In this document: positions 1 through 31,583 of the stretch, piece after piece
Position numbering within the stretch: the first letter of the stretch is position 1
Layout: every line of letters starts with the position of its first letter
IMG/VR virus record: IMGVR_UViG_2802429219_000016
DNA: 31,583 nucleotides
From: a virus
Lineage: Duplodnaviria; Heunggongvirae; Uroviricota; Caudoviricetes
Reading direction: 5' to 3' (one strand)
The notes under the pieces: generated by a model
What the model saw: the letters and a program-made list of their open reading frames with translations, nothing else
The model's database searches: none
Told to the model about the DNA's origin: nothing
Position numbers and translations under genes: made by a program

Positions 1-525
1 TTATACAGCTTTCTTTACATCGTTTTCTCTTACAGGGAAATTATGTTCTTTGCCTTCATACTGAGACAAAATCTCTCTCACTTTTTCCGGTGGTAATGCC
101 TGAAGAGTTTGCAGGGTTTTCTGTTGCTCCACAGTAATCCCTAATGCCTCTAATGCCTTATCTTTACTGACAATTGTAGGCATAAGTCCTTTAATCCCTG
201 CTACACGAATGATCTCCACAGCTGCGGCCTGCTCATCTGGTGTTAAGAAGCTCATTGCATAAATTAGCCTCTCATCAACTGTATGGGCGATTGATGTATG
301 CACTGGTTTATCAGAAAGTGAGGCTCCTTTAATGGCCCTGCGTGTTTCTTCTGGCAGACTGTTGATGTGATACTCATAAGCGACACCTTTCCCACCGTGA
401 CGCTGACGTTTTACCCAATCTTCCGCCACAGCTTTCCTGGTAATGTTAGTCGCCAACTTTGGTACACCAGGCATCCCTTCCAGCTCTTTCGCATTAAACC
501 ATTCTTTGATTTCAAAAGACATCAT
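1..525 (-). CDS. c: Mu c-like lysogeny repressor (174 aa)
   Basis: Leftward ORF divergent from ner-A-B. N-terminus ([26 protein letters not shown]) is paralogous to the N-terminus of the transposase at 940 ([26 protein letters not shown]), as in Mu c/MuA. Stop codon is at window position 1-3. Confidence 0.8.
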   Translation of the reverse strand: MMSFEIKEWFNAKELEGMPGVPKLATNITRKAVAEDWVKRQRHGGKGVAYEYHINSLPEETRRAIKGASLSDKPVHTSIAHTVDERLIYAMSFLTPDEQAAAVEIIRVAGIKGLMPTIVSKDKALEALGITVEQQKTLQTLQALPPEKVREILSQYEGKEHNFPVRENDVKKAV

Positions 526-710
526 TTAAAATCCTAGTGATTTCAATAGAGACAAAATAAATTCATATAAAAATCATGCCGTTATATGAAATCACGGCAA
601 ATCCTTTCAAATCACTGTTGATTTGGAAGTGATTCCACACTACATTGCACGATATGCCGTGAGCTACTTTATAGAGTAGCTCACGGGGGAATCTGAAAGG
701 ATTACATGAA
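526..710. promoter_or_regulatory. Divergent early promoter/operator region between c and ner
   Basis: AT-rich 185-bp gap between divergent genes. Four AGTGATTTCA-like motifs (538-546, 587-595 rc, 608-616 rc, 629-637) and a perfect 11-bp-arm inverted repeat at 658-685. ner RBS GAAAGGA at 695-701. Confidence 0.5.
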
Positions 711-932
711 ATGCATATGAATAAAAGAACTAACCGCCAAGATTGGCACAGAGCTGACATCGTTGCAGAGCTACGAAAACGCAATATGTCACTAGCTGAA
801 TTGGGAAGATCTAATCATCTTTCGTCTTCAACATTAAAAAATGCTTTGGATAAGAGATATCCGAAAGCGGAGAAAATCATTGCAGATGCACTGGGAATGA
901 CACCGCAAGATATTTGGCCGTCTCGATACTAG
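711..932 (+). CDS. ner: Ner-like DNA-binding early regulator (73 aa)
   Basis: Size and position match Mu ner; sequence [14 protein letters not shown]...LAELGR...STL.NAL...PK.E.IIA.ALG..P..IWPSRY fits the Ner/Nlp family. RBS 9 nt upstream. Confidence 0.85.
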
Positions 933-939
933 GTGCGCT

Positions 940-2928
940 ATGAAAGAATGGTATACAGCAAAAGAGTTGCTCGGTTTGGCAGGTTTACCAAAGCAAGCCA
1001 CTAACATTACACGTAAGGCACAAAGAGAAGGCTGGGAGTTCAGGCAGGTTGCAGGGACTAAAGGTGTATCATTTGAATTCAATATCAAATCATTCCCTGT
1101 CGCATTACGTGCTGAAATTCTGTTGCAACAAGGGAGAATTGAAACCAGTCAGGGGTATTTTGAAATCGCCCGCCCCACGCTGGAAGCCCACGATTACGAT
1201 CGCGGGACACTGTGGAGCAAATGGGATAACGCCAGCGATTCCCAGCGCAGACTTGCTGAAAAATGGTTGCCTGCGGTTCAGGCTGCAGACGAAATGCTGA
1301 ACCAGGGGATTTCAACGAAAACGGCTTTTGCGACCGTTGCAGGGCATTACCAGGTCAGCGCATCCACTTTGCGGGACAAGTATTACCAGGTACAGAAGTT
1401 TGCGAAGCCTGACTGGGCGGCTGCACTTGTTGATGGACGTGGTGCATCCCGTCGCAATGTTTACAAAAGTGAATTTGACGAGGATGCCTGGCAGTTTCTG
1501 ATTGCAGATTATCTGCGACCGGAAAAACCCGCCTTCCGCAAATGTTATGAGCGTCTGGAACTGGCAGCACGCGAGCATGGCTGGTGTATTCCCTCCCGCG
1601 CCACGGCCTTTCGCCGGATTCAGCAACTGGACGAGGCAATGGTTGTTGCCTGTCGTGAAGGTGAACATGCACTGATGCATCTGATACCGGCACAGCAGCG
1701 AACTGTGGAACACCTGGACGCCATGCAGTGGATCAACGGCGACGGTTATCTGCATAACGTCTTTGTACGCTGGTTTAACGGTGATGTGATCCGCCCGAAA
1801 ACATGGTTCTGGCAGGATGTGAAAACCCGAAAAATTTTGGGCTGGCGCTGCGATGTGAGCGAGAACATTGATTCAATTCGCCTCTCGTTCATGGATGTTG
1901 TGACTCGCTACGGTATCCCGGAGGATTTTCACATCACCATTGATAACACCCGTGGTGCAGCGAATAAATGGCTGACGGGGGGCGCGCCCAATCGTTACCG
2001 CTTTAAGGTGAAAGAGGACGATCCAAAGGGACTGTTTTTACTGATGGGCGCAAAAATGCACTGGACAAGCGTTGTTGCCGGTAAAGGCTGGGGCCAGGCA
2101 AAACCTGTTGAACGTGCTTTCGGTGTTGGTGGGCTTGAGGAATACGTTGATAAGCATCCGGCACTGGCTGGCGCATATACGGGGCCAAATCCGCAGGCAA
2201 AACCTGATAACTATGGCGACCGTGCTGTTGATGCAGAGCTGTTTCTGAAAACCCTTGCTGAAGGTGTTGCGATGTTCAATGCCAGAACAGGCCGTGAAAC
2301 AGAAATGTGCGGGGGCAAACTCTCGTTCGATGATGTTTTCGAGCGTGAATACGCCAGAACGATTGTGCGTAAGCCAACCGAAGAACAAAAACGGATGCTG
2401 TTACTGCCTGCTGAGGCGGTGAACGTTTCACGCAAAGGCGAGTTTACGCTAAAAGTTGGCGGCTCCCTAAAAGGCGCAAAAAACGTTTATTACAACATGG
2501 CGTTAATGAATGCCGGCGTGAAAAAAGTTGTGGTCAGGTTTGATCCGCAGCAGCTACACAGCACGGTTTATTGTTACACCCTGGACGGTCGATTTATCTG
2601 TGAAGCGGAATGTCTGGCACCTGTTGCATTTAATGATGCTGCGGCAGGCCGTGAATATCGCCGCCGCCAGAAACAACTGAAATCTGCAACTAAAGCAGCC
2701 ATTAAGGCGCAGAAACAAATGGACGCGCTGGAAGTTGCTGAACTGCTGCCGCAGATAGCCGAACCAGCAGCACCAGAATCAAGGGTTGTTGGTATTTTCC
2801 GGCCTGTGGGTAACACAGTACGGGTTAAATATCGCACCCCCGATGATAAATACGAACCCGCTCGTGATGAATATCTGAATCAGTCACTGGATATTCTGGA
2901 ACAGAAAAGACGTAAAAAAGCCATTTAA
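940..2928 (+). CDS. A: Mu-type DDE transposase A (662 aa)
   Basis: Length close to MuA (663 aa); N-terminal domain shared with the repressor; NGDGY and ITIDNTRG-type catalytic-core motifs; directly follows ner as in Mu. Confidence 0.9.
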
Positions 2929-2966
2929 TTAACGTTTAAACAAAATTTAATTACGAGGTTATTTAG

Positions 2967-3926
2967 ATGAATATTTCCGATATTCGCGCAGGACTGCGCA
3001 CGCTTGTAGACAATGGAGAAACCACGCTGACACGCATCGCCAGTGAATCAGGCGTGGCCCTGAGCACAGTCAGTGGTTTTGTGAATGATAAATATAACGG
3101 CAACATGGAATCAGTCGGGCGCACACTGGAACGCTGGCTGGAAAACTATCACCGCGCAGAAGAACTGCCGGAACCCCCGCGTTTTGTGGAAACTGCAACA
3201 GCCCGTCAAATCTGGACAAGTATGCGTTTTGCTAATCTGACCGGAACCATTGCTGTTATCTGTGGCAATCCAGGAGTGGGTAAAAGCGAAGCAGCCCGTG
3301 AATTTTGTCGCACTAATAATAATGTCTGGATGATCACCATCGCGCCATCCCGTGCCAGTACGCTGGAATGTCTGACTGAACTTGCCGAAGAGTTGGGAAT
3401 GAATAATGCACCATGTCGCAAAGGGCCGCTTTCCCGTAATCTGCGTCGCCGCCTGAAAGGGACGCAGGGACTGGTCATTGTTGACGAAGCTGATCACCTT
3501 GACACCGAAGCGCTGGAAGAGCTCCGTCTGTTACAGGAGTCCGCCTGTATTGGTCTGGTTCTGATGGGGAATCACCGTGTTTATTCAAATATGACCGCTA
3601 ATGGCGACAGAACAATTGAGTTTGCCCGTCTGTTTTCCCGTATTGCAAAGCGCACAGCAATTAATAAAACCAAAGAAGACGATGTAAACGCAATTGCGGA
3701 TGCCTGGCAGATTACCGGGAAAAATGAACGGGAATTATTACAGCAGATTGCACAAACGCCTGGTGCGCTCCGCATTATGAATCAAACGCTGCGCCTTGCT
3801 GTTATGAATGCCTTCGGTAAAGGCGAACGTGTTAATGAGGATTATCTGCGTGAGGCTTACAAAGAGTTAGACCAGGACGTTGATGTTTCGATGCTGCTGG
3901 GTGTGCAAGGGGATGCTGAATCATGA
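2967..3926 (+). CDS. B: Mu B-like transposition ATPase / target DNA activator (319 aa)
   Basis: Walker A GNPGVGKS and Walker B LVIVDEAD; N-terminal HTH-like region; position after A. Confidence 0.9.
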
Positions 3927-4150
3927 TGTCACGGAATATCAAAATGGCAACGGAAGTAAAGACCTGGTTACAGGAGCGCGGCAGCCACGTCAACGAATCC
4001 TGGCTGGGCGTGGCCCGCCCGGTGCTTGAAATAACCTGCCCACCACCGGAGCTTGTCAGGAATGCTGTCAGGATTATGGAGCATAAATCCGGGGTTGCCC
4101 GTTCAGTATGGACGGCCCGTCTTAATGGTTGTCAGATTATCTGGCGTTAA
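3923..4150 (+). CDS. Small early protein at the Mu kil position (75 aa); function not recognised
   Basis: ATG overlaps B stop (ATGA); synteny with Mu kil only, no recognised motif. Confidence 0.4.
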
Positions 4151-4182
4151 TAACGGCTTATTTATTTGTGAGGAATAACAAA

Positions 4183-4446
4183 ATGGCAAAAGTCATTATC
4201 GAAATCAAAAATGTGACATCTGAAGTTAAAGGGCAGCATTTACGCACCAATGTTAACGTGGACCACAGTGCAGAACTGGATGGTGATGAATACACGCTTG
4301 CTGGTGCGATAGCGTTACTGGTTCTGGAAAAAAGCCGGGATATCGTTCGCGAGTCAGCCCATGAGGCCATTGAAATACTGAAAAATGACGGCGTCATCAC
4401 GGGTGGCGATGTCACAGAAACGACAGTTGAAGGAACACGTCACTGA
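4183..4446 (+). CDS. Hypothetical early protein (87 aa)
   Basis: ATG 4183 preceded by GAGGAA RBS; in-frame track ORF from 4129 uses a TTG and is less likely. Acidic small protein, no recognised domain. Confidence 0.4.
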   Translation: MAKVIIEIKNVTSEVKGQHLRTNVNVDHSAELDGDEYTLAGAIALLVLEKSRDIVRESAHEAIEILKNDGVITGGDVTETTVEGTRH

Positions 4447-4460
4447 AAGGAACGCTGACA

Positions 4461-4814
4461 ATGAACACCAGAATCAGAAACGAAATTCAGGCATTAATTC
4501 GAATTAAAATGCGTAATAACAATCCAGGAGAATTACGCGAGTTTATTTTCACCCGCAAAGTTTATGAGCATGGTGAAACTACTTATCTGATTACATTTGA
4601 CCATTACAGCATTTGTGCGCGTTATTGTGGCGAAAACATCTCTAATGCCATCACGTTTGGCGGTGCGTTTAACGAGGATTTATGGGAATACGTCATGGAC
4701 CGCGAATACATCAGCGCGTCAGACCCGGACGCACGGGAGCAGTGGCAGAATATCTGGCGCGATTACCGGCGAATGGCGAAAGGCTGGGCGCAGGGAACGT
4801 ATTCTTTGCCCTGA
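4461..4814 (+). CDS. Hypothetical early protein (117 aa)
   Basis: ORF with AAAGGA RBS 9 nt upstream; no recognised domain. Confidence 0.45.
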   Translation: MNTRIRNEIQALIRIKMRNNNPGELREFIFTRKVYEHGETTYLITFDHYSICARYCGENISNAITFGGAFNEDLWEYVMDREYISASDPDAREQWQNIWRDYRRMAKGWAQGTYSLP

Positions 4815-4887
4815 AAGCGGTTCAGTTATCGCTGCGGCATATTCCGGCATCACTGCGCGCCCCCTGTTGTACTGAGTGGTGACCGGA

Positions 4888-5175
4888 ATGATGTGTAAGC
4901 GTAAACGCTGGTCACGCGAAGACCGGGAATTTATCGAAGCCAGTGTCGGGAAAATGACCGTCGAGGAAATGGCGAAAAAACTGAACGTTGCCACAACTGC
5001 CCTCCGGGCACACGCCAGAAGGCACGGAATATCGTTGTGTGCATATCGAATCAGTGAGCACGACAAATATTTGTGTCGTGAACTTTATAAAGAAGGGGTG
5101 GCTATTCATGTGATAGCCCAAAAGATGGAATTAAGCAATCGTGCTGTATCCAGCATTGTATACAGCGAATATTAA
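4888..5175 (+). CDS. Putative DNA-binding protein with two tandem HTH-like segments (95 aa)
   Basis: Segments MTVEEMAKKLNVATTALRAHARRHGI and VAIHVIAQKMELSNRAVSSIVY look like helix-turn-helix units; ATG 4888 chosen over track GTG 4876. Confidence 0.4.
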   Translation: MMCKRKRWSREDREFIEASVGKMTVEEMAKKLNVATTALRAHARRHGISLCAYRISEHDKYLCRELYKEGVAIHVIAQKMELSNRAVSSIVYSEY

Positions 5176-5195
5176 TTAACAGGAGCTTTATTTAT

Positions 5196-5720
5196 ATGGC
5201 TAAACCAGCAAAACGAATCAAGAACGCCGCAGCGGCTTATGTTCCACAATCCCGCGATGCCGTGGTATGTGATATCCGCCGGATTGGGGACCTGCAACGC
5301 GAAGCGGCACGACTTGAAACAGAAATGAATGACGCTATCGCTGAGATTACGGAGAAATATGCCTCACAGATTGCGCCCCTTAAAACCAGTATCGAAACCC
5401 TTTCAAAAGGCGTTCAGGGATGGTGTGAAGCGAACCGTGACGAACTGACGAACGGCGGCAAGGTGAAGACGGCAAACCTGGTAACCGGCGATGTGTCATG
5501 GCGTCAGCGCCCACCATCGGTAAGTATTCGCGGTGTGGATGCGGTGATGGAAACACTGGAGCGTCTTGGCCTGCAACGCTTTATTCGCACGAAACAGGAA
5601 ATCAACAAGGAAGCGATTTTACTGGAACCGAAAGCAGTTGCGGGTGTTGCCGGAATTACGGTTAAGTCTGGAATTGAAGATTTTTCTATTATTCCGTTTG
5701 AACAGGAAGCTGGTATTTAA
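5196..5720 (+). CDS. gam: Gam host-nuclease inhibitor / DNA-end binding protein (174 aa)
   Basis: Near full-length match to Mu Gam as I recall it (MAKPAKRIK.AAAAYVPQ.RDAV...IGDLQREA.RLETEMNDAIAEITEK...WCEANRDELTNGGKVKTANLVTGDVSWR); AGGAG RBS at 5181. Confidence 0.9.
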   Translation: MAKPAKRIKNAAAAYVPQSRDAVVCDIRRIGDLQREAARLETEMNDAIAEITEKYASQIAPLKTSIETLSKGVQGWCEANRDELTNGGKVKTANLVTGDVSWRQRPPSVSIRGVDAVMETLERLGLQRFIRTKQEINKEAILLEPKAVAGVAGITVKSGIEDFSIIPFEQEAGI

Positions 5721-5818
5721 CACCACTACGAATATTTAATTAATTCCCTTTCTTTTAATTATGGCGCGATGCGTCAGGGGATTGCTCGCGCCTGAAACAG
5801 ACTACTAAGGAATAAAAA

Positions 5819-6361
5819 ATGGTTGATGCAAAAGTTCTGAACGGTGTCAGCACATTATTACGCACTTACGGGCGTCTGACCTGTGGCGTTCTGGCTGAAA
5901 AAATGAAGATGCCACCTTCCTCAATGGTGTATTTCCTGCGTGATGCGGTTGATGCCGGAGTTCTCACTGAATGTAACGGATTTTATGACGTTCCGCGCCC
6001 TCGTCCGACGCCGCCGGTAAGACGAAACGCAACAACGGAACACCCCGATGTTGATGATGCTCAATGGTGCGCGTTCCGCCGCTCTTTGCCCTGGCTGGAA
6101 GGCAACGCCATTCCGGCACTGGCAAAAGAATTTGCGACAGGCGTACTGACCTGCGAGTCGGTTTACATTGTTGCTGAAGTGGATGACGAGATGTGCAAAC
6201 AGGGGATGCCCCGTTTTGTGATGGCTTATATCGATATCCGGCTGGGTCGTTTTATTTGTGGCTCCAGTGGCTGGAATATCACCGACCACGTCCTGCGCTA
6301 TCTCATTCTTGATTATTCACCGGTTCCGGCGGAAACACAGGAAATCAGCGAGCATGATTAA
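5819..6361 (+). CDS. Hypothetical protein, possible N-terminal winged-HTH (180 aa)
   Basis: ORF with AAGGA RBS; N-terminal LLRTYGRLTCGVLAEKMKMPPSSMVYFLRDAVDAGVL resembles a wHTH; rest unrecognised. Confidence 0.45.
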   Translation: MVDAKVLNGVSTLLRTYGRLTCGVLAEKMKMPPSSMVYFLRDAVDAGVLTECNGFYDVPRPRPTPPVRRNATTEHPDVDDAQWCAFRRSLPWLEGNAIPALAKEFATGVLTCESVYIVAEVDDEMCKQGMPRFVMAYIDIRLGRFICGSSGWNITDHVLRYLILDYSPVPAETQEISEHD

Positions 6362-6551
6362 GTCAATTGGCTTTGTCCTGCTGGTTGGCACTTGCGGGAA
6401 TGATGCCTGTGATGCCATTCCGGTAACAGAAAAAATCTGGCCCACAGAGCAGGCATGTATGCAGGTGATGGAGCGCATACAAAAACGTTATCCCAGTGAA
6501 ATCTTTTATTGCGAAGAGGTATTAAGAAATGAAAATACAGATGATTACTGA
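6354..6551 (+). CDS. Small Cys-containing protein with N-terminal hydrophobic signal/anchor (65 aa)
   Basis: MIKSIGFVLLVGTCGNDAC...: hydrophobic N-terminus followed by Cys (lipobox-like but non-canonical); four Cys in mature part; ATG overlaps upstream stop. Confidence 0.4.
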   Translation: MIKSIGFVLLVGTCGNDACDAIPVTEKIWPTEQACMQVMERIQKRYPSEIFYCEEVLRNENTDDY

Positions 6552-6864
6552 TGCTGATTTAATGGCTGCAACCTTAATTTCCAGTGGCATGTCAGAACAA
6601 AAGGTAAATGATTTCCTGGATAATGTCGTATACCAGCACTATGAGCAGGCCAGAGAAAATTTAATTTCAGAAAAGCGCACGATGATTGCTGAATCATTAA
6701 GCCCTGCATGGATTATCGAAGAGTTGCGGGGAATCATTGCCAGTCAGGATAAAGTGGCGGCAGTTGCCGCCCTCGATGTGCTACAGCGAATGAGTAAAGA
6801 GTTATTCAACACTGAATTAATTTTTAAATCCGGGGGACATAATGAGCCGCACATCCCTGATTAA
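6529..6864 (+). CDS. Hypothetical early protein (111 aa)
   Basis: ORF with GAGG RBS; no recognised domain. Confidence 0.45.
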   Translation: MKIQMITDADLMAATLISSGMSEQKVNDFLDNVVYQHYEQARENLISEKRTMIAESLSPAWIIEELRGIIASQDKVAAVAALDVLQRMSKELFNTELIFKSGGHNEPHIPD

Positions 6865-7393
6865 ATTAATTCATGTTGCCCGTCGGGAGTTGCAACTCGA
6901 CGATGACACTTACCGAGCTTTTCTGGTGCAGTGCACGGGCAAAACCAGTTGCCGCGAGCTGTCCGTTGCACAACTGGAACAGGTGCTCGATGCCATGAAA
7001 GAGCGCGGTTTTAAAAAGCAGAAAAAACATCCCCGCCGTCGCTTTAAGGGGCATGTCACACCACGCGAGAAGATTTACAAAATCTGGCAGCAGATGTTTC
7101 TTGACGGTTTCGTCTCCGATATCAGCGACGCTGCGCTGGACAAATACGTTGAGCGCCTGACAGCCAGACGTAATGGCGGACAGGGTGTTTCCACGCTGGC
7201 ATGGTGTCACGGGGAATCGTTGCAGATTGTGCTCGAAACGCTCAAACAGTGGCATATGCGCTGCATCCGGGAAGCCTTTGCCCGACATGGCGTGCCTTTA
7301 CCTGTGAGCGAAACCGGGCGGGAGCTGCGCGGCTATGATGCACTGACCAGTGCATATGCCCGCGCACGAAACAGCGGGAGAATTGCTGTATGA
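6842..7393 (+). CDS. gemA: GemA-like (Mu gp16 family) protein (183 aa)
   Basis: Position immediately upstream of and overlapping mor; size and basic composition consistent with Mu GemA/gp16 family (recollection). Confidence 0.65.
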   Translation: MSRTSLIKLIHVARRELQLDDDTYRAFLVQCTGKTSCRELSVAQLEQVLDAMKERGFKKQKKHPRRRFKGHVTPREKIYKIWQQMFLDGFVSDISDAALDKYVERLTARRNGGQGVSTLAWCHGESLQIVLETLKQWHMRCIREAFARHGVPLPVSETGRELRGYDALTSAYARARNSGRIAV

Positions 7394-7839
7394 AACAGAT
7401 GAAAGAGCAGGATTTGTTCGAAGACCTTCGGGACGACAGCGTTCTGGAATATCTTCATGATTACCAGGAAAACACCGCTTATCCGGCGTTACTTTCTGAA
7501 CTGAACGCACTGCTGCGTAAAGAGCTGGCCCGGATTGGAGCAGACCCTGCCCATTCCCTTGAGCTGGTTGTGGCGATTTGTCGCCATATCGGCGGGATGC
7601 AGGTTTATGTTCCGAGGGGGAATATTCTGGAGAATCTTGTCCGGGATATGCGTATCTGGCGTGATTTTAACGGCCATAATATTCCTGAACTGGTTCAGCG
7701 TTACGGGGTGACGTATAAAACCGTCTACAAGGCCATCAAACGGATGCGACGTCTGGAGCGTAATAAATACCAGCCGGATTTGTTTTACCCCTCCCCGAAC
7801 CTGCCTCACCCCGTTCGTCGCCCACCACGACGCCCTTAA
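7390..7839 (+). CDS. mor: Mor/C-family transcription activator (149 aa)
   Basis: DLFEDLRDDSVLEYL...ALLSELN.LLR.ELARIGADPAHSLELVVAICRHIGGMQVYVPRG...RDMRIW.DFNG.N..EL..RYGVTYKTVYKAIKRMRRL closely parallels Mu Mor including the C-terminal HTH. Confidence 0.8.
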   Translation: MKQMKEQDLFEDLRDDSVLEYLHDYQENTAYPALLSELNALLRKELARIGADPAHSLELVVAICRHIGGMQVYVPRGNILENLVRDMRIWRDFNGHNIPELVQRYGVTYKTVYKAIKRMRRLERNKYQPDLFYPSPNLPHPVRRPPRRP

Positions 7840-7844
7840 TCAAT

Positions 7845-7869
7845 GAAGCCGGTAAATCCGGCTTTTTTT
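7845..7869 (+). terminator. Intrinsic terminator-like hairpin plus T7 run downstream of mor
   Basis: GAAGCCGG-TAAAT-CCGGCTTTTTTT: 6-8 bp GC stem, 5-nt loop, seven T. Part of a 40-bp element repeated at 15561-15600. Confidence 0.5.
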
Positions 7870-7924
7870 ATGCCTCCGGCACCATGAAGCAGACCACGTT
7901 TAAATCTGCTTCACAGGTGCTTTT

Positions 7925-8521
7925 ATGGAAAATCAAAAATTCTCCCCGGCCTTTGAACATGCGCTGAATTTTATTCTGCGTCCTGATATCGAAGGCGGCT
8001 ATGTCAATGACCCCACTGACAGCGGCGGCGAAACAAAATACGGCATTTCTGACCGCCGCGACGGTGTGATTGACGGCAAAACCGATGTCAACGGCGACGG
8101 CAAACCGGATACCCGCATTAAGGATTTGACCCGCGAACAGGTTGCGCAGATTTACTGGCGCGATTACTGGCTGCTTGCCGGGTGTGATCAGTGGCCTGAT
8201 GGTGTGGCGCTCTTTGTGTTTGATGCGGCTGTTCAGCATGGCGTGGAGCAAGCCGTCAAGTTTTTACAGGAAGCCGCTGATGTGTCTGCCGATGGCATCA
8301 TCGGCCCGCGTACCCGCAAGGCTGTGAGCCTGTCCACCCCGGACTGGCTGCTGTCCCGCTGCATTGTTCGCCGTTGCCGCTTTTATGCGGGCCTCATCAA
8401 ATCAAAACCCGCTCGTGGCAAATACCTGAACGGCTGGTTTAACCGCATGGAAGAACTGACCGACGCCTGTCTGGAAATTATCGATACCCCTCTGGGCATC
8501 ATGTCCGCCACGCGGGGGTGA
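7925..8521 (+). CDS. Endolysin, GH108-type lysozyme with C-terminal peptidoglycan-binding region (198 aa)
   Basis: EGGYVNDPTDSGGETKYGIS catalytic motif typical of GH108; C-terminal ADGIIGPRTRKAV fits PG-binding domain; no N-terminal TM segment, so apparently not a SAR endolysin. Confidence 0.75.
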   Translation: MENQKFSPAFEHALNFILRPDIEGGYVNDPTDSGGETKYGISDRRDGVIDGKTDVNGDGKPDTRIKDLTREQVAQIYWRDYWLLAGCDQWPDGVALFVFDAAVQHGVEQAVKFLQEAADVSADGIIGPRTRKAVSLSTPDWLLSRCIVRRCRFYAGLIKSKPARGKYLNGWFNRMEELTDACLEIIDTPLGIMSATRG

Positions 8522-8522
8522 T

Positions 8523-8750
8523 ATGGGCAAAGGCTGGGATGCCTCACTGAAAGCCGGGCGGCGTGACCGCCTGCGCCAGGAGGTTCTGCACCGCATGGCC
8601 GGAGGTCCGCCCCCGAAACCGCTGGACTATACCGGCCATGATGGCACACACGCCAGCTACTACATGCGTGGCTGGAACTCCGTGGATACACGGGACATTT
8701 TCTGGCAGTGCCAGAAGTACAAGGAAAAACTCAATGCACAGAATGAATAG
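8523..8750 (+). CDS. Hypothetical protein in lysis module (75 aa)
   Basis: ATG 2 nt after endolysin stop; no recognised domain. Confidence 0.4.
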   Translation: MGKGWDASLKAGRRDRLRQEVLHRMAGGPPPKPLDYTGHDGTHASYYMRGWNSVDTRDIFWQCQKYKEKLNAQNE

Positions 8751-9144
8751 TCTTTTTGTTCGCGTTATTTACTCCCGCTTTATGTTGTGCCAGTGGTCGT
8801 TTCTGGGACTGTCGGCAGTACTTTTTCTGGCGAGCTGTTTTGCCGGATGGCGGGCGTTTGCGGTCATGGTGCTGGCATACGGCGCGACACTCTGCCTGAT
8901 TCACAGTTTCCAGCTGGGCAACGTACCTTATCGCCTGCAGCCCAAAAGGCGTTTCCGGGCCGCCTCCCTTCGAATTGTCGTGTGGTCATGGGTGGTCTGG
9001 GCCGTTGGTTTTTTCATGCTGACATTCGGCATTCTTTATCTGAAGGAGCCTTATCAGCTGGCGTTCTGGCTGGGCGGTATTTTTTGCGCGGCACTTTATA
9101 AACATCAGCGCCGTTTTCATAAGGGGGATTCATGGATCCGTTAA
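8734..9144 (+). CDS. Polytopic membrane protein, holin candidate (136 aa)
   Basis: About four hydrophobic segments; ATG 8734 with AAGGAAAAA RBS preferred over the in-frame upstream start at 8563. Confidence 0.45.
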   Translation: MHRMNSLFVRVIYSRFMLCQWSFLGLSAVLFLASCFAGWRAFAVMVLAYGATLCLIHSFQLGNVPYRLQPKRRFRAASLRIVVWSWVVWAVGFFMLTFGILYLKEPYQLAFWLGGIFCAALYKHQRRFHKGDSWIR

Positions 9145-9740
9145 CCCTTTCAGGCATCGCCTCTGTTCTGCTGAAAGCCGGGCCGGGGCTGATTCGTTCC
9201 GTCGGGCGCTGGTTTGGTGGCAGTACATCTGCCGCCGCTGACTCGGTGGCCGGTATGGTGGAAAGCGTCCGGGAAAGCCTGCCGGTGGCTGAACAGCAAC
9301 GCATTCTGGAACAAAAACTGGTGATGCTGTCACCGGAGCAACTGATGCAGCTGGAAACCCTGAAAGTTCAGCTGCAACAGCTGGAGGTGGAACGGCAGAA
9401 GCTGGTGCTGGCTGACCAGCAGGCCGCACACCACGAACAGCAGGAAACCATCCGCAATGGTGACAACGCCACGGACAGCTATGTGCGCCAGACACGCCCG
9501 CTGCTGGCCCGCCTTTCCTGTTACAGCAGTCTGGCCTATGTGCTGTTGCTCTCCTGCGGCCAGATTGCCGGAGCCATTGCCGGTGCCAGAGGTATTACGC
9601 TGCATATGCCATCACCGGACTGGGATATCACGCTGATGTTGCTTACCCCGGCGCTGGGCTATCTCGGTGTGCGAACCCTTGACGGCTTTGCCCGTTACAG
9701 CAAATCAAGCCGTCACAAAATGTCTGCGGGGCTGAAATGA
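9132..9740 (+). CDS. Membrane protein with N-terminal coiled coil and C-terminal TM segments (202 aa); lysis-associated
   Basis: Gln/Leu-rich heptad-like region (EQQRILEQKLVMLSPEQLMQLETLKVQLQQLEVERQKL) followed by hydrophobic stretches. Confidence 0.45.
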   Translation: MDPLTLSGIASVLLKAGPGLIRSVGRWFGGSTSAAADSVAGMVESVRESLPVAEQQRILEQKLVMLSPEQLMQLETLKVQLQQLEVERQKLVLADQQAAHHEQQETIRNGDNATDSYVRQTRPLLARLSCYSSLAYVLLLSCGQIAGAIAGARGITLHMPSPDWDITLMLLTPALGYLGVRTLDGFARYSKSSRHKMSAGLK

Positions 9741-9964
9741 CCGACGAAATCGATCGCATCAGTGAAGTGGTTTTGAACGAGCGTCAGAGCGTCGTTAAAG
9801 CCTGGCAGACACGGACAAAAGAAACGCCCCACAGCCGGGGCTTCTGCAATGACTGCGGGAACGTTATTCCGGCACAGCGCCTTGCGGCGCTGCCGGATGT
9901 GGTGACCTGTATTGACTGTCAGCAGATGCGGGAACGCAGGAGGAAAACGTGTCCTGGGAAATGA
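9737..9964 (+). CDS. TraR/DksA-family C4 zinc-finger protein (75 aa)
   Basis: C-x2-C-x17-C-x2-C (CNDCGNVIPAQRLAALPDVVTCIDCQ) and size typical of TraR / lambda Orf73 family. Confidence 0.7.
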   Translation: MTDEIDRISEVVLNERQSVVKAWQTRTKETPHSRGFCNDCGNVIPAQRLAALPDVVTCIDCQQMRERRRKTCPGK

Positions 9965-10254
9965 TCAGAGCCAACTGGCCCATTCTGTGGGCATTGCTGA
10001 TGACAGGAATAAACCTGCTTCAGTTGATTCTGGCAAAGACCTACGTCAAACGCGAAGAGTTTGATTTGCTGCGTTCCCGCGTGTCGGTGATGGAAAGCCA
10101 GGTACATCAGCTACCTGATCGTGATGAGTTCCACCGCCTGCAGCTGGATATCAGCAACCTGCGGGGAGAAATCAAAGAGCTGGGGCCATCCATCCGCCAG
10201 GTATCCCGCATCAGCGATTTGTTATTAGAGAACGAGTTAAAGGAAAAAAATTAA
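9949..10254 (+). CDS. Small N-terminally anchored membrane protein with coiled coil (101 aa); i-spanin-like architecture
   Basis: N-terminal TM (WPILWALLMTGINLLQLIL) then helical region; GTG start 5-6 nt after AGGAGG. Spanin role is inference from architecture only. Confidence 0.4.
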   Translation: MSWEMIRANWPILWALLMTGINLLQLILAKTYVKREEFDLLRSRVSVMESQVHQLPDRDEFHRLQLDISNLRGEIKELGPSIRQVSRISDLLLENELKEKN

Positions 10255-10547
10255 TGGCGATGAAAGAGATCCTCACTGAAGACCGTCGTCTGGTGTTGCT
10301 GCGTTCCCTGCTGGATTGTGGCGACAGTGCGAATGAATCCGTGTTGCAGACCTGCCTTCAGGCCTACGGTCATAAGGTATCCCGTGATGTGGTGCGCACC
10401 CAGCTTGCATGGCTGCGCGAGCAGGGGCTGGTTCGTCTGTCTGATGTGGGCGGCTGTTACGTGGCTGAAATCACCGGCAGCGGCGAGGATGTGGCAAACG
10501 GCCTGTCCAGCGTTCCGGGCGTTAAAAAACCCCGTGCGAGGGACTGA
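10254..10547 (+). CDS. Hypothetical protein (97 aa)
   Basis: Tightly coupled ORF between lysis and packaging genes; no recognised domain. Confidence 0.45.
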   Translation: MAMKEILTEDRRLVLLRSLLDCGDSANESVLQTCLQAYGHKVSRDVVRTQLAWLREQGLVRLSDVGGCYVAEITGSGEDVANGLSSVPGVKKPRARD

Positions 10548-10549
10548 GC

Positions 10550-10849
10550 ATGGCCCGAAAACTGAAGCCGTTAAGTCGCGGAGAACGGGCCGTCGTGCGG
10601 CAACTGGCGTACTGCCTTGTGCTGGCAGATATTGAGCAAAACGCCATTGTCCGTGCATACGAACAACAGACCGGAAAGCCCTGGAACCCGGATGCACCGG
10701 ATACCCCCATGAAACGTGCCCTGCGTTCATCACCGGCATGTGCGCGGCTGTGGAAGCTGCTGGGTAAGGATATCCGCTCCGTTCGCGAAGAAATATACGC
10801 CGGTCTGAAAACACCGGGAACTGAAGACGGGGGCCGTCGTGAACCGTAA
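10550..10849 (+). CDS. Hypothetical protein (99 aa)
   Basis: Tightly coupled ORF upstream of packaging genes; no recognised domain. Confidence 0.45.
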   Translation: MARKLKPLSRGERAVVRQLAYCLVLADIEQNAIVRAYEQQTGKPWNPDAPDTPMKRALRSSPACARLWKLLGKDIRSVREEIYAGLKTPGTEDGGRREP

Positions 10850-10986
10850 AAAGAATCCGATAAGTAAAGCGTCCCGTGATGAACTCCGCCGTCTGGCGCA
10901 CAACCTGACATGGCGGGAAATCCAGAGCGGCGCACTGAAATCTGCATACGAAAGTTTACAGCGTAGTGAGCAACAGGAGGGCACAC

Positions 10987-11568
10987 ATGGAAAATGAACA
11001 ACGCCCCACCCGTGGCCGTCTTTCCAAAGTGGATTTACTCCCGGACAGCATCCGGGAGCAGTTGCATCAGATGCTGCGGGAAAAGCGGCACACGCAGGAA
11101 GAAATCCGCGAAGCCATCAACGCCCTGATTGACGAACACAACCTGCCGGAAGAGATGCAGTTAAGCCGGACGGGCTTAAACCGCTATGCCATCCGCATGG
11201 AAAAAGTCGGGGCAAAAATCCGTGCCTCCCGCGAAATGGCCGAAGTCTGGGCGGCAAAGCTGGGTTCCGCGCCGACGTCAGACGTCGGCAAGCTGCTGAT
11301 GGAGTTTGTAAAAACGCTGGCTTTTGAAACGTCCATGTCGATGGCAGAAGACGACAAGCCCGTTGCACCGAAGGCGCTGGGGCAACTGGCGCTGGTTGCC
11401 CAGCGTCTGGAAGCGGCAGCCATGACCAGCCATAAACGCGAGAAAGCGATCCGCGATGCGTTTGCGCAGGAGATGGCAGAGAAAACCGAAGAACTGGTCA
11501 GAACGGGCGGTCTGTCAGGTGGTGCGGCTGACACCATCAAACGTGAAATTCTGGGGATTAGCGCATGA
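10987..11568 (+). CDS. Putative terminase small subunit (Mu gp27-like, DUF3486-type) (193 aa)
   Basis: Directly upstream of and overlapping the large terminase; AGGAGG RBS 6 nt before ATG 10987; family assignment from recollection. Confidence 0.5.
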   Translation: MENEQRPTRGRLSKVDLLPDSIREQLHQMLREKRHTQEEIREAINALIDEHNLPEEMQLSRTGLNRYAIRMEKVGAKIRASREMAEVWAAKLGSAPTSDVGKLLMEFVKTLAFETSMSMAEDDKPVAPKALGQLALVAQRLEAAAMTSHKREKAIRDAFAQEMAEKTEELVRTGGLSGGAADTIKREILGISA

Positions 11569-13100
11569 CACAAATGGACACGTTCAGTGAATATGATGTT
11601 CTGCTGCCGTATCAGAAACGCTGGGTGGCGGATGATGCCGACCTGAAAATCGCCGAGAAATCCCGCCGTACCGGTTTAACCTGGGCGGAGGCGGCAGATG
11701 CAGCACTGACAGCATCGCTGAAGAAGGAAGACGGCGGGCGCGATCACTTTTATATCGGTTCGAATAAGGAGATGGCCCGCGAATTTATCGACGCTGTGGC
11801 GATGTGGGCGAAAGCGTTTAATGCGGCAGCGGAAGAAATCTGCGAGGAAGTGATCACCGACGAAGACAAGGACATTCTGACGTTCGTCGTGTACTTCGCC
11901 AGCGGTTTTAAGGTCAAGGCACTGTCCAGCAACCCGAGCAACATTCGCGGGATGCAGGGGAATGTCACCATCGACGAGGCCGCGTTCCATGAAAAACTGG
12001 ACGAGCTGCTGAAGGCGGTGCTGCCGCTGAAAACATGGGGCGGCAAAATTCGCCTTATTTCCACCCATGACGGCGTGGACAACCTGTTTAACCAGCTGAT
12101 TCAGGAAAGCCGCGCGGGCAAAAAAGATTACAGCATTCACACCATCACGCTGGACGACGCCTGCAATGACGGGCTGTACCGACGTATCTGTCAGGTGCGC
12201 GGCATGGTGTGGTCACCGGAAGCCGAGGCGGAATGGAAAGAAGGCCTGCTGCGAAATACCGCCACCCGCGAAGACGCGCTGGAGGAGTATTACTGCGTCC
12301 CGAAAAACGGCGGCGGCACGTATATCCGCCGCTCACTGCGTGAACGTGCGGCCCGTGGCACCGGGAAAGTGTTGCGCTTTACCGGCACACCGGAATTTAA
12401 CGCACTGACGGAAAGCCAGCGTCGGGCAGATATCCGGGAATGGCTGGAAACAGTGGTGCGCCCTGAACTGGAAAAACTCCCGAAGAACCTGCGCCACTGT
12501 CTGGGGGAAGACTTTGCGCGTTCGGGTGACCTGACCGTACTGGCCCCGGTGACGGTGAACGATGACACCACCCGCGAGGTGCCGTTCCTGGTTGAGCTTG
12601 GCAATGTGCCGTTTAAACAGCAGGAGCAGGTGCTGTTCTGGCTTTGCGATCGTCTGCCCCGCCGTGACGGCATCAAAATGGATGCGCGGGGGAATGGTCA
12701 GTATCTGGCAGAACAGGCGGCAGAGCGGTACGGCGATGAAGTGGAACAGGTGATGCTGTCCGTGGCGTTTTACCGCGAAAACATGCCCCGTTTCCGTGCG
12801 GCGTTTGAAGATGATGAGCTGATCCTTCCGAAGCATGAAGACGTGATCAATGACCTCGGGGCCATTCAGTTACTGCGTGGCGTTCCCGGCATTGATGATT
12901 CACGAACCAGAGGCAGCGACGGTCACAAACGTCACGGCGACGCCGCTGTGGCCATTTTCCTGGGCTTCCTTGCCAGTAAAGATGACTGCCACCGTTACGA
13001 ACTGCATCGCCTGAACCGCCCGGCGAAACCGGAAGAACGCAACGCGCGCCGCCAGCTGAAGCTGACACGCGGCCTGAAAAATGAGGGAGGTTTACTGTGA
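11565..13100 (+). CDS. Terminase large subunit (511 aa)
   Basis: Size, position before portal, and Mu gp28-like sequence character. Confidence 0.8.
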   Translation: MTQMDTFSEYDVLLPYQKRWVADDADLKIAEKSRRTGLTWAEAADAALTASLKKEDGGRDHFYIGSNKEMAREFIDAVAMWAKAFNAAAEEICEEVITDEDKDILTFVVYFASGFKVKALSSNPSNIRGMQGNVTIDEAAFHEKLDELLKAVLPLKTWGGKIRLISTHDGVDNLFNQLIQESRAGKKDYSIHTITLDDACNDGLYRRICQVRGMVWSPEAEAEWKEGLLRNTATREDALEEYYCVPKNGGGTYIRRSLRERAARGTGKVLRFTGTPEFNALTESQRRADIREWLETVVRPELEKLPKNLRHCLGEDFARSGDLTVLAPVTVNDDTTREVPFLVELGNVPFKQQEQVLFWLCDRLPRRDGIKMDARGNGQYLAEQAAERYGDEVEQVMLSVAFYRENMPRFRAAFEDDELILPKHEDVINDLGAIQLLRGVPGIDDSRTRGSDGHKRHGDAAVAIFLGFLASKDDCHRYELHRLNRPAKPEERNARRQLKLTRGLKNEGGLL

Positions 13101-14668
13101 ACCTGAAACAACTGGCCGGGGCCGTTCGCCATCTGCTGAACCCGGCAACCGGTGAGGAAGACACGCTGAAAAAAGAGGCGCTCAACGAAGCACAGGCCCG
13201 TCCGCGTCATGCCGGTGTGCGTTCGGCCTCGCCGGGTATCAGCGTCGCCTCCGGGCTGACCCCCGGCAGGCTGGCAGGCATTCTGCGCAATGCTACTGAC
13301 GGCATCACGCGTGATTTTTTTATCCTTGCTGAAGAGATGGAAGAACGCGATTTGCATTACGCCTCGGTACTGCGCACCCGCAAGCTGACGGTGGCGGGTA
13401 TCGAACCGGTGGTGGTGGCCGCCAGTGATGACGATGCTGACGTGCAACTGGCGGACGCCATCCGTGCACTGATGGAGGCACCGCAAATCCCTGAGCTGAT
13501 GTTTGATCTGCTCGACGGGCTGGGAAAAGGCGTGGCGGTCTGTGAAATTTTGTGGAACACCCGCAACAACCACTGGGTGCCCCGTGATTATGAGTGGGTT
13601 GATCCCCGTTTTCTGAAAGCCGAAAAGCCCACGCTGCGCCAGTTCCGCCTGCTGACAGACGATGAACCGGTGGATGGTGTACCGCTGACACCGGGAAAAT
13701 TCATTGTTCACCAGCCGCGCCTGAAATCCGGTTTGCCGCTGCGTAACGGTCTGGCCCGTCTGGTGGCGGTAATGTACATGCTGAAATCCTTTACCGTGCG
13801 CGACTGGTGGGCATTTGCGGAAAAATTCGGCATTCCGGTCACGGTGGGGAAATACGGTCCCAACGCCACGGAGGAACAAATCCGCGTGCTGATTGATGCG
13901 ATTGCGTCCATTGCCTCGGATGCCGGGTGTGCCATTCCGCAGTCCATGCAACTGGAGATGAAGGAAACCGCCAGCCGGAATAACGGCGGCGCACTGTTCC
14001 GTGAAATGGCGGAATGGTGTGATGCGCAAATCAGTAAAGCCGTGCTGGGGCAGACCATGACCACGGATAACGGCAGTTCGCGCTCACAGGCGGACGTGCA
14101 CAATCAGGTGCGTATGGACATTGTGCGCTGGGACGCGCGGCAGCTGGCTAACACGCTGAATGAATATCTGGTGCGCCCCTACATCGAGGCCAATTACGGG
14201 CCACAGGAACACTATCCCCGTGTTGTTCTGCGTATCAGTGAAGCAGAAGATCTGAAGGCGCTGACAGATGCTCTGGTGCCGCTGATTGACCGGGGGATGC
14301 GGGTTCAGGAATCGGAGCTGCGGGACCGGTTCGGCCTGGCTGAACCGGACGACGGGGCTGATGTTCTGCATCCGGTGTCTGCCGGAATGTCAGGTGATGT
14401 GGCGATGAACCGCGAGCGCGTCGCCCTGAACCGGGAACACCCCGATGAACTGGCACAGATGGTGGATGATGCCCTGCGTGACTGGCAGAAAACCGGCGAG
14501 GCGTTCACGAACCCGGTGCTGACACTGGCGCAGGAATGCGACAGTTTTGATGACTTTCTGAAACGCCTGCCTGAGCTTCAGGAAACGCTGAACGCGGACG
14601 ACTTTGCCCTGCAACTGGCGGAGGTGTGCTTTAAGGCGCGTGCGCTGGGGGACACCGGTCATGCGTGA
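13097..14668 (+). CDS. H: Portal protein, Mu gp29 (H) family (523 aa)
   Basis: GTG start after GGGAGG RBS, overlaps terminase stop; size and order typical of Mu-like portal. Confidence 0.8.
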   Translation: MNLKQLAGAVRHLLNPATGEEDTLKKEALNEAQARPRHAGVRSASPGISVASGLTPGRLAGILRNATDGITRDFFILAEEMEERDLHYASVLRTRKLTVAGIEPVVVAASDDDADVQLADAIRALMEAPQIPELMFDLLDGLGKGVAVCEILWNTRNNHWVPRDYEWVDPRFLKAEKPTLRQFRLLTDDEPVDGVPLTPGKFIVHQPRLKSGLPLRNGLARLVAVMYMLKSFTVRDWWAFAEKFGIPVTVGKYGPNATEEQIRVLIDAIASIASDAGCAIPQSMQLEMKETASRNNGGALFREMAEWCDAQISKAVLGQTMTTDNGSSRSQADVHNQVRMDIVRWDARQLANTLNEYLVRPYIEANYGPQEHYPRVVLRISEAEDLKALTDALVPLIDRGMRVQESELRDRFGLAEPDDGADVLHPVSAGMSGDVAMNRERVALNREHPDELAQMVDDALRDWQKTGEAFTNPVLTLAQECDSFDDFLKRLPELQETLNADDFALQLAEVCFKARALGDTGHA

Positions 14669-15425
14669 AACTCTCATCCCGAAAGAGGCGCTGGCGTGGC
14701 TGAAGGCGAAGAAGCTGCGCCCCGGTTTTGATTACCGGGATGTGTGGCGGGAAGAGCACCGGAACAGCTTCACCGTGGCAAAAATGCTGCAACTGGATTT
14801 GTTGTCGGATGTGAAAGCCCTTGTGGAAGACGCCCTGCAAAGCGGGCAGACGTTCAGCGAGTTCCGGGAGGCGCTGCAACCGCTGCTGATAAAACGCGGA
14901 TGGTGGGGCGTACAGGAGATGGATGATCCGCTGACGGGCGAAACCCGCACCGTGCAACTGGGCAGCGACCGCCGCCTCCGCACGATTTTTGATACCAACA
15001 TGCGCACCGCCCGCGCGGCGGGCCAGTGGGAACGCATTCAGCGGACAAAGCGGGCCATGCCGTATCTGATTTATGAGCTGGGGCCATCCCGCGACCACCG
15101 GGCGGAGCATGTGAAATGGGCGCGTCTGTGTCTGCCGGTAGATCATCCGTTCTGGCAGACACATTTTGCCCCTAACGGCTGGGGCTGCAAATGCACCATC
15201 CGTCAGGTCAGCCGTGGTGAGTATGCGCAACTGGCGGCACAGGGCACCATTCACACCGAAGCGCCGGAAATCAGAACCGTCCGCTGGGTGAATAAACGCA
15301 CGGGCGAAGAGGAAGATGTGCCGGAAGGGATTGATCCGGGCTGGAACTACAATCCCGGCATAAACCGTGAGCAGGAGCTGGCGCGCCAGCTGGCGACAAA
15401 ACAGGCCCGTTTTGACAGTGAGTAA
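14661..15425 (+). CDS. F: Head morphogenesis protein, Mu F (gp30) family (254 aa)
   Basis: Follows portal with overlapping start; size and order match the Mu F family. Confidence 0.75.
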   Translation: MRETLIPKEALAWLKAKKLRPGFDYRDVWREEHRNSFTVAKMLQLDLLSDVKALVEDALQSGQTFSEFREALQPLLIKRGWWGVQEMDDPLTGETRTVQLGSDRRLRTIFDTNMRTARAAGQWERIQRTKRAMPYLIYELGPSRDHRAEHVKWARLCLPVDHPFWQTHFAPNGWGCKCTIRQVSRGEYAQLAAQGTIHTEAPEIRTVRWVNKRTGEEEDVPEGIDPGWNYNPGINREQELARQLATKQARFDSE

Positions 15426-15448
15426 CCCTCCCGCCGTAAGTCCCCCTG

Positions 15449-15472
15449 AAACGCATCAGAAACGCGTTTTTT
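15449..15472 (+). terminator. Candidate intrinsic terminator after F
   Basis: AAACGC-loop-GCGTTT stem followed by TTTTTT (15467-15472). Confidence 0.35.
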
Positions 15473-15564
15473 ATTCTGATGGCGTGAATGTGCATTCTGA
15501 CGTTTTTGAAGATGCTGTGGCGTTTTTGAAGGGGTTTTGAAGGGGGTATTTCCCCGTTTTCAGT

Positions 15565-15589
15565 GAAGCCGGTAAATCCGGCTTTTTTT
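15565..15589 (+). terminator. Second copy of the GAAGCCGG-TAAAT-CCGGCTTTTTTT hairpin/T-run element
   Basis: Identical hairpin and T7 run to 7845-7869; the 40-bp blocks 7841-7880 and 15561-15600 are 36/40 identical. Confidence 0.5.
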
Positions 15590-15638
15590 CTGCCTTCCGC
15601 ATACTGACCGTCGGTAACCCCAAACGACGGAGACTGAC

Positions 15639-16601
15639 ATGCAACCGGAACTGCTGGCGCTGTGTTTTTCCCTGCCAGAACCCATCCCTGAGCTGACACC
15701 TGCTCAACTGCCGGAATGGCTTGAACTCGTCCCTGCGGGTGAGTTCACCGGGCGCGATGGCCGGACGTGGATTAACCGCAATCCGCATGAGGTGGTCACC
15801 CGCTCGTCCGACATCAAAATTCCGGTGGACATTGAACACGCCACCGAAATTAAAGGGCAACGCGGTGATGAAGCCCCGGCGTATGGCTGGGTGGAAGAAC
15901 TGCGCGTGACGGACAGCGGCACCATTGAAGGCCGTGTTGTCTGGAGCGAGTACGCCCGGTGGATGCTGAGCGAACGCCGTTACCGCTATTACAGCCCGGC
16001 GTTTTTCTTTGACGCAGACGGTGTGGTGACGCGCCTGTCCAGCGTCGGGCTGACCAACAAACCTAACCTGGACTTTCCTGCACTGAATACGGAGAAAAAC
16101 CCGATGACAGTACCTGTGCAAATCACCGGCCTGCTTGGGCTGGCTGAATCTGCCACGGTGGACGATACCGTGGCCGCCATTAAACAACTTCAGGAGAACG
16201 AACAGGTGGCGCTGAACCGTGCACAGACACCTGACCTGACGAAGTTTGTACCGGTGGAAACCCACAATCTGGCACTGAACCGTGCCGAAACCGCAGAACA
16301 ACGCCTTCAGCAACTGGAAGAGAAGGAAGCAGAGGCGCTTGTGGATGCGGCCATCGAGGCCGGAAAAGTGGCCCCGGCCAACCGTGACATGTTCCTTGCC
16401 ACCTGCCGCACGGAAGAAGGCCGCAAACAGTTTGCGGAATACACCAAAGGTGCACAGCCGCTGGTGAACAACGACAAGCCCAGCCAGGGCAAGGATAAAC
16501 CCGCGCAGACACTGACCGACGCCGAACTGGCGATGTGCCGCAGCATGGGTATTACCGGGGAAGAGTTCCTCGCCGCTAAACCGAAACAGGAGAATAACTG
16601 A
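15639..16601 (+). CDS. I: Head maturation protease / scaffold, Mu I (gp32) family (320 aa)
   Basis: Position immediately before the major head gene; C-terminal coiled-coil scaffold-like region (LQQLEEKEAEALVDAAIEAGK). Confidence 0.75.
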   Translation: MQPELLALCFSLPEPIPELTPAQLPEWLELVPAGEFTGRDGRTWINRNPHEVVTRSSDIKIPVDIEHATEIKGQRGDEAPAYGWVEELRVTDSGTIEGRVVWSEYARWMLSERRYRYYSPAFFFDADGVVTRLSSVGLTNKPNLDFPALNTEKNPMTVPVQITGLLGLAESATVDDTVAAIKQLQENEQVALNRAQTPDLTKFVPVETHNLALNRAETAEQRLQQLEEKEAEALVDAAIEAGKVAPANRDMFLATCRTEEGRKQFAEYTKGAQPLVNNDKPSQGKDKPAQTLTDAELAMCRSMGITGEEFLAAKPKQENN

Positions 16602-17503
16602 TGGGAGCAGTCACTTCCGAAGTCCTTCACGCGCTGACCACCTGTCTGAGCGCCGCTTATACCCGTGGTCTGAGTGGTGTCACCCCACAGTGGCAGCGTA
16701 TCGCCTCTGAAATCCCGAGCTCGTCCGCCTCCAATACCTACGGCTGGATGAAAGATTTACCGGACATCAAAGAATGGGTTGGCGAGCGTCAGCTGGCTGA
16801 GCTGGAAGGTTATGGTTACACCATTACCAACAAACTCTGGGAAAGTTCGATCCGCGTAAAACGCGAACACATTGAAGACGATCAGATTGGTCAGTACAGC
16901 ATTACCGCCGAACGCTATGGCCGTATGACAGCCGTGTTCCCGGACAAGCTGTGTTACGCCCTGTTGTGTGCCGGATTTACTACCAAATGCTTTGACAGCC
17001 AGAACTTCTTTGATGAAGACCACCCGCTGGGTGACGGCACGTACAGCAACGTTGTCGGCGCACCGATAACGGACAAGGGCGAACCGTGGTTCCTGATTGA
17101 TGAGTCGCAGGTACTGAAACCCATCATCTGGCAGACGCGACGCGCCTTTAAGTTTGAAGCCCTGGACGATCTGAACAGCGAGCACACCTTCAAGAACCAT
17201 GAGTTCCTGTACGGGGTGGATGGTCGCTGTAATGCGGGCTTTGGCTTCTGGCAGACCGCCGTCGGTTCCCGTGCCGCACTGACAGCGGAGAACTACGAGA
17301 GCGCCGGGAATCTGTTGCGGGGTATGAAGGGCACCAACGGTGAACCGCTGGGCATCCGCCCGACCACCCTTGTGGTGGGACCGAAAAACCGCGCGAACGC
17401 GAAACGCATCATCGACGCCATGCTGGTCAACGGCGGCGATTCCAACATCTGGTACAAGGATGTGGAGATCGTGGACAGCCCGTTCATCACCACCCCGGCA
17501 TAA
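16601..17503 (+). CDS. T: Major head subunit, Mu T (gp34) family (300 aa)
   Basis: Size, position after protease/scaffold, strong RBS CAGGAGA, followed by a strong hairpin. Confidence 0.8.
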   Translation: MGAVTSEVLHALTTCLSAAYTRGLSGVTPQWQRIASEIPSSSASNTYGWMKDLPDIKEWVGERQLAELEGYGYTITNKLWESSIRVKREHIEDDQIGQYSITAERYGRMTAVFPDKLCYALLCAGFTTKCFDSQNFFDEDHPLGDGTYSNVVGAPITDKGEPWFLIDESQVLKPIIWQTRRAFKFEALDDLNSEHTFKNHEFLYGVDGRCNAGFGFWQTAVGSRAALTAENYESAGNLLRGMKGTNGEPLGIRPTTLVVGPKNRANAKRIIDAMLVNGGDSNIWYKDVEIVDSPFITTPA

Positions 17504-17522
17504 CCCGTCATCCGTAAACCCC

Positions 17523-17555
17523 AGTTAAAAGGTGCTGTGAATGCCCTTTTAACTC
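17523..17555 (+). terminator. Strong hairpin downstream of major head gene
   Basis: Perfect 10-bp stem AGTTAAAAGG / CCTTTTAACT with 12-nt loop, then CCCTTTTAAAAGG. Confidence 0.45.
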
Positions 17556-17574
17556 CCTTTTAAAAGGCAGAGCT

Positions 17575-17880
17575 ATGAGTGAAAAAGCAGAAACAAAAAG
17601 CACGAAAACCGCAAAGAACAGTGCAGCACAGGAAAACCCGGCACCGCTGGCAGACGTTATTGTGGCTGACAGTCAGGCGAATGAACCACGTCCGGCTGAA
17701 GACCCGGTTACTGTACAGGGTGACGCCCCTGTCCGGCTGAACGTCCGGGCCATGTCTGAAAACGGGTTCTGGCGCTGTGGCCGTTTCTGGTCACATGCCG
17801 GTGAGGATGTGGAAGTGACCGCAGAGGTGGCTGCCCGTCTGATGGTCGATCCGGATCTGATTGTCCGGAAAGAGGAGTAA
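17575..17880 (+). CDS. Small head-associated protein (101 aa), Mu gp35-like position
   Basis: ORF directly after major head gene; Ala/Glu/Pro-rich N-terminus. Confidence 0.5.
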   Translation: MSEKAETKSTKTAKNSAAQENPAPLADVIVADSQANEPRPAEDPVTVQGDAPVRLNVRAMSENGFWRCGRFWSHAGEDVEVTAEVAARLMVDPDLIVRKEE

Positions 17881-17885
17881 CGCTG

Positions 17886-18323
17886 ATGGGGTACATCACG
17901 CAGGAAGACCTGTTACGCGCGGACGGCAATCTTGTCTGGAACATGGCGATTAACCGGGAAACCAACGGGCTGGATGAAGACAAAATCCGTCAGGCCATCA
18001 GTGATGCCGAAGCGGAAATTGATTCGTTTCTGTCCCGCCGCTACCAGCTGCCGCTGGGGGTGACGGAAATCCCGCGCCCGCTGCAACGCGTGGCGGTATC
18101 GCTGGCGTTTTACTGGTTGTCAGAGCGTGACAATCAAATCACGGAGCTGATCCAGAAACGCTACGACGACGCCATTAAAACCCTGCGTGAGATGGCGAAC
18201 GGCACCCGTGACCTGGGCCTGCCGACGTATGCCACCCCGGCAGAAACCGACCACGGGAAAATCATTGTGGTGGGTGCCAATGCCCGGCTGTTCACCCGTA
18301 ACAACCTGAAAGGGGTGCTGTGA
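17886..18323 (+). CDS. Head-tail connector/completion protein, Mu gp36-like (145 aa)
   Basis: Position and size; family assignment from recollection. Confidence 0.55.
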   Translation: MGYITQEDLLRADGNLVWNMAINRETNGLDEDKIRQAISDAEAEIDSFLSRRYQLPLGVTEIPRPLQRVAVSLAFYWLSERDNQITELIQKRYDDAIKTLREMANGTRDLGLPTYATPAETDHGKIIVVGANARLFTRNNLKGVL

Positions 18324-18865
18324 TGGGAATTTCTGTACAGGTCAGCGGTGACCAGCGTCTGGAGGATATCCGCCGCGCCGTTGAAAAGCTGGCAGATGGT
18401 TCATTGCAGGCAGAGCTGCTGGAAAGCATTGGTGCGGTGGTGGAATCACAGACCCGCCGCCGCATCATCGATGAGAAAACCAGTCCGGGTGGCGAACGCT
18501 GGCCAGACTGGTCTGACGGGTACAAAAAGACCCGCCACGGCAACCAGAGTCTGCTGCGCGGTGAAGGCCATCTGCTGGAGAGTATCCAGTACATCGTGGA
18601 AAACCGTGTGGTGCGTATCGGTTCACCGCTGGATTATGCCCGCATCATGAATGACGGCTTTTCCGGCAGTGTGCCGGTCAGCGCCCACAAACGGCTTATC
18701 TCGCAGTGTTTCGGGCGGGCGCTGAAATATCCGGTCTGGCAGACCGTCGGCGCACATAACCGCATGATGAACATTCCGCAACGTGAATTTCTGGGGCTGT
18801 CTTCTGCCAATCAGCAGGAGCTGCAACAGGTTATCAGTCATTTCTGGAAGGAGGTTCTGCCATGA
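18323..18865 (+). CDS. Virion morphogenesis protein, Mu G-like (180 aa)
   Basis: Position in head-tail joining block; ATG 18323 (track uses GTG 18320). Confidence 0.55.
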   Translation: MGISVQVSGDQRLEDIRRAVEKLADGSLQAELLESIGAVVESQTRRRIIDEKTSPGGERWPDWSDGYKKTRHGNQSLLRGEGHLLESIQYIVENRVVRIGSPLDYARIMNDGFSGSVPVSAHKRLISQCFGRALKYPVWQTVGAHNRMMNIPQREFLGLSSANQQELQQVISHFWKEVLP

Positions 18866-19473
18866 CAGAACAACGCCCTGAACTGCGCACACCGGGGAGC
18901 ACCGTTGCGGCCGCAGAGCGCATTGTGGCCTGGCTGCAAACGGCCCTTCAGGGGGACACCCCAGACCGGGCTGATGTGGTGGAGCGTCACATCGGCCAGT
19001 TTAACAGCCCGGAGGAAGTCAAACGCTATATGTCCGGTCGCACCGGCTGTATCCGGGTAGCTGCCCTGCGTGTCCGGGATATCAACCCGCGCGGTGGGCT
19101 GTCCGGTCTGGTTACCTGGGTGGCTTACATCATGGCGACGGATTCGTGGGGGTATTCCCGCGACGTGCGCTGTGAAGTACTGGCCGGAAAGGTGATCAAA
19201 CGTCTGCTGTCGTCGGATGCCACAGCGGGCATGGGGGCTGAACGCCTGGCTGCTGATGTACGGGCAGACAACATTTACTCCGCCAGCCTCGACGGGCTGG
19301 GTGTCACCATGTGGGCGGTGACGTGGGAGCAGGAATTTCGGCTGGATGAAGAGATTGATCTCGCCGCGCTCCCGGACTTCCTGCGCCTCGGGGCAACGCT
19401 GCGCTGCGGCGAACACACTGAAATTAACGACGTGATCCATGTACGGGGTGACGATGGAACAGAAACTGATTAA
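18862..19473 (+). CDS. Tail completion/neck protein, Mu gp37-like (203 aa)
   Basis: AGGAGG RBS 8 nt upstream; position before sheath. Confidence 0.55.
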   Translation: MTEQRPELRTPGSTVAAAERIVAWLQTALQGDTPDRADVVERHIGQFNSPEEVKRYMSGRTGCIRVAALRVRDINPRGGLSGLVTWVAYIMATDSWGYSRDVRCEVLAGKVIKRLLSSDATAGMGAERLAADVRADNIYSASLDGLGVTMWAVTWEQEFRLDEEIDLAALPDFLRLGATLRCGEHTEINDVIHVRGDDGTETD

Positions 19474-19639
19474 GCCAGCGCGGGAAAACGTTCGTGTCCG
19501 TAAACCGGATGGCGCGCATTTATCCCCGCAAGGGGAACGTCTCGACGTCTGCGCTTACTGGCTGCGCCGTGAAGCCGAGGGAGATGTGGAAATAACCGCG
19601 CTTCCGAAAAATAGCAACAAAACCAGAGGGAAAAAATAA
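19454..19639 (+). CDS. Small protein, Mu gp38-like (61 aa)
   Basis: Short ORF between tail completion and sheath genes; ATG 19454 after GGGGTGA preferred over ATG 19439. Confidence 0.4.
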   Translation: MEQKLIKPARENVRVRKPDGAHLSPQGERLDVCAYWLRREAEGDVEITALPKNSNKTRGKK

Positions 19640-21114
19640 TGTCGCTGGGTTCAATTCCTGATGATATCCGCGTCCCGCTTGTCTGGATCGATATCGACAA
19701 TTCACAGGCGCTGGATGGTGCATCCGCGCAAAGCCGAAAAATTCTGGTCATGGGCCATGCGGTATCGTCCGGCAGCGCAGACGCCCTGTCACTGACCCGC
19801 ATCACCAGTGACAGCCAGGCAGACCAGCTTTATGGCAAAGGGTCGATGCTGGCTGAAATGCTTAAAATGCTGCGTCGTGCCAACACGTACACGGAAACCT
19901 GGGCAATGCCGGTTGCCGCGCCTGAAGGCGCTGCCGCAAAAGCCACGCTGACCGTGCTGGGGACAGCGACTGAAGCCGGAACGGTGGCATTGCTGATTAA
20001 CGGTGTGTCCGTTCAGGTGAGCGTGAGCGCCGGGGCTACGAAAGAAAACATTGCAAAAGCCATTGCTGATGCGGTGACGAAAAAGCCTGCCACGCAGGTG
20101 GCCGCTGCGGTGAAAGACGATGCTACAGATACCGTGGAGCTGACCGTGAACTGGCACGGCGTTACCGGCAACGGTGCCGACGTTCGCCTGAACTACTACA
20201 CCGGTGAAGCCTTCCCGGCAGGTGTGAAGGTGACTGCCACCGCGTTTACCGGCGGCACCGGGACACCGGAAATGGCGGATGCCGTTGCGGCCATCGGCCC
20301 GGAGTGGTTCACCGATATCATCGCCCCGTTCACCGACACGCAAAGCCTGAACACCCTGCGTGATGAACTGCTGAACCGCTGGGGGCCGCTCAAAATGATG
20401 GAGGCGCAGTTGTGGACGGCGTTTCGTGGCACGCACGGGGAAACCGGTACGTTTGGTGAAAACCGCAATGACTGGCTGATTAGCTGTATCGGCACCAACC
20501 TGTCACCGCACCCGGCGTGGATGTGGGCCGCGTCATACGGCGCAACGGCAGCGTATCACCTTGCCATTGACCCGGCGCGTCCGCTTCAGACGCTGGTCCT
20601 GACCGGCATTCTGCCGCCTGCGCGTAATGTTCGCTGGGATATGCCGGAACGTAACCTGCTGCTGCATGACGGCATTGCCACACACATGGTGGACGCCGGG
20701 GATAACGTCTGCATCGAGCGTGAAATCACCATGTACCGGGTTAATCAGTACGGTGATGCGGATGTGTCGTACCTTGATGTGCAGTCCCCCGCCACGCTGG
20801 GCCGTATCCGTTACATCATCAAAAATCGTTTCACGAACCGTTATCCGCGCCACAAGCTGGCAGACGATGACGTGCTGGACTCACTGGATGCCGGTCAGCC
20901 GGTGATGACGCCGAAGCTGTGCACCGCAGAGCTGCTGGATATCTGCCAGACCGAACTTATTCCTGCGGGCCTTGTGGAGAACTTCAGCGATTACAAGGAC
21001 ACGCTTCAGGTGACACGCGACAGCAGCGATAAAAACCGCCTGAACTTTATCTGCCACCCGAATCTGGTGAACCAGTTGCGTGTGCTGGCAGGCCTGATTC
21101 AGTTCAAACTTTAA
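19639..21114 (+). CDS. L: Contractile tail sheath protein, Mu L family (491 aa)
   Basis: Size about 490 aa, position before tube, typical sheath sequence character. Confidence 0.85.
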   Translation: MSLGSIPDDIRVPLVWIDIDNSQALDGASAQSRKILVMGHAVSSGSADALSLTRITSDSQADQLYGKGSMLAEMLKMLRRANTYTETWAMPVAAPEGAAAKATLTVLGTATEAGTVALLINGVSVQVSVSAGATKENIAKAIADAVTKKPATQVAAAVKDDATDTVELTVNWHGVTGNGADVRLNYYTGEAFPAGVKVTATAFTGGTGTPEMADAVAAIGPEWFTDIIAPFTDTQSLNTLRDELLNRWGPLKMMEAQLWTAFRGTHGETGTFGENRNDWLISCIGTNLSPHPAWMWAASYGATAAYHLAIDPARPLQTLVLTGILPPARNVRWDMPERNLLLHDGIATHMVDAGDNVCIEREITMYRVNQYGDADVSYLDVQSPATLGRIRYIIKNRFTNRYPRHKLADDDVLDSLDAGQPVMTPKLCTAELLDICQTELIPAGLVENFSDYKDTLQVTRDSSDKNRLNFICHPNLVNQLRVLAGLIQFKL

Positions 21115-21123
21115 GGGGGCCGC

Positions 21124-21480
21124 ATGGCAAAAATTCTTGGCATGGCGACCATTCGCGTGAATGGCCGCGAAATTAAAACCGAGGGGAAATCCACGCTGAA
21201 TCCGGGCGGCTTCAGCCGCACCCAGCATATGGGCGGCGGCAAGGTCTGGGGTATCTCCAGCAAGATGGCCTCGCCGTCCATCAAGGTGACTATTGCGGCG
21301 GCAGCGGATATGGACGTGATTGAAATCAGCAGCTGGGAAGACGTCACGGTGATGTTCTACGGCGACAACGGCCTGAACTACATGATGACGGGTTCCGCCA
21401 CGGATAACCCGGCGGAGCTGGACGAGGATTCCGGCACCATCAGTGCGAACTTTATCGGTGAAAAATGCGTGAAGGTGTGA
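21124..21480 (+). CDS. M: Tail tube protein, Mu M family (118 aa)
   Basis: Small ORF directly after sheath; AGGGGG RBS. Confidence 0.8.
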   Translation: MAKILGMATIRVNGREIKTEGKSTLNPGGFSRTQHMGGGKVWGISSKMASPSIKVTIAAAADMDVIEISSWEDVTVMFYGDNGLNYMMTGSATDNPAELDEDSGTISANFIGEKCVKV

Positions 21481-21481
21481 C

Positions 21482-21877
21482 ATGGCTGAAATGACATTTG
21501 AACTGAAACACGGGCTTCTGACCGGCAAAGGCACGGCAGATGAAACCCTGCATAAAACCGTGAAGCTGCGCGAGCTGACCGCCAGTGACGTGATTGATGC
21601 ACAACTGGCCGCAGAACGCGTCGTCATGGGCGGGAACGGAAAGGCGGTGGCCTACTGTTCTGAAGTGCTGATGGGGCTGGAGATGATGCGCCGTCAGGTT
21701 GCGGCCATCGGCAACATTCCCGGCCCGCTGGACATGAAACAGTTGCGAATGCTCCACCCGGCAGACCTTGAGCTTATCAGCACGAAAGCCGCTGCGCTGG
21801 ATGAAATGCTTGAGGAGGTGGCAACGCGGGGGCGAACTGATGCCGCTGGCGGCGGCACTGATGAACCTGCTGGTTAA
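21482..21877 (+). CDS. Tail assembly chaperone (131 aa)
   Basis: Position between tube and tape measure; acidic protein; an overlapping alternative-frame ORF extends to the tape-measure start. Confidence 0.6.
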   Translation: MAEMTFELKHGLLTGKGTADETLHKTVKLRELTASDVIDAQLAAERVVMGGNGKAVAYCSEVLMGLEMMRRQVAAIGNIPGPLDMKQLRMLHPADLELISTKAAALDEMLEEVATRGRTDAAGGGTDEPAG

Positions 21878-21977
21878 CCTGTCTCAGCGATTCAGCATTC
21901 AGTACCTGGAACAGCTGCCCCTGCGGCAGCTGTTCCGCCTGATAAAGCAACTGGAGAAACAGCATGGCAACAGGTAA
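21738..21977 (+). CDS. Alternative-frame extension of tail chaperone (candidate programmed-frameshift product)
   Basis: Frame +1 relative to 21482..21877 is open from 21738 and overlaps the last 140 nt of the chaperone gene, ending just inside the tape-measure start. Confidence 0.4.
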   Translation, partial: NSCECSTRQTLSLSARKPLRWMKCLRRWQRGGELMPLAAALMNLLVNLSQRFSIQYLEQLPLRQLFRLIKQLEKQHGNR

Positions 21978-23835
21978 CCGTCTCAGCACGGAAATCATGA
22001 TCAACCTTGCCGGGAACCTGACCGCCAAAGCCCGGCAGTACGGCGCAAATATGTCGCAGTTCGCCCGGAATCATCAGAAGGCCATGCGCCTTGTCAAAGC
22101 CACAACGGAGGCTGCCACGCGTGGCCTTGACACGCTGGGTAACCGCTACACGGCGATGATTGCCGGTTTTGCGGGTAGCGCCATGATGCGTGAGTTTGCG
22201 CAGGTGGATCGCCGGATGACCCGTATTGGTATTGCCGCAGAAAAGACGCGCGACGAAATGGCACAGATGCTGAATGGTATTCAGGATGCCGCCATCAAAT
22301 TTAAGGTTGATGACAGTGAACTGATAAGCGCAGTGGAAAAAGTCGGCACCGTGACGGGTGAGATTGATTTTGGTGTTAAAAACAAAGAAATGATGGCGGC
22401 ATCTATTGCCGCTTCCGGAAGTTCAGGCGAATCCATCGGCTCGCTGTTTTCTCAGTTTACGAAGTTCGGCATCAGGGATGAAAACGAAGCCTTAAAGGCA
22501 ATGGATACCCTGAACCTGCTGGGAAAAGAAGGTGCCTATGAACTGAAAGACATCGCAGAAAAAGCAACCCGTGCGATGTCGCTGTATTCCGCTGCGGGCG
22601 GACGTGGTGTGCAGGGTGTCAAGGACGTAGGGGTTGCACTTGAATCTGCCGTTGATGCCACAGGGAACCGTGATACCGCCGCAACCGCTGTTGAAAACCT
22701 GATCCGTGATTTACAGCTTCCTAAGGTTGTAAAAACATTGCGGACAAATGGCATTGATGTTTACGGGAAAGATGGCCGGATGCGCTCGCTTCCACTATTG
22801 CTTCAGGAGATTGCCAGAAAATCAGGGAACCGGGGCGCAGAAGAACAAAATAAAAGGCTGATTGAAGCCGGTTTTAACCAGGATTCAGTCATGCTTTTAA
22901 GCAGCGTAACGTCAGGCAAAGGTGCAGAAAACCTGCAACGTTATATGAAAGTCGTCGGTGATGGTAAAGGCATCATGAAAGATGCCGCGTATGCTGCACA
23001 GGATTTTACGTCGGCCATGCAGGCGCTGGAAACCAGCTGGAAAAAATTCTCCCACAACCAGCTGGCAAAACCCGTTCAGGATCTGGCTGATGCCATTAAC
23101 AGCGTGGACCAGAACACTGTCCAGAACTGGTTGCAGGTCGGTAAATATATGGCAATCGCGCTGGGCGGCATTATCGCCATCAGAAAGACGTATCAGTTCG
23201 GTAAAACCATCCACGACATCATGAATCCCAAAGGGAAAGGCAAAGGGATACCCGGCGGCATCACGGATGTTTTCGGCTCCGGCGTGATGCCGGTGTATGT
23301 GGTTAATATGGGCAGTGGCGGGATGGGTAATACCGGCGGTCTGCCGGATGCGCCGGATTCATCGCGCAATCCCCATAACCCCCGCAATCCTCGGGGGCCG
23401 GGTAACCGTGGAGGAAAGGCAGGTAAAGGCGCTGGCATCATTGCCGGTGCTCTGGAGTTTTACGATTTTCTGACCACGCAATACGCCCTGCCGGGTGAGG
23501 TTGACAGCCTTACAAAATCCGTTGCTGGTGCCACCGACGCCAGCCCGTGGGAGCGCGAGTTCGCACAACAAAGCCAGAACAACCAGAAAGCACTGGAATC
23601 CGTCTGGCGTAAGGTAACAGACTGGTTCAATTCGCTTGGTGATAAGAACATTGCCGACCCGCGACCGTGGGCAGGTATGCAACCCACACAGAATTATCCT
23701 TTTCTTCCGCAACAATTGCAGGGGGAAATCCGTGTGGTGGTGGAAGGTGACGCCCGCGTGAAAAGTGTCAGAGTGGATCAACCCGGCGTCAGACTCAGTG
23801 CGCAGGCTGGCGTCACCAGCGTGGAGCAAGGGTAA
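21964..23835 (+). CDS. Tail tape measure protein (623 aa)
   Basis: Long helical protein after chaperone pair; Gly/Pro/Asn-rich low-complexity segment near 23340-23440. Confidence 0.85.
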   Translation: MATGNRLSTEIMINLAGNLTAKARQYGANMSQFARNHQKAMRLVKATTEAATRGLDTLGNRYTAMIAGFAGSAMMREFAQVDRRMTRIGIAAEKTRDEMAQMLNGIQDAAIKFKVDDSELISAVEKVGTVTGEIDFGVKNKEMMAASIAASGSSGESIGSLFSQFTKFGIRDENEALKAMDTLNLLGKEGAYELKDIAEKATRAMSLYSAAGGRGVQGVKDVGVALESAVDATGNRDTAATAVENLIRDLQLPKVVKTLRTNGIDVYGKDGRMRSLPLLLQEIARKSGNRGAEEQNKRLIEAGFNQDSVMLLSSVTSGKGAENLQRYMKVVGDGKGIMKDAAYAAQDFTSAMQALETSWKKFSHNQLAKPVQDLADAINSVDQNTVQNWLQVGKYMAIALGGIIAIRKTYQFGKTIHDIMNPKGKGKGIPGGITDVFGSGVMPVYVVNMGSGGMGNTGGLPDAPDSSRNPHNPRNPRGPGNRGGKAGKGAGIIAGALEFYDFLTTQYALPGEVDSLTKSVAGATDASPWEREFAQQSQNNQKALESVWRKVTDWFNSLGDKNIADPRPWAGMQPTQNYPFLPQQLQGEIRVVVEGDARVKSVRVDQPGVRLSAQAGVTSVEQG

Positions 23836-25109
23836 TGACAACAGGCAAAGGCAAATGGGACGGGCTGCGCGACGCCTCGTTTCGTGGCGTCCCCTTCTTT
23901 CTGGTGGATACGGAAGGCACTGGTGGCCGCAGAGCTATTCCCCGTGCTTATCCCCGGCGCGAAACTGCCTGGACAGATGATAACGGAGCCGTTCCCGGTC
24001 AACAGCAGATTAACGCAAAGTTGCTGGGTAAAAACTTCCAGGATGATTTAAACGCCCTTTTAGACGCGCTCAATACCCCCGGCCCCGGCGAGCTTATTCA
24101 CCCGTGGTTCGGGATACAGACCGTACAGGTTGGTAAGGTCACCCATCGTCTCAGCACGGAGGAAGATGGCATTGCGTTTGTCACCTTTGAAGTGTTTGAG
24201 GCAGGCGAGCGCCTGTTCCCGTCTGCGGCGGATAACACGCAGCAGGAAGTGCTGACGGGCATTGATGCGGTAAAAGCGGCCATTGCTGATGGCGACTGGT
24301 TCGGCGCACTTGACGGGCTGGGTGAGATGGCCGACAGCTTTCTGGCCGATATGGAAAACCTTGTGGCTAACCTGCCCACGTTACCGGCTGCACTGAATCA
24401 GTGGATGGACAGACTGAACCATTTTAAGGAGATGGCCGGAACCATCATTGCCACGCCGGGGCGTCTGGTCAGTGAGTTGTCCTCGTTCATCGACGGCGTG
24501 GTTGATCTGGTGACGGAACCACCCGAAGCACTGGCGGTTTACACGACATTACGCAACCAGTGGGCCGGAGAACGCGCCCGACAGGTTGCCACCGGCGCAC
24601 TGCCGGAAGATATCACTGTAAAGCCCGGCAGCGTGGCGGACGGAAAAATCGGCTTTGCCATCGGGCTGTCGCCAGCTTATCAGCCGGTATCTGACAGCCT
24701 GCAAAAGAATATTGACGACTTCCGCCAGGTGGTTGTGCTGGACACCCTGCTGGGACAGGCAAATGCCGTGGCCTCGATGACGTTCGATACCAGTGATGCG
24801 GCCTTATCTGCCGGTGACACGCTGGCGGCTGAACTGCATGAGCAGGCGGTGGCAGCGGTGGAAAATAACCAGCGGGCATTGTGGCGAACGCTGCGTGATT
24901 TACGGCAGGCCGTGATTACGGATGCCCGCGAGCGTGCCGCCCGTCTGCCGGAAACCCGGCAGGTGATGCTGACCACAACCACATCTGCCGCATTGCTGGC
25001 ATGGCGCGAACATGGTGACACCAGCCGACGGGATGAAATCGTGCAGCGTAACCGCCTGCGCCATCCGTCATTCATACTGCCAACGCAACCTGTGGAGATT
25101 ACCGACTGA
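23835..25109 (+). CDS. N: DNA circularisation protein, Mu N family (424 aa)
   Basis: Position directly after tape measure; size matches Mu N family. Confidence 0.75.
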   Translation: MTTGKGKWDGLRDASFRGVPFFLVDTEGTGGRRAIPRAYPRRETAWTDDNGAVPGQQQINAKLLGKNFQDDLNALLDALNTPGPGELIHPWFGIQTVQVGKVTHRLSTEEDGIAFVTFEVFEAGERLFPSAADNTQQEVLTGIDAVKAAIADGDWFGALDGLGEMADSFLADMENLVANLPTLPAALNQWMDRLNHFKEMAGTIIATPGRLVSELSSFIDGVVDLVTEPPEALAVYTTLRNQWAGERARQVATGALPEDITVKPGSVADGKIGFAIGLSPAYQPVSDSLQKNIDDFRQVVVLDTLLGQANAVASMTFDTSDAALSAGDTLAAELHEQAVAAVENNQRALWRTLRDLRQAVITDARERAARLPETRQVMLTTTTSAALLAWREHGDTSRRDEIVQRNRLRHPSFILPTQPVEITD

Positions 25110-26179
25110 TGGAATCCGTGATTCTTACCGTTGACGGCAAATTGTGGGAGGGCTGGACGGAAATGTCCGTCAGCCGTTCCCTGAAGGCGATTGCCGGTGA
25201 GTTTGATCTCAGTGTGACAACCCGCTGGTCGGCAGCAGCACCGCGCGTGATTCGTGAGGGGCAACCCTGCACGGTCAGGCTGGGCGCGGATACCGTGCTG
25301 ACGGGGTATATCGATGATTTTATTCCCAGCTATGACGCAGATAACGTGGAGATTCGCGTCATGGGGCGCGACAAAACCGGCGACCTGGTTGACTGCTCTG
25401 TGGTGCATTCGTCCGGGAAATGGAAAGGCGTGCGGCTTGAACAGGTGGCGGCTGATGTCTGCCGCCCGTTCGGGATAACCGTCATCACGGAAACCCCAAC
25501 CGGGGAGGCGTTTGCGTCCGTCGTTCTGGAACAGGGTGAAACGGGGTTTGAACTGCTCGACCGGCTGGCAAAACAGCGCGGCGTTCTGCTGACGTCTGAC
25601 GGCGCGGGTAACCTGATTATCACCCGCGCCTCTTCCGTTCGCGCGGGTGTGTCACTGGTGCTGGGGAAAAATATCCTCGCTGCCCGTGGACGCTTCAGCT
25701 GGCGGGAGCGTAACAGCCAGTACATCATCAAAGGCACTACCAGTGCCGGTGGCAAACTGTGGGACAGCCAGCCTGCCACGATGGTGGGTGGTCGTCAGTA
25801 CATCACCGAAGACCCGGAAATTAACCGTTACCGCCCGCGCATTCTGGTCAATGAAGACAGCCTGACCGTGGGCGGGGCCAGCATTCGCGGGGAATGGTAC
25901 AAAGCCCGGATGCTGGGGGAATCCCGCACGACGGAAATCACGGTGGCAGGCTGGCGCGAACAGGGCGACAGCGGCCCGCTGTGGCAGACCAACCGCCTTG
26001 TCGATATCGACGACAGCATTCAGAACCTGAAAACCACTTGGCTGATATCCGGGGTGACCTGGACGGATGGCGCACAGGGGCGGATGACGGTTCTGGCGCT
26101 GGTTCCGCCTGAATCACTGGACATGCCGGAAATGAAAGCGAAGACGAAGAAAACAAAGGCGGTGGCCACATGGGATTAA
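25109..26179 (+). CDS. P: Baseplate hub/tail protein, Mu P family (356 aa)
   Basis: Position and size; overlapping start/stop with neighbours. Confidence 0.75.
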   Translation: MESVILTVDGKLWEGWTEMSVSRSLKAIAGEFDLSVTTRWSAAAPRVIREGQPCTVRLGADTVLTGYIDDFIPSYDADNVEIRVMGRDKTGDLVDCSVVHSSGKWKGVRLEQVAADVCRPFGITVITETPTGEAFASVVLEQGETGFELLDRLAKQRGVLLTSDGAGNLIITRASSVRAGVSLVLGKNILAARGRFSWRERNSQYIIKGTTSAGGKLWDSQPATMVGGRQYITEDPEINRYRPRILVNEDSLTVGGASIRGEWYKARMLGESRTTEITVAGWREQGDSGPLWQTNRLVDIDDSIQNLKTTWLISGVTWTDGAQGRMTVLALVPPESLDMPEMKAKTKKTKAVATWD

Positions 26180-26706
26180 ACGCCATTGCCCGCCGTCTGC
26201 GGTTGATGGTTGACCGTGCCATTGTCCGCATGGTGTCTGACAGTCTGGAGCGGCAGAACCTGCAAATCCAGACGCTGGCAGATGCCACCGACGACGACGT
26301 GGAGCGCTTCCAGAACTACGGTTTTACATCCGTGCCGCCGGAAGGTTCTGAAGCCATAGTGCTGGCCGTTAGCGGGCGGCGTGACGGGCTGGTTGCCATC
26401 GCGGTGGAGGATAAGCGATGTCGCCCGAAAGGGCTGTCCCCCGGCGACGTCCGGCTGTATCACCAGGACGGCAAATCACACATCACCCTGAAGGAAGGCG
26501 GCATCATTGAAATCACAGGAGAACAATTAGACTTTTCAGGGAAAGCGGTAAATCTCACTGCCGACGAATTGCTGAATATCATCAGCGGACAAATGAAATT
26601 CGTCGGCCCCTGTGATTTTACTGAAGACATCACCATCAACGGCAAATCTTTCAGCGAACATATTCATAAGGACGGCGACAATGAGAATACATCACCGCCC
26701 GTATGA
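26170..26706 (+). CDS. Baseplate spike/assembly protein (gpV-like, Mu gp45) (178 aa)
   Basis: Position in baseplate block; size typical of gpV-like spike. Confidence 0.7.
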   Translation: MGLNAIARRLRLMVDRAIVRMVSDSLERQNLQIQTLADATDDDVERFQNYGFTSVPPEGSEAIVLAVSGRRDGLVAIAVEDKRCRPKGLSPGDVRLYHQDGKSHITLKEGGIIEITGEQLDFSGKAVNLTADELLNIISGQMKFVGPCDFTEDITINGKSFSEHIHKDGDNENTSPPV

Positions 26707-27155
26707 CGACAGGAATCCGCTGGAATAACATGCTCTCACGGGGTGACATCACCGTCACCCATAACGGCCTCTCACTGGATGAGGGGCTGGTCACTCAGGT
26801 TCTTATCTGCCTTTTCACCGATGCCCGTGCTGATGACGATGATGTCATTCCTGACGGCTCTGGCGACCCGCGCGGCTGGCCGGGCGACACGTACAGCGAT
26901 TTTTCGTGGGGTTCCCGCCTGTGGCTGCTTGAGCGTGAAAAGCTGACGGAAGATGTCCGCCTGCGTGTGGAAGATTACGCGCGGCTGTCCATGCAACCGC
27001 TGCTGCGGGCCGGTTACGCCCGTAACGCCACCGTCACGGCCAGAATCATCGTCCCTGACCGTATTGCCTTTCAGGTGGTGTTAACCCGCCCGGACAAAAC
27101 CACGCTCACAATTGAAATCACCCGCCGATGGGAGGCCACCATTAATGCCGTATGA
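26703..27155 (+). CDS. Baseplate wedge protein (gpW/gp25-like, Mu gp46) (150 aa)
   Basis: Position and size. Confidence 0.7.
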   Translation: MTTGIRWNNMLSRGDITVTHNGLSLDEGLVTQVLICLFTDARADDDDVIPDGSGDPRGWPGDTYSDFSWGSRLWLLEREKLTEDVRLRVEDYARLSMQPLLRAGYARNATVTARIIVPDRIAFQVVLTRPDKTTLTIEITRRWEATINAV

Positions 27156-28221
27156 AATCCCCACGCTGGGCAAACTGATTGCCGACGGCGAAAAAGATAT
27201 TGCGTATGAACTCGGCCTGCAAAAGCTGCCGCCTGTCAGTGTTGAGCAGGCGCTGAACGTGTCATTCAGCAGTCAGGTCCGGGATTTATACGACCATCAG
27301 AGCTGGATTAAGGACCAGATAATCCCGTCCACCACGTCTGATGATGAAACCATTATCAAAACAGCAACGTATGAAGGGGTTATCCGCAAGCAGGCCACCT
27401 TTGCCAGCGGGCCGGTGACCTTCACCAGTCAGTCCCCCATTCCGGCAGAAACCCGGATGCAGTCCGACACGAATCAGGTGTATCAGGTACTCACATCCGG
27501 CGAGGTACAGGACGGCGAGGTCACCGTCATCGTGCAGGCTGAAGAAGCCGGTGTGGCGGGCAATCTTGCTGCCGGTGCCGTGCTCACTCTGTTGTCCCCG
27601 CTACCCGGAACGGGCAGCACCGGCGCGGTGACTGAAAGTGGCATCACCGGTGGCGCAGACATCGAATCCATCGCAGAGCTGCTGGACCGTCTGCTGTATG
27701 TGCGCCGCAATCCCCCGGTGGGCGGTGCACTGCATGATTACGTCATCTGGGCGCGTGAAGTGCCGGGTGTCAGCCGCGCGTGGGCATGGGATGCGTGGCA
27801 CGGCCCCGGCACGGTCGGGCTGGCATGGCTTTATGATGACCGTGAAGACATTATCCCCACACGGGACGACCTGAAGACAATGGAGCAGTATCTGTTCTGC
27901 CACAAACACCCGGCCACCGGCGTGATGGTGGGTAAACCGGGCGGCATCGAGGTCTGGCCGGTGCAGGTCAGGCTGAAGAAACTCGACCTGTCCATCCGCC
28001 TGACACCGGACAGCCAGGCGAACAGGAACGCCGTCAGGGCAAACCTGACCGCATTACAGAAAACGCTGGCCCCCGGTCAGATGCTGCCGGTGTCCTCGCT
28101 GCGCACAGCCATCGGTATGACGTCCGGTATCACGGATTACTTCCTCAACATCGGGGAAGACACCACCAGTGATGTGGATGAGCTTATCACCATCGGGGAG
28201 GTGACATGGCTCACAGCGTGA
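27145..28221 (+). CDS. Baseplate J-like protein (Mu gp47) (358 aa)
   Basis: ATG 27145 after GGGAGG RBS (track uses TTG 27112); size and position typical of gpJ-like wedge protein. Confidence 0.75.
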   Translation: MPYEIPTLGKLIADGEKDIAYELGLQKLPPVSVEQALNVSFSSQVRDLYDHQSWIKDQIIPSTTSDDETIIKTATYEGVIRKQATFASGPVTFTSQSPIPAETRMQSDTNQVYQVLTSGEVQDGEVTVIVQAEEAGVAGNLAAGAVLTLLSPLPGTGSTGAVTESGITGGADIESIAELLDRLLYVRRNPPVGGALHDYVIWAREVPGVSRAWAWDAWHGPGTVGLAWLYDDREDIIPTRDDLKTMEQYLFCHKHPATGVMVGKPGGIEVWPVQVRLKKLDLSIRLTPDSQANRNAVRANLTALQKTLAPGQMLPVSSLRTAIGMTSGITDYFLNIGEDTTSDVDELITIGEVTWLTA

Positions 28222-28790
28222 CGGAATGGCTGACCGCACTGCAACAGGTCATGCCACGGGGTAAGGCATGGCCGCGTGATAACGACGCGGATTTAAACCG
28301 TTTTTTAAGGGCGCTTGCAGAGCGTTTAACCCGCGTTGAATACGACGCCTCGCGTCTGCATGTGGAGATGCGACCGGAAACCACACTCCAGCTGCTGCCG
28401 GAGTGGGAGCAATATCTGGCGCTGCCGGAATGCGGAATTGCCGCCACCACAACGGAAGCCCGCCGCCGGGCCGTGGTGGAGAAATACCGCCGCAAAGGCG
28501 GGCTGGCAACCTGGCAGATTGAAGCCGCTGCGGCGGCGTTGGGATTCACTATTAAGGTGACGGCCGTTCTGCCGCATCACTGTCTGCGTGACTGCATGTA
28601 CCCGCTGCATCCGGCCCGGTATCGCTGGCTGCTGAAAGTAGAAGTCCCGGATAAAGATGCCGGACGGTTTACCTGTATTGATGACGTTATGACGCCATTA
28701 ATCAGCGAACGCACCCGCGAGCTGGAATGCCTGCTGAAGCATTACCGGCTGGCGGGCACGGAATATGAATATTATTACACCGGAGAATAA
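28206..28790 (+). CDS. Baseplate/tail protein (gpI-like, Mu gp48) (194 aa)
   Basis: Position between J-like protein and tail fiber. Confidence 0.65.
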   Translation: MAHSVTEWLTALQQVMPRGKAWPRDNDADLNRFLRALAERLTRVEYDASRLHVEMRPETTLQLLPEWEQYLALPECGIAATTTEARRRAVVEKYRRKGGLATWQIEAAAAALGFTIKVTAVLPHHCLRDCMYPLHPARYRWLLKVEVPDKDAGRFTCIDDVMTPLISERTRELECLLKHYRLAGTEYEYYYTGE

Positions 28791-28793
28791 TTT

Positions 28794-29852
28794 ATGTTTC
28801 ATGTGGATAATCCGACGGGTGTACCGGTAATGCCACCTGTCGCGGCTGAATTAAGCAAAACAACGCTTTATTTTACCGAAGGCGGGAACGGTATTCCGCC
28901 CACCTATCCGGGACCGGACTGGTTTAATATTATTCAGTCTGAACTGCTGGAAATACTCCGGCAGGCAAATATCAAACCGGATAAAAACACCACCGACCAG
29001 ATTATGACGGCGCTGAAAAAACTGTTTATTACGAACAGTGGTTCAGCCGGAGCTATTGCCGGATTAACCGGTCAGAATAATACGTTCCCGTATTTTACGG
29101 GCGAAGACACAATGGCATTAACGCCGCTCAGTGCTTTTGTGCGCAGTATTCTCGGCAAAGAGAGTGCAACAGATTTTGCAGATGCACTGAAAGTCATAAA
29201 ACAATCAGGCGGCACGATGACAGGAGAACTGAAAATCCGTGGTGTTAATGCGCTGAGGATTTTCAACGAAGCCTTTGGTCTGATTTTTCGTCGTTCGGAA
29301 GAGTGCCTGCACCTTATCCCTACCAGTGAAGGTCAGGGCGAGAATGGCGATATTGGTCCACTTCGACCGTTCACTATTAATCTGCGGACGGGTGAAATAT
29401 CCATGTCGCATAAAGTGTCTGTTGGCGGCGGTTCTCAGGTCAATGGTGCGCTGGGTATCGGCGTTCAGAACGCGCTGGGCGGAAACTCAATTGCTTTCGG
29501 GGATAACGATACCGGCCTGAAACAGAATGGTGATGGCCTGCTGGATGTTTATGCCAATGGTCAGCACGTATTCCGTTTTCAGAATGGCGCGTTACAAAGT
29601 AACCGGGCAGTGAATGTTTCAGGGCGGGTAACACCGTCAGACTACGGAAACTTTGATGCCCGCTATCAGACCAAAACAGGCGGTGTGCAGGATGTGCGTC
29701 TGGGCAGTGCCATTGGTATTGGGCGTGGCGGGAACGCACCATCAGGTCACCTTATCAGCGGTCTTGATGGTGGGGAAAGTATGGACTGGGCCAATGCCCG
29801 CCCGGTGCAGGTTCTGATTAATGGCGTCTGGCGGAATGTAGCGAGTTTGTAA
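28794..29852 (+). CDS. S: Tail fiber protein, Mu S-like (352 aa)
   Basis: N-terminus MFHVDNPTGVPVMPPVAAELSKTTLYFTEGGNGIPPTYPGPDWFN resembles the conserved N-terminal domain of Mu S / P2 H-type fibers; followed by a Tfa gene. Confidence 0.7.
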   Translation: MFHVDNPTGVPVMPPVAAELSKTTLYFTEGGNGIPPTYPGPDWFNIIQSELLEILRQANIKPDKNTTDQIMTALKKLFITNSGSAGAIAGLTGQNNTFPYFTGEDTMALTPLSAFVRSILGKESATDFADALKVIKQSGGTMTGELKIRGVNALRIFNEAFGLIFRRSEECLHLIPTSEGQGENGDIGPLRPFTINLRTGEISMSHKVSVGGGSQVNGALGIGVQNALGGNSIAFGDNDTGLKQNGDGLLDVYANGQHVFRFQNGALQSNRAVNVSGRVTPSDYGNFDARYQTKTGGVQDVRLGSAIGIGRGGNAPSGHLISGLDGGESMDWANARPVQVLINGVWRNVASL

Positions 29853-29854
29853 TC

Positions 29855-30403
29855 ATGATGCACTTAAAAAATCTTACGGCACAAAACCCTAAAACAATTG
29901 AGCAATACCAGCTGGCGCGACAGCATAAATTTTTATTGTGGCTGTTCTCCGATGATGGTCAGGAATGGCACGAAGCCCAGGAAAAATTTCAGCCAGACAC
30001 TCTGAAAGTTATTTATGTTGAAACTGGCGAGGTGGTCTGGGTCGGAAAAGACATCACCTCAATCTGCCCGGAAAATAAAAGCGTGATTGAGCTACCGGAT
30101 ATTACCGCCAATCGTCGCATTGAGGCGTCGGGTTACTGGTTCTACCGCAATGATGAATTTGTTTTTGACTACAAACTTAAAGCGGAAGACGAGCGTGATG
30201 CCCTGTTAAAACAGGTCAGCATCATGACCAGCGAATGGGAAAAAGACCTGCTGCTGGGATTAATCAGCGACGAAGACAAAGAAAAGCTGAAAGCCTGGCG
30301 TATATACGCGAAATCGCTGCAGGCGCTGGATTTCAGCACCATCACTGATAAAACCTCATATAACGCCATCAACTGGCCGGAGCGTCCCGATGCCGCAGCT
30401 TAA
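29855..30403 (+). CDS. U: Tail fiber assembly protein (Tfa/U family) (182 aa)
   Basis: Size, AT-rich composition and sequence character typical of Tfa chaperones; directly follows fiber gene. Confidence 0.75.
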   Translation: MMHLKNLTAQNPKTIEQYQLARQHKFLLWLFSDDGQEWHEAQEKFQPDTLKVIYVETGEVVWVGKDITSICPENKSVIELPDITANRRIEASGYWFYRNDEFVFDYKLKAEDERDALLKQVSIMTSEWEKDLLLGLISDEDKEKLKAWRIYAKSLQALDFSTITDKTSYNAINWPERPDAAA

Positions 30404-31583
30404 AGGTGTGATTAAAACGCCCACGGGAGAACCGCTGGGCGGCGCAACCATTACACTGACCTCCCTGCACAACCGTGCAGGGATTCTGAAAAGTGTTTTC
30501 AGCCATGTCACCACACAGAACGGGGAATATGACTTCCCCGTTCTGCCGGGTGTGTACAGCGTTCGCCTGACGCAAAGCACACAGCGCCTTTCAGAAATCG
30601 GTGTCATCCGCGTTTATGAAGATTCAGCGGACGGTTCGCTGAATGATTTTCTGGGTGCAACCGATATTGACCTGCGCCCGGAAGCCCTGAAGAAATTCGA
30701 GGAACTGGCGCAACAGGCGCAGCAAAGCGCAGAAAAAGCAGGAGAACACGCCACCGCTGCTGAACAGGCCCGTCAGGATACAGAAACGCTCGCTGGGGAA
30801 ATACAGCAGGATGCAGAAGAAATTGCGGGTAATGTACAGAAAGCTGAAGAACTGGCCTCTGAAACAAACCAGAATGCCGCCCGCGCAGAGCAGGCCGTCA
30901 AGGATGCCGACCTGATAGTCCAGAAGGCGGTCGATAAACTTGGTGAAGCTGCAACGCTGACCGGCGAGGCAAAAGCCAGCGCCGAAGCGGCAGCAAAAAG
31001 CGAGCAGAGCGCGAAACAGCACAGGGACGAGGCGCAACGGATAGTTGATGACCTGAAGGGAAGCAATGCTTCCACGACGCAAAAAGGTCTGGTGCAACTC
31101 TGTAGTGATACAGACAACGACAGCGAAGAACTGGCAGCCACACCAAAAGCCGTCAAAGCCGTCATGGACGAAACGAAAACAAAAGCGCCGCTGGACAGCC
31201 CGGCATTCACCGGCACGCCCACCACACCAACCCCACCGGACGATGCTGCCGGTCTGGAAACAGCGAACGCGGCATTTGTCCGCAAACTGCTCGCTGCACT
31301 GGTTGACTCGTCACCGGAAGCCCTGGACACGCTGAACGAGCTGGCAGCGGCGCTGGGCAATGACCCGGAGTTTGCGACAACAATCATGAACGCGCTGGCG
31401 GGTAAACAACCACTCAGTGACGTGTTAACCGCAATCAGTAATCTGGAAGAACGGGCAGATAACCTTCTGTGCTTTAATCAGGACGGGAATGCTTCACTGT
31501 CTCCGCTGTCAGAAAAAGCCCGGTCACTGCTGGCACAGGCCACAGTGGAAGCCATGCGTAATGAGCTTGAGCTGAAAAGCGCA
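30390..31583 (+). CDS. Side tail fiber protein, lambda Stf-like (5' part only, at least 398 aa; runs off the window)
   Basis: Not in the ORF track because no stop occurs before the window end. Hand translation from ATG 30390 is open to 31583. N-terminus resembles the prophage tail fibre N-terminal domain (VYEDS.DG.LNDFL); also KGLVQLCSDTDNDSEELAATPKAVKAVMDETKTKAPLDSPAFTGTPT and DSSPEALDTLNELAAALGNDPEFATTIMNALAGKQP as in lambda Stf / P2 H fibers. Confidence 0.8.
   Translation, partial: MPQLKGVIKTPTGEPLGGATITLTSLHNRAGILKSVFSHVTTQNGEYDFPVLPGVYSVRLTQSTQRLSEIGVIRVYEDSADGSLNDFLGATDIDLRPEALKKFEELAQQAQQSAEKAGEHATAAEQARQDTETLAGEIQQDAEEIAGNVQKAEELASETNQNAARAEQAVKDADLIVQKAVDKLGEAATLTGEAKASAEAAAKSEQSAKQHRDEAQRIVDDLKGSNASTTQKGLVQLCSDTDNDSEELAATPKAVKAVMDETKTKAPLDSPAFTGTPTTPTPPDDAAGLETANAAFVRKLLAALVDSSPEALDTLNELAAALGNDPEFATTIMNALAGKQPLSDVLTAISNLEERADNLLCFNQDGNASLSPLSEKARSLLAQATVEAMRNELELKSA

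Follow-up and report, generated by a model that had tools for sequence, protein, structure and literature searches.

The window (the whole stretch of DNA that was analysed, 31,583 nucleotides) starts at the stop codon of a leftward ORF, c, whose 174-aa product carries an N-terminal winged-helix Mu DNA-binding domain according to Pfam. An intergenic region of 185 bp separates c from the rightward gene ner, which is followed by the transposase gene A (940-2928, + strand, 662 aa); beyond its N-terminal domain, the remainder of the 662-aa A protein was recognised by Pfam as Mu transposase (Table 1). The initial annotation had taken this arrangement for a divergent c/ner control region in a Mu-like element, and both the ORF order and the Pfam domains agree. 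The N-termini of c and A are paralogous (55% identity across 60 aa), and residues 1-65 of A were invariant among D108-type loci, except for an A55T change in two of them. In Mu, the transposase N-terminal domain binds the operator region, which is used as a transpositional enhancer.

Further along the window, one inverted repeat (21908-21936, perfect 12-bp arms, 5-nt spacer) lies just 5' of a 623-aa ORF at 21964 and another (30509-30552, 19-nt arms, 6-nt spacer) lies past an ORF ending at 30403; both may be terminators. The D108-type prophage of E. coli elppa5 carries a 1-nt insertion in the A-run at window 624/625. Its c gene has a broken reading frame at the 5' end, and the annotation gives a truncated CDS of 429 bp.

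Table 1. Features of the c-ner control region and its flanking genes (positions in the window; "." marks features without strand)
Feature	Position	Strand	Basis or remark
c repressor gene, D108 immunity type	1-525	-	ORF; Pfam HTH_Tnp_Mu_1, E 3e-51
Copy 0, TTGATTTCA, candidate repressor/transposase half-site in O1	506-514	+	inside c codons 4-7
Copy 1, GTGATTTCA (site 1 of the initial annotation), candidate O1 half-site	537-545	+	motif match
IHF-like core, AATCATGCCGTTA	572-584	+	1 mismatch to WATCAANNNNTTR
Hypervariable segment	579-630	.	spans sites 2 and 3 and reaches into the start of site 4 (629-630)
Copy 2 (site 2), GTGATTTCA on the - strand (TGAAATCAC on +, exact reverse complement)	587-595	-	
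Copy 3, GTGATTTGA (site 3), candidate O2 half-site	607-615	-	motif match
Candidate Pe: -35 TTGATT 618-623, 17-bp spacer, -10 TACATT 641-646	618-646	+	relaxed scan, 8/12
Copy 4, GTGATTCCA (site 4), candidate O2 half-site inside the Pe spacer	629-637	+	
Ner operator as assigned from sequence: arms CCGTGAGCTAC 657-667 and GTAGCTCACGG 676-686, spacer TTTATAGA 668-675	657-686	.	
Candidate Pc: -35 TTCAGA 697-692, 18-bp spacer, -10 TATAAA 673-668	668-697	-	9/12
ner RBS AAAGGA (696-701) and ner gene (711-932, 73 aa)	696-932	+	Pfam HTH_35, E 1e-28
Transposase A, 5' part (N-terminal domain)	940-1140	+	Pfam HTH_Tnp_Mu_1, aa 8-141

The control region is of the D108 type by sequence

When the region was aligned with Mu, D108 and other Mu-like prophages, as the initial annotation had proposed, it proved to be of the D108 type and unlike Mu. 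By megablast, positions 1-1000 matched phage D108 (GQ357916, 340-1339) without gaps over 1000 bp at 98.7% DNA identity, phage Mu_3F6 at 98.8% and Shigella phage SfMu at 85.6%. The regulatory proteins follow the same pattern: Ner is identical to D108 Ner at 73/73 residues (100%), and c is identical to D108 c at 172/174 residues (98.9%) and to Mu c at 29%. The two c differences are Y50 and A80 in the window versus N50 and V80 in D108. At codon 50 (window 376-378), tyrosine is found in the window, in Mu_3F6, in SfMu and in 11/11 E. coli prophages checked, and asparagine in the GenBank D108 sequence; speculatively, N50 may be a laboratory mutation of the sequenced D108 stock, possibly a temperature-sensitive one.

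Gene order, spacing, TGATTT-type repeats and Ner-operator arms in D108 are all as in the window. Nine substitutions separate the two sequences in 580-675, and eight of these nine are transitions within 579-630 with G/C in the window and A/T in D108. Unlike this early region, the late genes of D108 do not resemble those of the window past about 7.3 kb. From about 7341 to 31583, megablast matched the window to none of Mu, D108 and SfMu; its late region shares about 96% identity with Mu-like late-gene modules found in E. coli prophages (for example, STEC1575). ETEC1732, STEC346 and others combine the window's late module with a Mu-type c-ner region (about 90%) a few kb away, which points to an exchange of the immunity module. 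A search with the c protein and the Ner-operator pattern in a genome collection with one genome per species gave no match, and the prophage is evidently absent there.

TGATTT-type repeats flank an IHF-like core

Motifs resembling GTGATTTCA are clustered at 506-637, where five copies occur with at most one mismatch. At this threshold the 31.6 kb contain 26 matches, where shuffles predict 8.2. Five of the 26 fall within 132 bp, for which the window-wide rate predicts 0.11 (hand-calculated Poisson P(>=5) of about 1e-7). A looser core, TGATT[TC], occurs seven times in 480-720. The four sites in both orientations that the initial annotation had described are there, but they are joined by at least one further good copy and by weaker half-sites, and the register given for its first site (538-546) is 1-2 nt off: the true position is 537-545, with site 3 at 607-615. 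An operator model with four sites is also too simple, given the fifth copy, the loss of site 2 in variants and the polymorphic leading G of site 4.

The copies fall into a left group of two in direct orientation (506-514, 537-545) and a right group in both orientations (587-637), and between the two lies the IHF-like core, preceded by an A+T tract (552-571, 90% A+T). This layout mirrors the O1-IHF-O2 arrangement of Mu, and the positions of the repeats and of the IHF-like core are compatible with c at O1 and O2 and IHF between them. Kukolj and DuBow reportedly found in 1992 that IHF binds between O1 and O2 of D108. At the place of the window's core, the SfMu type has another IHF-like core, TTTCAAATAATTA, also with one mismatch.

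The copies differ in conservation. Copy 0, with which a 31-bp direct repeat opens (507-536, 538-567), was invariant in 30/30 sequences, although coding constraint acts there as well. Copy 1 kept its core GATTTCA in all 30, with variation at its first two bases, and copy 3, which forms an inverted pair with 619-624 (CAAATCA-N4-TGATTT), kept AAATC in all 30, with variation at position 614 in 4. Copy 4 is polymorphic at G629 (15 G, 11 A) and reads AAGATTTCA in the SfMu type. In 4/26 D108-type sequences site 2 reads CAAAATTG(T/C) instead, and in the SfMu type CAAGATGCT; since it is not conserved, it is probably weak or dispensable.

This uneven conservation bears on the question of whether c recognises these repeats at all. 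Conceivably, c reads another pattern within 500-640, and the TGATTT-type repeats are a by-product of an A+T-rich, curved region bound by IHF or H-NS, or of promoter elements. Variants have indeed lost site 2 or a core base in site 1, 3 or 4 while the DNA-binding domain of c is invariant, one TGATTT copy is simply the -35 element of Pe, and the conservation of copy 0 is uninformative because it lies in coding sequence. Nevertheless, the clustering goes far beyond chance, the repeat cores form conserved islands in an otherwise hypervariable segment, and their placement around the IHF-like site mirrors the Mu O1-IHF-O2 block. Moreover, the CTTTT repeats of Mu-type prophages, which we take to be the known repressor-binding repeats, likewise form conserved islands between variable linkers. 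We regard this alternative as improbable and keep the repeats as candidate half-sites for c.

Candidate promoters

Pe is the putative early promoter of ner-A-B, at a position that we infer from the sequence. Its predicted start lies near 653, its -35 element is itself a TGATTT half-site, and both hexamers were invariant in 30/30 sequences, the SfMu type included. A strict sigma-70 promoter scan of the region called no site, Pe falling below the threshold. Because repeat copies overlap the -35 element and the spacer of Pe, bound repressor would occlude this promoter.

On the opposite strand, the -10 element of the candidate Pc is placed inside the Ner spacer. It is not conserved in the SfMu type (TGCAAA), which makes this assignment weak and our confidence in it low. 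The predicted leftward start for Pc is near 661, with an alternative near 574. The best sigma-70-like match is another one, TTGAAA-18-TATAAC at 581-610 on the - strand (10/12), which points to c and lies in the hypervariable zone. Several haplotypes carry a changed -10 there, and this match could be a second repressor promoter.

The palindrome upstream of ner

The perfect inverted repeat that had been noticed at 658-685 was borne out and extends one base further on each side, to 657-686 (CCGTGAGCTACT-TTATAG-AGTAGCTCACGG, 12-bp arms, 6-bp spacer). A scan of the whole window for close inverted repeats with a 10-bp seed gave only six, this one included, and no further match to its half-site CCGTGAGCTAC was found in the window, even with 1 mismatch. 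All other D108-type sequences, D108 included, read CCGTGAGCTAC-TTTATAGC-GTAGCTCACGG, with 11-bp arms and an 8-bp spacer. The difference resides in A675, which is unique to the window among 26 D108-type sequences (the others have C) and is also present in the SfMu type and in the Mu block ACTTTATAGA. The C to A change converts an 11-N8-11 into a 12-N6-12 repeat, and it would also remove the G at -14 of the candidate Pc. The arms were identical in 16/16 sequences retrieved by BLAST, including the SfMu type with its 85% overall identity, and only the spacer varied; in 14 further loci, fetched by the arm pattern itself, arm identity is given by construction and is uninformative.

Tolias and DuBow in 1986, and Kukolj and colleagues in 1989, are said to have footprinted the D108 Ner operator as two 11-bp inverted repeats 8 bp apart, and the palindrome at 657-686 is presumably this operator as defined by DuBow's laboratory. 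The initial annotation had proposed the palindrome as a site for either Ner or the repressor. Only the former part holds: judged by its match in sequence, the palindrome is the D108 Ner operator and not a repressor site. That a biochemically defined D108 Ner operator exists is stated in the title of Benevides et al.

A role mainly at the RNA level seems unlikely. In such a reading, the palindrome would form a stem-loop at the 5' end of the ner-A-B transcript and stabilise this RNA or modulate its translation, or else it would be a terminator. With a Pe start near 653 the transcript would open with a hairpin of 13 pairs and a 4-nt loop (RNA MFE of 654-720, -25.5 kcal/mol), and variation confined to the loop or spacer among relatives would also suit a hairpin. 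However, the arms are strictly invariant, as expected of a protein site, and carry no compensatory changes, and the D108 Ner operator is reported to have been defined biochemically at this palindrome. An intrinsic terminator was rejected since neither strand has a T-run (flanks GGGGAATCTG and, on the other strand, CATATCGTGC) and the terminator scan did not call it. RNA and protein roles are not mutually exclusive, and the hairpin could have a secondary role. Least probable, and very much so, is a third repressor operator bound by c in place of Ner: position alone is compatible with it, as O3 of Mu overlaps the Ner-binding region, but the palindrome contains no TGATTT-type half-site, is unrelated in sequence to the O1/O2 repeats, and co-occurs with an invariant Ner in both the D108 type and the SfMu type, between which c differs by 10%.

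Immunity specificity and comparison with related switches

Of the Mu operator repeat CTTTTYNRWW, Mu 860-1060 contains 6 copies and the window at 480-720 none; conversely, TGATTY has 7 copies in the window's control region and none in the Mu operator. The proposal that the motifs differ from the Mu operator consensus is thus confirmed, and the operators are not identical to those of Mu. Between c and ner, blastn of the window against Mu found no similarity apart from one 10-bp block, ACTTTATAGA, the sole block common to both at an equivalent place, just before ner. With a repressor only 29% identical and no Mu-type repeats, the control region does not match the Mu-immunity operator, and these two differences predict an immunity specificity distinct from that of Mu. 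The initial annotation had proposed a distinct specificity, which is supported with respect to Mu (c identity, different repeats) but is not new, as c and Ner are those of the D108 type; its reading of the region is essentially right.

The absence of the Mu operator repeat fits the known heteroimmunity of D108 and Mu. So does the finding that E. coli 22KM0354 (NZ_CP151071.1) carries a D108-type (924137-925076) and a Mu-type (3621693-3622684) c-ner region on one chromosome; in this strain, two heteroimmune Mu-like phages occur together as a natural double lysogen.

The switch of the window and that of Mu are alike in a leftward c, in repeated repressor sites around an IHF site with the early promoter inside O2 (candidate elements in the window), in a Cro-like Ner site before ner formed by an inverted repeat around an A+T spacer, and in the paralogous N-termini of repressor and transposase. 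They differ in the repeat unit (CTTTTYNRWW vs TGATTTSA), the Ner protein and the Ner half-site. SfMu and SfMu-type E. coli prophages belong to the same immunity family as the window: at about 85% overall DNA identity, their c is 90% identical without any change in the DNA-binding region, Ner carries a single substitution, the Ner arms and Pe hexamers are identical, and the equivalent of position 675 is A, as in the window. Unlike the window, they lack site 2 and have another IHF-like core and another Ner spacer, TTTGCAGA. The lambda CI/Cro switch similarly pairs a maintenance repressor with a small Cro-like protein competing at divergent promoters, but its proteins are unrelated to the winged-helix Mu domain and to Ner, and it differs from the D108-type switch of the window, in which each protein would have a separate operator, IHF would be needed and the operator would double as a transposition enhancer.

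A hypervariable segment inside the control region

We aligned 25 D108-type regions (the window, D108, Mu_3F6, 11 E. coli prophages and 11 IMG/VR or metagenome loci). These control regions are 98-99.8% identical over 940 bp, and yet 24/52 positions (46%) are polymorphic in 579-630, compared with 4% in c, 2% in ner and 2.5-7.5% in the remaining intergenic parts. Diversity (pi) reaches 0.12 in the segment against 0.023 at 106 four-fold degenerate sites, and a 52-bp sliding window from 573, which nearly coincides with the segment, contains 18 haplotypes versus 2-5 clear of the control region. Prophage pairs with no difference in 825 flanking bp had 2-4 differences in 579-630. Many site pairs in the segment display all four gametes, and transitions predominate. 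The variation is not uniform: the AAATC/GATT cores and the Pe hexamers stand out as conserved islands between variable linkers, and site 2 is wholly lost in some strains.

Several explanations were rejected or gained no support. Residues 1-79 of c and 1-65 of A are essentially invariant across D108-type prophages; the operator and its binding proteins are thus not co-diverging, which rules out co-evolution between them. Relaxed constraint alone does not account for a pi five times that of four-fold sites, and pairs without flanking differences still differ in the segment. RNA structure was discarded as well: RNAalifold gave a covariation term of -0.8 kcal/mol for 579-630, and in a hairpin at 577-599, 95% of cells pair but shuffles reach the same value in 398/500 cases. 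As for escape from CRISPR, a sensitive blastn search of 572-640 against 5,426 complete E. coli genomes returned 40 prophages only, with no spacer-like matches. Inspection of 579-630 by eye found no Dam or Dcm hotspot motif (GATC, CCWGG).

A comparable pattern was found in Mu-type prophages (98-99% identity), in which 24 of the 39 variable sites of 992 bp fall in Mu 902-906 and 939-991; these are linkers around the IHF site, and the CTTTT repeats and the Ner site are fixed. As the Mu-type linkers behave alike, the variability would be a general property of the Mu-family switch. Our tentative interpretation, held with less than even confidence, is that 579-630 evolves non-neutrally, either as a mutational hotspot or under recurrent selection, and that this is general to the switch/enhancer of the Mu family. 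The segment runs from the 3' half of the IHF-like site across the linkers that separate the O2 half-sites and into the Pe spacer, and the DNA-binding domains of c, Ner and transposase are fixed while it varies. Recurrent selection would retune early-promoter strength, repressor occupancy or enhancer geometry; it could, for instance, tune Pe via the upstream A/T-rich region and the spacer.

Discussion

The window very probably carries the early regulatory switch of a Mu-like prophage of D108 immunity, with c acting at O1/O2 and Ner at the palindrome. By its motifs, c would bind TGATTT(C/G)A-type half-sites in two operators. O1 (about 500-560) would contain two direct copies at a distance of 31 bp and O2 (about 587-640) copies in both orientations, and the two would flank the IHF-like site at 572-584. 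Repressor on O2 would shut off ner-A-B. During lytic growth, the Cro-like Ner would bind the two CCGTGAGCTAC arms just 3' of the Pe start, over the presumed Pc, and so lower both divergent transcripts. By analogy with Mu, the O1-IHF-O2 block presumably doubles as a transpositional enhancer, as the transposase N-terminal domain is paralogous to the repressor domain. The sequence itself shows the identity to D108, the clustering of the motifs, the pattern of conservation and the lack of Mu-type repeats. Which protein touches which bases, where the promoters lie and the enhancer role are points that we infer.

Work from 1986 to 1994 gave the sequence of the D108 repressor/Ner switch and dissected it biochemically, and its heteroimmunity with Mu is textbook knowledge. 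For the sequence of the D108 control region, Mizuuchi et al. 1986 appears in the reference list of PMC3820752. The system is thus already known: it is the D108 control region, here as a natural prophage variant, and the finding as initially formulated adds nothing new. Its use is for annotation, as it marks the window as a prophage with D108 immunity and a late region that is not that of D108.

The hypervariable segment is the new and unexplained part, and the only one worth following; no description of a hypervariable operator segment was found in the literature searched. If its evolution is non-neutral, the segment would provide a natural allelic series for the set-point between lysis and lysogeny and for enhancer tuning, with the regulators unchanged. 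It could also be a rare case in bacteria of a mutational hotspot in protein-bound regulatory DNA.

Follow-up and report, generated by a model that had tools for sequence, protein, structure and literature searches.

Between B (2967-3926) and gemA (6842-7393) of the window, i.e., the whole 31,583-nt stretch of viral DNA that was analysed, lies a block of eight open reading frames (ORFs) at 3923-6864, which are all located on the plus strand and are 75, 87, 117, 95, 174, 180, 65, and 111 aa long, the lengths being those given in the first-pass annotation. The co-directional ORFs cover 92% of the block and adjacent ORFs either overlap or are spaced by 14-98 nt. Each of the eight matched a PHROG family (E-values of about 1e-28 to 1e-102), and the pairwise dN/dS values against orthologs were 0.09-0.25 for seven of them, indicating purifying selection; the truncated 117-aa ORF (gp8) had no usable pairs and was left out of this calculation. 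Because of the PHROG matches and the low dN/dS values the eight ORFs were considered to be more than chance ORFs. Antisense ORFs on the minus strand of the block had no matches and were dismissed.

The first gene (3923..4150, plus strand) is a kil ortholog whose start overlaps the stop of B by 4 nt. Its basic 75-aa product (pI 10.3) shares 85% identity with Mu Kil across 74 aa and matches phrog_2743 (“Kil protein”, E-value 1.9e-39); the gene was present in 44 of 44 related loci with a dN/dS of 0.09. Kil is the host-killing protein of Mu. Escherichia coli cells become spherical upon expression of Mu kil (Waggoner 1989, cited in PMC3961180). The second gene (4183..4446, plus strand) is an ortholog of Mu gp7 (E6; 72% to Mu gp7; phrog_10252, E-value 1e-39) and encodes an acidic protein (pI 4.9) of 87 aa from the ATG, or of 105 aa from an alternative TTG at 4129. 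All 44 loci contained either gp7 or U6 and none contained both, and a comparison of the two using hhalign gave a probability of 81% (E-value 1.3e-5). The comparison of the related loci shows gp7 and U6 to be two allelic classes of one always-present gene. Codons 10-40 of gp7 are variable (pN/pS 0.45-0.74), and gp7/U6, being small and acidic and having a hypervariable central part, would bind a variable partner. An RraB-like identity for gp7/U6 was rejected: the best PF06877 match scored 16.9 bits, below the cut-off of 23.3 (E-value 0.0098), and only three of seven U6 alleles were matched, while gp7 of the window had no match to PF06877. The third gene (4461..4814, plus strand) is a truncated ortholog of Mu gp8 (E7) with a product of 117 aa (77% to Mu gp8 in an alignment of 115 aa). 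The deletion of 4 nt after position 4805 leads to a TGA at 4812-4814, and the alignment with Mu and with a 139-aa ortholog from another locus (L047) contains this 4-nt gap and another 1-nt gap. What is left of the C-terminal tail is located in another frame at 4815-4875, where an ORF at 4682-4882 matches positions 117-136 of phrog_3690. Since gp8 is truncated by frameshift, at least one gene of the block may be decaying.

The gp8 remnant is followed by an ortholog of Mu gp9 (E8) at 4888..5175 (plus strand; 89% to Mu gp9), for which the ATG gives a product of 95 aa and an alternative GTG at 4876 one of 99 aa. The gene was found in 44 of 44 loci and matches phrog_323 (“transcriptional regulator, D5-like”, E-value 8e-28). 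The basic protein has two tandem helix-turn-helix motifs, with Pfam matches at residues 6-45 and 69-94 that are both sub-threshold, and is probably DNA-binding. Its Cbp1 and sigma-70 matches in the PADLOC and NCBIfam scans were sub-threshold and unusable. The fifth gene is gam (5196..5720, plus strand; 174 aa), the product of which is 93% identical to Mu Gam and matches PF07352 (E-value 1.8e-43; 148.4 bits versus a gathering cut-off of 28.3) over profile positions 7-148 of 149. Gam is a Ku-like protein that binds and caps double-strand DNA ends and blocks RecBCD (PMC12407980 and references therein). Between gam and gp11 there is a 98-nt intergenic element (5721..5818, plus strand) with an AT-rich tract and a GC hairpin (5763-5792) that lacks a T-run. 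This spacer is near-invariant in 28 distinct loci regardless of the downstream gene, and sequence mosaicism begins just downstream of it; the stability of the predicted hairpin was not significantly above that of shuffled sequences (whole-segment z-score -1.36). The ortholog of Mu gp11 (5819..6361, plus strand; 180 aa, 86% to Mu gp11 over 177 aa) consists of an N-terminal winged-helix-like domain (residues ~1-57) that a Pro/Arg-rich linker connects to a C-terminal Gp11_C beta domain, which matches the complete PF25754 profile (positions 1-78 of 78; E-value 4e-39, 133.4 bits versus a cut-off of 27). An AF2 model built with 30 homologs had a pLDDT of 55, at which it is readable only as an N-terminal winged-helix resemblance, and the model of the C-terminal domain had no listed structural match. 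With two helix-turn-helix motifs in gp9 and a winged-helix-like domain and Gp11_C in gp11, both proteins would bind DNA and adjust DNA transactions of the phage or host. The functions arm, cim, and sot, which have been mapped genetically in Mu, are of the kind envisaged here for gp9 and gp11.

The last two ORFs of the block are cassette genes located where Mu has gp12-gp15 and have the lowest GC content of the block (42%). The first of these, o65 (6354..6551, plus strand; 42.4% GC), overlaps the stop of gp11 by 8 nt with its start and encodes an acidic mini-protein of 65 aa from the ATG, or of 97 aa from an alternative GTG at 6258. It matches phrog_16556 (E-value 6e-28), has a dN/dS of 0.15, and had no match in a blastp search against the Mu proteins. 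A hydrophobic leader (MIKSIGFVLLVGT) is followed by the motif CGNDACDA and then by a conserved IPVTE...C...C core. The second, o111 (6529..6864, plus strand), overlaps both o65 and gemA by 23 nt and encodes an acidic, all-helical protein of 111 aa without a Mu counterpart. A GpsB match of o111 was sub-threshold (E-value 3e-4; 21 bits versus a cut-off of 91) and was rejected. In large-scale protein searches, o65 and o111 had only unnamed close relatives among the matches listed, and both genes recur in further Mu-like prophages of E. coli and Salmonella. The o111 product is a putative cytoplasmic acidic helical protein that would probably work by binding another protein. Both genes may be exchangeable cassettes that would take the place of Mu gp12-gp15 through recombination at gene junctions that are conserved.

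Downstream of the block, gemA and mor (6842..7839, plus strand; Pfam GemA, E-value 1e-32; Mor, E-value 4e-30) make up the distal end of the early operon, which is conserved, and their products share 81% and 63% identity with their Mu counterparts, respectively. A terminator-like hairpin with a T-run follows mor at 7845-7865 (consensus match); the consensus scan found no terminator-like site on the plus strand before 7845, and Rfam gave no match within the first 9 kb of the window. The early operon would be predicted to run from the early promoter upstream of ner to the terminator after mor, with the block as an internal part in which the consensus scans of the coding strand revealed neither a separate promoter nor a separate terminator. 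The genes of the block are therefore expected to be expressed along with the transposase genes A and B, within the first minutes of induction or infection. The AT-richness ascribed to the block was confirmed (47.8% GC versus 56.8% in the late genes); since the whole early operon has a GC content of 49.2%, the low GC content reflects the early/late mosaic and is not peculiar to the block.

The best overall explanation, to which we assign a probability of about 85%, is that the block constitutes, within the early operon, the semi-essential early (SE) region of an Escherichia-type transposable prophage of the Mu family. Knowledge of the SE region dates back to the 1980s and most of its genes are still without an assigned function; in Mu it is transcribed early from Pe, is dispensable for plaque formation, and improves growth. 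The SE region of Mu (kil/gp5 to gp15, positions 4315-8162 of NC_000929) has the same position between B and gemA, strand, and gene order. Comparison of the predicted proteins with those of Mu shows six orthologs (kil, gp7, gp8, gp9, gam, and gp11; 72-93% protein identity); the 98-nt spacer between gam and gp11 is also conserved, and the DNA identity is ~85% over 73% of the block. Unlike Mu, the window lacks gp6 and gp12-gp15, has o65 and o111 as well as a truncated gp8, and continues into a late half whose DNA does not resemble that of Mu, with a gene for a GH108 lysin directly after mor and no C. The first-pass annotation of the block as a Mu-type accessory early region in which most products have no assigned function thus holds, whereas its statement that only Gam is recognisable was wrong, as Kil is 85% identical to Mu Kil and gp7, gp8, gp9, and gp11 have Mu orthologs (72-89%). 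A match of all ORFs to known early proteins, which had been named as a refuting outcome, was found for six of the eight by their orthology to Mu early genes and not for the 65-aa and 111-aa ORFs. The Mu counterparts of those six are themselves largely uncharacterised. No functional study of Mu gp7, gp8, gp9, gp11, DUF5420, or the Mup locus tags was found in the literature, and a search of PDB sequences using the seven non-Gam ORFs joined by GGGGS linkers revealed no real relative with a solved structure; the matches obtained were all to artificial linkers in PDB constructs and were rejected. The functions proposed here for gp7, gp8, gp9, gp11, o65, and o111 would be those suggested by composition, weak motif matches, and low-confidence models (pLDDT 55 and 68). 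As an example of a known and still poorly understood region, the block is ordinary and no new kind of element.

The variability of the block among related Mu-like prophages, the comparison of which had been recommended, was considerable, with 34 gene orders among the 44 related loci. Kil, gp7/U6, gp9, and gam were always present, and o65 was present in 18 of the 44 loci and never together with gp12. This comparison shows a conserved core of kil, gp7/U6, gp8, gp9, gam, and gp11 and two swap-prone slots, namely the gp7/U6 allele pair and the cassette slot between gp11 and gemA (here o65 and o111). Similar blocks occur in Mu-like prophages of E. coli STEC383 (NZ_CP091026), FDAARGOS_943 (NZ_CP065615), and 06-00048 (NZ_CP015229), where the ORFs of the block are annotated as “hypothetical protein”, and in the IMG/VR locus L052, in which the genes follow the same order as in the window (kil, gp7, gp8, gp9, gam, gp11, o65, o111); the STEC383 prophage is 96% identical to the first 9 kb of the window over 94% of its length. 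No identical copy of the block was present among the complete E. coli RefSeq genomes, in which the best matches were mosaic (89-97% identity in two to four pieces). Shigella phage SfMu and the Yersinia Mu-like phages vB_YpM_3/5/6/23 have the Mu core early genes and an o111 homolog (SfMu_14, ~40%) in the slot between gp11 and gemA; unlike the window, they keep gp12, gp13, and gp14 and lack o65.

Homologs of o65 were also found in non-Mu temperate phages, including Aeromonas phage pAEv1818 (gp14), Yersinia phage vB_YenM_30.14 (gp008), and Hafnia phages (39-56% identity). These phages are not transposable, and their o65 homologs, which have the same leader and cysteine pattern as the window copy, are small genes in early recombination or accessory operons with RecT/exonuclease and xis-int genes or, in the Yersinia phage, a Lar gene and methyltransferase genes in the vicinity instead of Mu genes. 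By its sequence features o65 belongs to a small family of mini-proteins that stand alone and share a hydrophobic leader and a pair of conserved cysteines; the 39 representatives of the family are 39-102 aa long, except for the three weakest, repetitive matches. The features considered for export were an n-region and an h-region, followed by a lipobox ([LVI][ASTVI][GAS]C) or by small residues at -3/-1. The window o65 has an h-region with a maximum hydropathy of 2.4, a non-canonical lipobox (VGTC), and C and A at -3/-1 before IPVTE; most n-regions of the family are uncharged. Given the hydrophobic leader and the two conserved cysteines, o65 is probably exported, and would most likely be an envelope-exported protein of the signal-peptide or lipoprotein-like type with one disulfide, which could act on the envelope or exclude other phages.

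A possible, though less probable, alternative is that o65 is a cytoplasmic mini-protein that binds a metal with four cysteines, similar to the small zinc-ribbon proteins gp6 and gp13 of neighboring Mu slots, given that Cys-rich zinc-ribbon-like proteins of this kind are frequent in the SE region. All of C14, C19, C35, and C53 are present in the window o65 and in most relatives (C14/C19 in 28-29 of 36, ~80%; C35 in 33 of 36), and the short leaders without a basic n-region in most of the family, like the missing canonical lipobox of the window copy, would also fit a cytoplasmic protein. However, hydropathy over nine residues peaks at 2.2-3.3 at the very N-terminus, as is usual for an h-region, and nine relatives have a canonical lipobox at the exactly equivalent position. 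Moreover, the six relatives that lack C14 and C19 keep C35 and C53, and three of these six have small -3/-1 residues right before the core. The zinc reading was downgraded because of this wider family alignment.

A role of the ORFs in anti-restriction or anti-defence, as had been suggested, is without direct support, as no such match was obtained in Pfam, NCBIfam, PHROGs, PADLOC, or PDB sequences, and the idea is a reasonable but generic guess. The seven non-Gam ORFs were compared with anti-restriction, anti-CRISPR, and anti-defence families in Pfam, NCBIfam, PHROGs, and PDB sequences with no match, and the PADLOC defence models gave two marginal helix-turn-helix-type matches for gp9 (E-values 1e-3 and 5e-3) and none for the other ORFs. 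We consider it unlikely that the block is an anti-defence island in which the uncharacterised ORFs, especially gp7/U6, o65, and o111, inhibit host restriction or immunity and are exchanged among prophages in an arms race. Such an island would be consistent with Gam itself countering RecBCD, with the strongly mosaic gene order (34 architectures in 44 loci), with the small size and acidity of gp7, o65, and o111 (pI 4.4-4.9), and with the two deeply diverged alleles of gp7/U6 and their variable segment (pN/pS up to 0.74). In addition, the o65 homolog of the Yersinia phage lies in an accessory operon two genes from a Lar restriction-alleviation gene, with methyltransferase genes nearby. On the other hand, no ORF of the block matches a named anti-restriction or anti-CRISPR family (Pfam, NCBIfam, PHROGs) or a PDB sequence, pN/pS exceeds 1 nowhere, variability is limited to the two slots while most genes belong to a conserved core under purifying selection, and o65, if exported, would not meet cytoplasmic immune proteins.

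For the SE region, the comparison of loci sharpens where to look, i.e., it separates a conserved core from two swap-prone slots, reveals the allelism of gp7/U6, and singles out o65 as a small, probably exported protein common to Mu-like and non-Mu phages. We speculate, with considerable doubt, that the two slots are exchange points for factors that handle competitors, where o65 would represent a new family of exported disulfide mini-proteins (~44 residues in the mature form) that unrelated temperate phages would produce early in order to modify the envelope or to prevent superinfection, and gp7/U6 and o111 would inhibit variable immune or housekeeping proteins of the host. The o65 and gp7/U6 genes and the variable slots are cheap and specific targets for toxicity, exclusion, and counter-defence screens.

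It is very improbable that the small ORFs are remnants in a defective prophage that are decaying or have lost their function and play no current role, because the 4-nt and 1-nt deletions in gp8 and the frameshifted copies of gp7 and o65 in other genomes are outweighed by the dN/dS values of 0.09-0.25 against many orthologs for seven of the eight ORFs, by the Shine-Dalgarno-like sequences at start codons and the coupled overlaps, and by the recurrence of the same genes in intact form in dozens of loci.

As judged from its sequence, the plus-strand block at 3923-6864 is a semi-essential (SE) early region of the classical Mu type, an early accessory block of a known kind. Of its eight genes, six are orthologues of Mu genes and the other two are cassette genes that recur among relatives. 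It is preceded by a Mu-type left end comprising the repressor gene c (1-525, minus strand), ner (711-932), transposase A (940-2928) and B (2967-3926), and is directly followed by gemA (6842-7393) and then mor (7390-7839). The eight plus-strand ORFs listed in the first-pass annotation were recovered exactly, with lengths of 75, 87, 117, 95, 174, 180, 65 and 111 aa counted from ATG starts. ORFs occupy 92% of the block, adjacent genes overlap by 4-23 nt or are separated by 14-98 nt, and Shine-Dalgarno-like sequences precede most ORF starts. All eight ORFs matched a PHROG family (E 1e-28 or better) and the antisense ORFs of the block matched none. Seven ORFs had pairwise dN/dS values of 0.09-0.25 when compared with their orthologues from related loci; the truncated 117-aa ORF gave no usable pairs. 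The block was also confirmed to be lower in GC than the late genes (47.8% vs 56.8%), and since the whole early operon has a GC content of 49.2% the contrast is one between early and late modules.

At the DNA level the block was 84-86% identical to phages Mu, D108, SfMu and Yersinia Mu-like phages over approximately 73% of its length. Comparison with the annotated Mu genome gave amino acid identities of 85% for Kil, 72% for gp7 (E6), 77% over 115 residues for gp8 (E7), 89% for gp9 (E8), 93% for Gam and 86% for gp11. The earlier statement that only Gam is recognizable was therefore incorrect, because five further products match Mu at 72-89% identity. The SE region of Mu is described as part of the long early transcript, with 14 ORFs whose functions are mostly unknown, and its expression as toxic to the host (PMC3325207; PMC3820752); expression of Mu kil is reported to render E. 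coli spherical (Waggoner 1989, as cited in PMC3961180). Gam of the Mu type, a Ku-like protein that binds DNA ends, shields linear DNA from RecBCD and can itself license Gabija (PMC12407980). The present analysis adds a core-versus-slot map, the allelism of gp7 and U6 (an ORF of related loci), the truncation of gp8 and an export hypothesis for the 65-aa ORF (o65).

The block was compared across 44 related loci from IMG/VR, E. coli genomes, Mu and SfMu, selected for a Gam at least 90% identical to that of the window or of Mu. This check, proposed in the first-pass annotation, found the block to be variable, with 34 distinct gene orders among the 44 loci. Kil, gp9 and gam were present in all loci, gp11 in 40 and gp8 in 38, and the presence of gp6 depended on the locus. 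The slot between gp11 and gemA held changing sets of gp12, gp13, o65, U16, the 111-aa ORF (o111), gp14 and some less frequent ORFs, all without an assigned function; o65 and gp12 were mutually exclusive. U16, an alternative 120-aa cassette protein (loci L004, L005, L044, L046), ends nearly identically to o65 (VLRDENTDDY vs VLRNENTDDY, window 6516-6551) in a stretch overlapping the o111 start codon. This shared end has the look of a conserved junction at which cassettes are swapped by recombination, and its position agrees with an exchange of cassettes where conserved genes meet. The window is a mosaic E. coli-type Mu-like prophage; its gene order was matched exactly by one IMG/VR locus (L052), and the closest complete E. 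coli genome was STEC383 (NZ_CP091026; 96% identity over 94% of the first 9 kb).

The acidic gp7 was found in 17 loci and U6 in 27, never together and jointly covering all 44, and their profiles are homologous (hhalign probability 81%, E 1.3e-5) with identical first residues; they are therefore strongly diverged alleles of a single core gene. This gene has an invariant N-terminus and a variable stretch at codons 10-40 (pN/pS 0.45-0.74). A weak, below-threshold resemblance of U6 to RraB (E 0.0098) was recorded as a lead only. The gp8 homolog has 117 instead of 139 aa. Compared with Mu and locus L047, its end region (4800-4875) has lost 4 nt after 4805, which produces a TGA at 4812-4814, and a further 1 nt after 4859. 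The C-terminal tail, now in a different frame, can still be matched to the family profile, and the truncation may represent early prophage decay or a sequencing error. The gp9 product is basic with two HTH-like segments in tandem. The gp6 and gp13 proteins of Mu relatives (L001, L060 and other loci) are small cysteine-rich SE proteins with CxxC pairs that look zinc-ribbon-like, and gp13 gave sub-threshold DnaJ CXXCXGXG and rubredoxin-type hits.

Consensus scans of the plus strand detected no promoter-like or terminator-like site at 3800-7840, and a terminator-like hairpin with a T-run at 7845-7865, right after mor; as a pattern-scan result only, this fits read-through of the block from the early promoter, as in Mu. 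The 98-nt gam-gp11 spacer (5721-5818) was near-invariant in 28 distinct Mu-type loci regardless of the following gene, and sequence mosaicism starts immediately downstream. An AT-rich tract lies in the spacer, as does a GC hairpin lacking a T-run (5763-5792); its predicted stability was not significantly above that of shuffled sequences and an Rfam scan of the first 9 kb gave no match. The spacer could serve in RNA processing or stability, or as a binding site for a protein.

The cassette genes o65 (6354-6551) and o111 (6529-6864) are sited where Mu carries gp12-gp15 and are the GC-poorest genes of the operon (42%, flanking genes 52-54%). Homologs of o111 with approximately 40% identity occur in SfMu (SfMu_14) and Yersinia Mu-like phages, and its close homologs, all unnamed, in Escherichia and Salmonella only; its model has four helices at low tertiary confidence and gave no informative match in fold comparison. 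Homologs of o65 likewise lie between gam and gemA in Brenneria and Symbiopectobacterium Mu-like prophages, and were also found in early recombination or accessory operons of non-Mu, non-transposable temperate phages of Yersinia, Aeromonas and Hafnia (among them L034, 3501-3686; L035, 3495-3665). The homolog in Aeromonas phage pAEv1818 lies between RecT and xis-int, and that in Yersinia phage vB_YenM_30.14 lies in an accessory operon between a gene annotated as polyphosphate kinase and a DNA polymerase III theta homolog, a few genes from Lar and methyltransferase genes.

When 1.84 billion representatives were scanned in full with HMMER, the o65 family comprised 39 members, which are stand-alone proteins of 39-102 aa except for the three weakest, repetitive hits. 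The family alignment comprises a hydrophobic N-terminal stretch, a Cys-containing motif that is a canonical lipobox in nine members, and a conserved [LIM]PV[ST]E core in which two cysteines are well conserved; six members lack both upstream cysteines, and in three of these a short stretch has small residues at -3/-1 instead. The o65 protein is thus probably exported, either cleaved or lipidated, and probably carries one disulfide. A cytoplasmic protein with a four-cysteine metal site stays a live rival to export, because the window motif (VGTC) is non-canonical and most family leaders lack a basic n-region. Searches of the block ORFs against Pfam, NCBIfam, PHROGs, PADLOC and PDB sequences found no described anti-restriction, anti-CRISPR or defence family, and the anti-defence functions suggested earlier for these ORFs appear unlikely: the mosaicism, the small size and acidity of gp7, o65 and o111, and the divergence between the gp7 and U6 alleles would suit them, whereas the conserved core genes, the purifying selection seen throughout and the probability that o65 is exported speak against them.

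The late region (7900-31583) showed no megablast similarity to Mu, has a GC content of 57% vs 49% in the early operon, and matched known phages only at the tail-fibre end (97% phiP27, 94% Rac-SA53). The prophage is therefore a hybrid in which an early module of Mu type is joined to a late module of another kind. Between mor and the GH108-type lysin ORF (7925-8521), which directly follows the 7845-7865 hairpin, Mu gp18-gp20 and the late activator C have no counterpart; a gp18-like ORF (8523-8750), 70% identical to Mu gp18, is located after the lysin.

Follow-up and report, generated by a model that had tools for sequence, protein, structure and literature searches.

The Mor-to-C cascade of phage Mu is a textbook case of timed phage gene expression, and most Mu relatives apparently use one activator. 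Proteins of the Mor/C family bind a 16-bp dyad centered near −43.5, at promoters without a −35 element, and the Mor site is described in the literature as 5-bp repeats flanking a G/C-rich 6-bp spacer. They are about 100-150 aa long; the N-terminal half is acidic, and the C-terminal half is basic and holds an HTH (PMC2582627). The consensus TTAT-N5-6-ATAA has been given for the C-type operator, and a C-terminal clamp-binding motif has been reported for MuC (PMC12867686). A missing C gene after mor has been described for Mannheimia 3927AP2, phiMhaMu2, and Haemophilus SuMu (PMC4553209); that study noted the absence in these Pasteurellaceae phages and identified no promoters, and the ability to run a lytic cycle with one activator is documented by inducibility only for 3927AP2.

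Here, we analyzed a 31,583-nucleotide stretch of Caudoviricetes DNA (IMG/VR record IMGVR_UViG_2802429219_000016), which at its full length is called the window. The original prediction held that mor is followed in it by the lysis genes with no C in between, unlike the Mu order mor-C-lys. This Mu order was confirmed, with mor at 8781-9170, C at 9963-10385, and lys at 10480-10995.

The Mor-family gene and the search for a second family member

The genes around the end of the early region are the following:
6842-7393, + strand: gemA homologue, second to last in the early operon (Pfam GemA, 1.2e-32; phmmer against Mu GemA, 1e-101)
7390-7839, + strand: Mor orthologue of 149 aa, the sole Mor/C-family gene found
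7925-8521, + strand: endolysin with GH108 and PG_binding_3 domains, first gene of the putative P1 operon (Pfam; PHROG endolysin, 9.9e-54)
8523-8750, + strand: homologue of the Mu middle-operon gp18 (E18) (phmmer against Mu gp18, 5e-33)

The protein encoded at 7390-7839, which had been assigned to the Mor family, indeed matched Pfam PF08765 Mor with 104.6 bits at a curated cutoff of 24.9 (E 3.6e-30), Mu Mor in the PDB (1rr7, 4.2e-52), and the PHROG 'late transcriptional activator' (5.4e-41). The phmmer E-values were 1.9e-54 against Mu Mor and 1.3e-16 against Mu C, and the identity was 63% to Mu Mor (80/126 aligned residues) and about 32% to Mu C (46/143 aligned residues). Pfam placed HTH_28/HTH_23 matches at residues 94-121, and the recognition helix of this HTH, VTYKTVYKAIKRMRR, is Mor-like and not C-like when set beside VTFNTVYKAIRRMRR of Mu Mor and LSQPQIYQIIARQRK of Mu C; it was invariant among the relative loci compared. 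By sequence comparison, the product is therefore of the Mor subtype, an orthologue of Mu Mor rather than of Mu C. The charge distribution fits the family description, with 13 acidic and 7 basic residues in the N-terminal half and 6 acidic and 17 basic residues in the C-terminal half. Moreover, the mor ATG overlaps the gemA stop codon by 4 bp, in the window as in Mu, and the gemA-mor DNA is about 73-75% identical to that of Mu, D108, and SfMu. The search for homologous proteins gave close relatives only (at least 62% identity) and added little depth to the profile.

The protein carries a QDLF motif near the N-terminus and a QPDLF motif near the C-terminus, plus a proline-rich tail, and the C-terminal QPDLF matches the MuC clamp-binding motif. 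This C-like tail (YQPDLF...) prompted us to consider a Mor-C hybrid generated by deletion. It was rejected, because the gp18 homologue is still found downstream in the window, Mor proteins of normal length in relatives end in a similar Qxx[L]F, and Mor and C are homologous at the position of the tail.

No second Mor/C-family ORF had been recognized in the window, and all searches agreed with this. When Mu Mor, Mu C, and the window protein were compared by phmmer with the six-frame ORFs of at least 25 aa, only this single match was obtained. The search with a Mor/C-family HMM, which had been proposed as a check, was run with filters off on six-frame ORFs of at least 20 aa; it gave one match and thus no C, and Mu C, the positive control, was found at 8.5e-41. 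Nor did Pfam, applied to 30 ORFs of the window at E ≤ 0.01-0.1, add a further Mor match. It had also been suggested that C might have diverged beyond recognition, and the profile searches found no candidate for this among the window ORFs. As for a C gene beyond the window, the window ends where its source contig PTSA01000025.1 ends, and the right end of its own prophage is absent from that contig. However, the same searches found one Mor/C gene each in a complete 34-kb E. coli prophage (L003) and in a complete related Klebsiella phage genome (L015), which makes a C gene beyond the window unlikely; the complete E. coli relative is 96.7% identical to the window over 7300-10300. A middle operon of the Mu type, with a C paralogue between mor and lys, was found neither in the window nor in L003 or L015. 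The only match to the C-type operator consensus in the window was at 4074, in the early region, with none upstream of the late operons, in a scan of limited sensitivity, as even in Mu the strict consensus is matched by Pmom alone. Judging from these searches, the prophage has a Mor-type activator only and no C gene.

The putative promoter after mor and the hairpin copy before gene I

The mor stop codon and the endolysin ATG are separated by 85 bp. The endolysin gene does follow mor and a hairpin, as stated originally, and the following elements lie in or next to this interval:
7842-7857, + strand: P1 operator AATGA-AGCCGG-TAAAT, aligned as the orthologue of the Mor-binding site of Mu Pm (−51 to −36) (PWM, 27.1 bits)
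7845-7869, + strand: hairpin with a run of seven T (T7), a probable terminator of the early transcript, overlapping the operator and spacer of P1
7880-7885, + strand: P1 −10-like hexamer CACCAT, 10 nt past the T-run, with the spacing of Mu Pm TATCCT

The hairpin (7845-7865) has an 8-bp stem and a 5-nt loop, followed by T7; its folding energy was −12.6 kcal/mol (z = −4.0), and none of 200 shuffled sequences folded equally well. It probably ends the early transcript, judging from its structure and from background on Mu; no literature was found on the Mu early terminator 't9.2'. The description of this hairpin as terminator-like therefore stands, but it is not solely a terminator, as it overlaps the operator of a promoter. 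In the alignment, Mu Pm reads AGTAAAGCCGGTTAATCCGGCTTTTTTT-N10-TATCCT and P1 of the window reads AATGAAGCCGGTAAATCCGGCTTTTTTT-N10-CACCAT, and by this alignment, the DNA around the hairpin is orthologous to Pm, the middle promoter of Mu. In Mu Pm, the element reads AGTAA-AGCCGG-TTAAT, with a numbering that agreed with Table 3 of PMC4390567 and the mutant tables of PMC4287176, and Mor binding at the corresponding Mu bases has been footprinted in these two studies. The stem GCCGG...CCGGC was rejected as the Mor-binding dyad, because the element fixed by Table 3 of PMC4390567 places the operator in the left arm and loop of the hairpin. The left half-sites of P1 and P2, AATGA and AGTGA, are unlike the AGTAA of Mu. 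The hexamer CACCAT agrees with TATAAT at three of six positions, among them the A at position 2 and the T at position 6, and relatives have CACTAT, CACAAT, or CAAAAT at this place; transcription is predicted to start near 7892. In relatives with a moron gene behind mor, the P1 element still adjoins the lysis gene.

The region 15426-15638, which had been singled out for reporter fusions as a possible late promoter, contains an exact 25-bp copy of the hairpin element:
15562-15577, + strand: P2 operator AGTGA-AGCCGG-TAAAT, upstream of the head gene I (PWM, 26.6 bits)
15565-15589, + strand: second copy of the hairpin with T7, an exact 25-mer repeat of 7845-7869
15600-15605, + strand: P2 −10 hexamer CATACT, with the same N10 spacing as in P1, aligned to CAAACT of Mu PI
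15639-16601, + strand: gene I (head protease/scaffold), first gene of the putative P2 operon (Pfam Mu-like_Pro, 1.9e-44)

This 25-mer occurs exactly twice in the window, and no copies were expected from 100 shuffles. Relatives have CACACT, GACACT, or CATACT at the −10 position of P2, and the predicted transcription start is near 15612. The P2 core and the sequence downstream of it align with the core of Mu PI, whereas the operator differs from that of Mu PI. The alignment thus identifies P2 as a core promoter orthologous to Mu PI with an operator of the Pm type.

A third candidate site

Three positions, 7842, 15562, and 26538, have an operator-like site correctly spaced from a −10 hexamer, and the last of them belongs to the candidate P3:
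26538-26553, + strand: candidate P3 operator AGGGA-AAGCGG-TAAAT, inside the gp45 gene and upstream of gp46 (PWM, 21.8 bits)
26577-26582, + strand: P3 hexamer TATCAT, downstream of the candidate operator, with a transcription start predicted near 26589
26703: gp46 gene, downstream of the gp45 (baseplate V) gene

In the window, P3 ranked third by PWM score, the next match having 12.8 bits, and it was also the third-best match at the orthologous place in L003 and L015. Since P3 lies within coding sequence, its conservation is partly due to the protein. Among 18 gp45 representatives, however, the codons under P3 are constrained at synonymous positions (Gly is GGG in 17/18, Val is GTA or GTT only, and Asn is AAT in 17/17), and other conserved Gly, Val, and Asn columns of gp45 showed no such constraint. 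Weaker operator matches at 10564 and 20733, which have neither a T-tract nor a −10 hexamer, were taken as chance.

No Mor-type operator was found upstream of com-mom in L003, where the best PWM score was −5.3, so at least one Mu-type late function is left unexplained by a model with Mor only. This observation would suit a second activator that has escaped recognition and replaces C with three tiers kept, be it a host factor, a gene at the right end of the prophage, which is missing from the contig, or one of two genes of the putative P1 operon listed here with an HTH gene of the early part of the window:
4876-5175: D5-like HTH protein, shared with Mu (gp9)
9737-9964: DksA/TraR-like zinc-finger protein, in the P1 operon and absent from Mu
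10550-10849: 99-aa protein without assigned function, in the P1 operon and absent from Mu

We consider such an activator unlikely. No shared motif other than that of Mor was found at the starts of the late operons, where the operator is of the Pm type, and no further Mor/C protein is encoded in the complete L003 or L015. Proteins of the TraR/DksA kind target RNA polymerase itself and do not bind DNA sequence-specifically, which argues against the product of 9737-9964, and the D5-like protein is no replacement for C, because Mu has it too.

Conservation across relatives

Both P1 and P2 were present in 12/12 loci that cover both regions, from about eight enterobacterial genera, those named being Escherichia, Pluralibacter, Raoultella, Klebsiella, Serratia, Kluyvera, and Brenneria. 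The repeated operator/−10 architecture, which aligns as orthologous to Mu Pm and to the Mu PI core, is therefore conserved across genera. The right half-site (TAAAT or TTAAT) was identical between P1 and P2 in 12/12 loci. Co-variation between Mor residues and the operator was considered and rejected, as none of the Mor residues varies together with the half-site and P3 of L015 deviates; shared ancestry or gene conversion explains the agreement of the half-sites as well as co-evolution does.

The hairpins could also be intrinsic terminators only, with the late genes expressed by read-through or from unrecognized constitutive promoters, and with a different or narrower target for Mor. Both hairpins of the window are good terminator-like structures (8-bp stem, T7, −12.6 kcal/mol), and compensatory changes in the right arm of the copies before gene I in two relatives (L005 and L014) point to selection for the hairpin itself. 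Against this, the hairpin and T-run of the same copy are degraded in L007, L009, L010, and L015, the last three of which have lost the right arm and the T-run, and in all these copies the 16-bp operator is kept, with the −10 hexamer at an unchanged distance; the conserved thing is therefore the promoter and not the terminator. In addition, footprints of Mor have been obtained on Mu Pm, to which this element is orthologous (PMC4287176, PMC4390567). Moreover, no consensus sigma-70 promoter was found on the + strand between 7000 and 26000, as expected for activator-dependent promoters. A role as terminators only is thus very unlikely.

A prophage of this type lies, for example, at about 496.1-530.4 kb in E. 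coli PSS-15 (NZ_AP027709). Intact ORFs in the same gene order were found across about eight genera; among the 5426 complete E. coli genomes, 46 have them, and so do 45 viral contigs of IMG/VR and a Klebsiella phage genome that has been deposited. In the window, the late ORFs are all intact. These figures speak against a defective prophage in which C, Plys, and the Mu-type lys were deleted and the lytic cycle is no longer completed, a reading to which the comparison with Yersinia vB_YpM_5 (mor, Pm, GH108, gp18-like, C, lys) might lead, as the window has no C-lys segment. A simple deletion does not explain the change of the PI operator to the Pm type, and the C-less Mannheimia phage 3927AP2 is inducible (PMC4553209). 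We regard a defective prophage as extremely unlikely.

Discussion

Of the arrangements that had been proposed, a two-tier cascade with one activator is supported by the Pm-type operator after mor and by the exact copy before gene I, and we think it probable that Mor directly activates the late operons in the lytic cycle. Binding, activation, start sites, and termination are what we infer from the sequence. The early transcript would run through gemA and mor and halt at the hairpin and T-run at 7845-7869. The Mor orthologue, probably together with the host sigma-70 RNA polymerase as in Mu, would then bind the 16-bp Pm-type operator A[A/G][T/G]GA-A[G/A][C/G]CGG-T[A/T]AAT, which would stand in for a −35 element. 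P1 (7842-7885) would drive the lysis and packaging operon, P2 (15562-15605) the head and tail operon that begins with gene I, and P3 (26538-26582), inside gp45, probably transcription from upstream of gp46. With the operator at P1, P2, and probably P3, Mor would do in one step what Mor and then C do in Mu, and the middle operon and the lys operon of Mu would here be fused into a single Mor-dependent operon.

We give about an even chance to a wider reading, in which this lineage is a natural C-less sibling of Mu, with gemA-mor DNA of ~74% identity, a Pm-type operator at PI, and a C-like QPDLF on Mor, and documents how the cascades interconvert. If true, together with the Yersinia phages that have Pm, GH108, and also C, it would show interconversion between a three-tier Mor-to-C and a two-tier Mor-only cascade, in steps in which operators are swapped, the middle operon fuses with the lys operon, and Mor takes on C-like properties, and it would give experiments direct access to the question of why C is needed in Mu. 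With an identical Pm operator core and an orthologous PI core, this prophage family is near enough to Mu that parts could be exchanged. It is thus a simple system for asking what Mu gains from the extra C tier, how operator specificity shifts from one paralogous activator to another, and whether the C-terminal clamp-binding motif couples late transcription to replication. For annotation, the analysis provides a concrete promoter/operator signature for the late operons of a widespread group of enterobacterial prophages.

Set beside Mu Mor, the window activator is an orthologue with 63% identity whose gene likewise overlaps gemA by 4 bp, but the C-terminal QPDLF and the proline-rich tail are missing from Mu Mor. 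P1 shares with Mu Pm the A/T-rich stretch at −57 to −52, the 16-bp 5-6-5 operator with its AGCCGG spacer, the hairpin, T7, N10, and the −10 hexamer. In Mu, however, Pm is the sole target of Mor and drives gp18-gp20 and C, whereas in the window a promoter of this type appears to serve the endolysin and packaging genes, with further sites in front of I and probably of gp46. The likeness to the C-dependent late promoters of Mu would lie in a Mor/C-family activator near −43.5 that replaces the −35 element at several late operons, and in a PI core (−10 hexamer and leader) that aligns as orthologous to Mu PI; the window differs in having no C gene and operators of the Pm type, not the C type.

The Yersinia phages vB_YpM_5 and vB_YpM_6 resemble the window in that, after mor, a Pm-type promoter is followed at once by the GH108 and gp18-like genes, with 74% DNA identity in this stretch. 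They retain C and a Mu-type lysozyme downstream, and therefore GH108 is a middle-operon gene there and the cascade is three-tiered.

With the lysis gene immediately after mor, no C, and no middle-operon activator, the window fits the C-less class. The Pasteurellaceae phages of this class likewise have a single Mor-family gene followed directly by a lysis gene, which in 3927AP2 also encodes GH108 and PG_binding_3, but their proteins are distant from those of the window. In SuMu, the lysis enzyme is an amidase, and the operator sequence TGTGGAA-N4-TTCC is unrelated to that of the window. Exactly three copies of this SuMu motif occur, one in the mor-lys interval, one preceding I, and one in the gp45-gp46 interval; a −10-like hexamer follows each copy 25 nt later, and the three positions, which agree with those of P1, P2, and P3, make an independent parallel to the window.

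The missing C noted in the original prediction turned out not to be unusual. In a tblastn survey, two Mor/C genes were found in only 14 of 72 phage records, all from the Mu/D108/SfMu/Yersinia group, and PMC4553209 provides a precedent. The Mor-only arrangement is thus the usual one among Mu relatives and not new in kind, and two Mor/C genes are particular to the Muvirus group.

Gene Content and the Single Mor/C-Family Gene

The analyzed DNA is a Mu-like prophage in which lysogeny and transposition genes come first and are followed by a Mor-family gene, a lysis cluster and structural genes.

Principal features of the prophage (window coordinates)
1-525, minus strand: repressor
Between the repressor and transposase A: ner
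940-2928: transposase A
2967-3926: B
5196-5720: gam
6842-7393: gemA
7390-7839: Mor-family gene, 149-aa product
7925-8521: endolysin with GH108 and PG_binding_3, the next gene after the hairpin
8523-8750: gp18 homologue
Downstream of the Mor-family gene to the window end: lysis cluster, then Mu-type packaging, head, tail, baseplate and tail-fibre genes

The window stops within a second tail-fibre gene (phage_tail_N, Phage_fiber_2; 30390-31583), at the end of the source contig PTSA01000025.1 (GCA_002965785.1). The gemA-mor DNA showed 73-75% identity to Mu, D108 and SfMu, and this homology broke off near 7755, not far from where mor ends. The originally predicted succession of Mor-family gene, hairpin and endolysin gene at 7925 was found with all its elements as described.

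The 7390-7839 product matched Pfam Mor (3.6e-30) and 1rr7, the sequence of the Mor crystal structure (4.2e-52). It was far closer to Mu Mor, with 80 of 126 aligned residues identical (phmmer, 1.9e-54), than to Mu C (46 of 143; 1.3e-16). In Mu, mor is followed by gp18, gp19, gp20, C and lys. The original prediction had recognized no second Mor/C-family gene in the window and, in agreement, this was the only match when Mor, C and the window protein were used as phmmer queries against all six-frame ORFs, and again with a family HMM trained on 103 sequences, Mu C among them; on Mu, the HMM recovered both Mor (5e-62) and C (8.5e-41) as a positive control. Pfam scans gave no further Mor match among 30 window ORFs. 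Since the right end of this prophage falls outside the window, complete relatives were examined: the E. coli PSS-15 prophage (L003; ~34 kb, inserted in aaeB, com-mom at its end), whose DNA is 96.7% identical to window 7300-10300, and Klebsiella phage Kp4866-3 (L015; 33-kb genome). Each contained one Mor/C gene and no second one, which argues against the suggestion that C lies beyond the window. By analogy with L003, com-mom is expected at the right end of this prophage, past the contig.

The termini of the window protein contain QDLF (N-terminal; 7405-7419) and QPDLF, the latter followed by a 14-residue proline-rich tail, YPSPNLPHPVRRPPRRP (C-terminus, 7774-7839). A 2026 study reported that MuC binds the beta sliding clamp through such motifs, QPDLF being its C-terminal clamp-binding consensus, and that Mu Mor has the N-terminal one only (PMC12867686). 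Mu Mor ends in QPSLL, not QPDLF, and the relatives end in QPDLF, QPPLF, QYSLF or QMPLF, as well as the non-matching QYSLDME. The recognition helix of Mor was invariant across the lineage loci. This is suggestive of a single activator that unites a DNA-binding helix of the Mor type with a C-terminal motif like that of C, for putative clamp binding.

The lysis cluster also encodes two membrane or holin-like proteins (8734-9144, PHROG 12596; 9132-9740, PHROG 1544 with a weak GTA_holin_3TM match), located after the endolysin and the gp18 homologue in the place of Mu gp19, gp20, C, lys and gp23. Homologues of spanins or of a Mu-type SAR endolysin were not seen.

A Predicted Pm-Type Promoter Overlaps the Hairpin After mor

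The 7845-7865 hairpin, an 8-bp stem around a 5-nt loop with T7 behind it, folds at -12.6 kcal/mol; none of 200 shuffles folded equally well. In Mu, the sequence directly 3' of mor is the middle promoter Pm, where the Mor-binding dyad (-51 to -36) consists of two 5-bp inverted repeats flanking a G/C-rich 6-bp spacer (PMC4390567, PMC4287176). Positions -57 to -52 are GTAAAC (Table 3, PMC4390567), and this placement gives AGTAA-AGCCGG-TTAAT as the Mu operator; next come CCGGC, T7 and, 10 nt further on, the -10 hexamer TATCCT. The corresponding window sequence (P1) has AATGA-AGCCGG-TAAAT and goes on with CCGGC, T7, 10 nt and CACCAT, the same layout as in Mu Pm, which indicates a Pm orthologue. The stem and T7 of the originally described terminator-like hairpin were thus confirmed, but it is not a terminator alone: its left arm and loop are the predicted Mor operator, and the complete stem with the T-run can, as a second role, terminate the incoming early transcript.

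A 25-mer from this element, GAAGCCGGTAAATCCGGCTTTTTTT, is present in two exact copies in the window, one at 7845 and one at 15565, both on the plus strand, with 0 copies expected by chance. The second copy sits in the 213-bp gap 5' of head gene I; CATACT follows after 10 nt (P2), with the start codon of I 34 nt beyond it. From the -10 hexamer onward, P2 aligns to the Mu late promoter PI (CCTTCCGCATACTGAC vs CCTCCCGCAAACTGAC), whereas upstream of it a Pm-type operator stands where Mu has C-type sequence.

The F-I intergenic region just upstream of P2 (15440-15560) contains phased T-tracts; in the window these are repeats of GTTTTTGAAG, and the relatives (L005-L014, 5' of gene I) have AAACGCGCCACGGCGTTTTTAAAC. 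The latter closely resembles the sequence around the annotated gyrase cut site of Mu (17879/17880; Mu 17880-17950), so this region may be an equivalent of the strong gyrase site.

Conservation of the Element in Other Genera

A scan with one genome per species gave ten further loci, from Pluralibacter, Raoultella, Klebsiella, Serratia, Kluyvera and Brenneria, all with the order gemA, mor, GH108, gp18-like, 202-aa protein, TraR-like, gp25 ... gp27, F, I, and none with a second Mor/C gene within 10-kb flanks. The unit of operator, T-tract and -10 preceded the GH108 gene in all ten and gene I wherever the locus reached it. Such a wide spread of one intact architecture is evidence against a defective prophage as the explanation of the window's organization.

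It could be proposed that the hairpins are terminators only. However, in the PI copies of L007, L009, L010 and L015 the right arm and T-run are degraded (L009: -7.3 kcal/mol, z = -1.2), and these copies still retain the 16-bp operator and the -10 hexamer (GACACT) at fixed spacing. Moreover, where a moron is inserted after mor, as in many loci, the element stays adjacent to the lysis gene, and the -10 hexamers differ among loci while keeping A at position 2 and T at position 6. Together, these observations favour a promoter as the conserved unit. Compensatory right-arm changes in the PI copies of L005 and L014 show selection on the hairpin as well in some lineages, which gives the element a dual role.

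The moron lies between the mor stop and the Pm-type element in most relatives from other genera (among L005-L014 and L015; e.g., L005 7769-8290, L007 10391-10700). Its product is either ~170 aa long and of secreted or lipoprotein-like type, or a small ~105-aa membrane protein. The insert is absent both from the window and from its E. coli relatives.

A Candidate Third Promoter Within gp45

With a weight matrix from 19 lineage sites, P1 and P2 scored 27.1 and 26.6 bits. The third-best window match, AGGGAAAGCGGTAAAT at 26538, scored 21.8 bits, and the next 12.8; top scores in 30 shuffles averaged 12.1, with a maximum of 20.9. This site (P3; 26538-26582) is within the gp45 baseplate gene, 165 nt 5' of gp46, with TATCAT 23 nt downstream of the operator, and in L003 and L015, too, the third-best match fell at the orthologous place. 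A set of 18 non-redundant gp45 genes taken from viral contigs had GGG for Gly124 in 17/18, AAT for Asn128 in 17/17, and only GTA or GTT for Val127, a choice that yields the two operator variants found at other sites. At other conserved columns for Gly, Val and Asn the common codons were used freely, so the operator-spelling codons were unusually fixed. A third Pm-type promoter inside gp45 is probable but not established.

Proposed Late Cascade

The sequence itself shows the gene content, the recurring promoter architecture and the orthology of that architecture; binding, activation, start sites and termination we infer, and on this basis a Mor-only cascade lacking the C tier appears quite likely. 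Early transcription would pass through gemA and mor and end at 7845-7869; accumulated Mor would occupy the Pm-type operators and, with host RNA polymerase, initiate near 7892 to express lysis and packaging genes as far as F. A Mor-dependent start near 15612 would serve the head and tail genes, and a probable one near 26589 those for baseplate and fibres. Compared with Mu, the C tier would be absent and the middle and lys operons merged into one unit. The originally offered option of a two-tier cascade with one activator thus gains from the single Mor/C gene and the repeated Pm-type promoters, its binding and activation steps being presumptive.

Alternatively, an unrecognized second activator could act, such as the TraR/DksA-like protein (9737-9964), a 99-aa protein (10550-10849) or something past the contig end. 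None of these candidates has positive support, but no Mor-type operator precedes com-mom in L003 (best PWM score -5.3), which indicates that something is missing from the single-activator picture. No full C-type site, TTAT-N5-6-ATAA, was found there either. That region (L003 35396-35530) precedes com and mom, which are both present, and has the GATC cluster typical of Mu Pmom.

The 9737-9964 product is a DksA/TraR-type C4 zinc-finger protein (Pfam 7.2e-11; PHROG 'DksA-like') encoded inside the P1 operon. Such a gene is present in the P1 operon of all lineage members, Mu has no counterpart at that position, and the protein may modulate RNA polymerase late in infection.

Comparison with Known Phages

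In the Yersinia Muviruses vB_YpM_5 and vB_YpM_6, the same promoter drives GH108 and gp18-like genes, but C and the Mu lysozyme follow; the window endolysin and gp18 homologue therefore occupy the equivalent of the middle operon of those phages. vB_YpM_5 (L002 5036-6964) carries two peptidoglycan hydrolase genes, GH108 directly after Pm and a Mu-type lysozyme after C.

A missing C gene is not new, since lys immediately 3' of mor without C was reported for Mannheimia 3927AP2, phiMhaMu2 and SuMu (Niu et al. 2015, PMC4553209). The lysis gene of 3927AP2 is GH108 plus PG_binding_3, as in the window. Haemophilus SuMu has exactly three copies of TGTGGAA-N4-TTCC, a motif unrelated to the window operator, located immediately behind the mor stop and ahead of the lysis gene, before I, and in the gap between gp45 and gp46, with TAAAGT, TATTCT or TATCCT 25 nt downstream of each. 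This distant single-activator phage thus has its own shared element at the same three positions. In a tblastn survey, 72 phage records had a Mor-family match and only 14, all of the Mu/D108/SfMu/Yersinia group, had two, indicating that one activator is the rule and Mu the exception. What is new here is the identification, for an enterobacterial lineage near Mu, of likely late promoters and their Pm-type operator, and of a predicted PI whose core is orthologous to that of Mu while the operator is of a different type.

Follow-up and report, generated by a model that had tools for sequence, protein, structure and literature searches.

Predicted Mor-dependent late promoters overlapping intrinsic terminators ahead of the lysis and head operons of a Mu-like prophage

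Introduction

In bacteriophage Mu, the middle promoter Pm drives a short operon that begins with gp18 and ends in C, and the C protein then activates four late promoters. In the Mor site of Pm, a G/C-rich 6-bp spacer separates two inverted repeats of 5 bp; the site is centered at -43.5 and extends from -51 to -36, with a G at -57 and an A at -54 (PMC4390567; PMC4287176). Bases just downstream of the Mor dyad are required for promoter function (PMC2582627). In the Mu record AF083977, the Pm stretch is labeled as the Mor-activated middle promoter, with a terminator called by TransTermHP inside it. A Pm-type Mor promoter with a nested terminator is therefore an already known kind of element. The late promoters of Mu combine a -10 hexamer without a -35 element with a 16-bp imperfect dyad near -43.5 (PMC2582627), and their activator box is of the C type, TTAT-N5-6-ATAA (PMC12867686). 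One of them, PP, lies inside a tail gene according to the Mu record.

The number of activators differs among Mu-like phages. In a phage collection, two Mor/C places per genome were found in Mu, D108, SfMu and the Yersinia Mu phages, and a single place in Kp4866-3 and in Vibrio, Shewanella, Pasteurella and Burkholderia Mu-like phages. A one-activator arrangement is thus common.

Here, we describe a pair of near-identical elements in a Mu-like prophage sequence of 31,583 nt (hereafter referred to as the window). The first-pass annotation of this DNA had noticed the pair and considered it either a combined terminator and activator-dependent promoter module or a scar of module exchange. Collinearity with Mu Pm, conservation among relatives and a third, hairpin-less box elsewhere in the window support the former proposal. 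We conclude that each copy is probably a Mor-dependent sigma-70 late promoter of the Mu Pm type which overlaps an intrinsic terminator, and assign a probability of about 0.68 to this combined reading. Its promoter part is considered highly probable and its terminator part quite probable. What appears to be new is the use of a Pm-type element as the late promoter set of a Mor-only lineage, together with its near-exact duplication before gene I in the lineage of the window and the internal third site.

Extent, fold and genomic context of the repeated element

The 25-mer GAAGCCGGTAAATCCGGCTTTTTTT occurs in two exact copies in the window (7845-7869 and 15565-15589), both on the plus strand, and no further copies were found in the window with up to three mismatches allowed (chance expectation of 0 in 100 shuffles). 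Apart from these two, the rest of the window contributed only the third box without a hairpin. The similarity between the two regions extends without gaps over 7833-7881 and 15553-15601 (42/49 positions, 86%), which makes this 49-nt repeat the longest high-identity direct repeat within the window. For the 40-nt blocks 7841-7880 and 15561-15600, reading both confirmed the identity of 36/40 that had been reported for them.

Both copies comprise a stem of 8 bp, five of which are G-C pairs, a loop of 5 nt and a subsequent T7, with a predicted free energy of -12.6 kcal/mol (hairpin z-scores of -3.77 for copy 1 and -4.17 for copy 2). The terminator-like appearance that had been remarked upon earlier was borne out by a terminator scan, which matched the stem-loop and T7 at both copies. 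The element resembles Rho-independent terminators in its GC-rich stem, short loop and U7 and in its location at the 3' end of a transcription unit on the transcribed, coding strand. A T-run on the strand opposite the hairpins is absent at both copies, and an Rfam scan of the window returned no match.

Copy 1 is preceded by genes for GemA (6842-7393) and a Mor-family protein and followed by a GH108 endolysin gene, while copy 2 is located between the genes for the portal (13097-14668) and a Mu F-like protein (14604-15425) on one side and those for the I protease/scaffold and the major head protein T on the other (Table 1). Pfam and PHROG annotation thereby confirmed that the elements are situated upstream of the lysis and head operons. 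The first base of the hairpin is located 6 nt past the Mor stop codon at copy 1 and 140 nt past the F stop codon at copy 2. With respect to the downstream genes, the placement given by the first-pass annotation was correct but its distances (about 70 bp to the lysis operon and about 63 bp to the head operon) require correction: the end of the T-run lies 56 nt from the lys ATG and 50 nt from the I ATG, and the first base of the hairpin 80 nt and 74 nt, respectively.

Table 1. Features of the window discussed in the text; promoter, activator-site and RNA features are predictions.
Feature	Position	Strand	Description
Mor-family activator gene, 149 aa	7390-7839	+	Pfam PF08765 Mor, E 3.6e-30; PHROG 532, late transcriptional activator
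Mor box 1, AATGAAGCCGGTAAAT	7842-7857	+	Predicted; 13/16 vs. Mu Pm Mor site AGTAAAGCCGGTTAAT
Hairpin + T7, copy 1	7845-7869	+	Stems 7845-7852/7858-7865, loop TAAAT; predicted early-operon terminator
-10-like hexamer CACCAT, lysis promoter	7880-7885	+	Predicted; 38 bp from box start; predicted +1 at about 7892-7893
lys leader hairpin	7880-7919	+	Core 7885-7893/7905-7913; outer CACC 7880-7883/GGUG 7916-7919; -16.0 kcal/mol, z -2.9
GH108 endolysin gene (lys)	7925-8521	+	Pfam PF05838, PF09374; first gene 3' of copy 1
Mu gp18 homologue	8523-8750		After endolysin; 70% identity to Mu gp18 over 8523-8729
Mor box 2, AGTGAAGCCGGTAAAT	15562-15577	+	Predicted; 14/16 vs. Mu Pm Mor site
Hairpin + T7, copy 2	15565-15589	+	Predicted intrinsic terminator of lysis/packaging/portal operon; overlaps head-operon promoter
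-10-like hexamer CATACT, head promoter	15600-15605	+	Predicted; 38 bp from box start; predicted +1 at about 15612-15613
I leader hairpin CCGTCG/CGACGG	15608-15630	+	-9.7 kcal/mol, z -2.0; between -10 hexamer and gene I Shine-Dalgarno
Mu I-type protease/scaffold gene	15639-16601	+	Pfam PF10123, E 1.9e-44; PHROG 328; first gene 3' of copy 2
Third activator box, AGGGAAAGCGGTAAAT	26538-26553	+	Predicted; within baseplate gene 26170-26706, upstream of wedge gene 26703-27155
-10-like hexamer TATCAT of third box	26577-26582	+	39 bp from box start

The activator gene and its position relative to Mu Pm

The Mor protein encoded in the window shares 63% identity with Mu Mor and 32% with Mu C, and tblastn searches with Mu Mor and Mu C as queries identified no second Mor/C gene in the window. 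The gene is an orthologue of mor. As in Mu, its stop codon is located 3 nt before the box of copy 1. Because the Mor gene precedes the box by these 3 nt and a gp18 homologue is found downstream, copy 1 can be considered the positional orthologue of Pm. In contrast to Mu, the phage is predicted to do without the C step, and a Pm-type promoter would directly face, and drive, the endolysin and packaging genes. Also unlike in Mu, Pm-type boxes are present before gene I and inside a baseplate gene.

Directly after mor, the Mu genome (AF083977) carries the sequence AGTAAAGCCGGTTAATCCGGCTTTTTTTACGTCCTCAATATCCTG, to which the window stretches AATGAAGCCGGTAAATCCGGCTTTTTTTATGCCTCCGGCACCATG and AGTGAAGCCGGTAAATCCGGCTTTTTTTCTGCCTTCCGCATACTG align without gaps. 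The +1 of Pm was assigned to Mu position 9224, since this is the sole start that fits the published Pm positions. Under this assignment, the Mor site of Mu reads AGTAA-AGCCGG-TTAAT and the -10 hexamer TATCCT is located 38 bp from the box start. The boxes in the window, AATGA-AGCCGG-TAAAT (box 1) and AGTGA-AGCCGG-TAAAT (box 2), are identical to it at 13 to 14 of the 16 positions. Both form a 16-bp imperfect dyad composed of 5-bp A/T-rich half-sites and a G/C-rich 6-bp spacer, matching the Mor site, and both are followed by CCGGC, T7 and a -10-like hexamer at the spacing seen in Pm. In all Pm-type copies, the T-run falls at about -29 to -23. The -10 hexamers of both copies are weak and begin with C, unlike that of Mu Pm, which begins with T; CACCAT agrees with TATAAT at only 3/6 positions. 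A promoter scan predicted neither a sigma-70 promoter with a -35 element at either copy nor an alternative promoter for lys or I. The sequence TTTAAAT at 7900-7906 was considered as an alternative -10 element and rejected, as it is not conserved in relatives and is wrongly spaced from the box.

Since the boxes align to the Mu site, the 5' arm of the hairpin corresponds to the G/C-rich spacer of the predicted activator site and the loop to its downstream A/T half-site, and by the same alignment the right arm coincides with the -35 region and the T-run with the promoter spacer. In this respect the predicted terminators differ from plain Rho-independent ones: each appears to be nested in a promoter, with its 5' arm and loop forming the predicted activator site and its 3' arm and U-tract forming the -35/spacer region of the promoter of the next operon. 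The possibility that the symmetry center of the hairpin (loop TAAAT) represents the activator dyad was also considered. It was rejected because the published Mu positions fit only AGTAA-AGCCGG-TTAAT, and the activator box is therefore assigned to the 5' arm and loop, not to the whole palindrome.

In several respects the predicted promoters also resemble the late promoters of Mu. They would combine a -10-like hexamer, with no -35 element predicted, with a 16-bp imperfect dyad that the predicted start places near -43.5 (PMC2582627), they would serve several late transcription units, and one of them is situated inside a tail or baseplate gene, which is gp45-like in the window phage and N in Mu. 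The box itself, however, is of the Mor type with its AGCCGG core and not of the C type (PMC12867686). A further difference concerns the terminators predicted before Plys and PI in Mu, which adjoin the promoters, whereas those in the window overlap the activator site.

Conservation among closer relatives

The comparison covered 60 IMG/VR loci with Mor proteins of 61-100% identity and, in addition, Klebsiella phage Kp4866-3 as well as E. coli chromosomes and four further genomes of Enterobacterales. E. coli STEC388 (NZ_CP041425) shares 95.5% identity with positions 7300-8600 of the window. When viral contigs were scanned with a profile, no Mor relatives below 61% identity emerged, and more distant cases were taken from the phage collection instead. 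In about 60 related prophages, both the box and the hexamer persist at each of the three positions.

At the site before lys, the sequence GAAGCCGG-TWAAT-CCGGC followed by T7-9 is unchanged in 60/60 sequences that reach the site (50 unique). Information content among the 50 unique sequences amounts to 0.30 bits per position in the upstream flank, 1.88 in the box and 2.0 in the right arm and T-run. The sequence upstream of copy 1 is unrelated among the relatives, and some E. coli relatives exhibit a 166-aa gene inserted between Mor and the element, which stays beside lys. As the copy-1 hairpin is sequence-invariant in the relatives, it is uninformative as to whether structure or sequence is conserved.

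The site before gene I is more variable. Its box, right arm and T-run retain 1.68, 1.42 and 1.20 bits per position, respectively (39 unique sequences). The full hairpin and T-run are found in the lineage of the window and some others, and in many other lineages the T-run is missing and the hairpin is weaker (-5 to -9 kcal/mol), as in AGGGAAAGCGGTTAATCCACTTTCTTCT. The box is kept even where the hairpin has decayed. In an alignment of 29 sequences of this site, 79.6% of the stem is paired. Compensatory changes were identified at two stem pairs, G-C to A-U in 9 sequences and C-G to G-C in 13, although these represent few independent events; one stem pair is broken in 11 of the 29 sequences and the T-run is often lost.

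Hexamers of the pattern xAxxxT are found at a fixed spacing in both the lysis and the head promoters of the relatives. Those of the lysis promoter, in the window and its relatives, include CACCAT, CAAAAT, CACTAT, CACACT, CACAAT and TAAATT, with A2 and T6 constant. For the head promoter, the hexamers CATACT, GACACT and CACACT were observed, in which the A, A, C and T and the G that follows are invariant within a single alignment of this site. The activator box and -10 hexamer are the common denominator of the three predicted sites. The hairpin and T-run are invariant at the first, variable at the second and absent at the third, which argues that they are under a constraint apart from activator binding.

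The exact 25-mer GAAGCCGGTAAATCCGGCTTTTTTT is rare outside this context. Among 185,579 species genomes it was found in seven stretches, six of which adjoin homologues of the Mor, lys, F or I genes of the window prophage; the seventh stands alone in an unrelated MAG contig and resembles a terminator. The element thus neither appears in many unrelated contexts nor lacks constraint, as would be expected of a dispersed repeat or mobile element.

A third box inside a baseplate gene

The motif GAANNCGGTWAAT matches the window three times, always on the plus strand, versus 0.04 matches expected, a figure that is partly post hoc as the third box was found by relaxed scanning and the motif was refined afterwards. 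For this reason, the third box was subjected to a separate test of codon conservation. In a codon alignment of 39 unique homologues of the baseplate gene, it is kept as A GGG AAR NCG GTW AAT, with the middle codon varying in the encoded residue (A, T, R, S or K). Of 16 diverse representatives, 15 use GGG for the glycine, and this codon shows the lowest synonymous variability among the gene's 31 conserved four-fold codons; fourth in that ranking is the valine codon, which is GTA or GTT only. Constraint at the DNA level is thus evident within a gene and at a box that carries neither a hairpin nor a T-run. The associated hexamer reads TATTAT, CATTAT or similar in relatives. The same genome position holds a lineage-specific box in Kp4866-3 and in the Vibrio and Shewanella phages.

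Weaker matches to the motif at 11810 (GAAAGCGTTTAAT), 10561 and 5462 were rejected. They are located in coding sequence without a -10 element at the right offset, and are either missing in distant relatives or accounted for by protein conservation.

Rebuilt elements in distant Vibrio and Shewanella phages

In Vibrio phage 1.028.O and Shewanella phage MuM16-2, Mor is about 34% identical to that of the window, and a different box, AGCAACCGACGTTATTT, was found. It occurs exactly twice in the Vibrio phage, compared to an expectation of 0.08. In the F-I spacer, it supplies both 5' arm and loop of GCAACCGACG-ttatttct-CGTCGGTTGC followed by T9 (-23.9 kcal/mol), with CATTCT at +39 from the box start; the second copy lies within the gp45-like baseplate gene, with TATTAT at +39. 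No convincing box was detected before the lysis genes of this phage, where only an opposite-strand match with three mismatches and the wrong spacing is present.

The Shewanella phage carries the box at three places: before the lysozyme gene, without a hairpin and with CACAAT at +39; in the F-I spacer, with a hairpin and T7 (-15.2 kcal/mol) and CATGCT at +39; and inside the gp45-like gene, with TATCAT at +39. As the box before the lysozyme gene lacks a hairpin, termination at the lysis boundary appears not to be universal. Taken together, three genome positions carry a putative box that changes with the activator, and before gene I a predicted terminator hairpin has been rebuilt around a different box. 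No other observation argues as strongly that the arrangement is functional and that selection probably acts on the hairpin as a structure.

Alternative explanations

One alternative would retain the promoter and dispense with the terminator: the hairpin and T-run would then be no more than the -35 region and spacer, preserved because of DNA shape or of contacts with the polymerase, and would cause little or no termination. Because bases directly 3' of the Mor dyad are critical for activation in Mu (PMC2582627), the invariance of the copy-1 right arm and T-run could indeed partly reflect promoter needs, and the constant position of the T-run in all Pm-type copies is in agreement with this idea, as is the site before the Shewanella lysozyme gene, which, if functional, operates without a hairpin. 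However, the second and third sites retain box and hexamer in many lineages that lack the right arm and T-run, from which it follows that the promoter architecture does not need them. The compensatory stem changes before gene I, the reconstruction of hairpin and T-run around another box in the Vibrio and Shewanella phages, and the textbook fold of an intrinsic terminator, whose Mu equivalent is called by TransTermHP, likewise speak against a mere promoter spacer. We regard this explanation as improbable.

The opposite view, that the copies are ordinary Rho-independent terminators duplicated by recombination and that late transcription starts elsewhere or depends on read-through or antitermination, fits the canonical hairpin and T7 at the 3' ends of the Mor and F genes as well as the lone copy of GAAGCCGGTAAATCCGGCTTTTTTT in a MAG contig, which resembles a plain terminator. 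It leaves unexplained the near-identity to an experimentally defined Mor site, including its -10 spacing, the conservation of the 5' half where the hairpin has decayed and at the third site within a gene, the conserved xAxxxT hexamers 38-39 bp downstream, and the lack of any other predicted promoter for lys or I, and is accordingly rated very unlikely. Least credible is a functionless remnant of module exchange or gene conversion between the two intergenic regions. Relatives differ wholly in the sequence upstream of copy 1, where additional genes have been inserted between Mor and the element, as such a scar might leave it, and in the lineage of the window copy 2 does resemble a copy of copy 1, with other lineages carrying a diverged version. 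Yet the core is invariant across Mor proteins of 61-100% identity next to flanks of 0.3 bits per position, distant phages exhibit the same three-site architecture with a different box, and the exact 25-mer is limited to this prophage context in Enterobacterales. The scar that had been proposed earlier is not needed, as the element stays with its downstream operon under strong purifying selection despite the mosaic sequence upstream.

A model for the combined promoter and terminator

In the favored model of a promoter overlapping a terminator, the single Mor orthologue would bind the two 16-bp boxes at the DNA level, centered near -43.5. Mor would substitute for the missing -35 contact and bring the host RNA polymerase to the weak -10 hexamers CACCAT and CATACT, which would place the transcript starts of the lysis/packaging and head operons near 7892 and 15612, respectively. 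Both Mor binding and these start sites we infer from homology to Pm and its spacing. The third box with its own -10 hexamer (26538-26582) would act likewise for the baseplate and fiber genes. At the RNA level, transcription arriving from upstream would give rise to the 8-bp hairpin and U7, in which the 5' arm would derive from the GC-rich middle of the box, the loop from its A/T half-site and the 3' arm from the -35 region. Early-operon transcripts would end at the hairpin of copy 1, and those of the lysis/packaging/portal operon at the hairpin of copy 2. Consequently, the downstream genes would rely on Mor-activated initiation and not on read-through. For Mu, early transcription presumably ends at about 9.2 kb, within Pm, as the TransTermHP terminator in AF083977 also indicates; a full-text literature search for "t9.2" gave no match. 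The terminators predicted before Plys and PI in the Mu record and the separate late transcripts of Mu match a dual-use module of this kind.

The model would imply that late-gene timing is set by one activator, compared to the Mor-then-C cascade of Mu, in a widespread group of Mu-like prophages whose hosts include E. coli, Klebsiella, Raoultella, Kluyvera and Serratia. A regulon of three predicted promoters with a defined box is concrete and testable. The design is compact: with the -35 contact taken over by the activator, the -35/spacer DNA would be available for a terminator's 3' arm and U-tract, so that a single 45-bp stretch can end one operon and start another. For genome annotation, it follows that such hairpins in Mu-like prophages should not be called plain terminators. 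The current view of Mor/C regulation is not overturned by these results.

Leader hairpins downstream of the predicted promoters

A different leader hairpin had been noted after each copy (7886-7912 and 15608-15630), and fold prediction recovered both (Table 1). The lys leader hairpin spans the region from the -10 hexamer to the lys Shine-Dalgarno sequence. Such hairpins are kept in 17 lys and 8 I sequence clusters with unrelated stem sequences, at mean z-scores of -2.1 and -3.4, respectively. In all of these clusters, they start in the -10 hexamer or at most 3 nt after it and end at or on the Shine-Dalgarno sequence, and in 9 of the 17 lys clusters the CAC(C) of the hexamer pairs with the (G)GUG of the Shine-Dalgarno sequence. 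If +1 is set by analogy with Mu Pm, the 5' arm falls at about -6 to +4, and RNA initiated at the promoter would therefore lack it. Predicted folding energies of the leader range from 0 to -7.5 kcal/mol for promoter-initiated RNA and from -5 to -22 kcal/mol for read-through RNA. In Mu Pm, whose start has been mapped, the leader hairpin is arranged around that start in the same way (CCTGTGATGA...TCATCATGGG, -14.9 kcal/mol).

A parallel is provided by IS10/Tn10, in which read-through transcripts are inhibited by a fold-back structure. As in that system, the 5' arm of the leader hairpin in the window is situated at or upstream of the predicted start and the 3' arm on the ribosome binding site, and only transcripts entering from outside could sequester this site in the window phage. 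In contrast to IS10/Tn10, the affected genes belong to a phage late operon and not to a transposase gene, and the starts in the window are placed by homology to Mu Pm. Tentatively, the start-straddling hairpin, whose 3' arm covers the ribosome binding site or start codon and which would form only in read-through RNA, may be viewed as a second layer that blocks the translation of such transcripts. It is conceivable, if somewhat doubtful, that nested terminator and start-straddling hairpin constitute a two-layer insulation cassette conserved from Mu Pm to the Vibrio and Shewanella Mu-like phages. In that case, translation of the lysis and head genes would require transcripts initiated with Mor, even where termination is leaky.

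Predicted activator boxes and spacing in relatives

The third predicted activator box (Table), situated inside the baseplate gene, is not accompanied by a hairpin. Its DNA sequence is conserved among 39 homologues of the gene despite changes in the encoded residues, and Kp4866-3 as well as Vibrio and Shewanella phages have a box of their own at this same position. Before gene I, the lineages with a decayed hairpin exhibit a box-to-hexamer spacing of 39 instead of 38 bp (column 41 of A2, the alignment of relatives at this site), which is the spacing found at the third site and at the Vibrio and Shewanella sites.

Across relatives, the sequence 5' of the element is a mosaic. In some Escherichia coli relatives, an additional gene for a 166-aa hypothetical protein lies between Mor and the element (chromosomal loci L009, 9998-10495, and L010, 8995-9492), and the element is still located immediately upstream of lys.

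Locus L002, on the MAG contig CAYXTW010000023.1 (labelled Ignavibacteriaceae), contains one exact copy of the 25-mer, at positions 930-954. No homologues of Mor, lys, F or I were found in the 3.7 kb of contig sequence covered; this copy looks like either an ordinary terminator sharing stem and loop by chance or a consequence of mis-binning of the contig.

Features of the window in the F-I spacer, the leaders and the baseplate gene
Feature	Position	Remarks
Leader hairpin, lys	7880-7919	from -10 hexamer to ribosome binding site
Weak hairpin + T6	15448-15473	-6.2 kcal/mol; F-I spacer (15426-15560)
Direct repeats, three	15501-15511, 15521-15531; 15533-15542	CGTTTTTGAAG (first two), GGTTTTGAAG (third); F-I spacer
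Hairpin GGGGGTATTTCCCC	15542-15555	F-I spacer, upstream of copy 2
Leader hairpin, gene I	15604-15634	from -10 hexamer to ribosome binding site
Third activator box (predicted)	26538-26582	AGGGAAAGCGGTAAAT, TATCAT 39 bp downstream; in baseplate gene (26170-26706)

Leader hairpins

The structure of the leader hairpins is maintained in 17 lineages for lys and in eight for gene I, while their stem sequences are unrelated. The 5' arm coincides with the predicted start or precedes it, and formation of these hairpins would therefore be restricted to read-through RNA. The same geometry is present at Mu Pm (AF083977, 9214-9251). A second dyad, ACCGGATTAACCGGT, is present in the lys leader of three relatives (L062, 10940-10975; also L063 and L064); it resembles the box core (CCGG-TTAAT-CCGG) and matches the motif on the minus strand.

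Comparison with Mu

A homologue of Mu gp18 (8523-8750, 70% identical) directly follows the endolysin gene. Since gp18 is the first gene of the middle operon in Mu, the lysis operon of the window looks like the Mu middle operon to which the endolysin was added and from which C was removed.

The Mor-like protein (7390-7839) exhibits DLF near its N terminus and QPDLF near its C terminus (residues 7-10 and 127-131). Both match motifs for beta-clamp binding that were described recently in the Mor/C family (PMC12867686). In contrast to Mu Mor, it carries a 17-residue proline/arginine-rich tail (YPSPNLPHPVRRPPRRP).

In Mu, the G-I spacer, the equivalent of the F-I spacer, harbors the strong gyrase site (AF083977, 17879-17880).

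Follow-up and report, generated by a model that had tools for sequence, protein, structure and literature searches.

A putative calcium-binding hairpin in an acidic insertion of a GH108 endolysin from a Mu-like prophage

The window analysed here, a stretch of 31,583 nucleotides from a Caudoviricetes record (IMGVR_UViG_2802429219_000016), encodes an endolysin in which an aspartate-rich segment follows directly on the catalytic loop, and the locus raises the question of whether this segment is a calcium-binding site, which known class of site it resembles and what a bound metal would do for the enzyme. A preliminary description had read its DVNGDGKPD stretch as matching the EF-hand or dockerin-type calcium loop, with a possible regulatory or stabilising role. 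The reading given modest preference in the following is that of a soluble GH108 endolysin of a Mu-like prophage in which a Dx[DN]xDG hairpin, lying within an insert, binds one Ca2+ in the style of the calcium blades.

A soluble endolysin in a Mu-like lysis cassette

The open reading frame at 7925..8521 (plus strand, like every feature described below) encodes a predicted GH108 N-acetylmuramidase of 198 residues with a C-terminal peptidoglycan-binding domain, its family and fold being assigned through Pfam, PHROG and Foldseek. Glyco_hydro_108 (PF05838) matches residues 22-106 with 84.8 bits against a cutoff of 21.2 (6e-24), PG_binding_3 (PF09374) matches residues 110-175, encoded at 8252..8449, with 58.2 bits against a cutoff of 24.6 (1e-15), and the protein as a whole matches PHROG 315, 'endolysin', at 1e-53. 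The NCBIfam model NF040573 for the holin-associated N-acetylmuramidase equivalog gives 76.3 bits against a cutoff of 240, which marks the enzyme as related to that group but not as an equivalog member. A Foldseek search with the AF2 model (pLDDT 92.8) returned GH108 structures only (7dnp, 2ikb, 6v40, 6v3z and 2nr7), the best match being SagA (7dnp; E 8.9e-9, TM 0.73-0.82), and the model has the two-lobe lysozyme-like fold of the solved GH108 members.

The preliminary description had named a GH108 endolysin with an EGGY motif, and this identification is borne out both by the Pfam score above cutoff and by the motif itself, which occupies residues 23-26 (7991-8002) and opens the catalytic loop (7991..8035), delimited by alignment and conservation. 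The loop carries an E-x8-D-x4-T triad composed of E23, D32 (8018-8020) and T37 (8033-8035), which align to Glu17, Asp26 and Thr31 of SagA, the T4-lysozyme-like catalytic residues of that enzyme (PMC8334348). Among 128 sequences D32, G34, T37 and G40 are invariant and E23 is at least 90% conserved; E23 is invariant in an alignment of 40 relatives sharing the loop type discussed below.

An N-terminal membrane segment of the SAR or TM kind was not found, the highest 19-residue Kyte-Doolittle mean being 0.24 within the first 40 residues and 1.03 across the whole protein, and with its catalytic Glu already at residue 23 the enzyme does not qualify as a SAR endolysin. The lack of such a segment had been claimed from the outset, as had a contrast with Mu Lys, and both points hold, Mu gp22 being a SAR endolysin (PMC9239132). 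As an unusual trait, however, the absence loses its force: nearly all sampled GH108 proteins are without a SAR segment, almost none of any loop class has either a TM or a SAR segment, and Mu-like phages with cytoplasmic endolysins have been described previously (PMC9239132).

Directly upstream of the lysozyme gene lies that of a Mor/C-family late transcription activator (7390..7839; Pfam Mor, 3.6e-30), the product of which is 32% identical to a 140-residue Mor/C-family protein of the Yersinia Muvirus vB_YpM_5, whose gene sits just upstream of a SAR lysozyme, at the position of Mu C. A terminator-like hairpin with a T-run (7845..7873) stands between activator and lysozyme genes, and a scan of 7700-8700 revealed no sigma-70-like promoter, a result compatible with late transcription that depends on an activator. 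A conserved ORF of 75 residues (8523..8750; N-terminal part of PHROG 2121, 2.9e-39) starts 2 nt past the lysozyme stop and occurs at the same position in E. coli STEC719, Yersinia phage vB_YpM_5, Shewanella phage MuM16-2 and Vibrio phage 1.028.O; considered as a partner specific to the acidic loop, its product was rejected, as it accompanies loop-less enzymes too. The candidate holin of the cassette is a membrane protein of 202 residues (9132..9740), which matches PHROG 1544 and 2121 as well as Pfam GTA_holin_3TM, the latter at 7.8e-4 with 20.4 bits, below the cutoff of 24.8. It is followed by a DUF2730 protein (9949..10254; PF10805, 1.7e-30), homologous to the 'releasin' family of Mu gp25 (PMC9239132), and no homologue of Mu gp22 was found within the window. 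Judged by these gene assignments, the endolysin gene follows a C/Mor-type activator in the lysis cassette of a Mu-like prophage, and its signal-less product would most likely reach the wall by way of the membrane proteins whose genes come next in the cassette. Folding of the enzyme has to take place in the cytoplasm, where Ca2+ is low, a circumstance that speaks against a calcium reading.

An acidic insertion behind the catalytic loop

Directly behind the catalytic loop, where SagA has its helix alpha2, alignments and conservation delimit an acidic, Gly-rich insert, D43-D62 (DRRDGVIDGKTDVNGDGKPD, 8051..8110), which in the longer stretch from residue 43 to 67 (nt 8051-8125) reads DRRDGVIDGKTDVNGDGKPDTRIKD. 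Asp stands at every fourth residue of the insert (46, 50, 54, 58 and 62), and five Asp at this exact spacing arise in 0.09% of composition-preserving shuffles of the 198-residue protein. The core, a predicted Ca2+ loop proposed from motif, AF2 model and sub-threshold matches, is D54-V-N56-G-D58-G59-K60-P-D62 (8084..8110), in which D54 to G59 conform to Dx[DN]xDG and D62 is the acidic residue two positions after G59; among 200,000 shuffles of the same kind, 0.16% contain Dx[DN]xDGxxD. DSSP places strands at residues 52-53 and 63-64 of the AF2 model, flanking the loop in a strand-loop-strand arrangement with pLDDT of 92-94, a confidence that carries no information on metals, as ions are not modelled by AF2.

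The preliminary description had proposed aligning the segment with the GH108 family as its check, and such alignments return a real insertion, which exceeds the shortest GH108 loops by about 14 residues and the loop of SagA by 6. It is absent from all solved GH108 structures and from most of the sampled relatives, in which the loop between 'GIS' and 'P..D-I..LT' varies in form, with many having only about 4 residues at the insertion site. At the level of sequence, the acidic segment is confirmed as a lineage-restricted insertion and not a general feature of GH108.

Where it occurs, the insert is strongly constrained. In the 40 relatives with the same loop type (33-70% identical), D43, D46, G47, D50, D54 and D62 are invariant in the manner of the catalytic residues, 6 of the 14 invariant columns fall in the insert and G51, D58 and G59 are at least 90% conserved, an invariance that is partly circular, as D43, D46, G47, D50 and D54 served as criteria for selecting the sequences. 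Across relatives with the same loop type the Dx[DN]xDG positions are at least 93% and D62 is 95-100% conserved. Among the matches listed, a recognisable copy of the loop is present in every one of the 118 full-length close homologues (58-91% identical), with the strict pattern in 96 of these 118. Compared with the homologue of phage vB_YpM_5 (72% identical), loop codons 42-67 hold 8 synonymous and 0 nonsynonymous differences, set against 39 synonymous and 30 nonsynonymous over residues 23-150. In two degenerate members the ligands at positions 3 and 9 of the loop have been lost together, and no position outside the loop, such as a distal ligand, was found to co-vary convincingly with it. A segment common among ordinary GH108 enzymes and devoid of acidic ligands, the outcome that had been named as speaking against a calcium loop, is not what these comparisons yield: the acidic and Gly positions are conserved like catalytic residues.

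Loop-type enzymes occur in prophages of Enterobacterales, Aeromonas, Alteromonadales, Marinomonas and Bacteroidetes, and the group is present in 46 of 5,426 complete E. coli genomes. No large pure clade of the loop type emerged from neighbour-joining and nearest-neighbour analysis of loop-masked alignments of 256 sequences, identities between loop classes being flat (0.33-0.40); loop-type enzymes are enriched as nearest neighbours of one another (83/147), but the clades are not separated. The syntenic Mu-like phages Shewanella MuM16-2 and Vibrio 1.028.O have a short 'KRSY' loop without the motif, so that the loop is dispensable for lysis cassettes of this kind, and in Pantoea phage LIMEzero and a few others the first half, SDxxDGxxDG, is all that is retained. 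At the homologous position, thirteen further GH108 proteins show the complete EF-hand pattern, with 0.16 expected from shuffles (for example P0282, DVDKDGDIDADDI, and P0249, DLNHDGTIDAKDI). One member of this EF-hand type was modelled as a helix-loop-helix, other GH108 members give weak Dockerin_1 and EF-hand Pfam matches at the loop site, and the contig of P0282 held no informative genomic context.

Calcium binding and alternative readings

Ca2+ binding by the Dx[DN]xDG motif is known from at least 16 contexts that are unrelated to one another, the motif often occurring in only part of the homologues of a family, and calcium blades have an extra acidic or amide ligand two residues after it; not every such motif is metal-competent, and lysozymes and phages go unmentioned in the survey that established this (PMC3123361, Rigden et al. 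2011). The nearest resemblance of the endolysin loop, by sub-threshold sequence matches, is to the integrin/FG-GAP calcium-blade hairpins of the form Dx[DN]xDGxx[DE]. FG-GAP (PF01839) matches the loop with 14 bits, below its cutoff of 22.1, and is the sole recurrent Pfam match outside GH108, again sub-threshold, in 12 of 40 loop segments. When the PDB was searched with a profile built from 40 loops, only integrin alpha-6 and alpha-IIb chains were retrieved, at non-significant E values (0.35-3), the matches sitting at stretches of the DVNGDGRHD type, which conform to the calcium-blade pattern, and phmmer with the bare 29-residue loop gave 0 matches to PDB sequences. With a sub-threshold score, a helical lysozyme-like fold and no beta-propeller context, the loop does not belong to the FG-GAP/integrin blades proper. 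No association of GH108 or Glyco_hydro_108 with calcium or EF-hands was found in the open-access literature, the metal paper on a Proteus endolysin dealing with M15 and CHAP enzymes, not GH108.

Ca2+ binding by the loop is a well-supported prediction from motif and model. We infer the binding itself, its ligands and its consequence as follows: one Ca2+ would be coordinated, in a predicted pentagonal-bipyramidal geometry, by the side chains of D54, N56, D58 and D62 and the backbone oxygen of K60, and would rigidify the small N-terminal 'flap' lobe, to which the mobile catalytic loop and some of the sugar-binding surface belong. A rigid flap lobe would in turn stabilise the enzyme, and might activate it, once it has arrived in the Ca2+-rich cell envelope; the role of the loop would thus probably be structural and possibly activating. 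If Ca2+ is indeed bound, the convergently evolving Dx[DN]xDG or calcium-blade-type motif would have been met in a new fold context, metal dependence would extend to a widespread group of GH108 endolysins, and GH108 would offer a natural series for the origins of such a site, running from no loop through half a loop and a hairpin to an EF-hand loop. EDTA is in routine use as a permeabiliser of the outer membrane when Gram-negative endolysins are tested and formulated. Were the enzyme Ca2+-dependent, EDTA would inactivate or destabilise it and so lead to misleading negative assay results.

Conservation and selection show constraint on the insert but not its cause, and the same data could describe a metal-free acidic hairpin with a structural or electrostatic part to play, packing on the flap lobe, shaping the substrate groove or binding a partner of positive charge, for instance the amines of peptidoglycan or a further lysis protein. 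Such a reading also accommodates the sub-threshold standing of all matches to Ca-binding families, the relatives with the same cassette and no loop, and those that keep only the non-motif first half. It is nonetheless judged unlikely, if far from fanciful: the conserved positions 1, 3, 5, 6 and 9 are the exact ligand and turn positions of the Ca2+ motif, the recurrence of a different, canonical Ca2+ motif at the same GH108 site is hardly explained by packing alone, and the 75-residue protein, occurring with loop-less enzymes, is not a loop-specific partner. If no metal is bound, the finding is that of an ordinary lineage-specific surface insertion.

The calcium-binding reading can be extended to the family as a whole in a conjecture that we consider doubtful, namely that Ca2+-binding Dx[DN]xDG loops have arisen in GH108 more than once, always at one hotspot, and that these make the enzymes Ca2+-gated. 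The hotspot would be the site directly behind the mobile catalytic loop, occupied by an integrin-like hairpin here and by a canonical EF-hand in other lineages, a proposal to be read with the same reserve. If true, envelope Ca2+ would switch such enzymes on and chelators would switch them off, adding a previously unrecognised layer of control to holin-dependent endolysins.

For the loop of the present enzyme, a true Ca2+ switch, inactive at sub-micromolar cytoplasmic Ca2+ and active only after release into the envelope, as proposed for the endolysin of phage T5, would likewise add a layer of safety to holin control. The insert adjoins the mobile catalytic loop and replaces a segment that contacts GlcNAc in SagA, in EndoT5 Ca2+ activates the enzyme by fixing a mobile loop and opening the active site (PMC10487532), and bacterial intracellular Ca2+ is stated to lie in the nanomolar range (PMC5615198). 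The need for a switch is little evident, however, as a cytoplasmic endolysin cannot reach the peptidoglycan before the holin acts; comparable sites such as that of Slt35 are considered structural (PMC3792639). Close cassette relatives also function without the loop, and a switch is regarded as distinctly improbable.

DVNGDG is identical to the opening of many dockerin and EF-hand loops. In the PROSITE PS00018 pattern, which we take to require a hydrophobic residue at position 8 and Asp or Glu at position 12 and which was applied as a regular expression, the loop fails at both (P61 and I65), and neither EF-hand nor Dockerin_1 (PF00404) matches this single loop in Pfam at E <= 10. The EF-hand or dockerin assignment of the preliminary description is thereby given up, and a helix-loop-helix Ca2+ site or cohesin-binding docking element, in spite of the shared DVNGDG start and the other GH108 members that fit the EF-hand pattern at this site, is highly implausible given these pattern failures, the absence of Pfam matches, flanking strands in place of helices and the missing second repeat that a dockerin requires.

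Comparison with known systems

Among enzymes of the same family, those of the coliphage N4 gp61 group share with the present endolysin the GH108 and PG_binding_3 domains, the EGGY motif, the E/D/T triad and the fold, but N4 gp61 is reported as a SAR endolysin (PMC12642591), whereas the enzyme described here has no membrane segment. The solved members of the group, Brucella SagA (7DNP), Neisseria NMB1012 (2IKB), Salmonella TtsA (6V40) and Sen1395 (6V3Z), are all without the insert, SagA having a 12-residue helical segment in its place. The EF-hand-type GH108 proteins have their Asp-rich Dx[DN]xDG loop inserted at the same point, with the catalytic loop before it and the 'LT..Q' helix after it; they differ in showing the full 12-residue pattern with an acidic position 12 and a helix-loop-helix model, in contrast to the 9-residue hairpin loop and preceding extra SDxxDGxxDG element of the present enzyme. 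Integrin and FG-GAP hairpins share its linear pattern (DVNGDGRHD in alpha-IIb), the spacing of the extra acidic ligand and the strand-loop-strand form, but they sit in a beta-propeller and not in a lysozyme-like helical lobe; the likeness is presumably convergent.

At the level of the cassette, Mu gp22 (Lys) is likewise the first late gene after a C-type activator and has a DUF2730 'releasin'-family gene downstream. It is, however, a lysozyme anchored by a SAR segment, its triad is of the form E-x8-D-x5-T and Mu lacks a holin (PMC9239132), whereas the present cassette combines a soluble GH108 enzyme with a holin-like membrane protein. EndoT5, from a phage of a Gram-negative host, provides a parallel for a mobile Ca2+ loop near the active site that governs conformation, and it too has orthologues without this regulation; it is an M15_C L-Ala-D-Glu Zn peptidase of unrelated fold, and its Ca2+ dependence is experimental where that of the GH108 loop is predicted. 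Cleavers of glycan strands that act in the periplasm can also carry Ca2+ loops on their surface, as in E. coli Slt35, with an EF-hand-like site regarded as structural, and P. aeruginosa Tse3, with three Ca2+ sites (PMC3792639). The sites of Tse3 lie in the groove, and both enzymes differ from the present endolysin in their SLT and goose-type folds and in the lengths and positions of their loops.

The endolysin and its insert

The GH108 lysozyme gene (7925-8521, + strand, ATG start) encodes 198 residues, to which the residue numbers used here refer; residues 22-106 match Pfam Glyco_hydro_108 (84.8 bits against a cutoff of 21.2), residues 110-175 match PG_binding_3 (58.2 bits against 24.6), and the protein matches PHROG 315 'endolysin' (1e-53). 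EGGY lies at residues 23-26 and the segment cited in the preliminary description at residues 43-67, and its account of a GH108-type endolysin carrying EGGY and DxNxDGxxD is borne out by the reading frame, the Pfam and PHROG matches and the residue positions. An AlphaFold2 model built from a 128-sequence alignment reaches pLDDT 92.8 and pTM 0.88, and every PDB neighbour it has at E <= 0.001 is a GH108/PG_binding_3 protein (Brucella SagA 7DNP, Neisseria NMB1012 2IKB/2IS5, Salmonella TtsA 6V40, Sen1395 6V3Z and 2NR7). SagA carries its T4-lysozyme-like catalytic residues, Glu17, Asp26 and Thr31, on a long flexible alpha1-alpha2 loop lining the substrate cleft, and contacts GlcNAc through Ile35 and Thr39, where alpha2 begins (PMC8334348). 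The HMMER alignment places E23, D32 and T37 over these catalytic residues; across the sampled family D32, G34, T37 and G40 do not vary, and E23 is kept in at least 90% of sequences.

Behind this catalytic loop, S42-D54 align over SagA residues 36-48 (alpha2), with V55-K60 extra. Among 1.84 billion representative proteins searched there were 16,788 GH108 matches, the best of which were aligned and supplemented with further relatives to 256 sequences, sorted by the stretch between 'T.YGIS' and 'P..D-I..LT'. In this sample, which is skewed to the query-type loop because the loop adds to the search score, a medium form of about 12 residues, typically SagA-like TQRTYDAWR, is found in 122/256, a short form of 4 residues (GISKRSY-P) in 64, the query type (SD.xDG.xDG.xD[LVI][DN]xDG.xD[VIT]) in 49, a half form (SDxxDGxxDG only) in 5, including Pantoea phage LIMEzero, and a 12-residue EF-hand-like loop in 13, with 3 near-matches. 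The segment is thus an insertion, as an alignment had been proposed to decide, with no counterpart in solved GH108 structures; by these alignments it is lineage-restricted and exceeds the shortest form by about 14 residues. Trees of the 256 sequences with the loop masked do not separate one origin from several. The query type occurs in Pluralibacter, Raoultella, Klebsiella, Serratia, Kluyvera, Rheinheimera, Alishewanella, Alteromonadaceae, Marinomonas, Aeromonas and Bacteroidetes MAGs, and in the GH108 enzyme of Yersinia phage vB_YpM_5. Half-loop enzymes (LIMEzero, locus L002 1459-1986, and the relatives P0171, P0199, P0200 and P0287), in which the Dx[DN]xDGxxD part is gone or swapped for a Gly/Pro-rich stretch, may be intermediates or decayed forms.

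In E. coli the gene is present in 46 of 5,426 complete genomes at 90-92% nucleotide identity, with gene order as in the window, and is annotated merely as 'glycoside hydrolase family 108 protein'. One allele common in E. coli (RIVM_C037166, L006 501-1097; protein cluster P0001, 520 member sequences) reads EGVY for EGGY (G25V), at a position that is 88-97% Gly across the family, and also carries N56S at loop position 3; it may encode a weakened or altered enzyme.

Purifying selection on the insert is strong: against the 72%-identical Yersinia phage gene, codons 42-67 hold 8 synonymous and 0 nonsynonymous differences, while residues 23-150 hold 39 and 30. A recognisable loop is present in all 118 full-length close homologues among the matches listed (58-91% identical), the strict pattern in 96 of them. 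An alignment of 40 relatives with the query-type loop (33-70% identical to the query, mean column identity 28%) has 14 invariant columns, five in the catalytic loop (E23, D32, G34, T37, G40), six in the insert (D43, D46, G47, D50, D54, D62) and three elsewhere (D100, W171, R174), the invariance of D43, D46, G47, D50 and D54 being partly circular since these residues belong to the pattern by which the sequences were selected. That pattern constrained G51, N/D56, D58, G59 and D62 just loosely; G51, D58 and G59 are each kept in at least 90% of the relatives. The acidic positions are therefore conserved within a lineage-restricted insert, rather than the segment being general to GH108 and free of acidic ligands. 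In two degenerate relatives (P0184 and P0217) position 3 (N56 to Y/H) and position 9 (D62 to K/M) are both lost, as would be expected if the site were lost as a unit.

Class of the core loop

D54-V-N56-G-D58-G59-K60-P61-D62 fits Dx[DN]xDG as defined by Rigden et al. (PMC3123361), where side chains at positions 1, 3 and 5 and a backbone oxygen at 7 are ligands, Gly stands at 6 and an extra acidic ligand may follow from two residues on. Integrin-type 'calcium blades' are strand-loop-strand structures with that two-residue spacing (PMC3123361), which is exactly the spacing of D62. Chance is effectively excluded for this core, as Dx[DN]xDGxxD arises in 0.16% of 200,000 composition-preserving shuffles of the protein, and five Asp at the exact four-residue spacing (D46/50/54/58/62) in 0.09%. 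The motif is often present in some homologues and missing from others, and has been proposed to arise readily from repeated DG units (PMC3123361). The insert reads DGVI-DGKT-DVNG-DGKP-D, with Asp at every fourth residue, and the 9-nt GACGGCAAA (Asp-Gly-Lys) occurs in it twice, 24 nt apart (8072-8080 and 8096-8104), which is compatible with birth by duplication of a DG-containing unit and proves nothing.

The preliminary description had likened the loop to EF-hands and dockerins, an assignment that does not hold. The EF-hand pattern (PROSITE PS00018) fails at position 8 (Pro) and position 12 (Ile), and no EF-hand or dockerin Pfam match appears for the loop even at E <= 10; its sole non-GH108 Pfam match is FG-GAP on DVNGDGKPDT (E 0.048, 14 bits, below the cutoff of 22.1). 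FG-GAP is matched by 12 of 40 loop segments (best E 0.0014), and no other foreign family recurs. Against all PDB sequences the loop-segment profile finds integrin alpha-6 and alpha-IIb only (E 0.35-3), at DVNGDGRHD, DLDRDGYND and DIDDNGYPD, which fit the integrin calcium-blade pattern; these matches are specific, though not significant. In the AlphaFold2 model two-residue strands (52-53 and 63-64) flank the loop, after a helical turn at 43-46 (pLDDT 92-94). Since the EF-hand pattern fails, strands flank the loop and FG-GAP and integrins are nearest, the loop is best described as a Dx[DN]xDGxxD hairpin resembling the calcium blades, set in a new fold context, rather than as an EF-hand or dockerin.

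The full EF-hand pattern does occur in 13 of 245 more distant GH108 proteins (0.16 expected from shuffles, maximum 2), every time at the equivalent site, after 'GIS' and before the 'LT..Q' helix, and EF-hand-type GH108 proteins give weak Dockerin_1 and EF-hand Pfam matches there. For the relative P0282 (DVDKDGDIDADDI) the model, at pLDDT 96, has a loop (48-56) flanked by helices at 44-47 and 57-61, a predicted canonical EF-hand geometry. This subgroup comprises P0282, P0249, P0141, P0311, P0353 and others (metagenomic) and locus L007 2252-2818, an example loop being DLNHDGTIDAKDI. Two different Ca2+-type loops at one GH108 hotspot behind the catalytic loop argue that selection there acts on metal binding and not just on packing.

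Prophage and lysis cassette

The window is a Mu-like prophage in which GemA (6842-7393) and a Mor/C-family activator (7390-7839) precede the lysozyme gene. The activator is 32% identical to a 140-aa Mor/C-family protein of a Yersinia Muvirus encoded just 5' of a SAR lysozyme, and the window encodes no homologue of Mu gp22, the SAR lysozyme, so the GH108 gene holds the place of Mu lys. A terminator-like hairpin lies 3' of the activator gene (7845-7865; 7845-7873 with its T-run), and the lack of a sigma-70-type promoter in 7874-7924 suggests an activator-dependent late promoter, like Mu Plys. In vB_YpM_5, a true Muvirus (L001 3995-5923), a GH108 gene with the same loop and a small partner ORF lie between mor and C, and a Mu gp22-like SAR lysozyme (MAGIPKKLKA...) follows downstream, giving two muralytic enzymes.

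Downstream, a 75-aa ORF (8523-8750, + strand) starts 2 nt past the lysozyme stop codon, followed by a multi-TM protein (about 8731-9144, +; PHROG 12596), a 202-aa membrane protein (9132-9740, +; GTA_holin_3TM sub-threshold, 20.4 against 24.8), a DksA-type zinc-finger protein, a DUF2730 protein of the Mu gp25 'releasin' family (9949-10254, +; Pfam 1.7e-30) and a Mu gp27-like small terminase. No spanin genes were recognised from the lysozyme to the terminase genes. The 75-aa ORF matches the N-terminal 75 positions only of PHROG 2121 and the 202-aa protein its C-terminal part, suggesting that fusions of the two exist in other genomes; their genes directly adjoin in Shewanella and Vibrio relatives, so the multi-TM gene looks like an inserted one. 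Beside GH108 the 75-aa ORF is conserved at this position in E. coli, vB_YpM_5, Shewanella phage MuM16-2 and Vibrio phage 1.028.O, and loop-less enzymes have it as a neighbour too. Syntenic Mu-like phages of Shewanella and Vibrio have the short loop, so the insert is dispensable for such a cassette.

The absence of an N-terminal SAR or TM segment stands as first described (top 19-residue hydropathy over residues 1-40, 0.24), and very few of the GH108 proteins sampled have such a segment. In Mu, gp22 is a SAR endolysin freed by the DUF2730 protein gp25 (Chamblee et al., PMC9239132), whereas the window pairs a DUF2730 protein with an endolysin that has no SAR to release. The lack is real, yet not new, as Mu-like phages with cytoplasmic endolysins were already noted to carry DUF2730 proteins (PMC9239132); the window is an instance of that unexplained pairing.

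Proposed role of the insert

The endolysin would accumulate in the cytoplasm, consistent with its lack of a signal or SAR segment, and most likely reach the wall by way of the holin-like membrane protein(s) encoded downstream. The hairpin would bind one Ca2+, stiffening the small flap lobe that holds part of the GlcNAc subsite as well as the mobile catalytic loop, and the enzyme would be stabilised, perhaps activated, in the Ca2+-rich envelope; D43, D46 and D50 in the first half of the insert may add a ligand or a second site. We consider it somewhat probable that the core loop is such a structural, stabilising site. A metal-free acidic hairpin would fit the sub-threshold level of every likeness to Ca2+-binding families and the retention of just the non-motif half of the insert in some relatives, but it sits poorly with two Ca2+-type loops at one GH108 site and appears unlikely. 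A genuine regulatory Ca2+ switch is more doubtful still, as a cytoplasmic endolysin seems to need no pure on/off control, and an EF-hand or dockerin module, failed by its own pattern, is highly improbable.

No report linking GH108 to calcium or EF-hands was found in the open-access literature, and the Dx[DN]xDG survey (PMC3123361) includes no lysozymes or phage enzymes. A predicted stabilising Ca2+ site has a practical side, EDTA being the standard co-treatment with Gram-negative endolysins. Both Ca2+ loops in muralytic enzymes and convergence on Dx[DN]xDG motifs are already well known. Among wall-degrading enzymes there is precedent for the proposed role: CHAP endolysins have Ca2+ sites (PMC13461873), E. 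coli Slt35 has a structural EF-hand-like site and Tse3 three Ca2+ sites (PMC3792639), and the T5 endolysin is activated by Ca2+, which locks a mobile loop in place and opens up the active site, with orthologues that do without this regulation (PMC10487532).

Follow-up and report, generated by a model that had tools for sequence, protein, structure and literature searches.

Between the endolysin gene and the terminase genes of a Mu-like E. coli prophage lies a run of small genes, most of them annotated as hypothetical proteins, and the question was which of these, if any, release the endolysin and open the cell envelope. An earlier note, made from the DNA letters, had found several membrane proteins here, but no canonical holin or o-spanin, and had left the holin, spanin and releasin roles open. 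We analysed the whole stretch of 31,583 nucleotides (the window) and established the gene content, family memberships, synteny and predicted topologies of the region 8523–10849, which is part of the late lysis-to-packaging operon of the prophage. We consider it reasonably likely that this is a late operon with C202 as the holin, B136 as its modulator, E101 kept as part of a Mu-wide module and no spanin. The region would then be the first part of the late operon, consisting of a lysis cassette followed by conserved gp24-gp25-gp26-like genes ahead of the terminase. Transmembrane (TM) segments were in every case predicted solely from hydropathy.

All seven ORFs that had been listed between the endolysin and the terminase were present on the plus strand, and RefSeq/PGAP calls the same genes in prophages of 93–97% identity; of 5426 complete E. 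coli genomes, 46 contained such a prophage. The block gave no megablast match in the GenBank phage collection. An eighth ORF, H52, was found between G99 and the gene of the small terminase subunit (TerS). Every junction from the endolysin gene (lys) to the gene of TerL was an overlap or a gap of no more than 2 nt; therefore, the ORFs form one late operon, starting after the terminator at 7845–7865. This hairpin is located directly 3' of the Mor-family gene, in the same arrangement as the Mu terminator before Plys; it resembles an intrinsic terminator and marks where the early/middle transcript ends. The late promoter presumably lies in 7866–7924, and expression of the operon probably depends on a promoter activated by Mor. 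Around the block, the backbone was Mu-like (gp16/GemA, Mor, gp27, gp28 and portal). The start of TerS given in the table follows PGAP in the relatives; it would be 10966 if the longest ORF were taken.

Table. Features of the lysis-to-packaging region, in positions of the window
Feature	Position	Strand	Description	Evidence
Hairpin	7845..7865	+	terminator-like hairpin with T-run	8-bp stem, 5 GC pairs, TTTTTTT tail
Endolysin (lys)	7925..8521	+	GH108 muramidase with PG_binding_3	PF05838, 84.8 bits; PF09374, 58.2 bits; phrog_315 (endolysin)
A75	8523..8750	+	small soluble three-helix protein	homologues carry precomputed PF26867
B136	8734..9144	+	inner-membrane protein, about 4 TM, N-in/C-in	hydropathy
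C202	9132..9740	+	probable holin, TeaA / GTA_holin_3TM family	phrog_1544, PF11351, Foldseek, AF2, synteny
D75	9737..9964	+	TraR/DksA-family C4 zinc finger	PF01258, 42.3 bits (cut-off 24.9)
E101	9949..10254	+	DUF2730, homologue of Mu gp25 releasin	PF10805, 105.6 bits (cut-off 24.9)
F97	10254..10547	+	Mu gp26 orthologue, winged-helix, VpaChn25_0724 family	NF050184, 122.2 bits (cut-off 65)
G99	10550..10849	+	small protein of basic pI (9.9), in a second variable slot ahead of TerS	phrog_8988
H52	10839..10997	+	short basic ORF	phrog_8988, positions 1–39
TerS	10987..11568	+	small terminase subunit, Mu gp27 family	PF11985, 185 bits; phrog_426

By hydropathy, the N-terminus of the endolysin (MENQKFSPAFEHALNF...) had no hydrophobic segment, signal peptide or SAR domain (maximum KD 1.03). 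The protein resembled the NCBIfam model 'holin-associated N-acetylmuramidase' at 76 bits, under the 240-bit cut-off of that model. Lacking an export signal, such an enzyme would build up in the cytoplasm. Because the GH108 endolysin has neither a signal nor a SAR domain, C202, whose gene lies two small genes 3' of lys in the same operon, is likely to be the holin. We propose that C202 gathers in the inner membrane and that the resulting lesion would release the endolysin. In agreement with the earlier note, which had seen no canonical holin, no ORF matched a Phage_holin_* family of Pfam, and the PHROGs matched by the ORFs of the block were all annotated 'unknown function'. One of these hypothetical proteins is named TatA/TatE in RefSeq, which is a misnomer.

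In C202, the N-terminal segment is Gly-rich and amphipathic (..RWFGG) and is followed by a helical domain, a pair of C-terminal TM helices and a basic tail; the coiled coil with a C-terminal TM segment seen earlier corresponds to the long helical region and the TM hairpin. The full length of C202 (1–199) matched phrog_1544 with an E-value of 1.3e-59, and TeaA (ORF137) of phage ICP1 matched it over 5–181 with an E-value of 1.7e-53. By sequence, C202 thus belongs to the same family as TeaA, an experimentally characterised holin. The direct similarity between the two proteins was weak and mainly N-terminal (BLAST E 0.004; hhalign probability 78.5%; HMM 21.9 bits). Since ICP1 ORF137 gave no direct PF11351 match in Pfam, the link to TeaA is made by phrog_1544 together with the remote-homology result in the TeaA paper. 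C202 itself scored 20.4 bits against PF11351 (E 7.8e-4), below the gathering score of 24.8, and PF11351 (GTA_holin_3TM) was matched at E <= 0.01 by 34 of the 78 members of the C202 family, with a best E-value of 8.4e-9; judged by these profile matches, C202 may be a distant branch of GTA_holin_3TM. The AF2 model of C202 had a pLDDT of 92, and its top Foldseek match in BFVD was named 'Holin of 3TMs' (E 2.7e-7). Across the 78 members, the net charge was +2.3 before the first TM segment, -0.9 in the inter-TM loop and +3.2 in the tail. C202 is predicted to have both ends in the cytoplasm, with a cytoplasmic helical domain of approximately 125 residues and a periplasmic loop of approximately 9 residues.

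The gene neighbourhoods of C homologues also pointed to a lysis function. A peptidoglycan hydrolase gene was located directly upstream of the C homologue in about 40 of 65 non-redundant non-Mu viral loci; these hydrolases span at least five families, and the phages are unrelated. Phages LP.1 and Donnerlittchen likewise have a C homologue directly 3' of the endolysin gene. The plaque-forming Vibrio phage 1.028.O (31.6 kb) also has a soluble GH108-type endolysin, and its C homologue and DUF2730 protein were its only convincing membrane proteins. Another small membrane protein was encoded near the C homologue in 45 of 67 non-Mu loci, five of these proteins being recognisable class II holins, and C-family proteins may sometimes be partners and not the sole holin. 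Some enterobacterial relatives encode a 3-TM protein of 103–110 amino acids upstream of lys, which was not found in the window. Taken together, these results indicated that C202 is probably the holin.

Hydropathy showed four hydrophobic segments in B136, which agreed with the roughly 4-TM protein described before. The stop codon region of its gene overlaps the start of C202 by 13 nt. Homologues of B136 were found in only 13 clusters, all enterobacterial, and in 80 relatives the corresponding slot contained B-like proteins, unrelated proteins with 3–5 TM segments, or nothing. The slot proteins of relatives had no match of known function in Pfam or PHROGs. P2 LysA, which is annotated as affecting lysis timing, and Mu gp19, the product of a middle gene with no demonstrated lysis role, resemble B136 in size and in the predicted 4-TM N-in/C-in topology; no significant alignment of B136 was obtained with these two or with ICP1 ArrA. 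From this genomic setting, B136 is a candidate holin modulator (antiholin): a fast-evolving protein, translationally coupled to C202 and encoded in a slot that is dispensable in relatives, which most likely sets the timing of the holin. ArrA, whose gene adjoins that of TeaA in ICP1, would be a precedent for this role, the analogy of B136 to known antiholins being limited to position (next to and overlapping the holin gene) and polytopic topology.

E101 is the product of the fifth gene downstream of lys, and its residues 4–98 covered positions 1–102 of the 102 positions of the PF10805 model; identity with Mu gp25 was 27% (E 5e-12). Hydropathy placed one TM segment at residues 10–30, followed by KTYVKRE, which puts the positive side inside, and by a helical region, in accordance with the N-anchored coiled-coil protein noticed previously. 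From the charge bias and the family description, we infer that an N-terminal TM segment (N-out/C-in) tethers a cytoplasmic coiled coil. E101 cannot act as gp25 does in Mu because the endolysin here has no SAR anchor; E101 is therefore a member of the DUF2730 family, but not a 'releasin' in the Mu sense. Together, E101, D75 and F97 are retained as a Mu-wide module. Here E101 might help to depolarise the membrane or to trigger the holin. D75 contains four Cys residues (CNDC...CIDC) and also matched TIGR02419 (62.3 bits; cut-off 59.7). It occupies the position of Mu gp24, which likewise has a CxxC...CxxC pattern, and BLAST gave no similarity between the two proteins. F97 was 61% identical to Mu gp26 (E 2e-42).

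The earlier note had counted two soluble unknowns in the block; there were in fact four soluble proteins (A75, D75, F97 and G99) in addition to H52, and two of the four belong to clear families. A75 is kept right behind the endolysin gene throughout this group of Mu-like phages. Its homologues are 64–87 amino acids long, every one with a precomputed PF26867 assignment, and it was 31% identical to the product of the gene at the same position in Vibrio phage 1.028.O. The AF2 model of A75 had a pLDDT of 84, and a fold search with it gave no informative match. Phrog_2121 spans both A and C, and a fusion of the two was considered and rejected; none of the A75 homologues was fused to C. A single A-B fusion of 176 amino acids (P0283) exists and is probably a frameshift or annotation artefact. 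G99 was present in most, not all, relatives. H52 was present only in some, being annotated in close ones, and its N-terminus is paralogous to G99 (39% identity over 38 amino acids, E 4e-8). Neither G99 nor H52 showed similarity to TerS or to solved structures in the PDB.

To look for spanins, the window was scanned for lipoboxes in all frames and from all start codons, with settings tuned to recover Mu gp23.1 and P2 LysC. Over the entire window, the coding strand gave no o-spanin lipoprotein, as had been claimed; the only hits were within in-frame TM segments of B136 and C202. Both were rejected as lipoproteins, the LASC motif of B136 (C35), considered as an o-spanin, as well as the LLSC motif behind an internal start of C202, since neither Cys is conserved in homologues. 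In a prophage of 97% identity, the right end contained only tail fibre, com and mom genes. Judged by predicted topologies, none of the ORFs encoded an i-spanin, that is, an N-in/C-out protein with a periplasmic coiled coil; E101 and C202 cannot be i-spanins, given that their helical domains are predicted to lie in the cytoplasm. No ORF with a conserved lipobox was found for a u-spanin of the T1 gp11 type, and the first 128 residues of C202 are free of Cys. As no lipoprotein ORF and no protein able to span the periplasm was found, the phage appears to have no spanin. A wider claim, which we regard as unlikely, would be that the widespread Mu-like group with a GH108 endolysin, a TeaA-like holin, DUF2730 and no spanin lyses Gram-negative cells without any periplasm-spanning part, and that disruption of the outer membrane, or the timing of lysis, would depend on A75/PF26867, B136 or an action of DUF2730 on a holin in place of a SAR endolysin.

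The assignment of the holin role to C202 has to be weighed against two other proteins of the cassette. E101 might permeabilise or depolarise the inner membrane together with soluble endolysins, which would leave C202 as a regulator or accessory protein. Regardless of the type of endolysin, every Mu-like phage has a conserved DUF2730 gene within five genes of the endolysin gene; Vibrio phage 1.028.O has only one other membrane protein besides its DUF2730 protein, and Mu gp25 is needed for lysis. However, Mu gp25 did not behave as a holin (no lethality after DNP), and large holes are not known to be formed by a single N-out/C-in TM segment that carries a cytoplasmic coiled coil. It is the C family that includes an experimentally shown holin, TeaA, and whose genes come after endolysin genes in phages lacking DUF2730 as well, and we regard a hole-forming E101 as quite unlikely. 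B136 could also be the true holin or a second one, with C202 as its antiholin or partner. Yet active Vibrio and Shewanella Mu-like phages and approximately 7–9 of the 80 enterobacterial relatives have no B136 while all keep lys-A-C, and B136 matched no holin family, which makes this reading improbable even though B136 is a small polytopic protein of the lysis cassette, is translationally coupled to C202 and has a slot that nearly always contains a 3–5 TM protein in enterobacterial relatives. The MHRM dual-Met N-terminus of B136 recalls dual-start holins, but the motif was not conserved in the Klebsiella version.

There are two further explanations. B136, and possibly G99 and H52, may be cargo, that is, superinfection-exclusion or host-modulating morons with no part in lysis or packaging. 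Genes that are narrowly distributed, diverge fast and give way to unrelated ones in the same slots, together with the presence/absence polymorphism of G99 and H52, are as expected for cargo, and we give this explanation some weight while considering it somewhat unlikely. Against it, no separate promoter was detected, and the B136 gene always overlaps the start of C202. Moreover, whatever occupies the slot is a polytopic membrane protein in every case, and this points to a functional class under constraint and linked to the membrane protein C202. It is highly improbable that C202 substitutes for spanins by acting on the outer membrane, although this would explain both its position after the endolysin and the absence of a spanin. 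In Donnerlittchen and many environmental phages, a small TM protein gene, the endolysin gene and the C homologue follow one another, with C in the usual spanin position, and the neighbourhood of C homologues showed no enrichment of lipobox ORFs (10 of 77 loci, compared with 26 of 77 in the opposite-strand control). Nevertheless, the helical domain of C202 is cytoplasmic by charge and its periplasmic loop has approximately 9 residues; therefore, it cannot reach the outer membrane. Moreover, TeaA acts as a holin and rcc00556 is regarded as the RcGTA holin. We thus retain C202 as the probable holin and B136 as its candidate modulator.

Most of the 'unassigned' genes here belong to known families. 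Clear homology to characterised families was found for E101, C202, D75 and F97, and to call the holin and releasin roles open, as the earlier note did, is too simple, given that E101 is a DUF2730 protein, that C202 shares phrog_1544 with TeaA and that the family of C202 overlaps GTA_holin_3TM. The RefSeq 'hypothetical proteins' become one coherent lysis cassette, and a probable holin can be named for the Mu-like phages flagged by Chamblee et al. as combining DUF2730 with cytoplasmic endolysins. The question is sharpened to what DUF2730 does without a SAR endolysin and how the outer membrane is handled without spanins. If lysis is truly spanin-less, this E. coli prophage would be a tractable system for a general, non-SAR function of DUF2730. 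The cassette leaves current models of phage lysis unchallenged; it adds an ordinary representative to known kinds, and the questions that it raises are modest and concern the missing spanin and a few small lineage-specific genes.

The late lysis region of Mu encodes the SAR endolysin gp22, the spanins gp23/gp23.1, gp24, the releasin gp25, gp26 and the TerS gp27, and gp25 acts on a SAR endolysin whose release requires it because of N-terminal cytoplasmic Lys residues (Chamblee et al. 2022, PMC9239132). Mu and the prophage share the order of a Mor-family activator, a terminator, an endolysin, variable genes, a Cys4 protein, DUF2730, a gp26 homologue, TerS and TerL. They differ in that the Mu endolysin is a SAR lysozyme whereas that of the prophage is a soluble GH108 enzyme, and in that Mu has no holin whereas the prophage has a TeaA-family candidate. 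The block was correctly described as larger than that of Mu, but Mu has five CDS, counting gp23.1, between lys and gp27, and not four; the prophage block exceeds it because A75-B136-C202 replaces the Mu spanin pair gp23/gp23.1 and because two small genes absent from Mu, G99 and H52, are inserted before TerS. For the Vibrio phages of the 1.028.O type, Chamblee et al. had already listed the combination of DUF2730 and a non-SAR GH108 endolysin (PMC9239132). These phages and Shewanella phage MuM16-2, which are Mu-like myophages with a GH108 endolysin and DUF2730, have an orthologous lys-A-C-D-E-F-TerS order (identity of 40% for lys, 31% for A and 39% for C); they differ from the prophage in having no B136, G99 or H52 and in encoding a secreted protein of approximately 150 amino acids between Mor and lys, which is absent from the window. 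In RcGTA, the endolysin rcc00555 and the holin rcc00556 are needed for release (PMC5026251). This pair resembles that of the prophage in combining a muramidase with a membrane protein, which is of the PF11351 type in RcGTA and scores below the gathering score of that family in the case of C202; rcc00556 is the founder of PF11351, and its likeness to C202 is through the family model. ICP1 is a large lytic myophage and has no Mu backbone, and it encodes TeaA, experimentally shown to be a holin, and the antiholin ArrA (Hays & Seed 2020, PMC7182436). TeaA and C202, both of phrog_1544, have the same architecture, in which an N-terminal segment with ..WFGG is followed by a helical domain and a C-terminal pair of TM segments, and in both ICP1 and the prophage the gene of a polytopic membrane protein is located immediately upstream of the holin gene or, here, the candidate holin gene.

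Most genes of the block between the endolysin and terminase genes belong to known kinds, in that C202, E101, D75, and F97 could be assigned to families. The block lies in a Mu-like transposable prophage of Escherichia coli; prophages of 46 among 5426 complete E. coli genomes matched its 3.1 kb at 93–97% identity, and no GenBank phage record matched it at the DNA level. The seven ORFs listed in the earlier note are all present, with an identical PGAP annotation in relatives, and the hydropathy of B136, C202, and E101 was as described there; H52, located between G99 and TerS, was an eighth ORF. Each junction from lys to TerL was an overlap or a gap of ≤2 nt, a good intrinsic-terminator-like hairpin was located 3' of the Mor gene, and no sigma-70-like promoter was found inside the block. 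These features indicated that the block forms the 5' portion of a single late operon.

Features of the lysis-to-packaging region and of related loci
Feature	Positions	Strand	Description
65-aa ORF	6354-6551	+	inside longer ORF 6258-6551; MIKSIGFVLLVGTCGNDAC...
gp16/GemA	6842-7393		flanking gene
Mor-family activator	7390-7839		flanking gene
Mor–endolysin interval	7840-7924		85-bp gap
Terminator-like hairpin	7845-7865		within the gap
lys	7925-8521	+	endolysin
A75	8523-8750	+	homologues carry PF26867
B136	8734-9144	+	four hydrophobic segments
C202	9132-9740	+	predicted holin
D75	9737-9964	+	TraR-type C4 zinc finger
E101	9949-10254	+	DUF2730
F97	10254-10547	+	Mu gp26 homologue
G99	10550-10849	+	slot 2 protein
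H52	10839-10997	+	paralogue of G99
TerS	from 10987	+	Mu gp27 family; flanking gene
TerL			flanking gene
Portal			flanking gene
3-TM protein, 103-110 aa	L037:1878-2210, L038:2161-2484, L083:1927-2238		Mor–endolysin gap of relatives
Secreted protein, 160-178 aa	L014:1695-2192, L034:1703-2215		Mor–endolysin gap of relatives
C202 homologue WP_032239570.1	L002:3733-4341		RefSeq name discussed in the text
ICP1 teaA surroundings	HQ641347 (L171) 12541-14097	-	ORF136–ORF139

The earlier note had left the holin and releasin roles open; this no longer holds for C202 and E101, both of which have homology to characterised proteins. C202, in which hydropathy showed a helical region followed by a TM hairpin at the C-terminus, is a predicted holin on the basis of this homology. 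Both C202 and TeaA, the holin of phage ICP1 (ORF137), matched phrog_1544 end to end (E = 1.3e-59 and 1.7e-53, respectively), and the direct similarity of the two proteins was weak and chiefly N-terminal, which suggested that they are distant members of one superfamily. TeaA was tied by its authors to the Pfam family GTA_holin_3TM by remote homology (PMC7182436). C202 itself matched PF11351 slightly under the gathering score, and 34 of the 78 aligned members of its family matched it, with a best E-value of 8.4e-9; an exhaustive search yielded 134 clusters of C202 homologues. The AlphaFold model of C202 built from the 78-member alignment was confident (pLDDT 92); of all viral models it was matched best by one named "Holin of 3TMs, for gene-transfer release" (E = 2.7e-7). 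PF11351 has RcGTA rcc00556 as its founder; lysis and GTA release require both this protein and the endolysin rcc00555 (PMC5026251). One C202 homologue (WP_032239570.1) is named "twin-arginine translocase TatA/TatE family subunit" in RefSeq, probably a misannotation caused by the Gly-rich amphipathic N-terminus. phrog_2121 (284 positions), which matched the ORFs of A75, B136, and C202, spans A75 (positions 3–75) and C202 (positions 91–273) as though both formed a single protein; A75 homologues included no A–C fusion, and one A–B fusion is known (P0283, 176 aa).

Genes for C202 homologues were found directly 3' of the endolysin gene in unrelated phages, such as Vibrio phage LP.1 (after a GH108 endolysin) and Janthinobacterium phage Donnerlittchen (after a holin and an L,D-endopeptidase). 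Across 65 non-redundant environmental viral loci, the immediately preceding gene encoded GH108 (12), Peptidase_M15_4 (12), Phage_lysozyme (6), Peptidase_M15_3 (6), VanY (3), CHAP (1), or GH19 (1). Such varied chemistries among the partner hydrolases favour a general role of the family in lysis over one tied to a particular enzyme. In the complete genome of Vibrio phage 1.028.O, the C202 homologue and a DUF2730 protein were the sole convincing membrane proteins and the endolysin had no signal; since gp25, the DUF2730 founder, does not act as a holin in Mu (PMC9239132), the C202 homologue is by elimination the candidate holin of this phage. Another small membrane protein was encoded nearby in 45 of 67 non-Mu loci, five of them recognisable as class II holins, and C-family proteins may thus work with partners in some phages.

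E101 was a full-length DUF2730 protein (105.6 bits) and so belongs to the releasin family; Mu gp25, the founder of that family, frees the SAR endolysin of Mu (PMC9239132). The endolysin of the window comprised GH108 and PG_binding_3 and had no hydrophobic N-terminus, so that E101 cannot act as in Mu. Chamblee et al. remarked on the same class of Mu-like phages, the Vibrio phages of the 1.028.O type included (PMC9239132).

The failure of the earlier note to find an o-spanin was borne out. In the 78 C202 homologues, the net charge was +2.3 in the segment that precedes the hairpin's first TM, -0.9 in the inter-TM loop of about nine residues, and +3.2 in the tail, and this pattern suggested that both hairpin ends and the 125-residue helical domain would be cytoplasmic. 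E101 had one N-terminal TM only, and its coiled coil is predicted to be cytoplasmic by the DUF2730 family topology; the loops of B136 were short. On these predicted topologies, no block protein has a periplasm-spanning domain. All frames and all start codons were scanned for lipoboxes, with settings tuned to recover Mu gp23.1 and P2 LysC. Across the whole window, the coding strand yielded no lipoprotein ORF except two in-frame TM segments in which the Cys was not conserved, and a whole Vibrio phage genome yielded none. At its right end, a 97%-identical prophage had only tail fibre, com, and mom genes. From the topologies, the scans, and the right-end gene content, we concluded that the phage appears to have neither a canonical two-component nor a unimolecular spanin. 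In the C-gene neighbourhoods of environmental viral contigs (L091–L170), small lipobox ORFs were not enriched (the coding strand had them in 10 of 77 loci, the opposite-strand control in 26 of 77), which hints that phages with a C-type holin often have no spanin beside the cassette. A 65-aa ORF in the early region, distant from the lysis genes, had an N-terminus resembling a signal peptide, a lipobox of atypical form (VGTC), and four more Cys; it matched phrog_16556, was kept in relatives, and was not accompanied by an i-spanin partner. A small cargo gene for a secreted protein or a lipoprotein is a likelier reading of this ORF than an o-spanin.

The N-terminus, central loop, and C-terminus of B136 were strongly basic, from which an N-in/C-in topology is predicted. 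No family annotation was found for B136, and it had no similarity to Mu gp19, P2 LysA, or ICP1 ArrA. In ICP1, the polytopic antiholin ArrA is encoded next to teaA, and by analogy with this precedent the most economical guess would be that B136, beside C202, is a holin modulator. A serious alternative is that B136 is a cargo gene, for example for superinfection exclusion; its homologues formed only 13 clusters, all enterobacterial. The end of the B136 gene invariably overlaps the C202 start, which accounts for the WIR/WIQ C-terminus common to unrelated proteins in the same slot. B136 begins with MHRM (8734-8745). Further Met residues are at codons 4 and 17, the latter being the start used in phrog_12596 and in some database entries; a dual-start arrangement is possible, and this feature was conserved in E. 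coli versions and not in the Klebsiella version. In gammaproteobacterial Mu-like phages, A75 was conserved alongside lys and C; it was modelled as three helices, with uninformative structural neighbours.

The 80 enterobacterial relatives all had the order lys-A-[slot 1]-C-D-E-F-[slot 2]-TerS. Slot 1 held B136-like proteins, unrelated 3–5 TM proteins of about 129–136 aa, or nothing, and slot 2 was empty or held G, G plus H, or G with an unrelated 126-aa protein. A minimal orthologous module, lys-A-C-D-E-F-TerS, is present in Shewanella phage MuM16-2 and in the plaque-forming Vibrio phages of 1.028.O type. G99 and H52 were N-terminal paralogues (39% identity over 38 aa); H52 resembles a truncated duplicate of G99 and occurred only in some otherwise near-identical prophages, through an indel of about 170 bp. 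In many relatives, an additional gene separated Mor from the endolysin and encoded either a holin-sized protein (phrog_36430) or a secreted one, at the place where the window has only a short gap with the terminator.

In Mu, the order is lys, gp23, gp23.1, gp24, gp25, gp26, gp27, and the succession of terminator and lys in the window resembles the terminator, Plys, and lys of Mu. F97 showed 61% identity with Mu gp26, and E101 showed 27% with gp25. D75, a TraR-type C4 zinc finger, occupies the position of gp24, also a small protein with CxxC...CxxC, and BLAST similarity between the two was absent. This gene-by-gene comparison indicated that the expansion relative to Mu has two sources: A75-B136-C202 in the place of the spanin pair, and G99 and H52 inserted before TerS. 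The surroundings of teaA in ICP1 mirror the architecture of the window: ORF139, an N-terminal-TM coiled-coil protein of DUF2730-like shape (similarity not significant, E = 3.8), would correspond to E101, the polytopic ArrA (ORF138) to B136, TeaA to C202, and ORF136, a small Cys-rich protein, to D75. This likeness could be due to convergence or to very remote common ancestry.

Follow-up and report, generated by a model that had tools for sequence, protein, structure and literature searches.

The 75-codon gene described here encodes a genuine TraR-type zinc-finger protein, which most likely binds host RNA polymerase (RNAP). It lies on the plus strand of the window, the whole stretch of 31,583 nucleotides that was analysed. 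By its position the gene appears to be an inherited, fixed component of the late operon in a lineage of Mu-like phages, because at all 116 testable loci, and in distant hosts as well, a small ORF with the same cysteine spacing fills this slot. We consider it likely that the product is a TraR-type factor that does not bind DNA, encoded in the late operon of this lineage. The original prediction had taken the gene for accessory cargo, and the result is mainly a correction of that view: a bona fide TraR-type factor in the inherited late-operon backbone. The protein is an ordinary addition to a known family. In a 97%-identical twin prophage found in E. coli, which is the host, the PGAP pipeline of NCBI has already annotated it as 'TraR/DksA C4-type zinc finger protein'. 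The sole notable feature is its conserved place in the late operon, with a holin-like gene on one side and the gene for a DUF2730 protein on the other (Table 1).

Table 1. Features of the zinc-finger gene and of the operon that surrounds it, in window coordinates.
Feature	Coordinates	Strand	Evidence
Mor/C-family transcription activator	7390..7839	+	Pfam Mor E=4e-30; phrog_532 late transcriptional activator
Intrinsic terminator-like hairpin and T-run	7845..7872	+	8-bp stem, 5 GC pairs, TTTTTTT
GH108 + PG_binding_3 endolysin, first operon gene	7925..8521	+	PF05838 E=6e-24; PF09374 E=1e-15; phrog_315 endolysin
202-aa membrane protein, holin-like	9132..9740	+	phrog_1544 E=1e-59; Pfam GTA_holin_3TM 20.4 bits (cutoff 24.8, not reached)
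TraR-like C4 zinc-finger gene, positional equivalent of Mu gene 24	9737..9964	+	75 aa; Pfam, PHROG, PDB, AF2, Foldseek, PGAP
DEIDRI, codons 3-8, counterpart of TraR DxxDxA tip motif	9743..9760	+	aligned without gaps to TraR and lambda Orf73
Predicted zinc ribbon C37xxC40-x17-C58xxC61, including R48 (9878-9880)	9845..9919	+	sequence
Predicted helix at the C-terminus (residues 59-71), corresponding to the TraR C helix	9911..9949	+	AF2 secondary structure
DUF2730 gene with GTG start, homologous to Mu gp25 'releasin'	9949..10254	+	Pfam PF10805 E=2e-30; Mu annotation
gp26-like winged-helix gene, two small ORFs, gp27-type small terminase gene	10254..11568	+	phrog_436, phrog_8988, Phage_Mu_Gp27 E=2e-54, PGAP

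The zinc-finger ORF runs from an ATG to a TGA and overlaps both of its neighbours. Its start codon (9737-9739) lies in an ATGA that is shared with the TGA stop codon (9738-9740) of the upstream 202-aa ORF, which makes the proposed translational coupling to the upstream gene likely. At its 3' end it overlaps the DUF2730 gene by 16 nt from the GTG start of the latter, and the AGGAGG Shine-Dalgarno sequence of DUF2730 (9938-9943) is within the zinc-finger gene. Both overlaps are kept among relatives. The gene is present in 46 of 5,426 complete E. coli genomes. Its dN/dS is about 0.25 in each of two clades, it is therefore a real gene under purifying selection. The same value, together with an ORF that is intact in all relatives, rejects a relic or pseudogene.

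The 75-aa protein is matched by the Pfam family zf-dskA_traR (PF01258) over residues 33-67, with 42.3 bits (gathering score 24.9) and E=7e-11. PHROG 54, 'DksA-like zinc-finger protein', matches residues 1-73 with E=2e-20 and is the only PHROG match. Both matches are far beyond what would be expected by chance. The best relatives in the PDB are TraR (5w1s_M, E=2e-6) and DksA (1tjl, E=5e-6), and an HMM of the family aligns to TraR without gaps, residues 1-71 on 1-71, with 41.8 bits. The AF2 model, which is confident (pLDDT 81.9), consists of a helix (residues 2-24), a zinc domain and a second helix (residues 59-71). A Foldseek search with this model gives RNAP-bound TraR (6n57_M and 5w1s_M) as the top matches, with TM scores of 0.59-0.69 over 66-71 columns. 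TraR comprises an N element (residues 2-27), a G element (28-57) and a C element (58-73) (PMC6970531). The model has this same three-element layout, and its length falls within the TraR class of about 70-80 aa. The family assignment of the original prediction, a C4 finger of the TraR/DksA type, is borne out by these matches and by the four cysteines.

TraR of the F plasmid (5W1S, 6N57) has 73 aa and can be aligned gaplessly with the window protein at about 30% identity. C37, C40, C58 and C61 are at identical positions in the two proteins, and these cysteines are invariant in comparisons of 44 and of 118 members. D3, D6, G41, I44, P45, R48, P53, Q62 and E66 are also common to both. The acidic N-terminal residues, which the original prediction had regarded as needed for RNAP interaction, are present: D3 and D6 are in register with D3 and D6 of TraR and lambda Orf73, and A8 is replaced by Ile. 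In TraR and Orf73, D3 and D6 are needed for function (PMC9239242). Conservation of D6 in the clade is 90% or higher, and 70 of 118 clade members have the full DxxDxA motif; I8 is limited to the E. coli/Shigella clade. R48, which in TraR touches the beta' rim helices (PMC9239242), is invariant in all 118 database clusters and in two alignments. Apart from the cysteines, no positions of the clade are more conserved than D6 and R48. In the C-terminal helix the conservation of Q62 and E66 reaches at least 90%. The corresponding helix of TraR, residues 58-73 (PMC6970531), contacts the beta lobe/Si1.

The two proteins differ at the interface with beta'Si3. E46, R49 and K50 of TraR are A46, L49 and A50 in the window protein, and position 49 is hydrophobic (L, I, V or M) in 115 of 118 clusters. 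The TraR interface has an approximately 2-fold effect on activation and a mild effect on inhibition (PMC6970531), so the activation arm may be weaker here. Loss of these residues would lower the expected TraR-like activation; it does not bear on family membership.

Phage homologs of TraR that have been tested are lambda Orf73, P2 Orf82, VP882 Orf61/TraR, VHML Orf8 and Xenorhabdus bovienii Gp34. All five bind RNAP and inhibit rrnB P1, including Orf82, which has no A8, and Gp34, which has no D3; Orf82 also complements a strain without dksA, although its activity is lower (PMC9239242). Direct RNAP binding, inhibition of rRNA and r-protein promoters and independence from ppGpp are established for TraR and these five homologs. 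These proteins resemble the window protein in being small, with a C4 finger, an acidic tip and R48. The window protein is 27-30% identical to Orf61 and Orf73, and at position 49 it carries the Leu of DksA instead of Arg. Action of the TraR type requires a host RNAP with the betaSi1 and beta'Si3 insertions, as in Proteobacteria (PMC9239242). This fits the present case, where the host is E. coli and all clade members come from Proteobacteria. Gp34 was also considered as a member of the clade, using the sequence from the supplement, and was rejected since it is of the TraR/P2 type (RR pair, GVTLC).

DksA (1TJL) has the same zinc-ribbon domain and an acidic tip. Q/R-R-L at positions 47-49 of the window protein resembles R124-R125-L126 of DksA. 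DksA has 151 aa, carries its tip on a two-helix coiled coil and needs ppGpp, whereas the window protein resembles TraR in having just one helix at the N-terminus. In the PDB alignment L52 and Q62 stand opposite R129 and K139 of DksA, which reportedly belong to the ppGpp site (Ross et al. 2016). DksA proper can be rejected as the identity of the protein, which at 75 aa is much shorter than the approximately 150 aa of DksA, has the single N-terminal helix and aligns to DksA residues 92-149 only.

The genomic context was surveyed from the DUF2730 gene as an anchor. A small ORF with a CxxC-x17-CxxC motif is directly upstream of this gene at every one of the 116 testable loci. A tblastn search with the window DUF2730 protein against cultured phages gave 16 records, and further relatives were inspected directly among the phages of Table S1 of PMC9239132. 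The order zinc finger-DUF2730 is also found in Vibrio (V. vulnificus and a Vibrio phage), Shewanella, Aeromonas, Methylophaga, Marinomonas, Alteromonadaceae B23 and Ochrobactrum POA1180. In the relatives the zinc finger immediately precedes a block of DUF2730, winged-helix (wHTH), TerS and TerL genes. The slot is retained although the endolysin type varies (GH108, Phage_lysozyme, SLT or DUF5675). The phylogroups of the zinc finger follow the phage clades, with E. coli, Klebsiella-like and Vibrio-like types that each have their own N-terminus. On this gene order the zinc finger is near-universal in the lineage, and nothing suggests a structural role. The original prediction had named universality in Mu-like phages together with a structural role as grounds for refutation, and only the first half of this applies.

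Syntenic zinc fingers were inspected in Shewanella MuM16-2 (p23), Vibrio phage 1.028.O (gp23), V. vulnificus ZX4290 and Klebsiella Kp4866-3. They occupy the same slot upstream of DUF2730 and wHTH/TerS/TerL, belong to the same family with the same size and Pfam domain, and are 31-52% identical to the window protein. The window N-terminus is DEIDRI, and most of the other Mu-like proteins have D/K-x-F-D-R/K-A. Two more Mu-like kin are known here from published annotation tables alone. FluMu HI1497 is a TraR/DksA zinc finger just ahead of the packaging genes, and KS10 gp7 is one between endolysin and terminase (PMC2628397). The zinc finger of KS10 follows a 102-aa gene of unknown family. POA1180 gp56 has kept the zinc ribbon and the slot, and its acidic tip is absent.

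This distribution makes it scarcely credible that the gene is a moron recently put into the lysis module. TraR-like genes are common mobile small genes of many phages and plasmids, Pfam finds no TraR/DksA protein in Mu, and the transposable phages D3112, BcepMu, JBD25 and RC1 are without the gene; these facts would suit cargo. They are set against an identical position in every relative examined, in many gammaproteobacterial genera and one alphaproteobacterial phage, and against protein phylogroups that track the phage clades. The gene is served by no separate promoter or terminator, it overlaps both neighbours, and in the slot-mate of Mu the cysteines are spaced identically. D3112 orf23 and BcepMu gp25/gp26 were examined in case they were unrecognised zinc-finger or DUF2730 genes, but a C4 motif and a Pfam match to DUF2730 are both lacking. 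JBD25-type and RC1 phages have DUF2730 without the zinc finger.

The slot-mate in Mu is gp24 (Mu_24, 64 aa, PHROG 3260), which shares the CxxC-x17-CxxC spacing and the overlap with the DUF2730 start. The original statement that Mu has no such gene therefore holds in that a Pfam search of the Mu proteins gives no TraR/DksA match, gp24 itself failing PF01258; it does not hold in that gp24 fills the slot. G41, L49, P53 and the equivalents of R7-A8 are shared by gp24. The tip of gp24 is ExxNxA and not DxxDxA, with D6 absent, V is found at the position of R48 and the C-terminal helix is essentially missing. Membership of the window protein in the gp24 family was rejected, since the window protein matches only phrog_54 and gp24 only phrog_3260. 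The gp24 family is very narrow. Against the family HMM gp24 scores 13.4 bits in the zinc ribbon only; shuffled sequences with fixed cysteines score 2.2 +/- 3.4, and 26 of 2000 reach 13.4. With hhalign the match to the family is 60%, rising to 69% after two divergent members are added (E about 5e-5, zinc ribbon only). Mu gp24 is thus probably a degenerate TraR-like homolog, with the homology suggestive and unproven. An uncharacterised Mu protein thereby acquires a plausible origin, in a TraR-like zinc ribbon that has degenerated and lost the function-critical residues.

The operon around the zinc finger resembles that of Mu. The Mor/C-family gene is the sole Mor-family gene of the annotated twin prophage and is likely to be the activator of the operon. 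The hairpin behind it would close the early/middle transcript, with the late operon beginning beyond, as judged from the gene layout; the order Mor/C gene, terminator, operon is that of the Mu C gene, terminator and Plys. No sigma-70-like promoter was found between 6800 and 13200. Several weak terminator-like hairpins are present on the plus strand inside the upstream membrane-protein genes. The 202-aa protein is 40% identical to a Vibrio-phage protein in the matching position, and its Methylophaga counterpart matches GTA_holin_3TM with 52 bits. Tightly overlapping genes run from the zinc-finger region to the terminase, so that the operon enters the packaging genes. An Rfam scan of 7000-12000 gave no match and no tRNA genes were found in the whole window.

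The description of the gene as lying between lysis genes was broadly right, with the endolysin and the holin-like protein upstream and the releasin homolog downstream. A lysis role of DUF2730 in a phage with a non-SAR endolysin is only putative; the question of its role outside SAR-endolysin phages was raised by the Mu lysis paper (PMC9239132). The tight link of the zinc finger with DUF2730 offers a testable lead on that question.

Gene order points to a late timing for the zinc finger, because a terminator follows the Mor/C-like gene, no sigma-70 promoter is found, the genes overlap, and in Mu the slot lies within the C-dependent Plys (late lys) transcript. TraR itself is encoded in a conjugation operon, and the tested phage homologs sit in early, regulatory or replication regions. 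The TraR homologs studied so far are early or regulatory genes, whereas in this lineage the gene is part of a late lysis/packaging operon; such a placement would mean a different timing of host RNAP reprogramming.

We therefore propose the following, by analogy with TraR. The N-terminal helix would enter the secondary channel of RNAP and bring D3 and D6 close to the active site, R48 would anchor the zinc domain to the beta' rim helices, and the C-terminal helix would rest on the beta lobe/Si1. The protein may then destabilise short-lived open complexes without ppGpp and so switch off rRNA and ribosomal-protein promoters. Binding and inhibition would be expected to be good and activation weaker than with TraR, because A46, L49 and A50 replace the residues that contact Si3 and A8 is Ile. 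Transcription of a Mor/C-dependent late operon, with translational coupling, would produce the protein together with the lysis and packaging proteins. The likely benefit would be that RNAP and precursors are withdrawn from the making of ribosomes and become available for late phage genes. The rationale for shutting off rRNA late is less obvious than for doing so early. The analysis shows the gene, its family, fold and key residues, its synteny and the purifying selection on it, and from these RNAP binding, promoter effects, timing and benefit are inferred.

Some observations speak against this explanation. A8 is Ile in the E. coli/Shigella clade, and the activity of Orf82, which is also without A8, is reduced. 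Conservation does not extend to E46, R49 and K50. The weak hairpins inside the upstream membrane-protein genes count against it as well. The slot-mates Mu gp24 and POA1180 gp56 are without the acidic tip, and a function linked to the slot could dispense with contact to the active site.

These tipless slot-mates, which keep the ribbon and the slot, are also among the evidence for a different role, in which the zinc finger mainly partners the flanking membrane proteins, in lysis timing or in membrane sequestration and release, and a role at RNAP is secondary or absent. We regard this as unlikely. It is favoured by the adjacency to DUF2730 at all 116 loci and in distant hosts, one of them alphaproteobacterial, by the conserved overlaps with both neighbours and by a slot that is kept while the endolysin type changes. 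There is also a precedent in VP882, where TraR acts in complex with QisA, the product of the adjacent overlapping gene (bioRxiv 10.64898/2026.07.27.740977). VP882 TraR overlaps an upstream gene of about 200 aa by 4 nt, and the window gene likewise overlaps its upstream 202-aa gene. QisA is, however, unrelated to the holin-like protein and to DUF2730 (E=0.07 and 0.42), and nothing points to a physical interaction. In JBD25-type and RC1 phages DUF2730 works with no zinc finger, and published work on Mu, which omits gp24, found gp25 by itself to be enough as releasin (PMC9239132). The adjacency may just reflect vertical inheritance of a compact operon, and the conservation of D6 and R48, which are RNAP contacts, argues for RNAP as the target.

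A further proposal is a conserved functional unit of three genes in transposable phages, made up of the zinc finger, the holin-like protein and DUF2730. The zinc finger would engage a membrane partner and so link the reprogramming or release of RNAP to lysis timing, as in VP882 QisA-TraR; gp24 and POA1180 gp56 would be tipless derivatives that keep partner or RNAP-rim binding, for example as competitors of DksA/Gre. This proposal, which leans on the VP882 analogy, is distinctly unlikely.

The position of the gene directly upstream of the DUF2730, wHTH, TerS and TerL block in all relatives could also suggest a generic zinc-ribbon protein for DNA packaging or late-gene DNA binding, working with the gp26-like wHTH protein and the small terminase and resembling TraR at the level of the fold only. 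The authors of the KS10 study speculated about control of head-gene transcription (PMC2628397). Such a role is highly improbable here, because the likeness to TraR covers the full length, including the N-terminal tip residues and R48. The protein has no basic DNA-binding surface motif besides the C-terminal RRRK. TraR/DksA proteins do not bind DNA (PMC9239242). The reading as a TraR-type factor of the late operon is preferred over these alternatives.

Two of the proteins compared here, B23 AVI04939 and POA1180 gp56, have been deposited as hypothetical, and could be re-annotated.

The zinc-finger gene encodes a 75-aa protein (MTDEIDRISEVVLNERQSVVKAWQTRTKETPHSRGFCNDCGNVIPAQRLAALPDVVTCIDCQQMRERRRKTCPGK) with the cysteine motif C37xxC40-x17-C58xxC61. 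ORF calling places the gene at the position given in the original prediction, the ATG sharing bases with the TGA of the upstream 202-aa ORF (ATGA). The 3' end overlaps the GTG start (9949) of the DUF2730 gene by 16 nt, and the AGGAGG ribosome-binding site of that gene lies within the zinc-finger gene. The assignment to the TraR/DksA type was also correct: the protein matches the Pfam family zf-dskA_traR with 42.3 bits (E=7e-11), the gathering score being 24.9, and its residues 1-73 match PHROG 54, 'DksA-like zinc-finger protein' (E=2e-20). The gene is already named 'TraR/DksA C4-type zinc finger protein' by NCBI PGAP, with which the protein databases agree; the family, its fold and its mechanism are likewise known. 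The gene is under purifying selection, with a dN/dS of ~0.25 in the E. coli clade and likewise in the Klebsiella-like sister clade, compared with 0.04 for the adjoining DUF2730 gene.

Among solved structures, F-plasmid TraR (5w1s_M, E=2e-6) and DksA (1tjl, E=5e-6) are nearest by sequence. An HMM of 69 syntenic relatives aligns with TraR without gaps, residues 1-71 to 1-71, at 41.8 bits. AlphaFold2, given an alignment of 44 sequences, yields a confident model (mean pLDDT 81.9) in which residues 2-24 and 59-71 form helices on either side of a zinc domain that includes a short helix, 46-51; TraR has the elements N (2-27), G (28-57) and C (58-73) (PMC6970531). A Foldseek search of the PDB placed RNAP-bound TraR (6n57_M, 5w1s_M) at the top, with TM 0.59-0.69 over 66-71 columns, followed by DksA.

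Three features mark a working TraR homolog: a DxxDxA tip, a C-terminal helix, and a C4 domain carrying R48 for the rim helices and R49 for Si3 (PMC9239242). For comparison we used a copy of an annotated traR gene and, as lambda orf73 is without RefSeq annotation, the 73-aa ORF between ea22 and orf61. The window protein, TraR and Orf73 have in common D3, D6, the four cysteines, G41 and R48. D3 and D6 are required residues, and D3N or D6N cripples lambda Orf73 (PMC9239242). Position 8 is Ile, not A8; P2 Orf82, also without A8, matches TraR in RNAP binding and can complement a dksA null, with lower activity in vitro (PMC9239242). R48 is invariant in the clade (118 of 118 database clusters). The Si3-interface residues E46, R49 and K50 of TraR, whose contribution is about 2-fold for activation and small for inhibition (PMC6970531), are A, L and A in the window protein, and 115 of the 118 clusters have a hydrophobic residue at position 49, as in the R-R-L of DksA. 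The window protein is predicted to bind RNAP and to inhibit promoters of the rRNA type, its activation arm being weaker.

The window is a nearly whole Mu-like (transposable) prophage, from repressor, transposase and MuB-like ATPase genes through to tail-fibre genes. A 97%-identical prophage is inserted beside aaeA in E. coli PSS-15, and prophages of this family are present in 46 of the 5,426 complete genomes of E. coli. The layout around the zinc-finger gene is that of the C gene, terminator and Plys late operon of Mu. In the region 6800-13200 no sigma-70-like promoters were found, compared with 3.2 expected from shuffles, and the genes abut or overlap. Taken together, this gene order makes it most likely that the zinc-finger gene is expressed late, from an activator-dependent promoter, alongside the lysis and packaging genes.

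Features of the late region and right end (window coordinates)
Feature	Position	Strand	Remarks
GemA gene			ahead of the activator
Mor/C-family activator	7390..7839		single
Intrinsic terminator	7845-7872		good
Inverted repeat	7885..7913		TGAAGCAGA-N11-TCTGCTTCA
Endolysin	7925..8521		GH108 + PG_binding_3
75-aa ORF	8523..8750		between endolysin and membrane-protein ORF
Membrane-protein ORF	about 8734..9144		phrog_12596; PGAP equivalent 136 aa
202-aa membrane protein	9132..9740		phrog_1544; GTA_holin_3TM 20.4 bits, under threshold
Zinc-finger ORF	9737..9964	+	75 aa
AGGAGG site of DUF2730 gene	9938-9943		
DUF2730, Mu gp25 homolog	9949..10254		directly after zinc-finger gene
gp26-like winged-helix gene			between DUF2730 and the small ORFs
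Small ORF	10550..10849		99 aa, phrog_8988
Small ORF	10839..10997		52 aa
gp27 small terminase (TerS)	10966..11568		large terminase (TerL) follows
Two overlapping ORFs	30624..31387	-	157 and 204 aa

Unlike Mu, which has separate Mor and C, the prophage contains only one Mor-family activator. A perfect 9-bp inverted repeat with a TTTAAA palindrome in its centre sits between the terminator and the endolysin ATG, the expected site of an activator-dependent late promoter or leader. Possible roles are an operator and an RNA hairpin immediately ahead of the Shine-Dalgarno sequence.

The original prediction took the zinc-finger gene to be accessory cargo. A synteny survey of IMG/VR loci was anchored on the DUF2730 gene and not on the zinc finger, using three queries: an alignment of the window, Mu, Vibrio and Klebsiella proteins, Mu gp25, and Vibrio gp25. 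In all 116 testable loci a 64-79-aa ORF with the CxxC-x17-CxxC motif ends within ~60 nt of the DUF2730 start, and cargo is now a very improbable reading. The order ~200-aa membrane protein, zinc finger, DUF2730, wHTH, TerS, TerL is found in Shewanella MuM16-2 and V. vulnificus ZX4290, and independent Pfam tags give the same order in Methylophaga, Aeromonas and Marinomonas prophages and a metagenome contig. That the protein is a generic zinc ribbon serving packaging seems equally remote. Two harder cases were chosen from Table S1 of PMC9239132. Directly upstream of DUF2730, Alteromonadaceae phage B23 encodes AVI04939 (locus L128 4012..4236; PF01258, 31.4 bits) and the alphaproteobacterial Ochrobactrum phage POA1180 encodes gp56 (locus L130 2621..2851; 47.3 bits), which is without the DxxDxA motif; both are annotated 'hypothetical'. 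Published tables place such a gene (HI1497) just before the gp26-like, gp27 and gp28 genes in FluMu, and between endolysin and terminase in Burkholderia phage KS10 (gp7; PMC2628397). The zinc-finger/DUF2730 pair is constant while the endolysin type changes (GH108, Phage_lysozyme, SLT, DUF5675). The gene is not universal among Mu-like phages: it is absent beside DUF2730 in Pseudomonas JBD25 and Rhodobacter RC1, and in the corresponding region of D3112 and BcepMu both the zinc finger and a DUF2730 recognisable to Pfam are missing. We found no description of the conserved late-operon slot or the DUF2730 linkage in the available literature.

A better candidate for accessory cargo is the phrog_12596 insert. 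A single PHROG, phrog_2121 (284 aa), covers two of the window ORFs: the 75-aa ORF downstream of the endolysin corresponds to its N-terminal part (3-75) and the 202-aa ORF to its C-terminal part (91-273). The phrog_12596 gene separates the two in another frame. It is also found in Klebsiella phage Kp4866-3 and is absent from Vibrio, Shewanella and Marinomonas relatives.

In Mu, gene 24 (64 aa, 'hypothetical', MNEDQNRAVALLLAELWQGDTRDIPRPAAYDPPVLCAGCGRELRPDVLRQQPMANYCHWCRGAE) occupies exactly the zinc-finger slot in the late lys transcript. Like the window protein, gp24 has the CxxC-x17-CxxC spacing, equivalents of G41, L49 and P53, and an N-terminal R-A; it differs in having ExxNxA for DxxDxA, Val for R48 and a C-terminal helix that is all but absent. 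It does not match PF01258 and belongs to its own PHROG, 3260, a very narrow family of five clusters with a 63%-identical member in the same slot. The earlier view that Mu lacks a TraR gene thus holds for a recognisable one, but not for the slot and its cysteine spacing. Against the family HMM gp24 scores 13.4 bits (cysteine-fixed shuffles 2.2 +/- 3.4, the score being reached by 26 of 2000), and hhalign gives 60%, rising to 69% with divergent members added (E ~5e-5), for the zinc ribbon only. These statistics are suggestive, and we lean towards gp24 being a true homolog. Mu itself looks like a derived, degenerate case in a lineage where the zinc-finger gene is the rule. The Mu lysis paper (PMC9239132) makes no mention of gp24, and we found no account of this probable ancestry in the available literature. 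An E. coli gp24-like protein, P0131 (78% identical), has lost the fourth cysteine (CHWS for CHWC), and P0134 is a frameshifted form of 46 aa; these are possible signs of decay of the Mu-type gene in some prophages.

We consider it likely that the window protein is a TraR-type regulator, which would bind the RNAP secondary channel independently of ppGpp and DNA. Its production would be late and coupled in translation to that of its neighbours; by shutting down rRNA and r-protein promoters it would free resources for late phage expression. This benefit would parallel the effect of lambda Orf73 on burst size (PMC9239242); the phage TraR homologs tested are located in early or regulatory regions (PMC9239242). 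The main rival, a conserved role tied to the membrane-protein neighbours, is unlikely. It would suit the very tight linkage and the tip-less variants that keep the slot (Mu gp24, POA1180 gp56), yet two lineages have DUF2730 without the zinc finger, and the best-conserved non-cysteine positions are D6 and R48, the RNAP-contact residues. A precedent exists in VP882, whose TraR works in complex with QisA, the product of an adjacent overlapping gene (bioRxiv 10.64898/2026.07.27.740977). The upstream 199-aa QisA gene overlaps the TraR gene by 4 nt (gp60-gp61, locus L136 5867..6684), the geometry seen in the window, but QisA is unrelated to either neighbour of the window zinc finger and has no detectable similarity to the 202-aa protein.

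The window endolysin is without a hydrophobic SAR-like N-terminus, and the window DUF2730 therefore cannot act as a SAR-endolysin 'releasin' as shown for Mu gp25; the role of DUF2730 outside SAR-endolysin phages is a question raised by PMC9239132. A variable mini-region may exist at 10550..10997, a spot that is empty of genes in Mu and occupied by different small ORFs in the Aeromonas and metagenome relatives. The reverse-strand ORFs at the right end lie just past the + strand tail-fibre genes, an arrangement reminiscent of Mu's invertible tail-fibre segment.

Follow-up and report, generated by a model that had tools for sequence, protein, structure and literature searches.

In a transposable, Mu-like Escherichia coli prophage, the late operon ends in two distinct tail fiber systems in tandem, a Mu S/U-like fiber and chaperone pair followed by a fiber of the lambda Stf type. 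This arrangement was proposed in the initial annotation of the DNA analyzed here, a 31,583-nucleotide stretch of a Caudoviricetes virus (IMG/VR record IMGVR_UViG_2802429219_000016; referred to as the window), and is borne out by domain and homology matches. Compared with related prophages, the window appears to belong to a lineage that carries two co-directional fiber and chaperone modules at the position of the invertible G segment of Mu. The first module, an S/U-type pair, would be anchored to the gp48 docking loop through an N-terminal region of about 120 amino acids, as in Mu, and its receptor-binding C-terminal part and the matching N-terminal part of Tfa would be exchangeable together as a cassette, represented in the window by the phiP27 L54/L55 type. 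The second would consist of a Stf-type fiber with a lineage-specific collar (aa 1 to ∼110), a presumed coiled coil, and a shared shaft, ending, to judge from relatives, in a variable tip and a DUF4376 chaperone gene. Both fibers would be mounted on the same virion and permit simultaneous recognition of two receptors, in contrast to the S and S′ fibers of Mu, which alternate and share one anchor. We consider this explanation as a whole, from the tandem modules through the cassette exchange to codisplay on one virion, to be probable.

Gene content of the fiber region

The MuA/MuB genes and the early region of the prophage have 87 to 89% nucleotide identity to Mu, D108, and SfMu, and the gp44 to gp48 homologs are colinear with those of Mu (31 to 41% identical). 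Sheath (19639 to 21114), tube, and gp43 to gp48 are all encoded upstream of the fiber genes (Table 1), and the tail is contractile. Among deposited phages, Klebsiella phage Kp4866-3 is the nearest by its baseplate genes (57% amino acid identity in gp47); it also has transposable-phage-type gp47 and gp48 followed by tandem fiber genes with a Tfa-like gene between them, but in that phage both fibers have S-type N termini (51% and 42% identity to the fiber 1 anchor) and there is no PF08400 fiber.

Table 1. Features at the right end of the window
Feature	Positions	Strand	Evidence
gp48-like baseplate wedge protein (YmfQ family)	28206-28790	+	PF10076 Phage_Mu_Gp48, E 6e-32
Fiber 1, complete Mu S-like tail fiber, 352 aa	28794-29852	+	phrog_6859, Mu S, PDB 5yvq/9ki1
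Fiber 1 N-terminal anchor, aa 1-122	28794-29159	+	In block 97% nt identical to Mu-like prophages
Exchanged host-range cassette: fiber 1 aa ∼123-352 and Tfa aa 1-∼123	29160-30222	+	blastn
Tfa chaperone (Mu U/U′-like), 182 aa	29855-30403	+	PF02413 Caudo_TAP, E 4e-25
Fiber 2, Stf-like, first 398 codons, cut at contig end	30390-31583	+	Open frame, PF08400, PF03406
Fiber 2 collar/attachment domain, aa 1-∼110	30390-30719	+	PF08400
Ala/Gln/Glu-rich region, presumed coiled coil, aa ∼111-225	30720-31064	+	Aligned to XM1 gp40 coiled coil up to aa 183
Shaft segment common to side tail fibers of unrelated prophages	30870-31583	+	nt and aa identity
Phage_fiber_2 "collar" repeat, aa 228-267	31071-31190	+	PF03406, E 1.7e-16

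Fiber 1 begins directly downstream of the gp48 (BW3) homolog, which is 31% identical to Mu gp48. Its product matches phrog_6859 ("tail fiber protein") from end to end (E = 3.6e-135), aligns to Mu S by BLASTP with 36% identity over aa 1 to 144 (E = 1e-23) and 33% over aa 130 to 351, and in a phmmer search matched the PDB entries for tail fiber protein S, 5yvq and 9ki1 (E = 8e-32), with aa 1 to 81 falling on aa 1 to 81 of Mu S. The Tfa protein matches PDB 5yvq_B (E = 1e-34), and its identity is 42% with Mu U′ and 35% with Mu U. An S-type anchor, a gp48 homolog directly upstream, and a PF02413 Tfa/U gene downstream all characterize this pair as Mu S/U type, and the open reading frames agree with the phrog_6859, Mu S, and PF02413 matches in supporting the complete 352-aa S-like fiber and chaperone described earlier. 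The anchor of fiber 1 has 91 to 99% amino acid identity among Mu-type loci and was inherited along with the prophage backbone. In Mu, six trimers of S attach through their N termini to the docking loop of gp48 (residues 133 to 155; PMC11915804), and by analogy we infer that the gp48-like wedge protein is the docking partner of fiber 1.

The ATG of fiber 2 at position 30390 overlaps the end of tfa by 14 nucleotides and has a Shine-Dalgarno sequence (GGAG) 7 nucleotides upstream; from there the frame continues for 398 uninterrupted codons and is still open where the window stops. E. coli Z0117EC0133, a complete relative (prophage at 2.30 to 2.31 Mb; ETEC1732 is another), encodes a 777-aa protein whose first 398 residues match the encoded sequence with 98% amino acid identity. 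PF08400 (phage_tail_N) covers aa 4 to 130 (E = 5e-27), and identity to lambda orf-401/Stf is 38% over aa 3 to 114 and 68% over a 41-aa collar motif. phmmer further matched the N-terminal domain to StfN of Ur-lambda (9e7m; E = 1.2e-9) and aa 3 to 183 to aa 4 to 184 of the collar spike gp40 of the Vibrio myophage XM1 (7kjk; E = 1.6e-10); the domain order of XM1 gp40 (PMC10457771) and Ur-lambda Stf (PMC12617516) is the same as that of fiber 2. The second fiber with a lambda Stf-type N-terminal domain, collar motifs, and a 14-nucleotide overlap with tfa was therefore correctly recognized from the outset.

The likeness to lambda (Ur-lambda) Stf comprises the PF08400 domain, PF03406, the succession of N-terminal domain, coiled coil, and shaft, and the placement of the gene behind all other structural genes in the late operon, but the window encodes a contractile tail and a distinct collar subtype, the J-lom context of noncontractile tails is absent (J and lom were seen only in the 9 lambdoid loci of our survey), and the chaperone of the window's relatives is a DUF4376 protein, whereas that of lambda is a PF02413 Tfa. 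With XM1 gp40, fiber 2 shares a homologous Ig-like N-terminal domain and coiled coil and an association with a contractile tail and simple baseplate, while the C-terminal part of gp40 is tailspike-like. Since a complete tfa lies between them, fibers 1 and 2 are separate genes and not a single gene split by a sequencing error. Counts of internal promoters and terminators between the two modules were not above those in shuffled sequences.

The end of the window (31583) is the end of contig PTSA01000025.1 (assembly GCA_002965785.1). Fiber 2 runs off the window because the contig stops there, and the break is an assembly artifact; the absence of this frame from the list of open reading frames, already remarked on in the initial annotation, has the same cause. 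Exact-protein look-ups of fiber 1 and Tfa returned only this contig. A scan of genome contigs for an extension gave just two Brucella matches to the shaft motif, which were judged irrelevant.

Mosaic boundaries of the two modules

The fiber region is a mosaic. The left flank (27000 to 29159) has 97% nucleotide identity to the Mu-like E. coli prophages L002, L003, and L008, and the right flank (30223 to 31583) has 93% identity to Mu-like E. coli prophages; between these flanks lies the block (29160 to 30222) that diverges from Mu-like relatives with the 269-aa fiber type, and here blastn found no match in L002 or L003. The C-terminal part of fiber 1 and most of Tfa (29213 to 30378) instead have 96.8% nucleotide identity to phiP27 L54/L55 and 95 to 96% to locus L011. 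A recently acquired host-range cassette had been suspected in tfa; a cassette does exist, but it is not Tfa alone and covers the C-terminal part of fiber 1 and the N-terminal part of Tfa, which probably correspond to the receptor-binding part of the fiber and the fiber-specific part of its chaperone. The AT richness of tfa on which that suspicion rested is real (46.6% GC, compared to 54 to 60% in gp43 to gp48), but the low-GC tract is wider and extends from the start of fiber 1, where the N-terminal part has 47.1% GC and the whole gene 50.4%. GC3 is 0.48 to 0.56 in the three fiber-region genes and 0.63 to 0.71 in the baseplate genes, and the limits of the cassette are not given by GC content alone.

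Another junction lies within fiber 2. From aa ∼161 onward the protein has 85 to 100% amino acid identity to lambdoid, P2-type, and Rac-SA53 fibers, whereas aa 1 to 160 have only 20 to 55% identity to the same fibers (65 to 70% in one 20-aa window); at the nucleotide level the shaft is 94 to 96% identical to Rac-SA53 tail3 (94%) and L011. The shaft sequence is repeated among prophages, in up to 9 places per genome, and probably made the assembly break off here; no disruption of the gene is needed to explain the break. The collar subtype, on the other hand, is 89 to 100% identical within the Mu-type domain cluster (20 loci, of which 18 have a demonstrated Mu-type context) and 30 to 40% identical to other subtypes; none of the deposited phages reaches 60% identity to it. 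In all 20 loci the shaft has been subject to exchange but the collar has remained on the Mu-type backbone, and the subtype is confined to this Mu-like lineage.

The four-gene module of fiber, Tfa, PF08400 fiber, and DUF4376 protein is also present in phiP27 (L54 to L57, published in 2002), Rac-SA53 (tail1 to tail4), and P2-order prophages; in the latter, the PF08400 fiber gene follows gpD, ∼6 kb from the H/G-like pair. In phiP27 and Rac-SA53 the four genes have the same order and orientation and likewise stand at the end of a contractile-tail cluster. The window differs from both in its transposable Mu-like backbone and Mu S-type fiber 1 anchor, in its collar subtype (36 to 39% amino acid identity), and in the junction between tfa and fiber 2, which is a 14-nucleotide overlap in the window and a 23-nucleotide gap in the other two. 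By these comparisons, the window seems to add a further member to a known but uncharacterized module, and many E. coli prophages have the same layout. Our literature searches found no paper on this Mu-like dual-fiber lineage.

Display and docking of the two fibers

Two properties of the locus, the different and noncompeting anchors of the fibers and their translational coupling in one operon, lead us to infer that both are assembled on one virion, where they would function in receptor recognition; dual receptor specificity is plausible. The arrangement raises a structural question, namely, where a lambda-type collar domain docks on a sheathed tail. Both in Ur-lambda (PMC12617516) and in XM1 (PMC10457771), which has a contractile tail, domains of the StfN type have been proven to form a collar that attaches the fiber to the virion. 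In lambda, 12 N-terminal domains ring the gpV/gpM junction, a site that is covered by the sheath in a Mu-like tail.

One possibility, to which we give appreciable weight although it falls short of probable, is that fiber 2 is a collar fiber of the neck, seated on the rings of the adaptor and tail terminator, and not a second baseplate fiber. XM1 gp40, the only solved homolog from a contractile tail, is arranged as six trimers on the head-completion and tail-terminator proteins; the Ur-lambda domain rings tube-fold rings (gpV/gpM), which in a sheathed tail would be exposed only at the neck; and the S-type fiber is expected to fill every one of the six docking loops of gp48. However, XM1 is the only phage for which a neck location has been demonstrated, the neck proteins of the window (adaptor-like, 17886 to 18323; terminator-like, 18320 to 18865) have no sequence similarity to those of XM1 (the adaptor-like protein matches Mu gpJ), the fiber 2 gene lies at the end of the baseplate and fiber cluster, and a near-identical collar domain is found with unrelated necks.

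Alternatively, fiber 2 could be a second peripheral fiber of the baseplate, mounted on the wedge or the first sheath ring, so that two crowns of fibers surround the tail tip. This placement fits the position of the gene directly after the baseplate and fiber 1 genes, as well as the constancy of the collar subtype on this backbone throughout the Mu-type domain cluster (20 of 20 loci), and dual baseplate fibers are common in other phages (PMC11990801; PMC11821841). We give it slightly less weight than the neck placement. Structural precedent is lacking for a domain of the PF08400 type on the baseplate of a contractile tail, P2-order prophages carry the gene at a distance from their H/G-like pair, and the same domain occurs with unrelated baseplates.

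Comparison of phiP27 with Rac-SA53 is informative on how closely the collar is bound to a given tail. Their collars are 96% identical, yet they have no other BLASTP-detectable virion protein in common, which indicates that the domain is not strictly tied to one tail and weakens the notion of a strictly backbone-specific adaptor. Docking on the C-terminal domain of fiber 1 or on Tfa was considered and rejected, as the Mu-type collar pairs with at least three types of fiber 1 C-terminal part and Tfa, and either collar subtype can be found alongside the phiP27-type cassette. A bolder combination, with fiber 2 mounted on the neck like XM1 gp40, the collar acting as a portable clamp, and constitutive display of two fibers replacing bet hedging by G inversion, is tentative and in our judgment somewhat unlikely. 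If true, the virion would have receptor-binding proteins at both ends of its contractile tail, and a clamp of ∼110 aa would fit Stf-type fibers to Mu-like, phiP27-like, Rac-SA53-like, P2-order, and lambdoid tails.

The second module in relatives and the question of DNA inversion

A reading in which fiber 2 is a dead passenger in this genome, an stf gene reduced to a truncated or disrupted fragment by recombination with a lambdoid prophage, so that the phage uses only its S/U-like fiber, is improbable. Its basis is that the gene is cut at the contig end, with its C-terminal half and chaperone outside the window, that the sequence from aa ∼161 closely resembles lambdoid Stf shafts, and that some relatives do carry defective copies: remnants occur in L010 (156 codons) and L056, and the homolog in L003 is flagged as a pseudogene by RefSeq. 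Against this, the 398 codons are open and nearly identical to an intact homolog, the start overlaps tfa and carries a Shine-Dalgarno sequence, and the shaft repeats account for the break. In most relatives, moreover, the downstream frame is not the short remnant that the initial annotation had allowed for: at 14 Mu-type loci fiber 2 is complete (468 to 1,040 codons), ends in a variable tip, and is accompanied by its own DUF4376 chaperone gene, located −3 to +73 nucleotides from the fiber 2 end. When genomes are scanned, a practical lesson is to read this truncated frame as an assembly break at a repeated fiber-shaft sequence and not as biology.

The order downstream is the same in every Mu-type relative with downstream DNA, namely, fiber 2, DUF4376 chaperone, com, mom, and host DNA, and the RefSeq annotation of 5 Mu-type relatives places com-mom directly after the chaperone. 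This order leaves little room for the G/P-type invertible segment that had been predicted just past the window, with gin/pin, gix, and inverted fiber ends. Such a segment is used by Mu, D108, and SfMu alike, all of them close to the window in the early region, and in this genome the sequence stops at 31583. However, tblastn with Mu Gin gave no match in 56 related loci (up to 10 kb each), and no gix-like site was found at ≤3 mismatches in the window or at ≤5 substitutions in 63 sequences, in a search that recovered both of Mu's own sites as a positive control. All fiber and chaperone matches in the window and its relatives are on the plus strand, with no oppositely oriented alternative fiber C terminus or Tfa. 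A 15-nucleotide perfect inverted repeat around fiber 1 (28691 to 28705 and 29814 to 29828), the sole one, is attributable to chance (19 of 300 shuffles give one); one arm lies in the backbone gp48 gene and the other in the phiP27-type cassette, and the arms occur independently in different lineages. Fiber 2 also has its own N-terminal domain, while Mu S′ has none and borrows the constant part of S. An invertible segment beyond the window is thus extremely improbable.

The lineage resembles Mu in its S-type anchor and C-terminal domain (33 to 36% identity), its Tfa (35 to 42%), and the com-mom genes that close the genome in relatives, but no gin, gix, or inverted S′/U′ was found, and the second fiber, which points in the same direction as the first, brings an N-terminal domain of its own and a DUF4376 chaperone and would be displayed simultaneously with the first. 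Two co-directional fiber modules thus appear to replace the invertible host-range switch of Mu in this lineage. The boundaries described here, namely, the fiber 1 anchor (aa 1 to 122), the fiber 2 collar (aa 1 to ∼110), and the shaft junction at ∼aa 160, may be of use for retargeting Mu-like particles or tailocins. More broadly, this branch of E. coli transposable phages would widen its host recognition without DNA inversion, through an added and independently anchored fiber drawn from a common pool of prophage side-fiber parts.

Tandem fibre genes and the mosaic structure of the fibre region

The window holds a Mu-like, transposable prophage and runs from an early region through head, sheath, tube, and tape-measure genes to gp43-gp48-like baseplate genes, ending in the three genes of the fibre region. 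The MuA- and MuB-size ORFs and the early region have 87 to 89% nucleotide identity to Mu, D108, and SfMu, no near match to the late region was recovered among 50,697 phage records, and gp47 has 57% amino acid identity to its counterpart in Klebsiella phage Kp4866-3 versus 38% to that of Mu. A Mu-type early region is here combined with the late region of a different transposable phage, making the prophage a hybrid. Megablast similarity to the three Mu-type phages is confined to the first part of the window (repressor side, MuA, MuB, gam, and others).

The initial annotation described a complete Mu S-like fibre with its Tfa chaperone, followed by an overlapping second fibre gene with a lambda Stf-type N-terminal domain and collar motif that runs off the window; this observation is confirmed, while its interpretation is partly supported. 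Both halves of fibre 1 match Mu S (36% identity over residues 1 to 144 and 33% over residues 130 to 351), and the protein also matches the solved Mu S chain (E 8e-32). The start of fibre 2 overlaps the tfa stop by 14 nt, with GGAG 7 nt before it, and its product aligns with lambda orf-401/Stf at 38% identity over the N-terminal domain and 68% over the collar motif; its RefSeq label is generic ("prophage tail fiber N-terminal domain-containing protein").

Features of the prophage and its fibre region, with their best matches
Feature	Position	Length	Match or content
Early region	1-7341		Mu, D108, SfMu
Late region	7342-31583		
Fibre 1 (Mu S-like)	28794-29852	352 aa	phrog_6859, end to end, E 3.6e-135
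Tfa (Mu U/U'-like)	29855-30403	182 aa	PF02413; 42% identity to Mu U', 35% to U
Fibre 2 (lambda Stf-like)	30390, open to last base 31583	398 codons	PF08400, aa 4-130, E 5e-27; PF03406, aa 228-267, E 1.7e-16
Left flank	27000-29159		97% nt identity to Mu-type relatives of 269-aa fibre type
Cassette	29160-30222		Fibre 1 aa ~123-352 and Tfa aa 1-~123; no match in Mu-type relatives of 269-aa fibre type
Right flank	30223-31583		93% nt identity to Mu-type relatives of 269-aa fibre type
phiP27-like segment	29213-30378		96.8% identity to phiP27 L54/L55
Fibre 1/tfa junction	29835-29913		84.5% identity to Mu S'/U' junction, 75% to S/U junction
Inverted repeat	28691-28705 and 29814-29828	15 nt	GACGCCATTAATCAG / CTGATTAATGGCGTC

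The Tfa gene had also been called AT-rich, which was taken to suggest a recently acquired host-range cassette. Its GC content is low (46.6%, versus 54 to 60% in the baseplate genes), but so is that of the first 140 codons of fibre 1 (47.1%), and GC3 is low in all three fibre-region genes. A cassette does exist, but it joins the C-terminal part of fibre 1 to the N-terminal part of Tfa and is not the Tfa gene alone. Relative to Mu-type prophages of the 269-aa fibre type, the interval between the two conserved flanks is a classical host-range cassette, fibre tip plus chaperone head, with recombination joints just past the fibre 1 anchor and inside tfa; the phiP27 match reaches into the conserved C-terminal part of Tfa. 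The same fibre 1 family occurs at 77 to 95% amino acid identity in four Mu-type loci (L009, L010, L050, and L052), indicating that cassette types circulate in this lineage. Within the fibre region, similarity to Mu DNA is confined to the fibre 1/tfa junction, which is consistent with a conserved recombination joint.

Fibre 2 is a mosaic as well. Residues 1 to 160 have mostly 20 to 55% identity to lambdoid, P2-type, and Rac-SA53 fibres (65 to 70% in one 20-aa window), whereas residues 161 to 398 have 85 to 100%; against two loci with the Mu backbone (L047 and L009), the first ~110 residues are 95 to 100% identical and the remainder 0 to 45%.

The contig end and the question of inversion

Exact-protein look-ups showed that the last base of the window is the 3' end of contig PTSA01000025.1 (60,059 bp; GCA_002965785.1). 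From about position 30870, fibre 2 has 94 to 96% nucleotide identity to side-fibre shafts of unrelated prophages, and sequences matching the fibre region occur in up to nine copies per E. coli genome; the gene is truncated because the assembly broke at repeated sequence. Anything running off the window at this end is an assembly artefact. A 777-aa protein of strain Z0117EC0133 begins with a sequence 98% identical to the 398 residues.

The relatives examined comprised five Mu-type E. coli prophages with annotation and twelve to thirteen IMG/VR contigs sharing this backbone; their gp47 and gp48 have 92 to 100% amino acid identity to those of the window. Where downstream DNA is available, fibre 2 has 468 to 1,040 codons and is followed at -3 to +73 nt by a DUF4376-domain gene and then by com, mom, and host DNA; DUF4376 is a tail-fibre chaperone domain according to the Alteromonas and Campylobacter literature. 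Remnants of 156 and 55 codons do occur (L010 and L056), and one homolog (L003) is flagged as a pseudogene by RefSeq. The L010 locus (E. coli E300082, NZ_CM128602.1, 7001-9057) has a gp48 lengthened at its C-terminus by about 130 repeat-rich aa and, between gp48 and fibre 1, an extra 352-aa ORF that matches none of the window's proteins.

A G/P-type invertible segment had been suggested just beyond the window. None of 56 loci had an invertase in a tblastn survey with Mu Gin as the query. When gix was searched for with up to 5 substitutions allowed, the two sites of Mu itself were the sole matches in the sequences compared, and searches of the window by itself gave none. An invertible segment next to the fibres is not supported, and the dual tail-fibre module here is not an inversion system. 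The perfect inverted repeat on either side of fibre 1 was judged coincidental; such a repeat arose in 19 of 300 shuffles, and its arms come from different lineages (backbone gp48 and the phiP27-type cassette).

Distribution of the dual-fibre module

The order fibre, Tfa, PF08400 fibre, and DUF4376 protein is found in phiP27 (L54 to L57), Rac-SA53 (tail1 to tail4), and a hybrid prophage with a P2 gpI-like protein (L011). In prophages with P2 gene order the modules are split: the Stf-like gene comes after gpD, and the H/G-like pair is about 6 kb away. Four IMG/VR contigs (L025, L027, L036, and L044) carry an H-like fibre and Tfa, then sheath, tube, tape-measure, and gpD genes, then a 1045-aa PF08400 fibre, placing the second module at the end of the tail operon, away from the first fibre. 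The PF08400 domains group by context into a Mu-type cluster (20 loci, 18 with demonstrated Mu-type context), a phiP27/P2-type cluster (20 loci in two sub-types), and a lambdoid J-lom cluster (9 loci). Of 5,426 complete E. coli genomes, 46 carry the Mu-type collar, the PF08400 domain of fibre 2; no deposited phage genome matched it at ≥60% amino acid identity (best, Rac-SA53 at 40.5%), and a literature search found no paper on this Mu-like dual-fibre lineage. The module is an uncharacterised addition to an already known type of dual tail-fibre module.

Four fibre-module genes are common to phiP27 and Rac-SA53, including a 96% identical collar; no common head, neck, sheath, tube, or baseplate protein was detectable by BLASTP. 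It appears that the fibre module is transferred as a whole among unrelated phages with contractile tails. A tandem fibre pair (3406-6803) is also present in Kp4866-3 (OK490420.1), whose baseplate genes are the nearest among deposited phages, but by a different route. The two fibres (ORFs 3406-4161 and 5046-6803) each begin with an S-type N-terminus, a lambda-Tfa-like ORF separates their genes, and the two might be in competition for one set of gp48 sites.

Proposed anchoring of the two fibres

Cryo-EM of Mu shows six S trimers with their N-termini anchored to the docking loop of the wedge protein gp48 (PMC11915804). S and S' have one common anchor and are produced alternately through G inversion. 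Fibre 1 should occupy the gp48 sites, because it has an S-type anchor and follows the gp48 homolog. The anchor of fibre 2 is different: its N-terminal domain is homologous to Ur-lambda StfN (9e7m; E 1.2e-9), which forms a collar of twelve copies around the gpV/gpM junction (PMC12617516), and residues 3 to 183 are homologous to the collar spike gp40 of contractile phage XM1 (7kjk; E 1.6e-10), which sits as six trimers on the head-completion and tail-terminator rings at the neck (PMC10457771). Given two different anchors and genes coupled within a single operon, we infer that both fibres would be mounted on one particle, providing constitutive dual recognition in place of Mu's alternation.

A neck site for fibre 2 is favored by the XM1 gp40 precedent and by the architecture of sheathed tails, in which the neck is presumably the one place that leaves tube-fold rings exposed; a baseplate site is favored by where the gene lies and by the collar being constant on the Mu-like backbone. 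The same caution applies to both sites, in that phiP27 and Rac-SA53 share the collar with no other BLASTP-detectable virion protein in common; the collar domain is therefore portable, and it either binds a feature whose structure is conserved or assembles into a ring largely on its own. Collar subtypes assort independently of cassette types, which makes the C-terminal domain of fibre 1 and Tfa unlikely docking partners.
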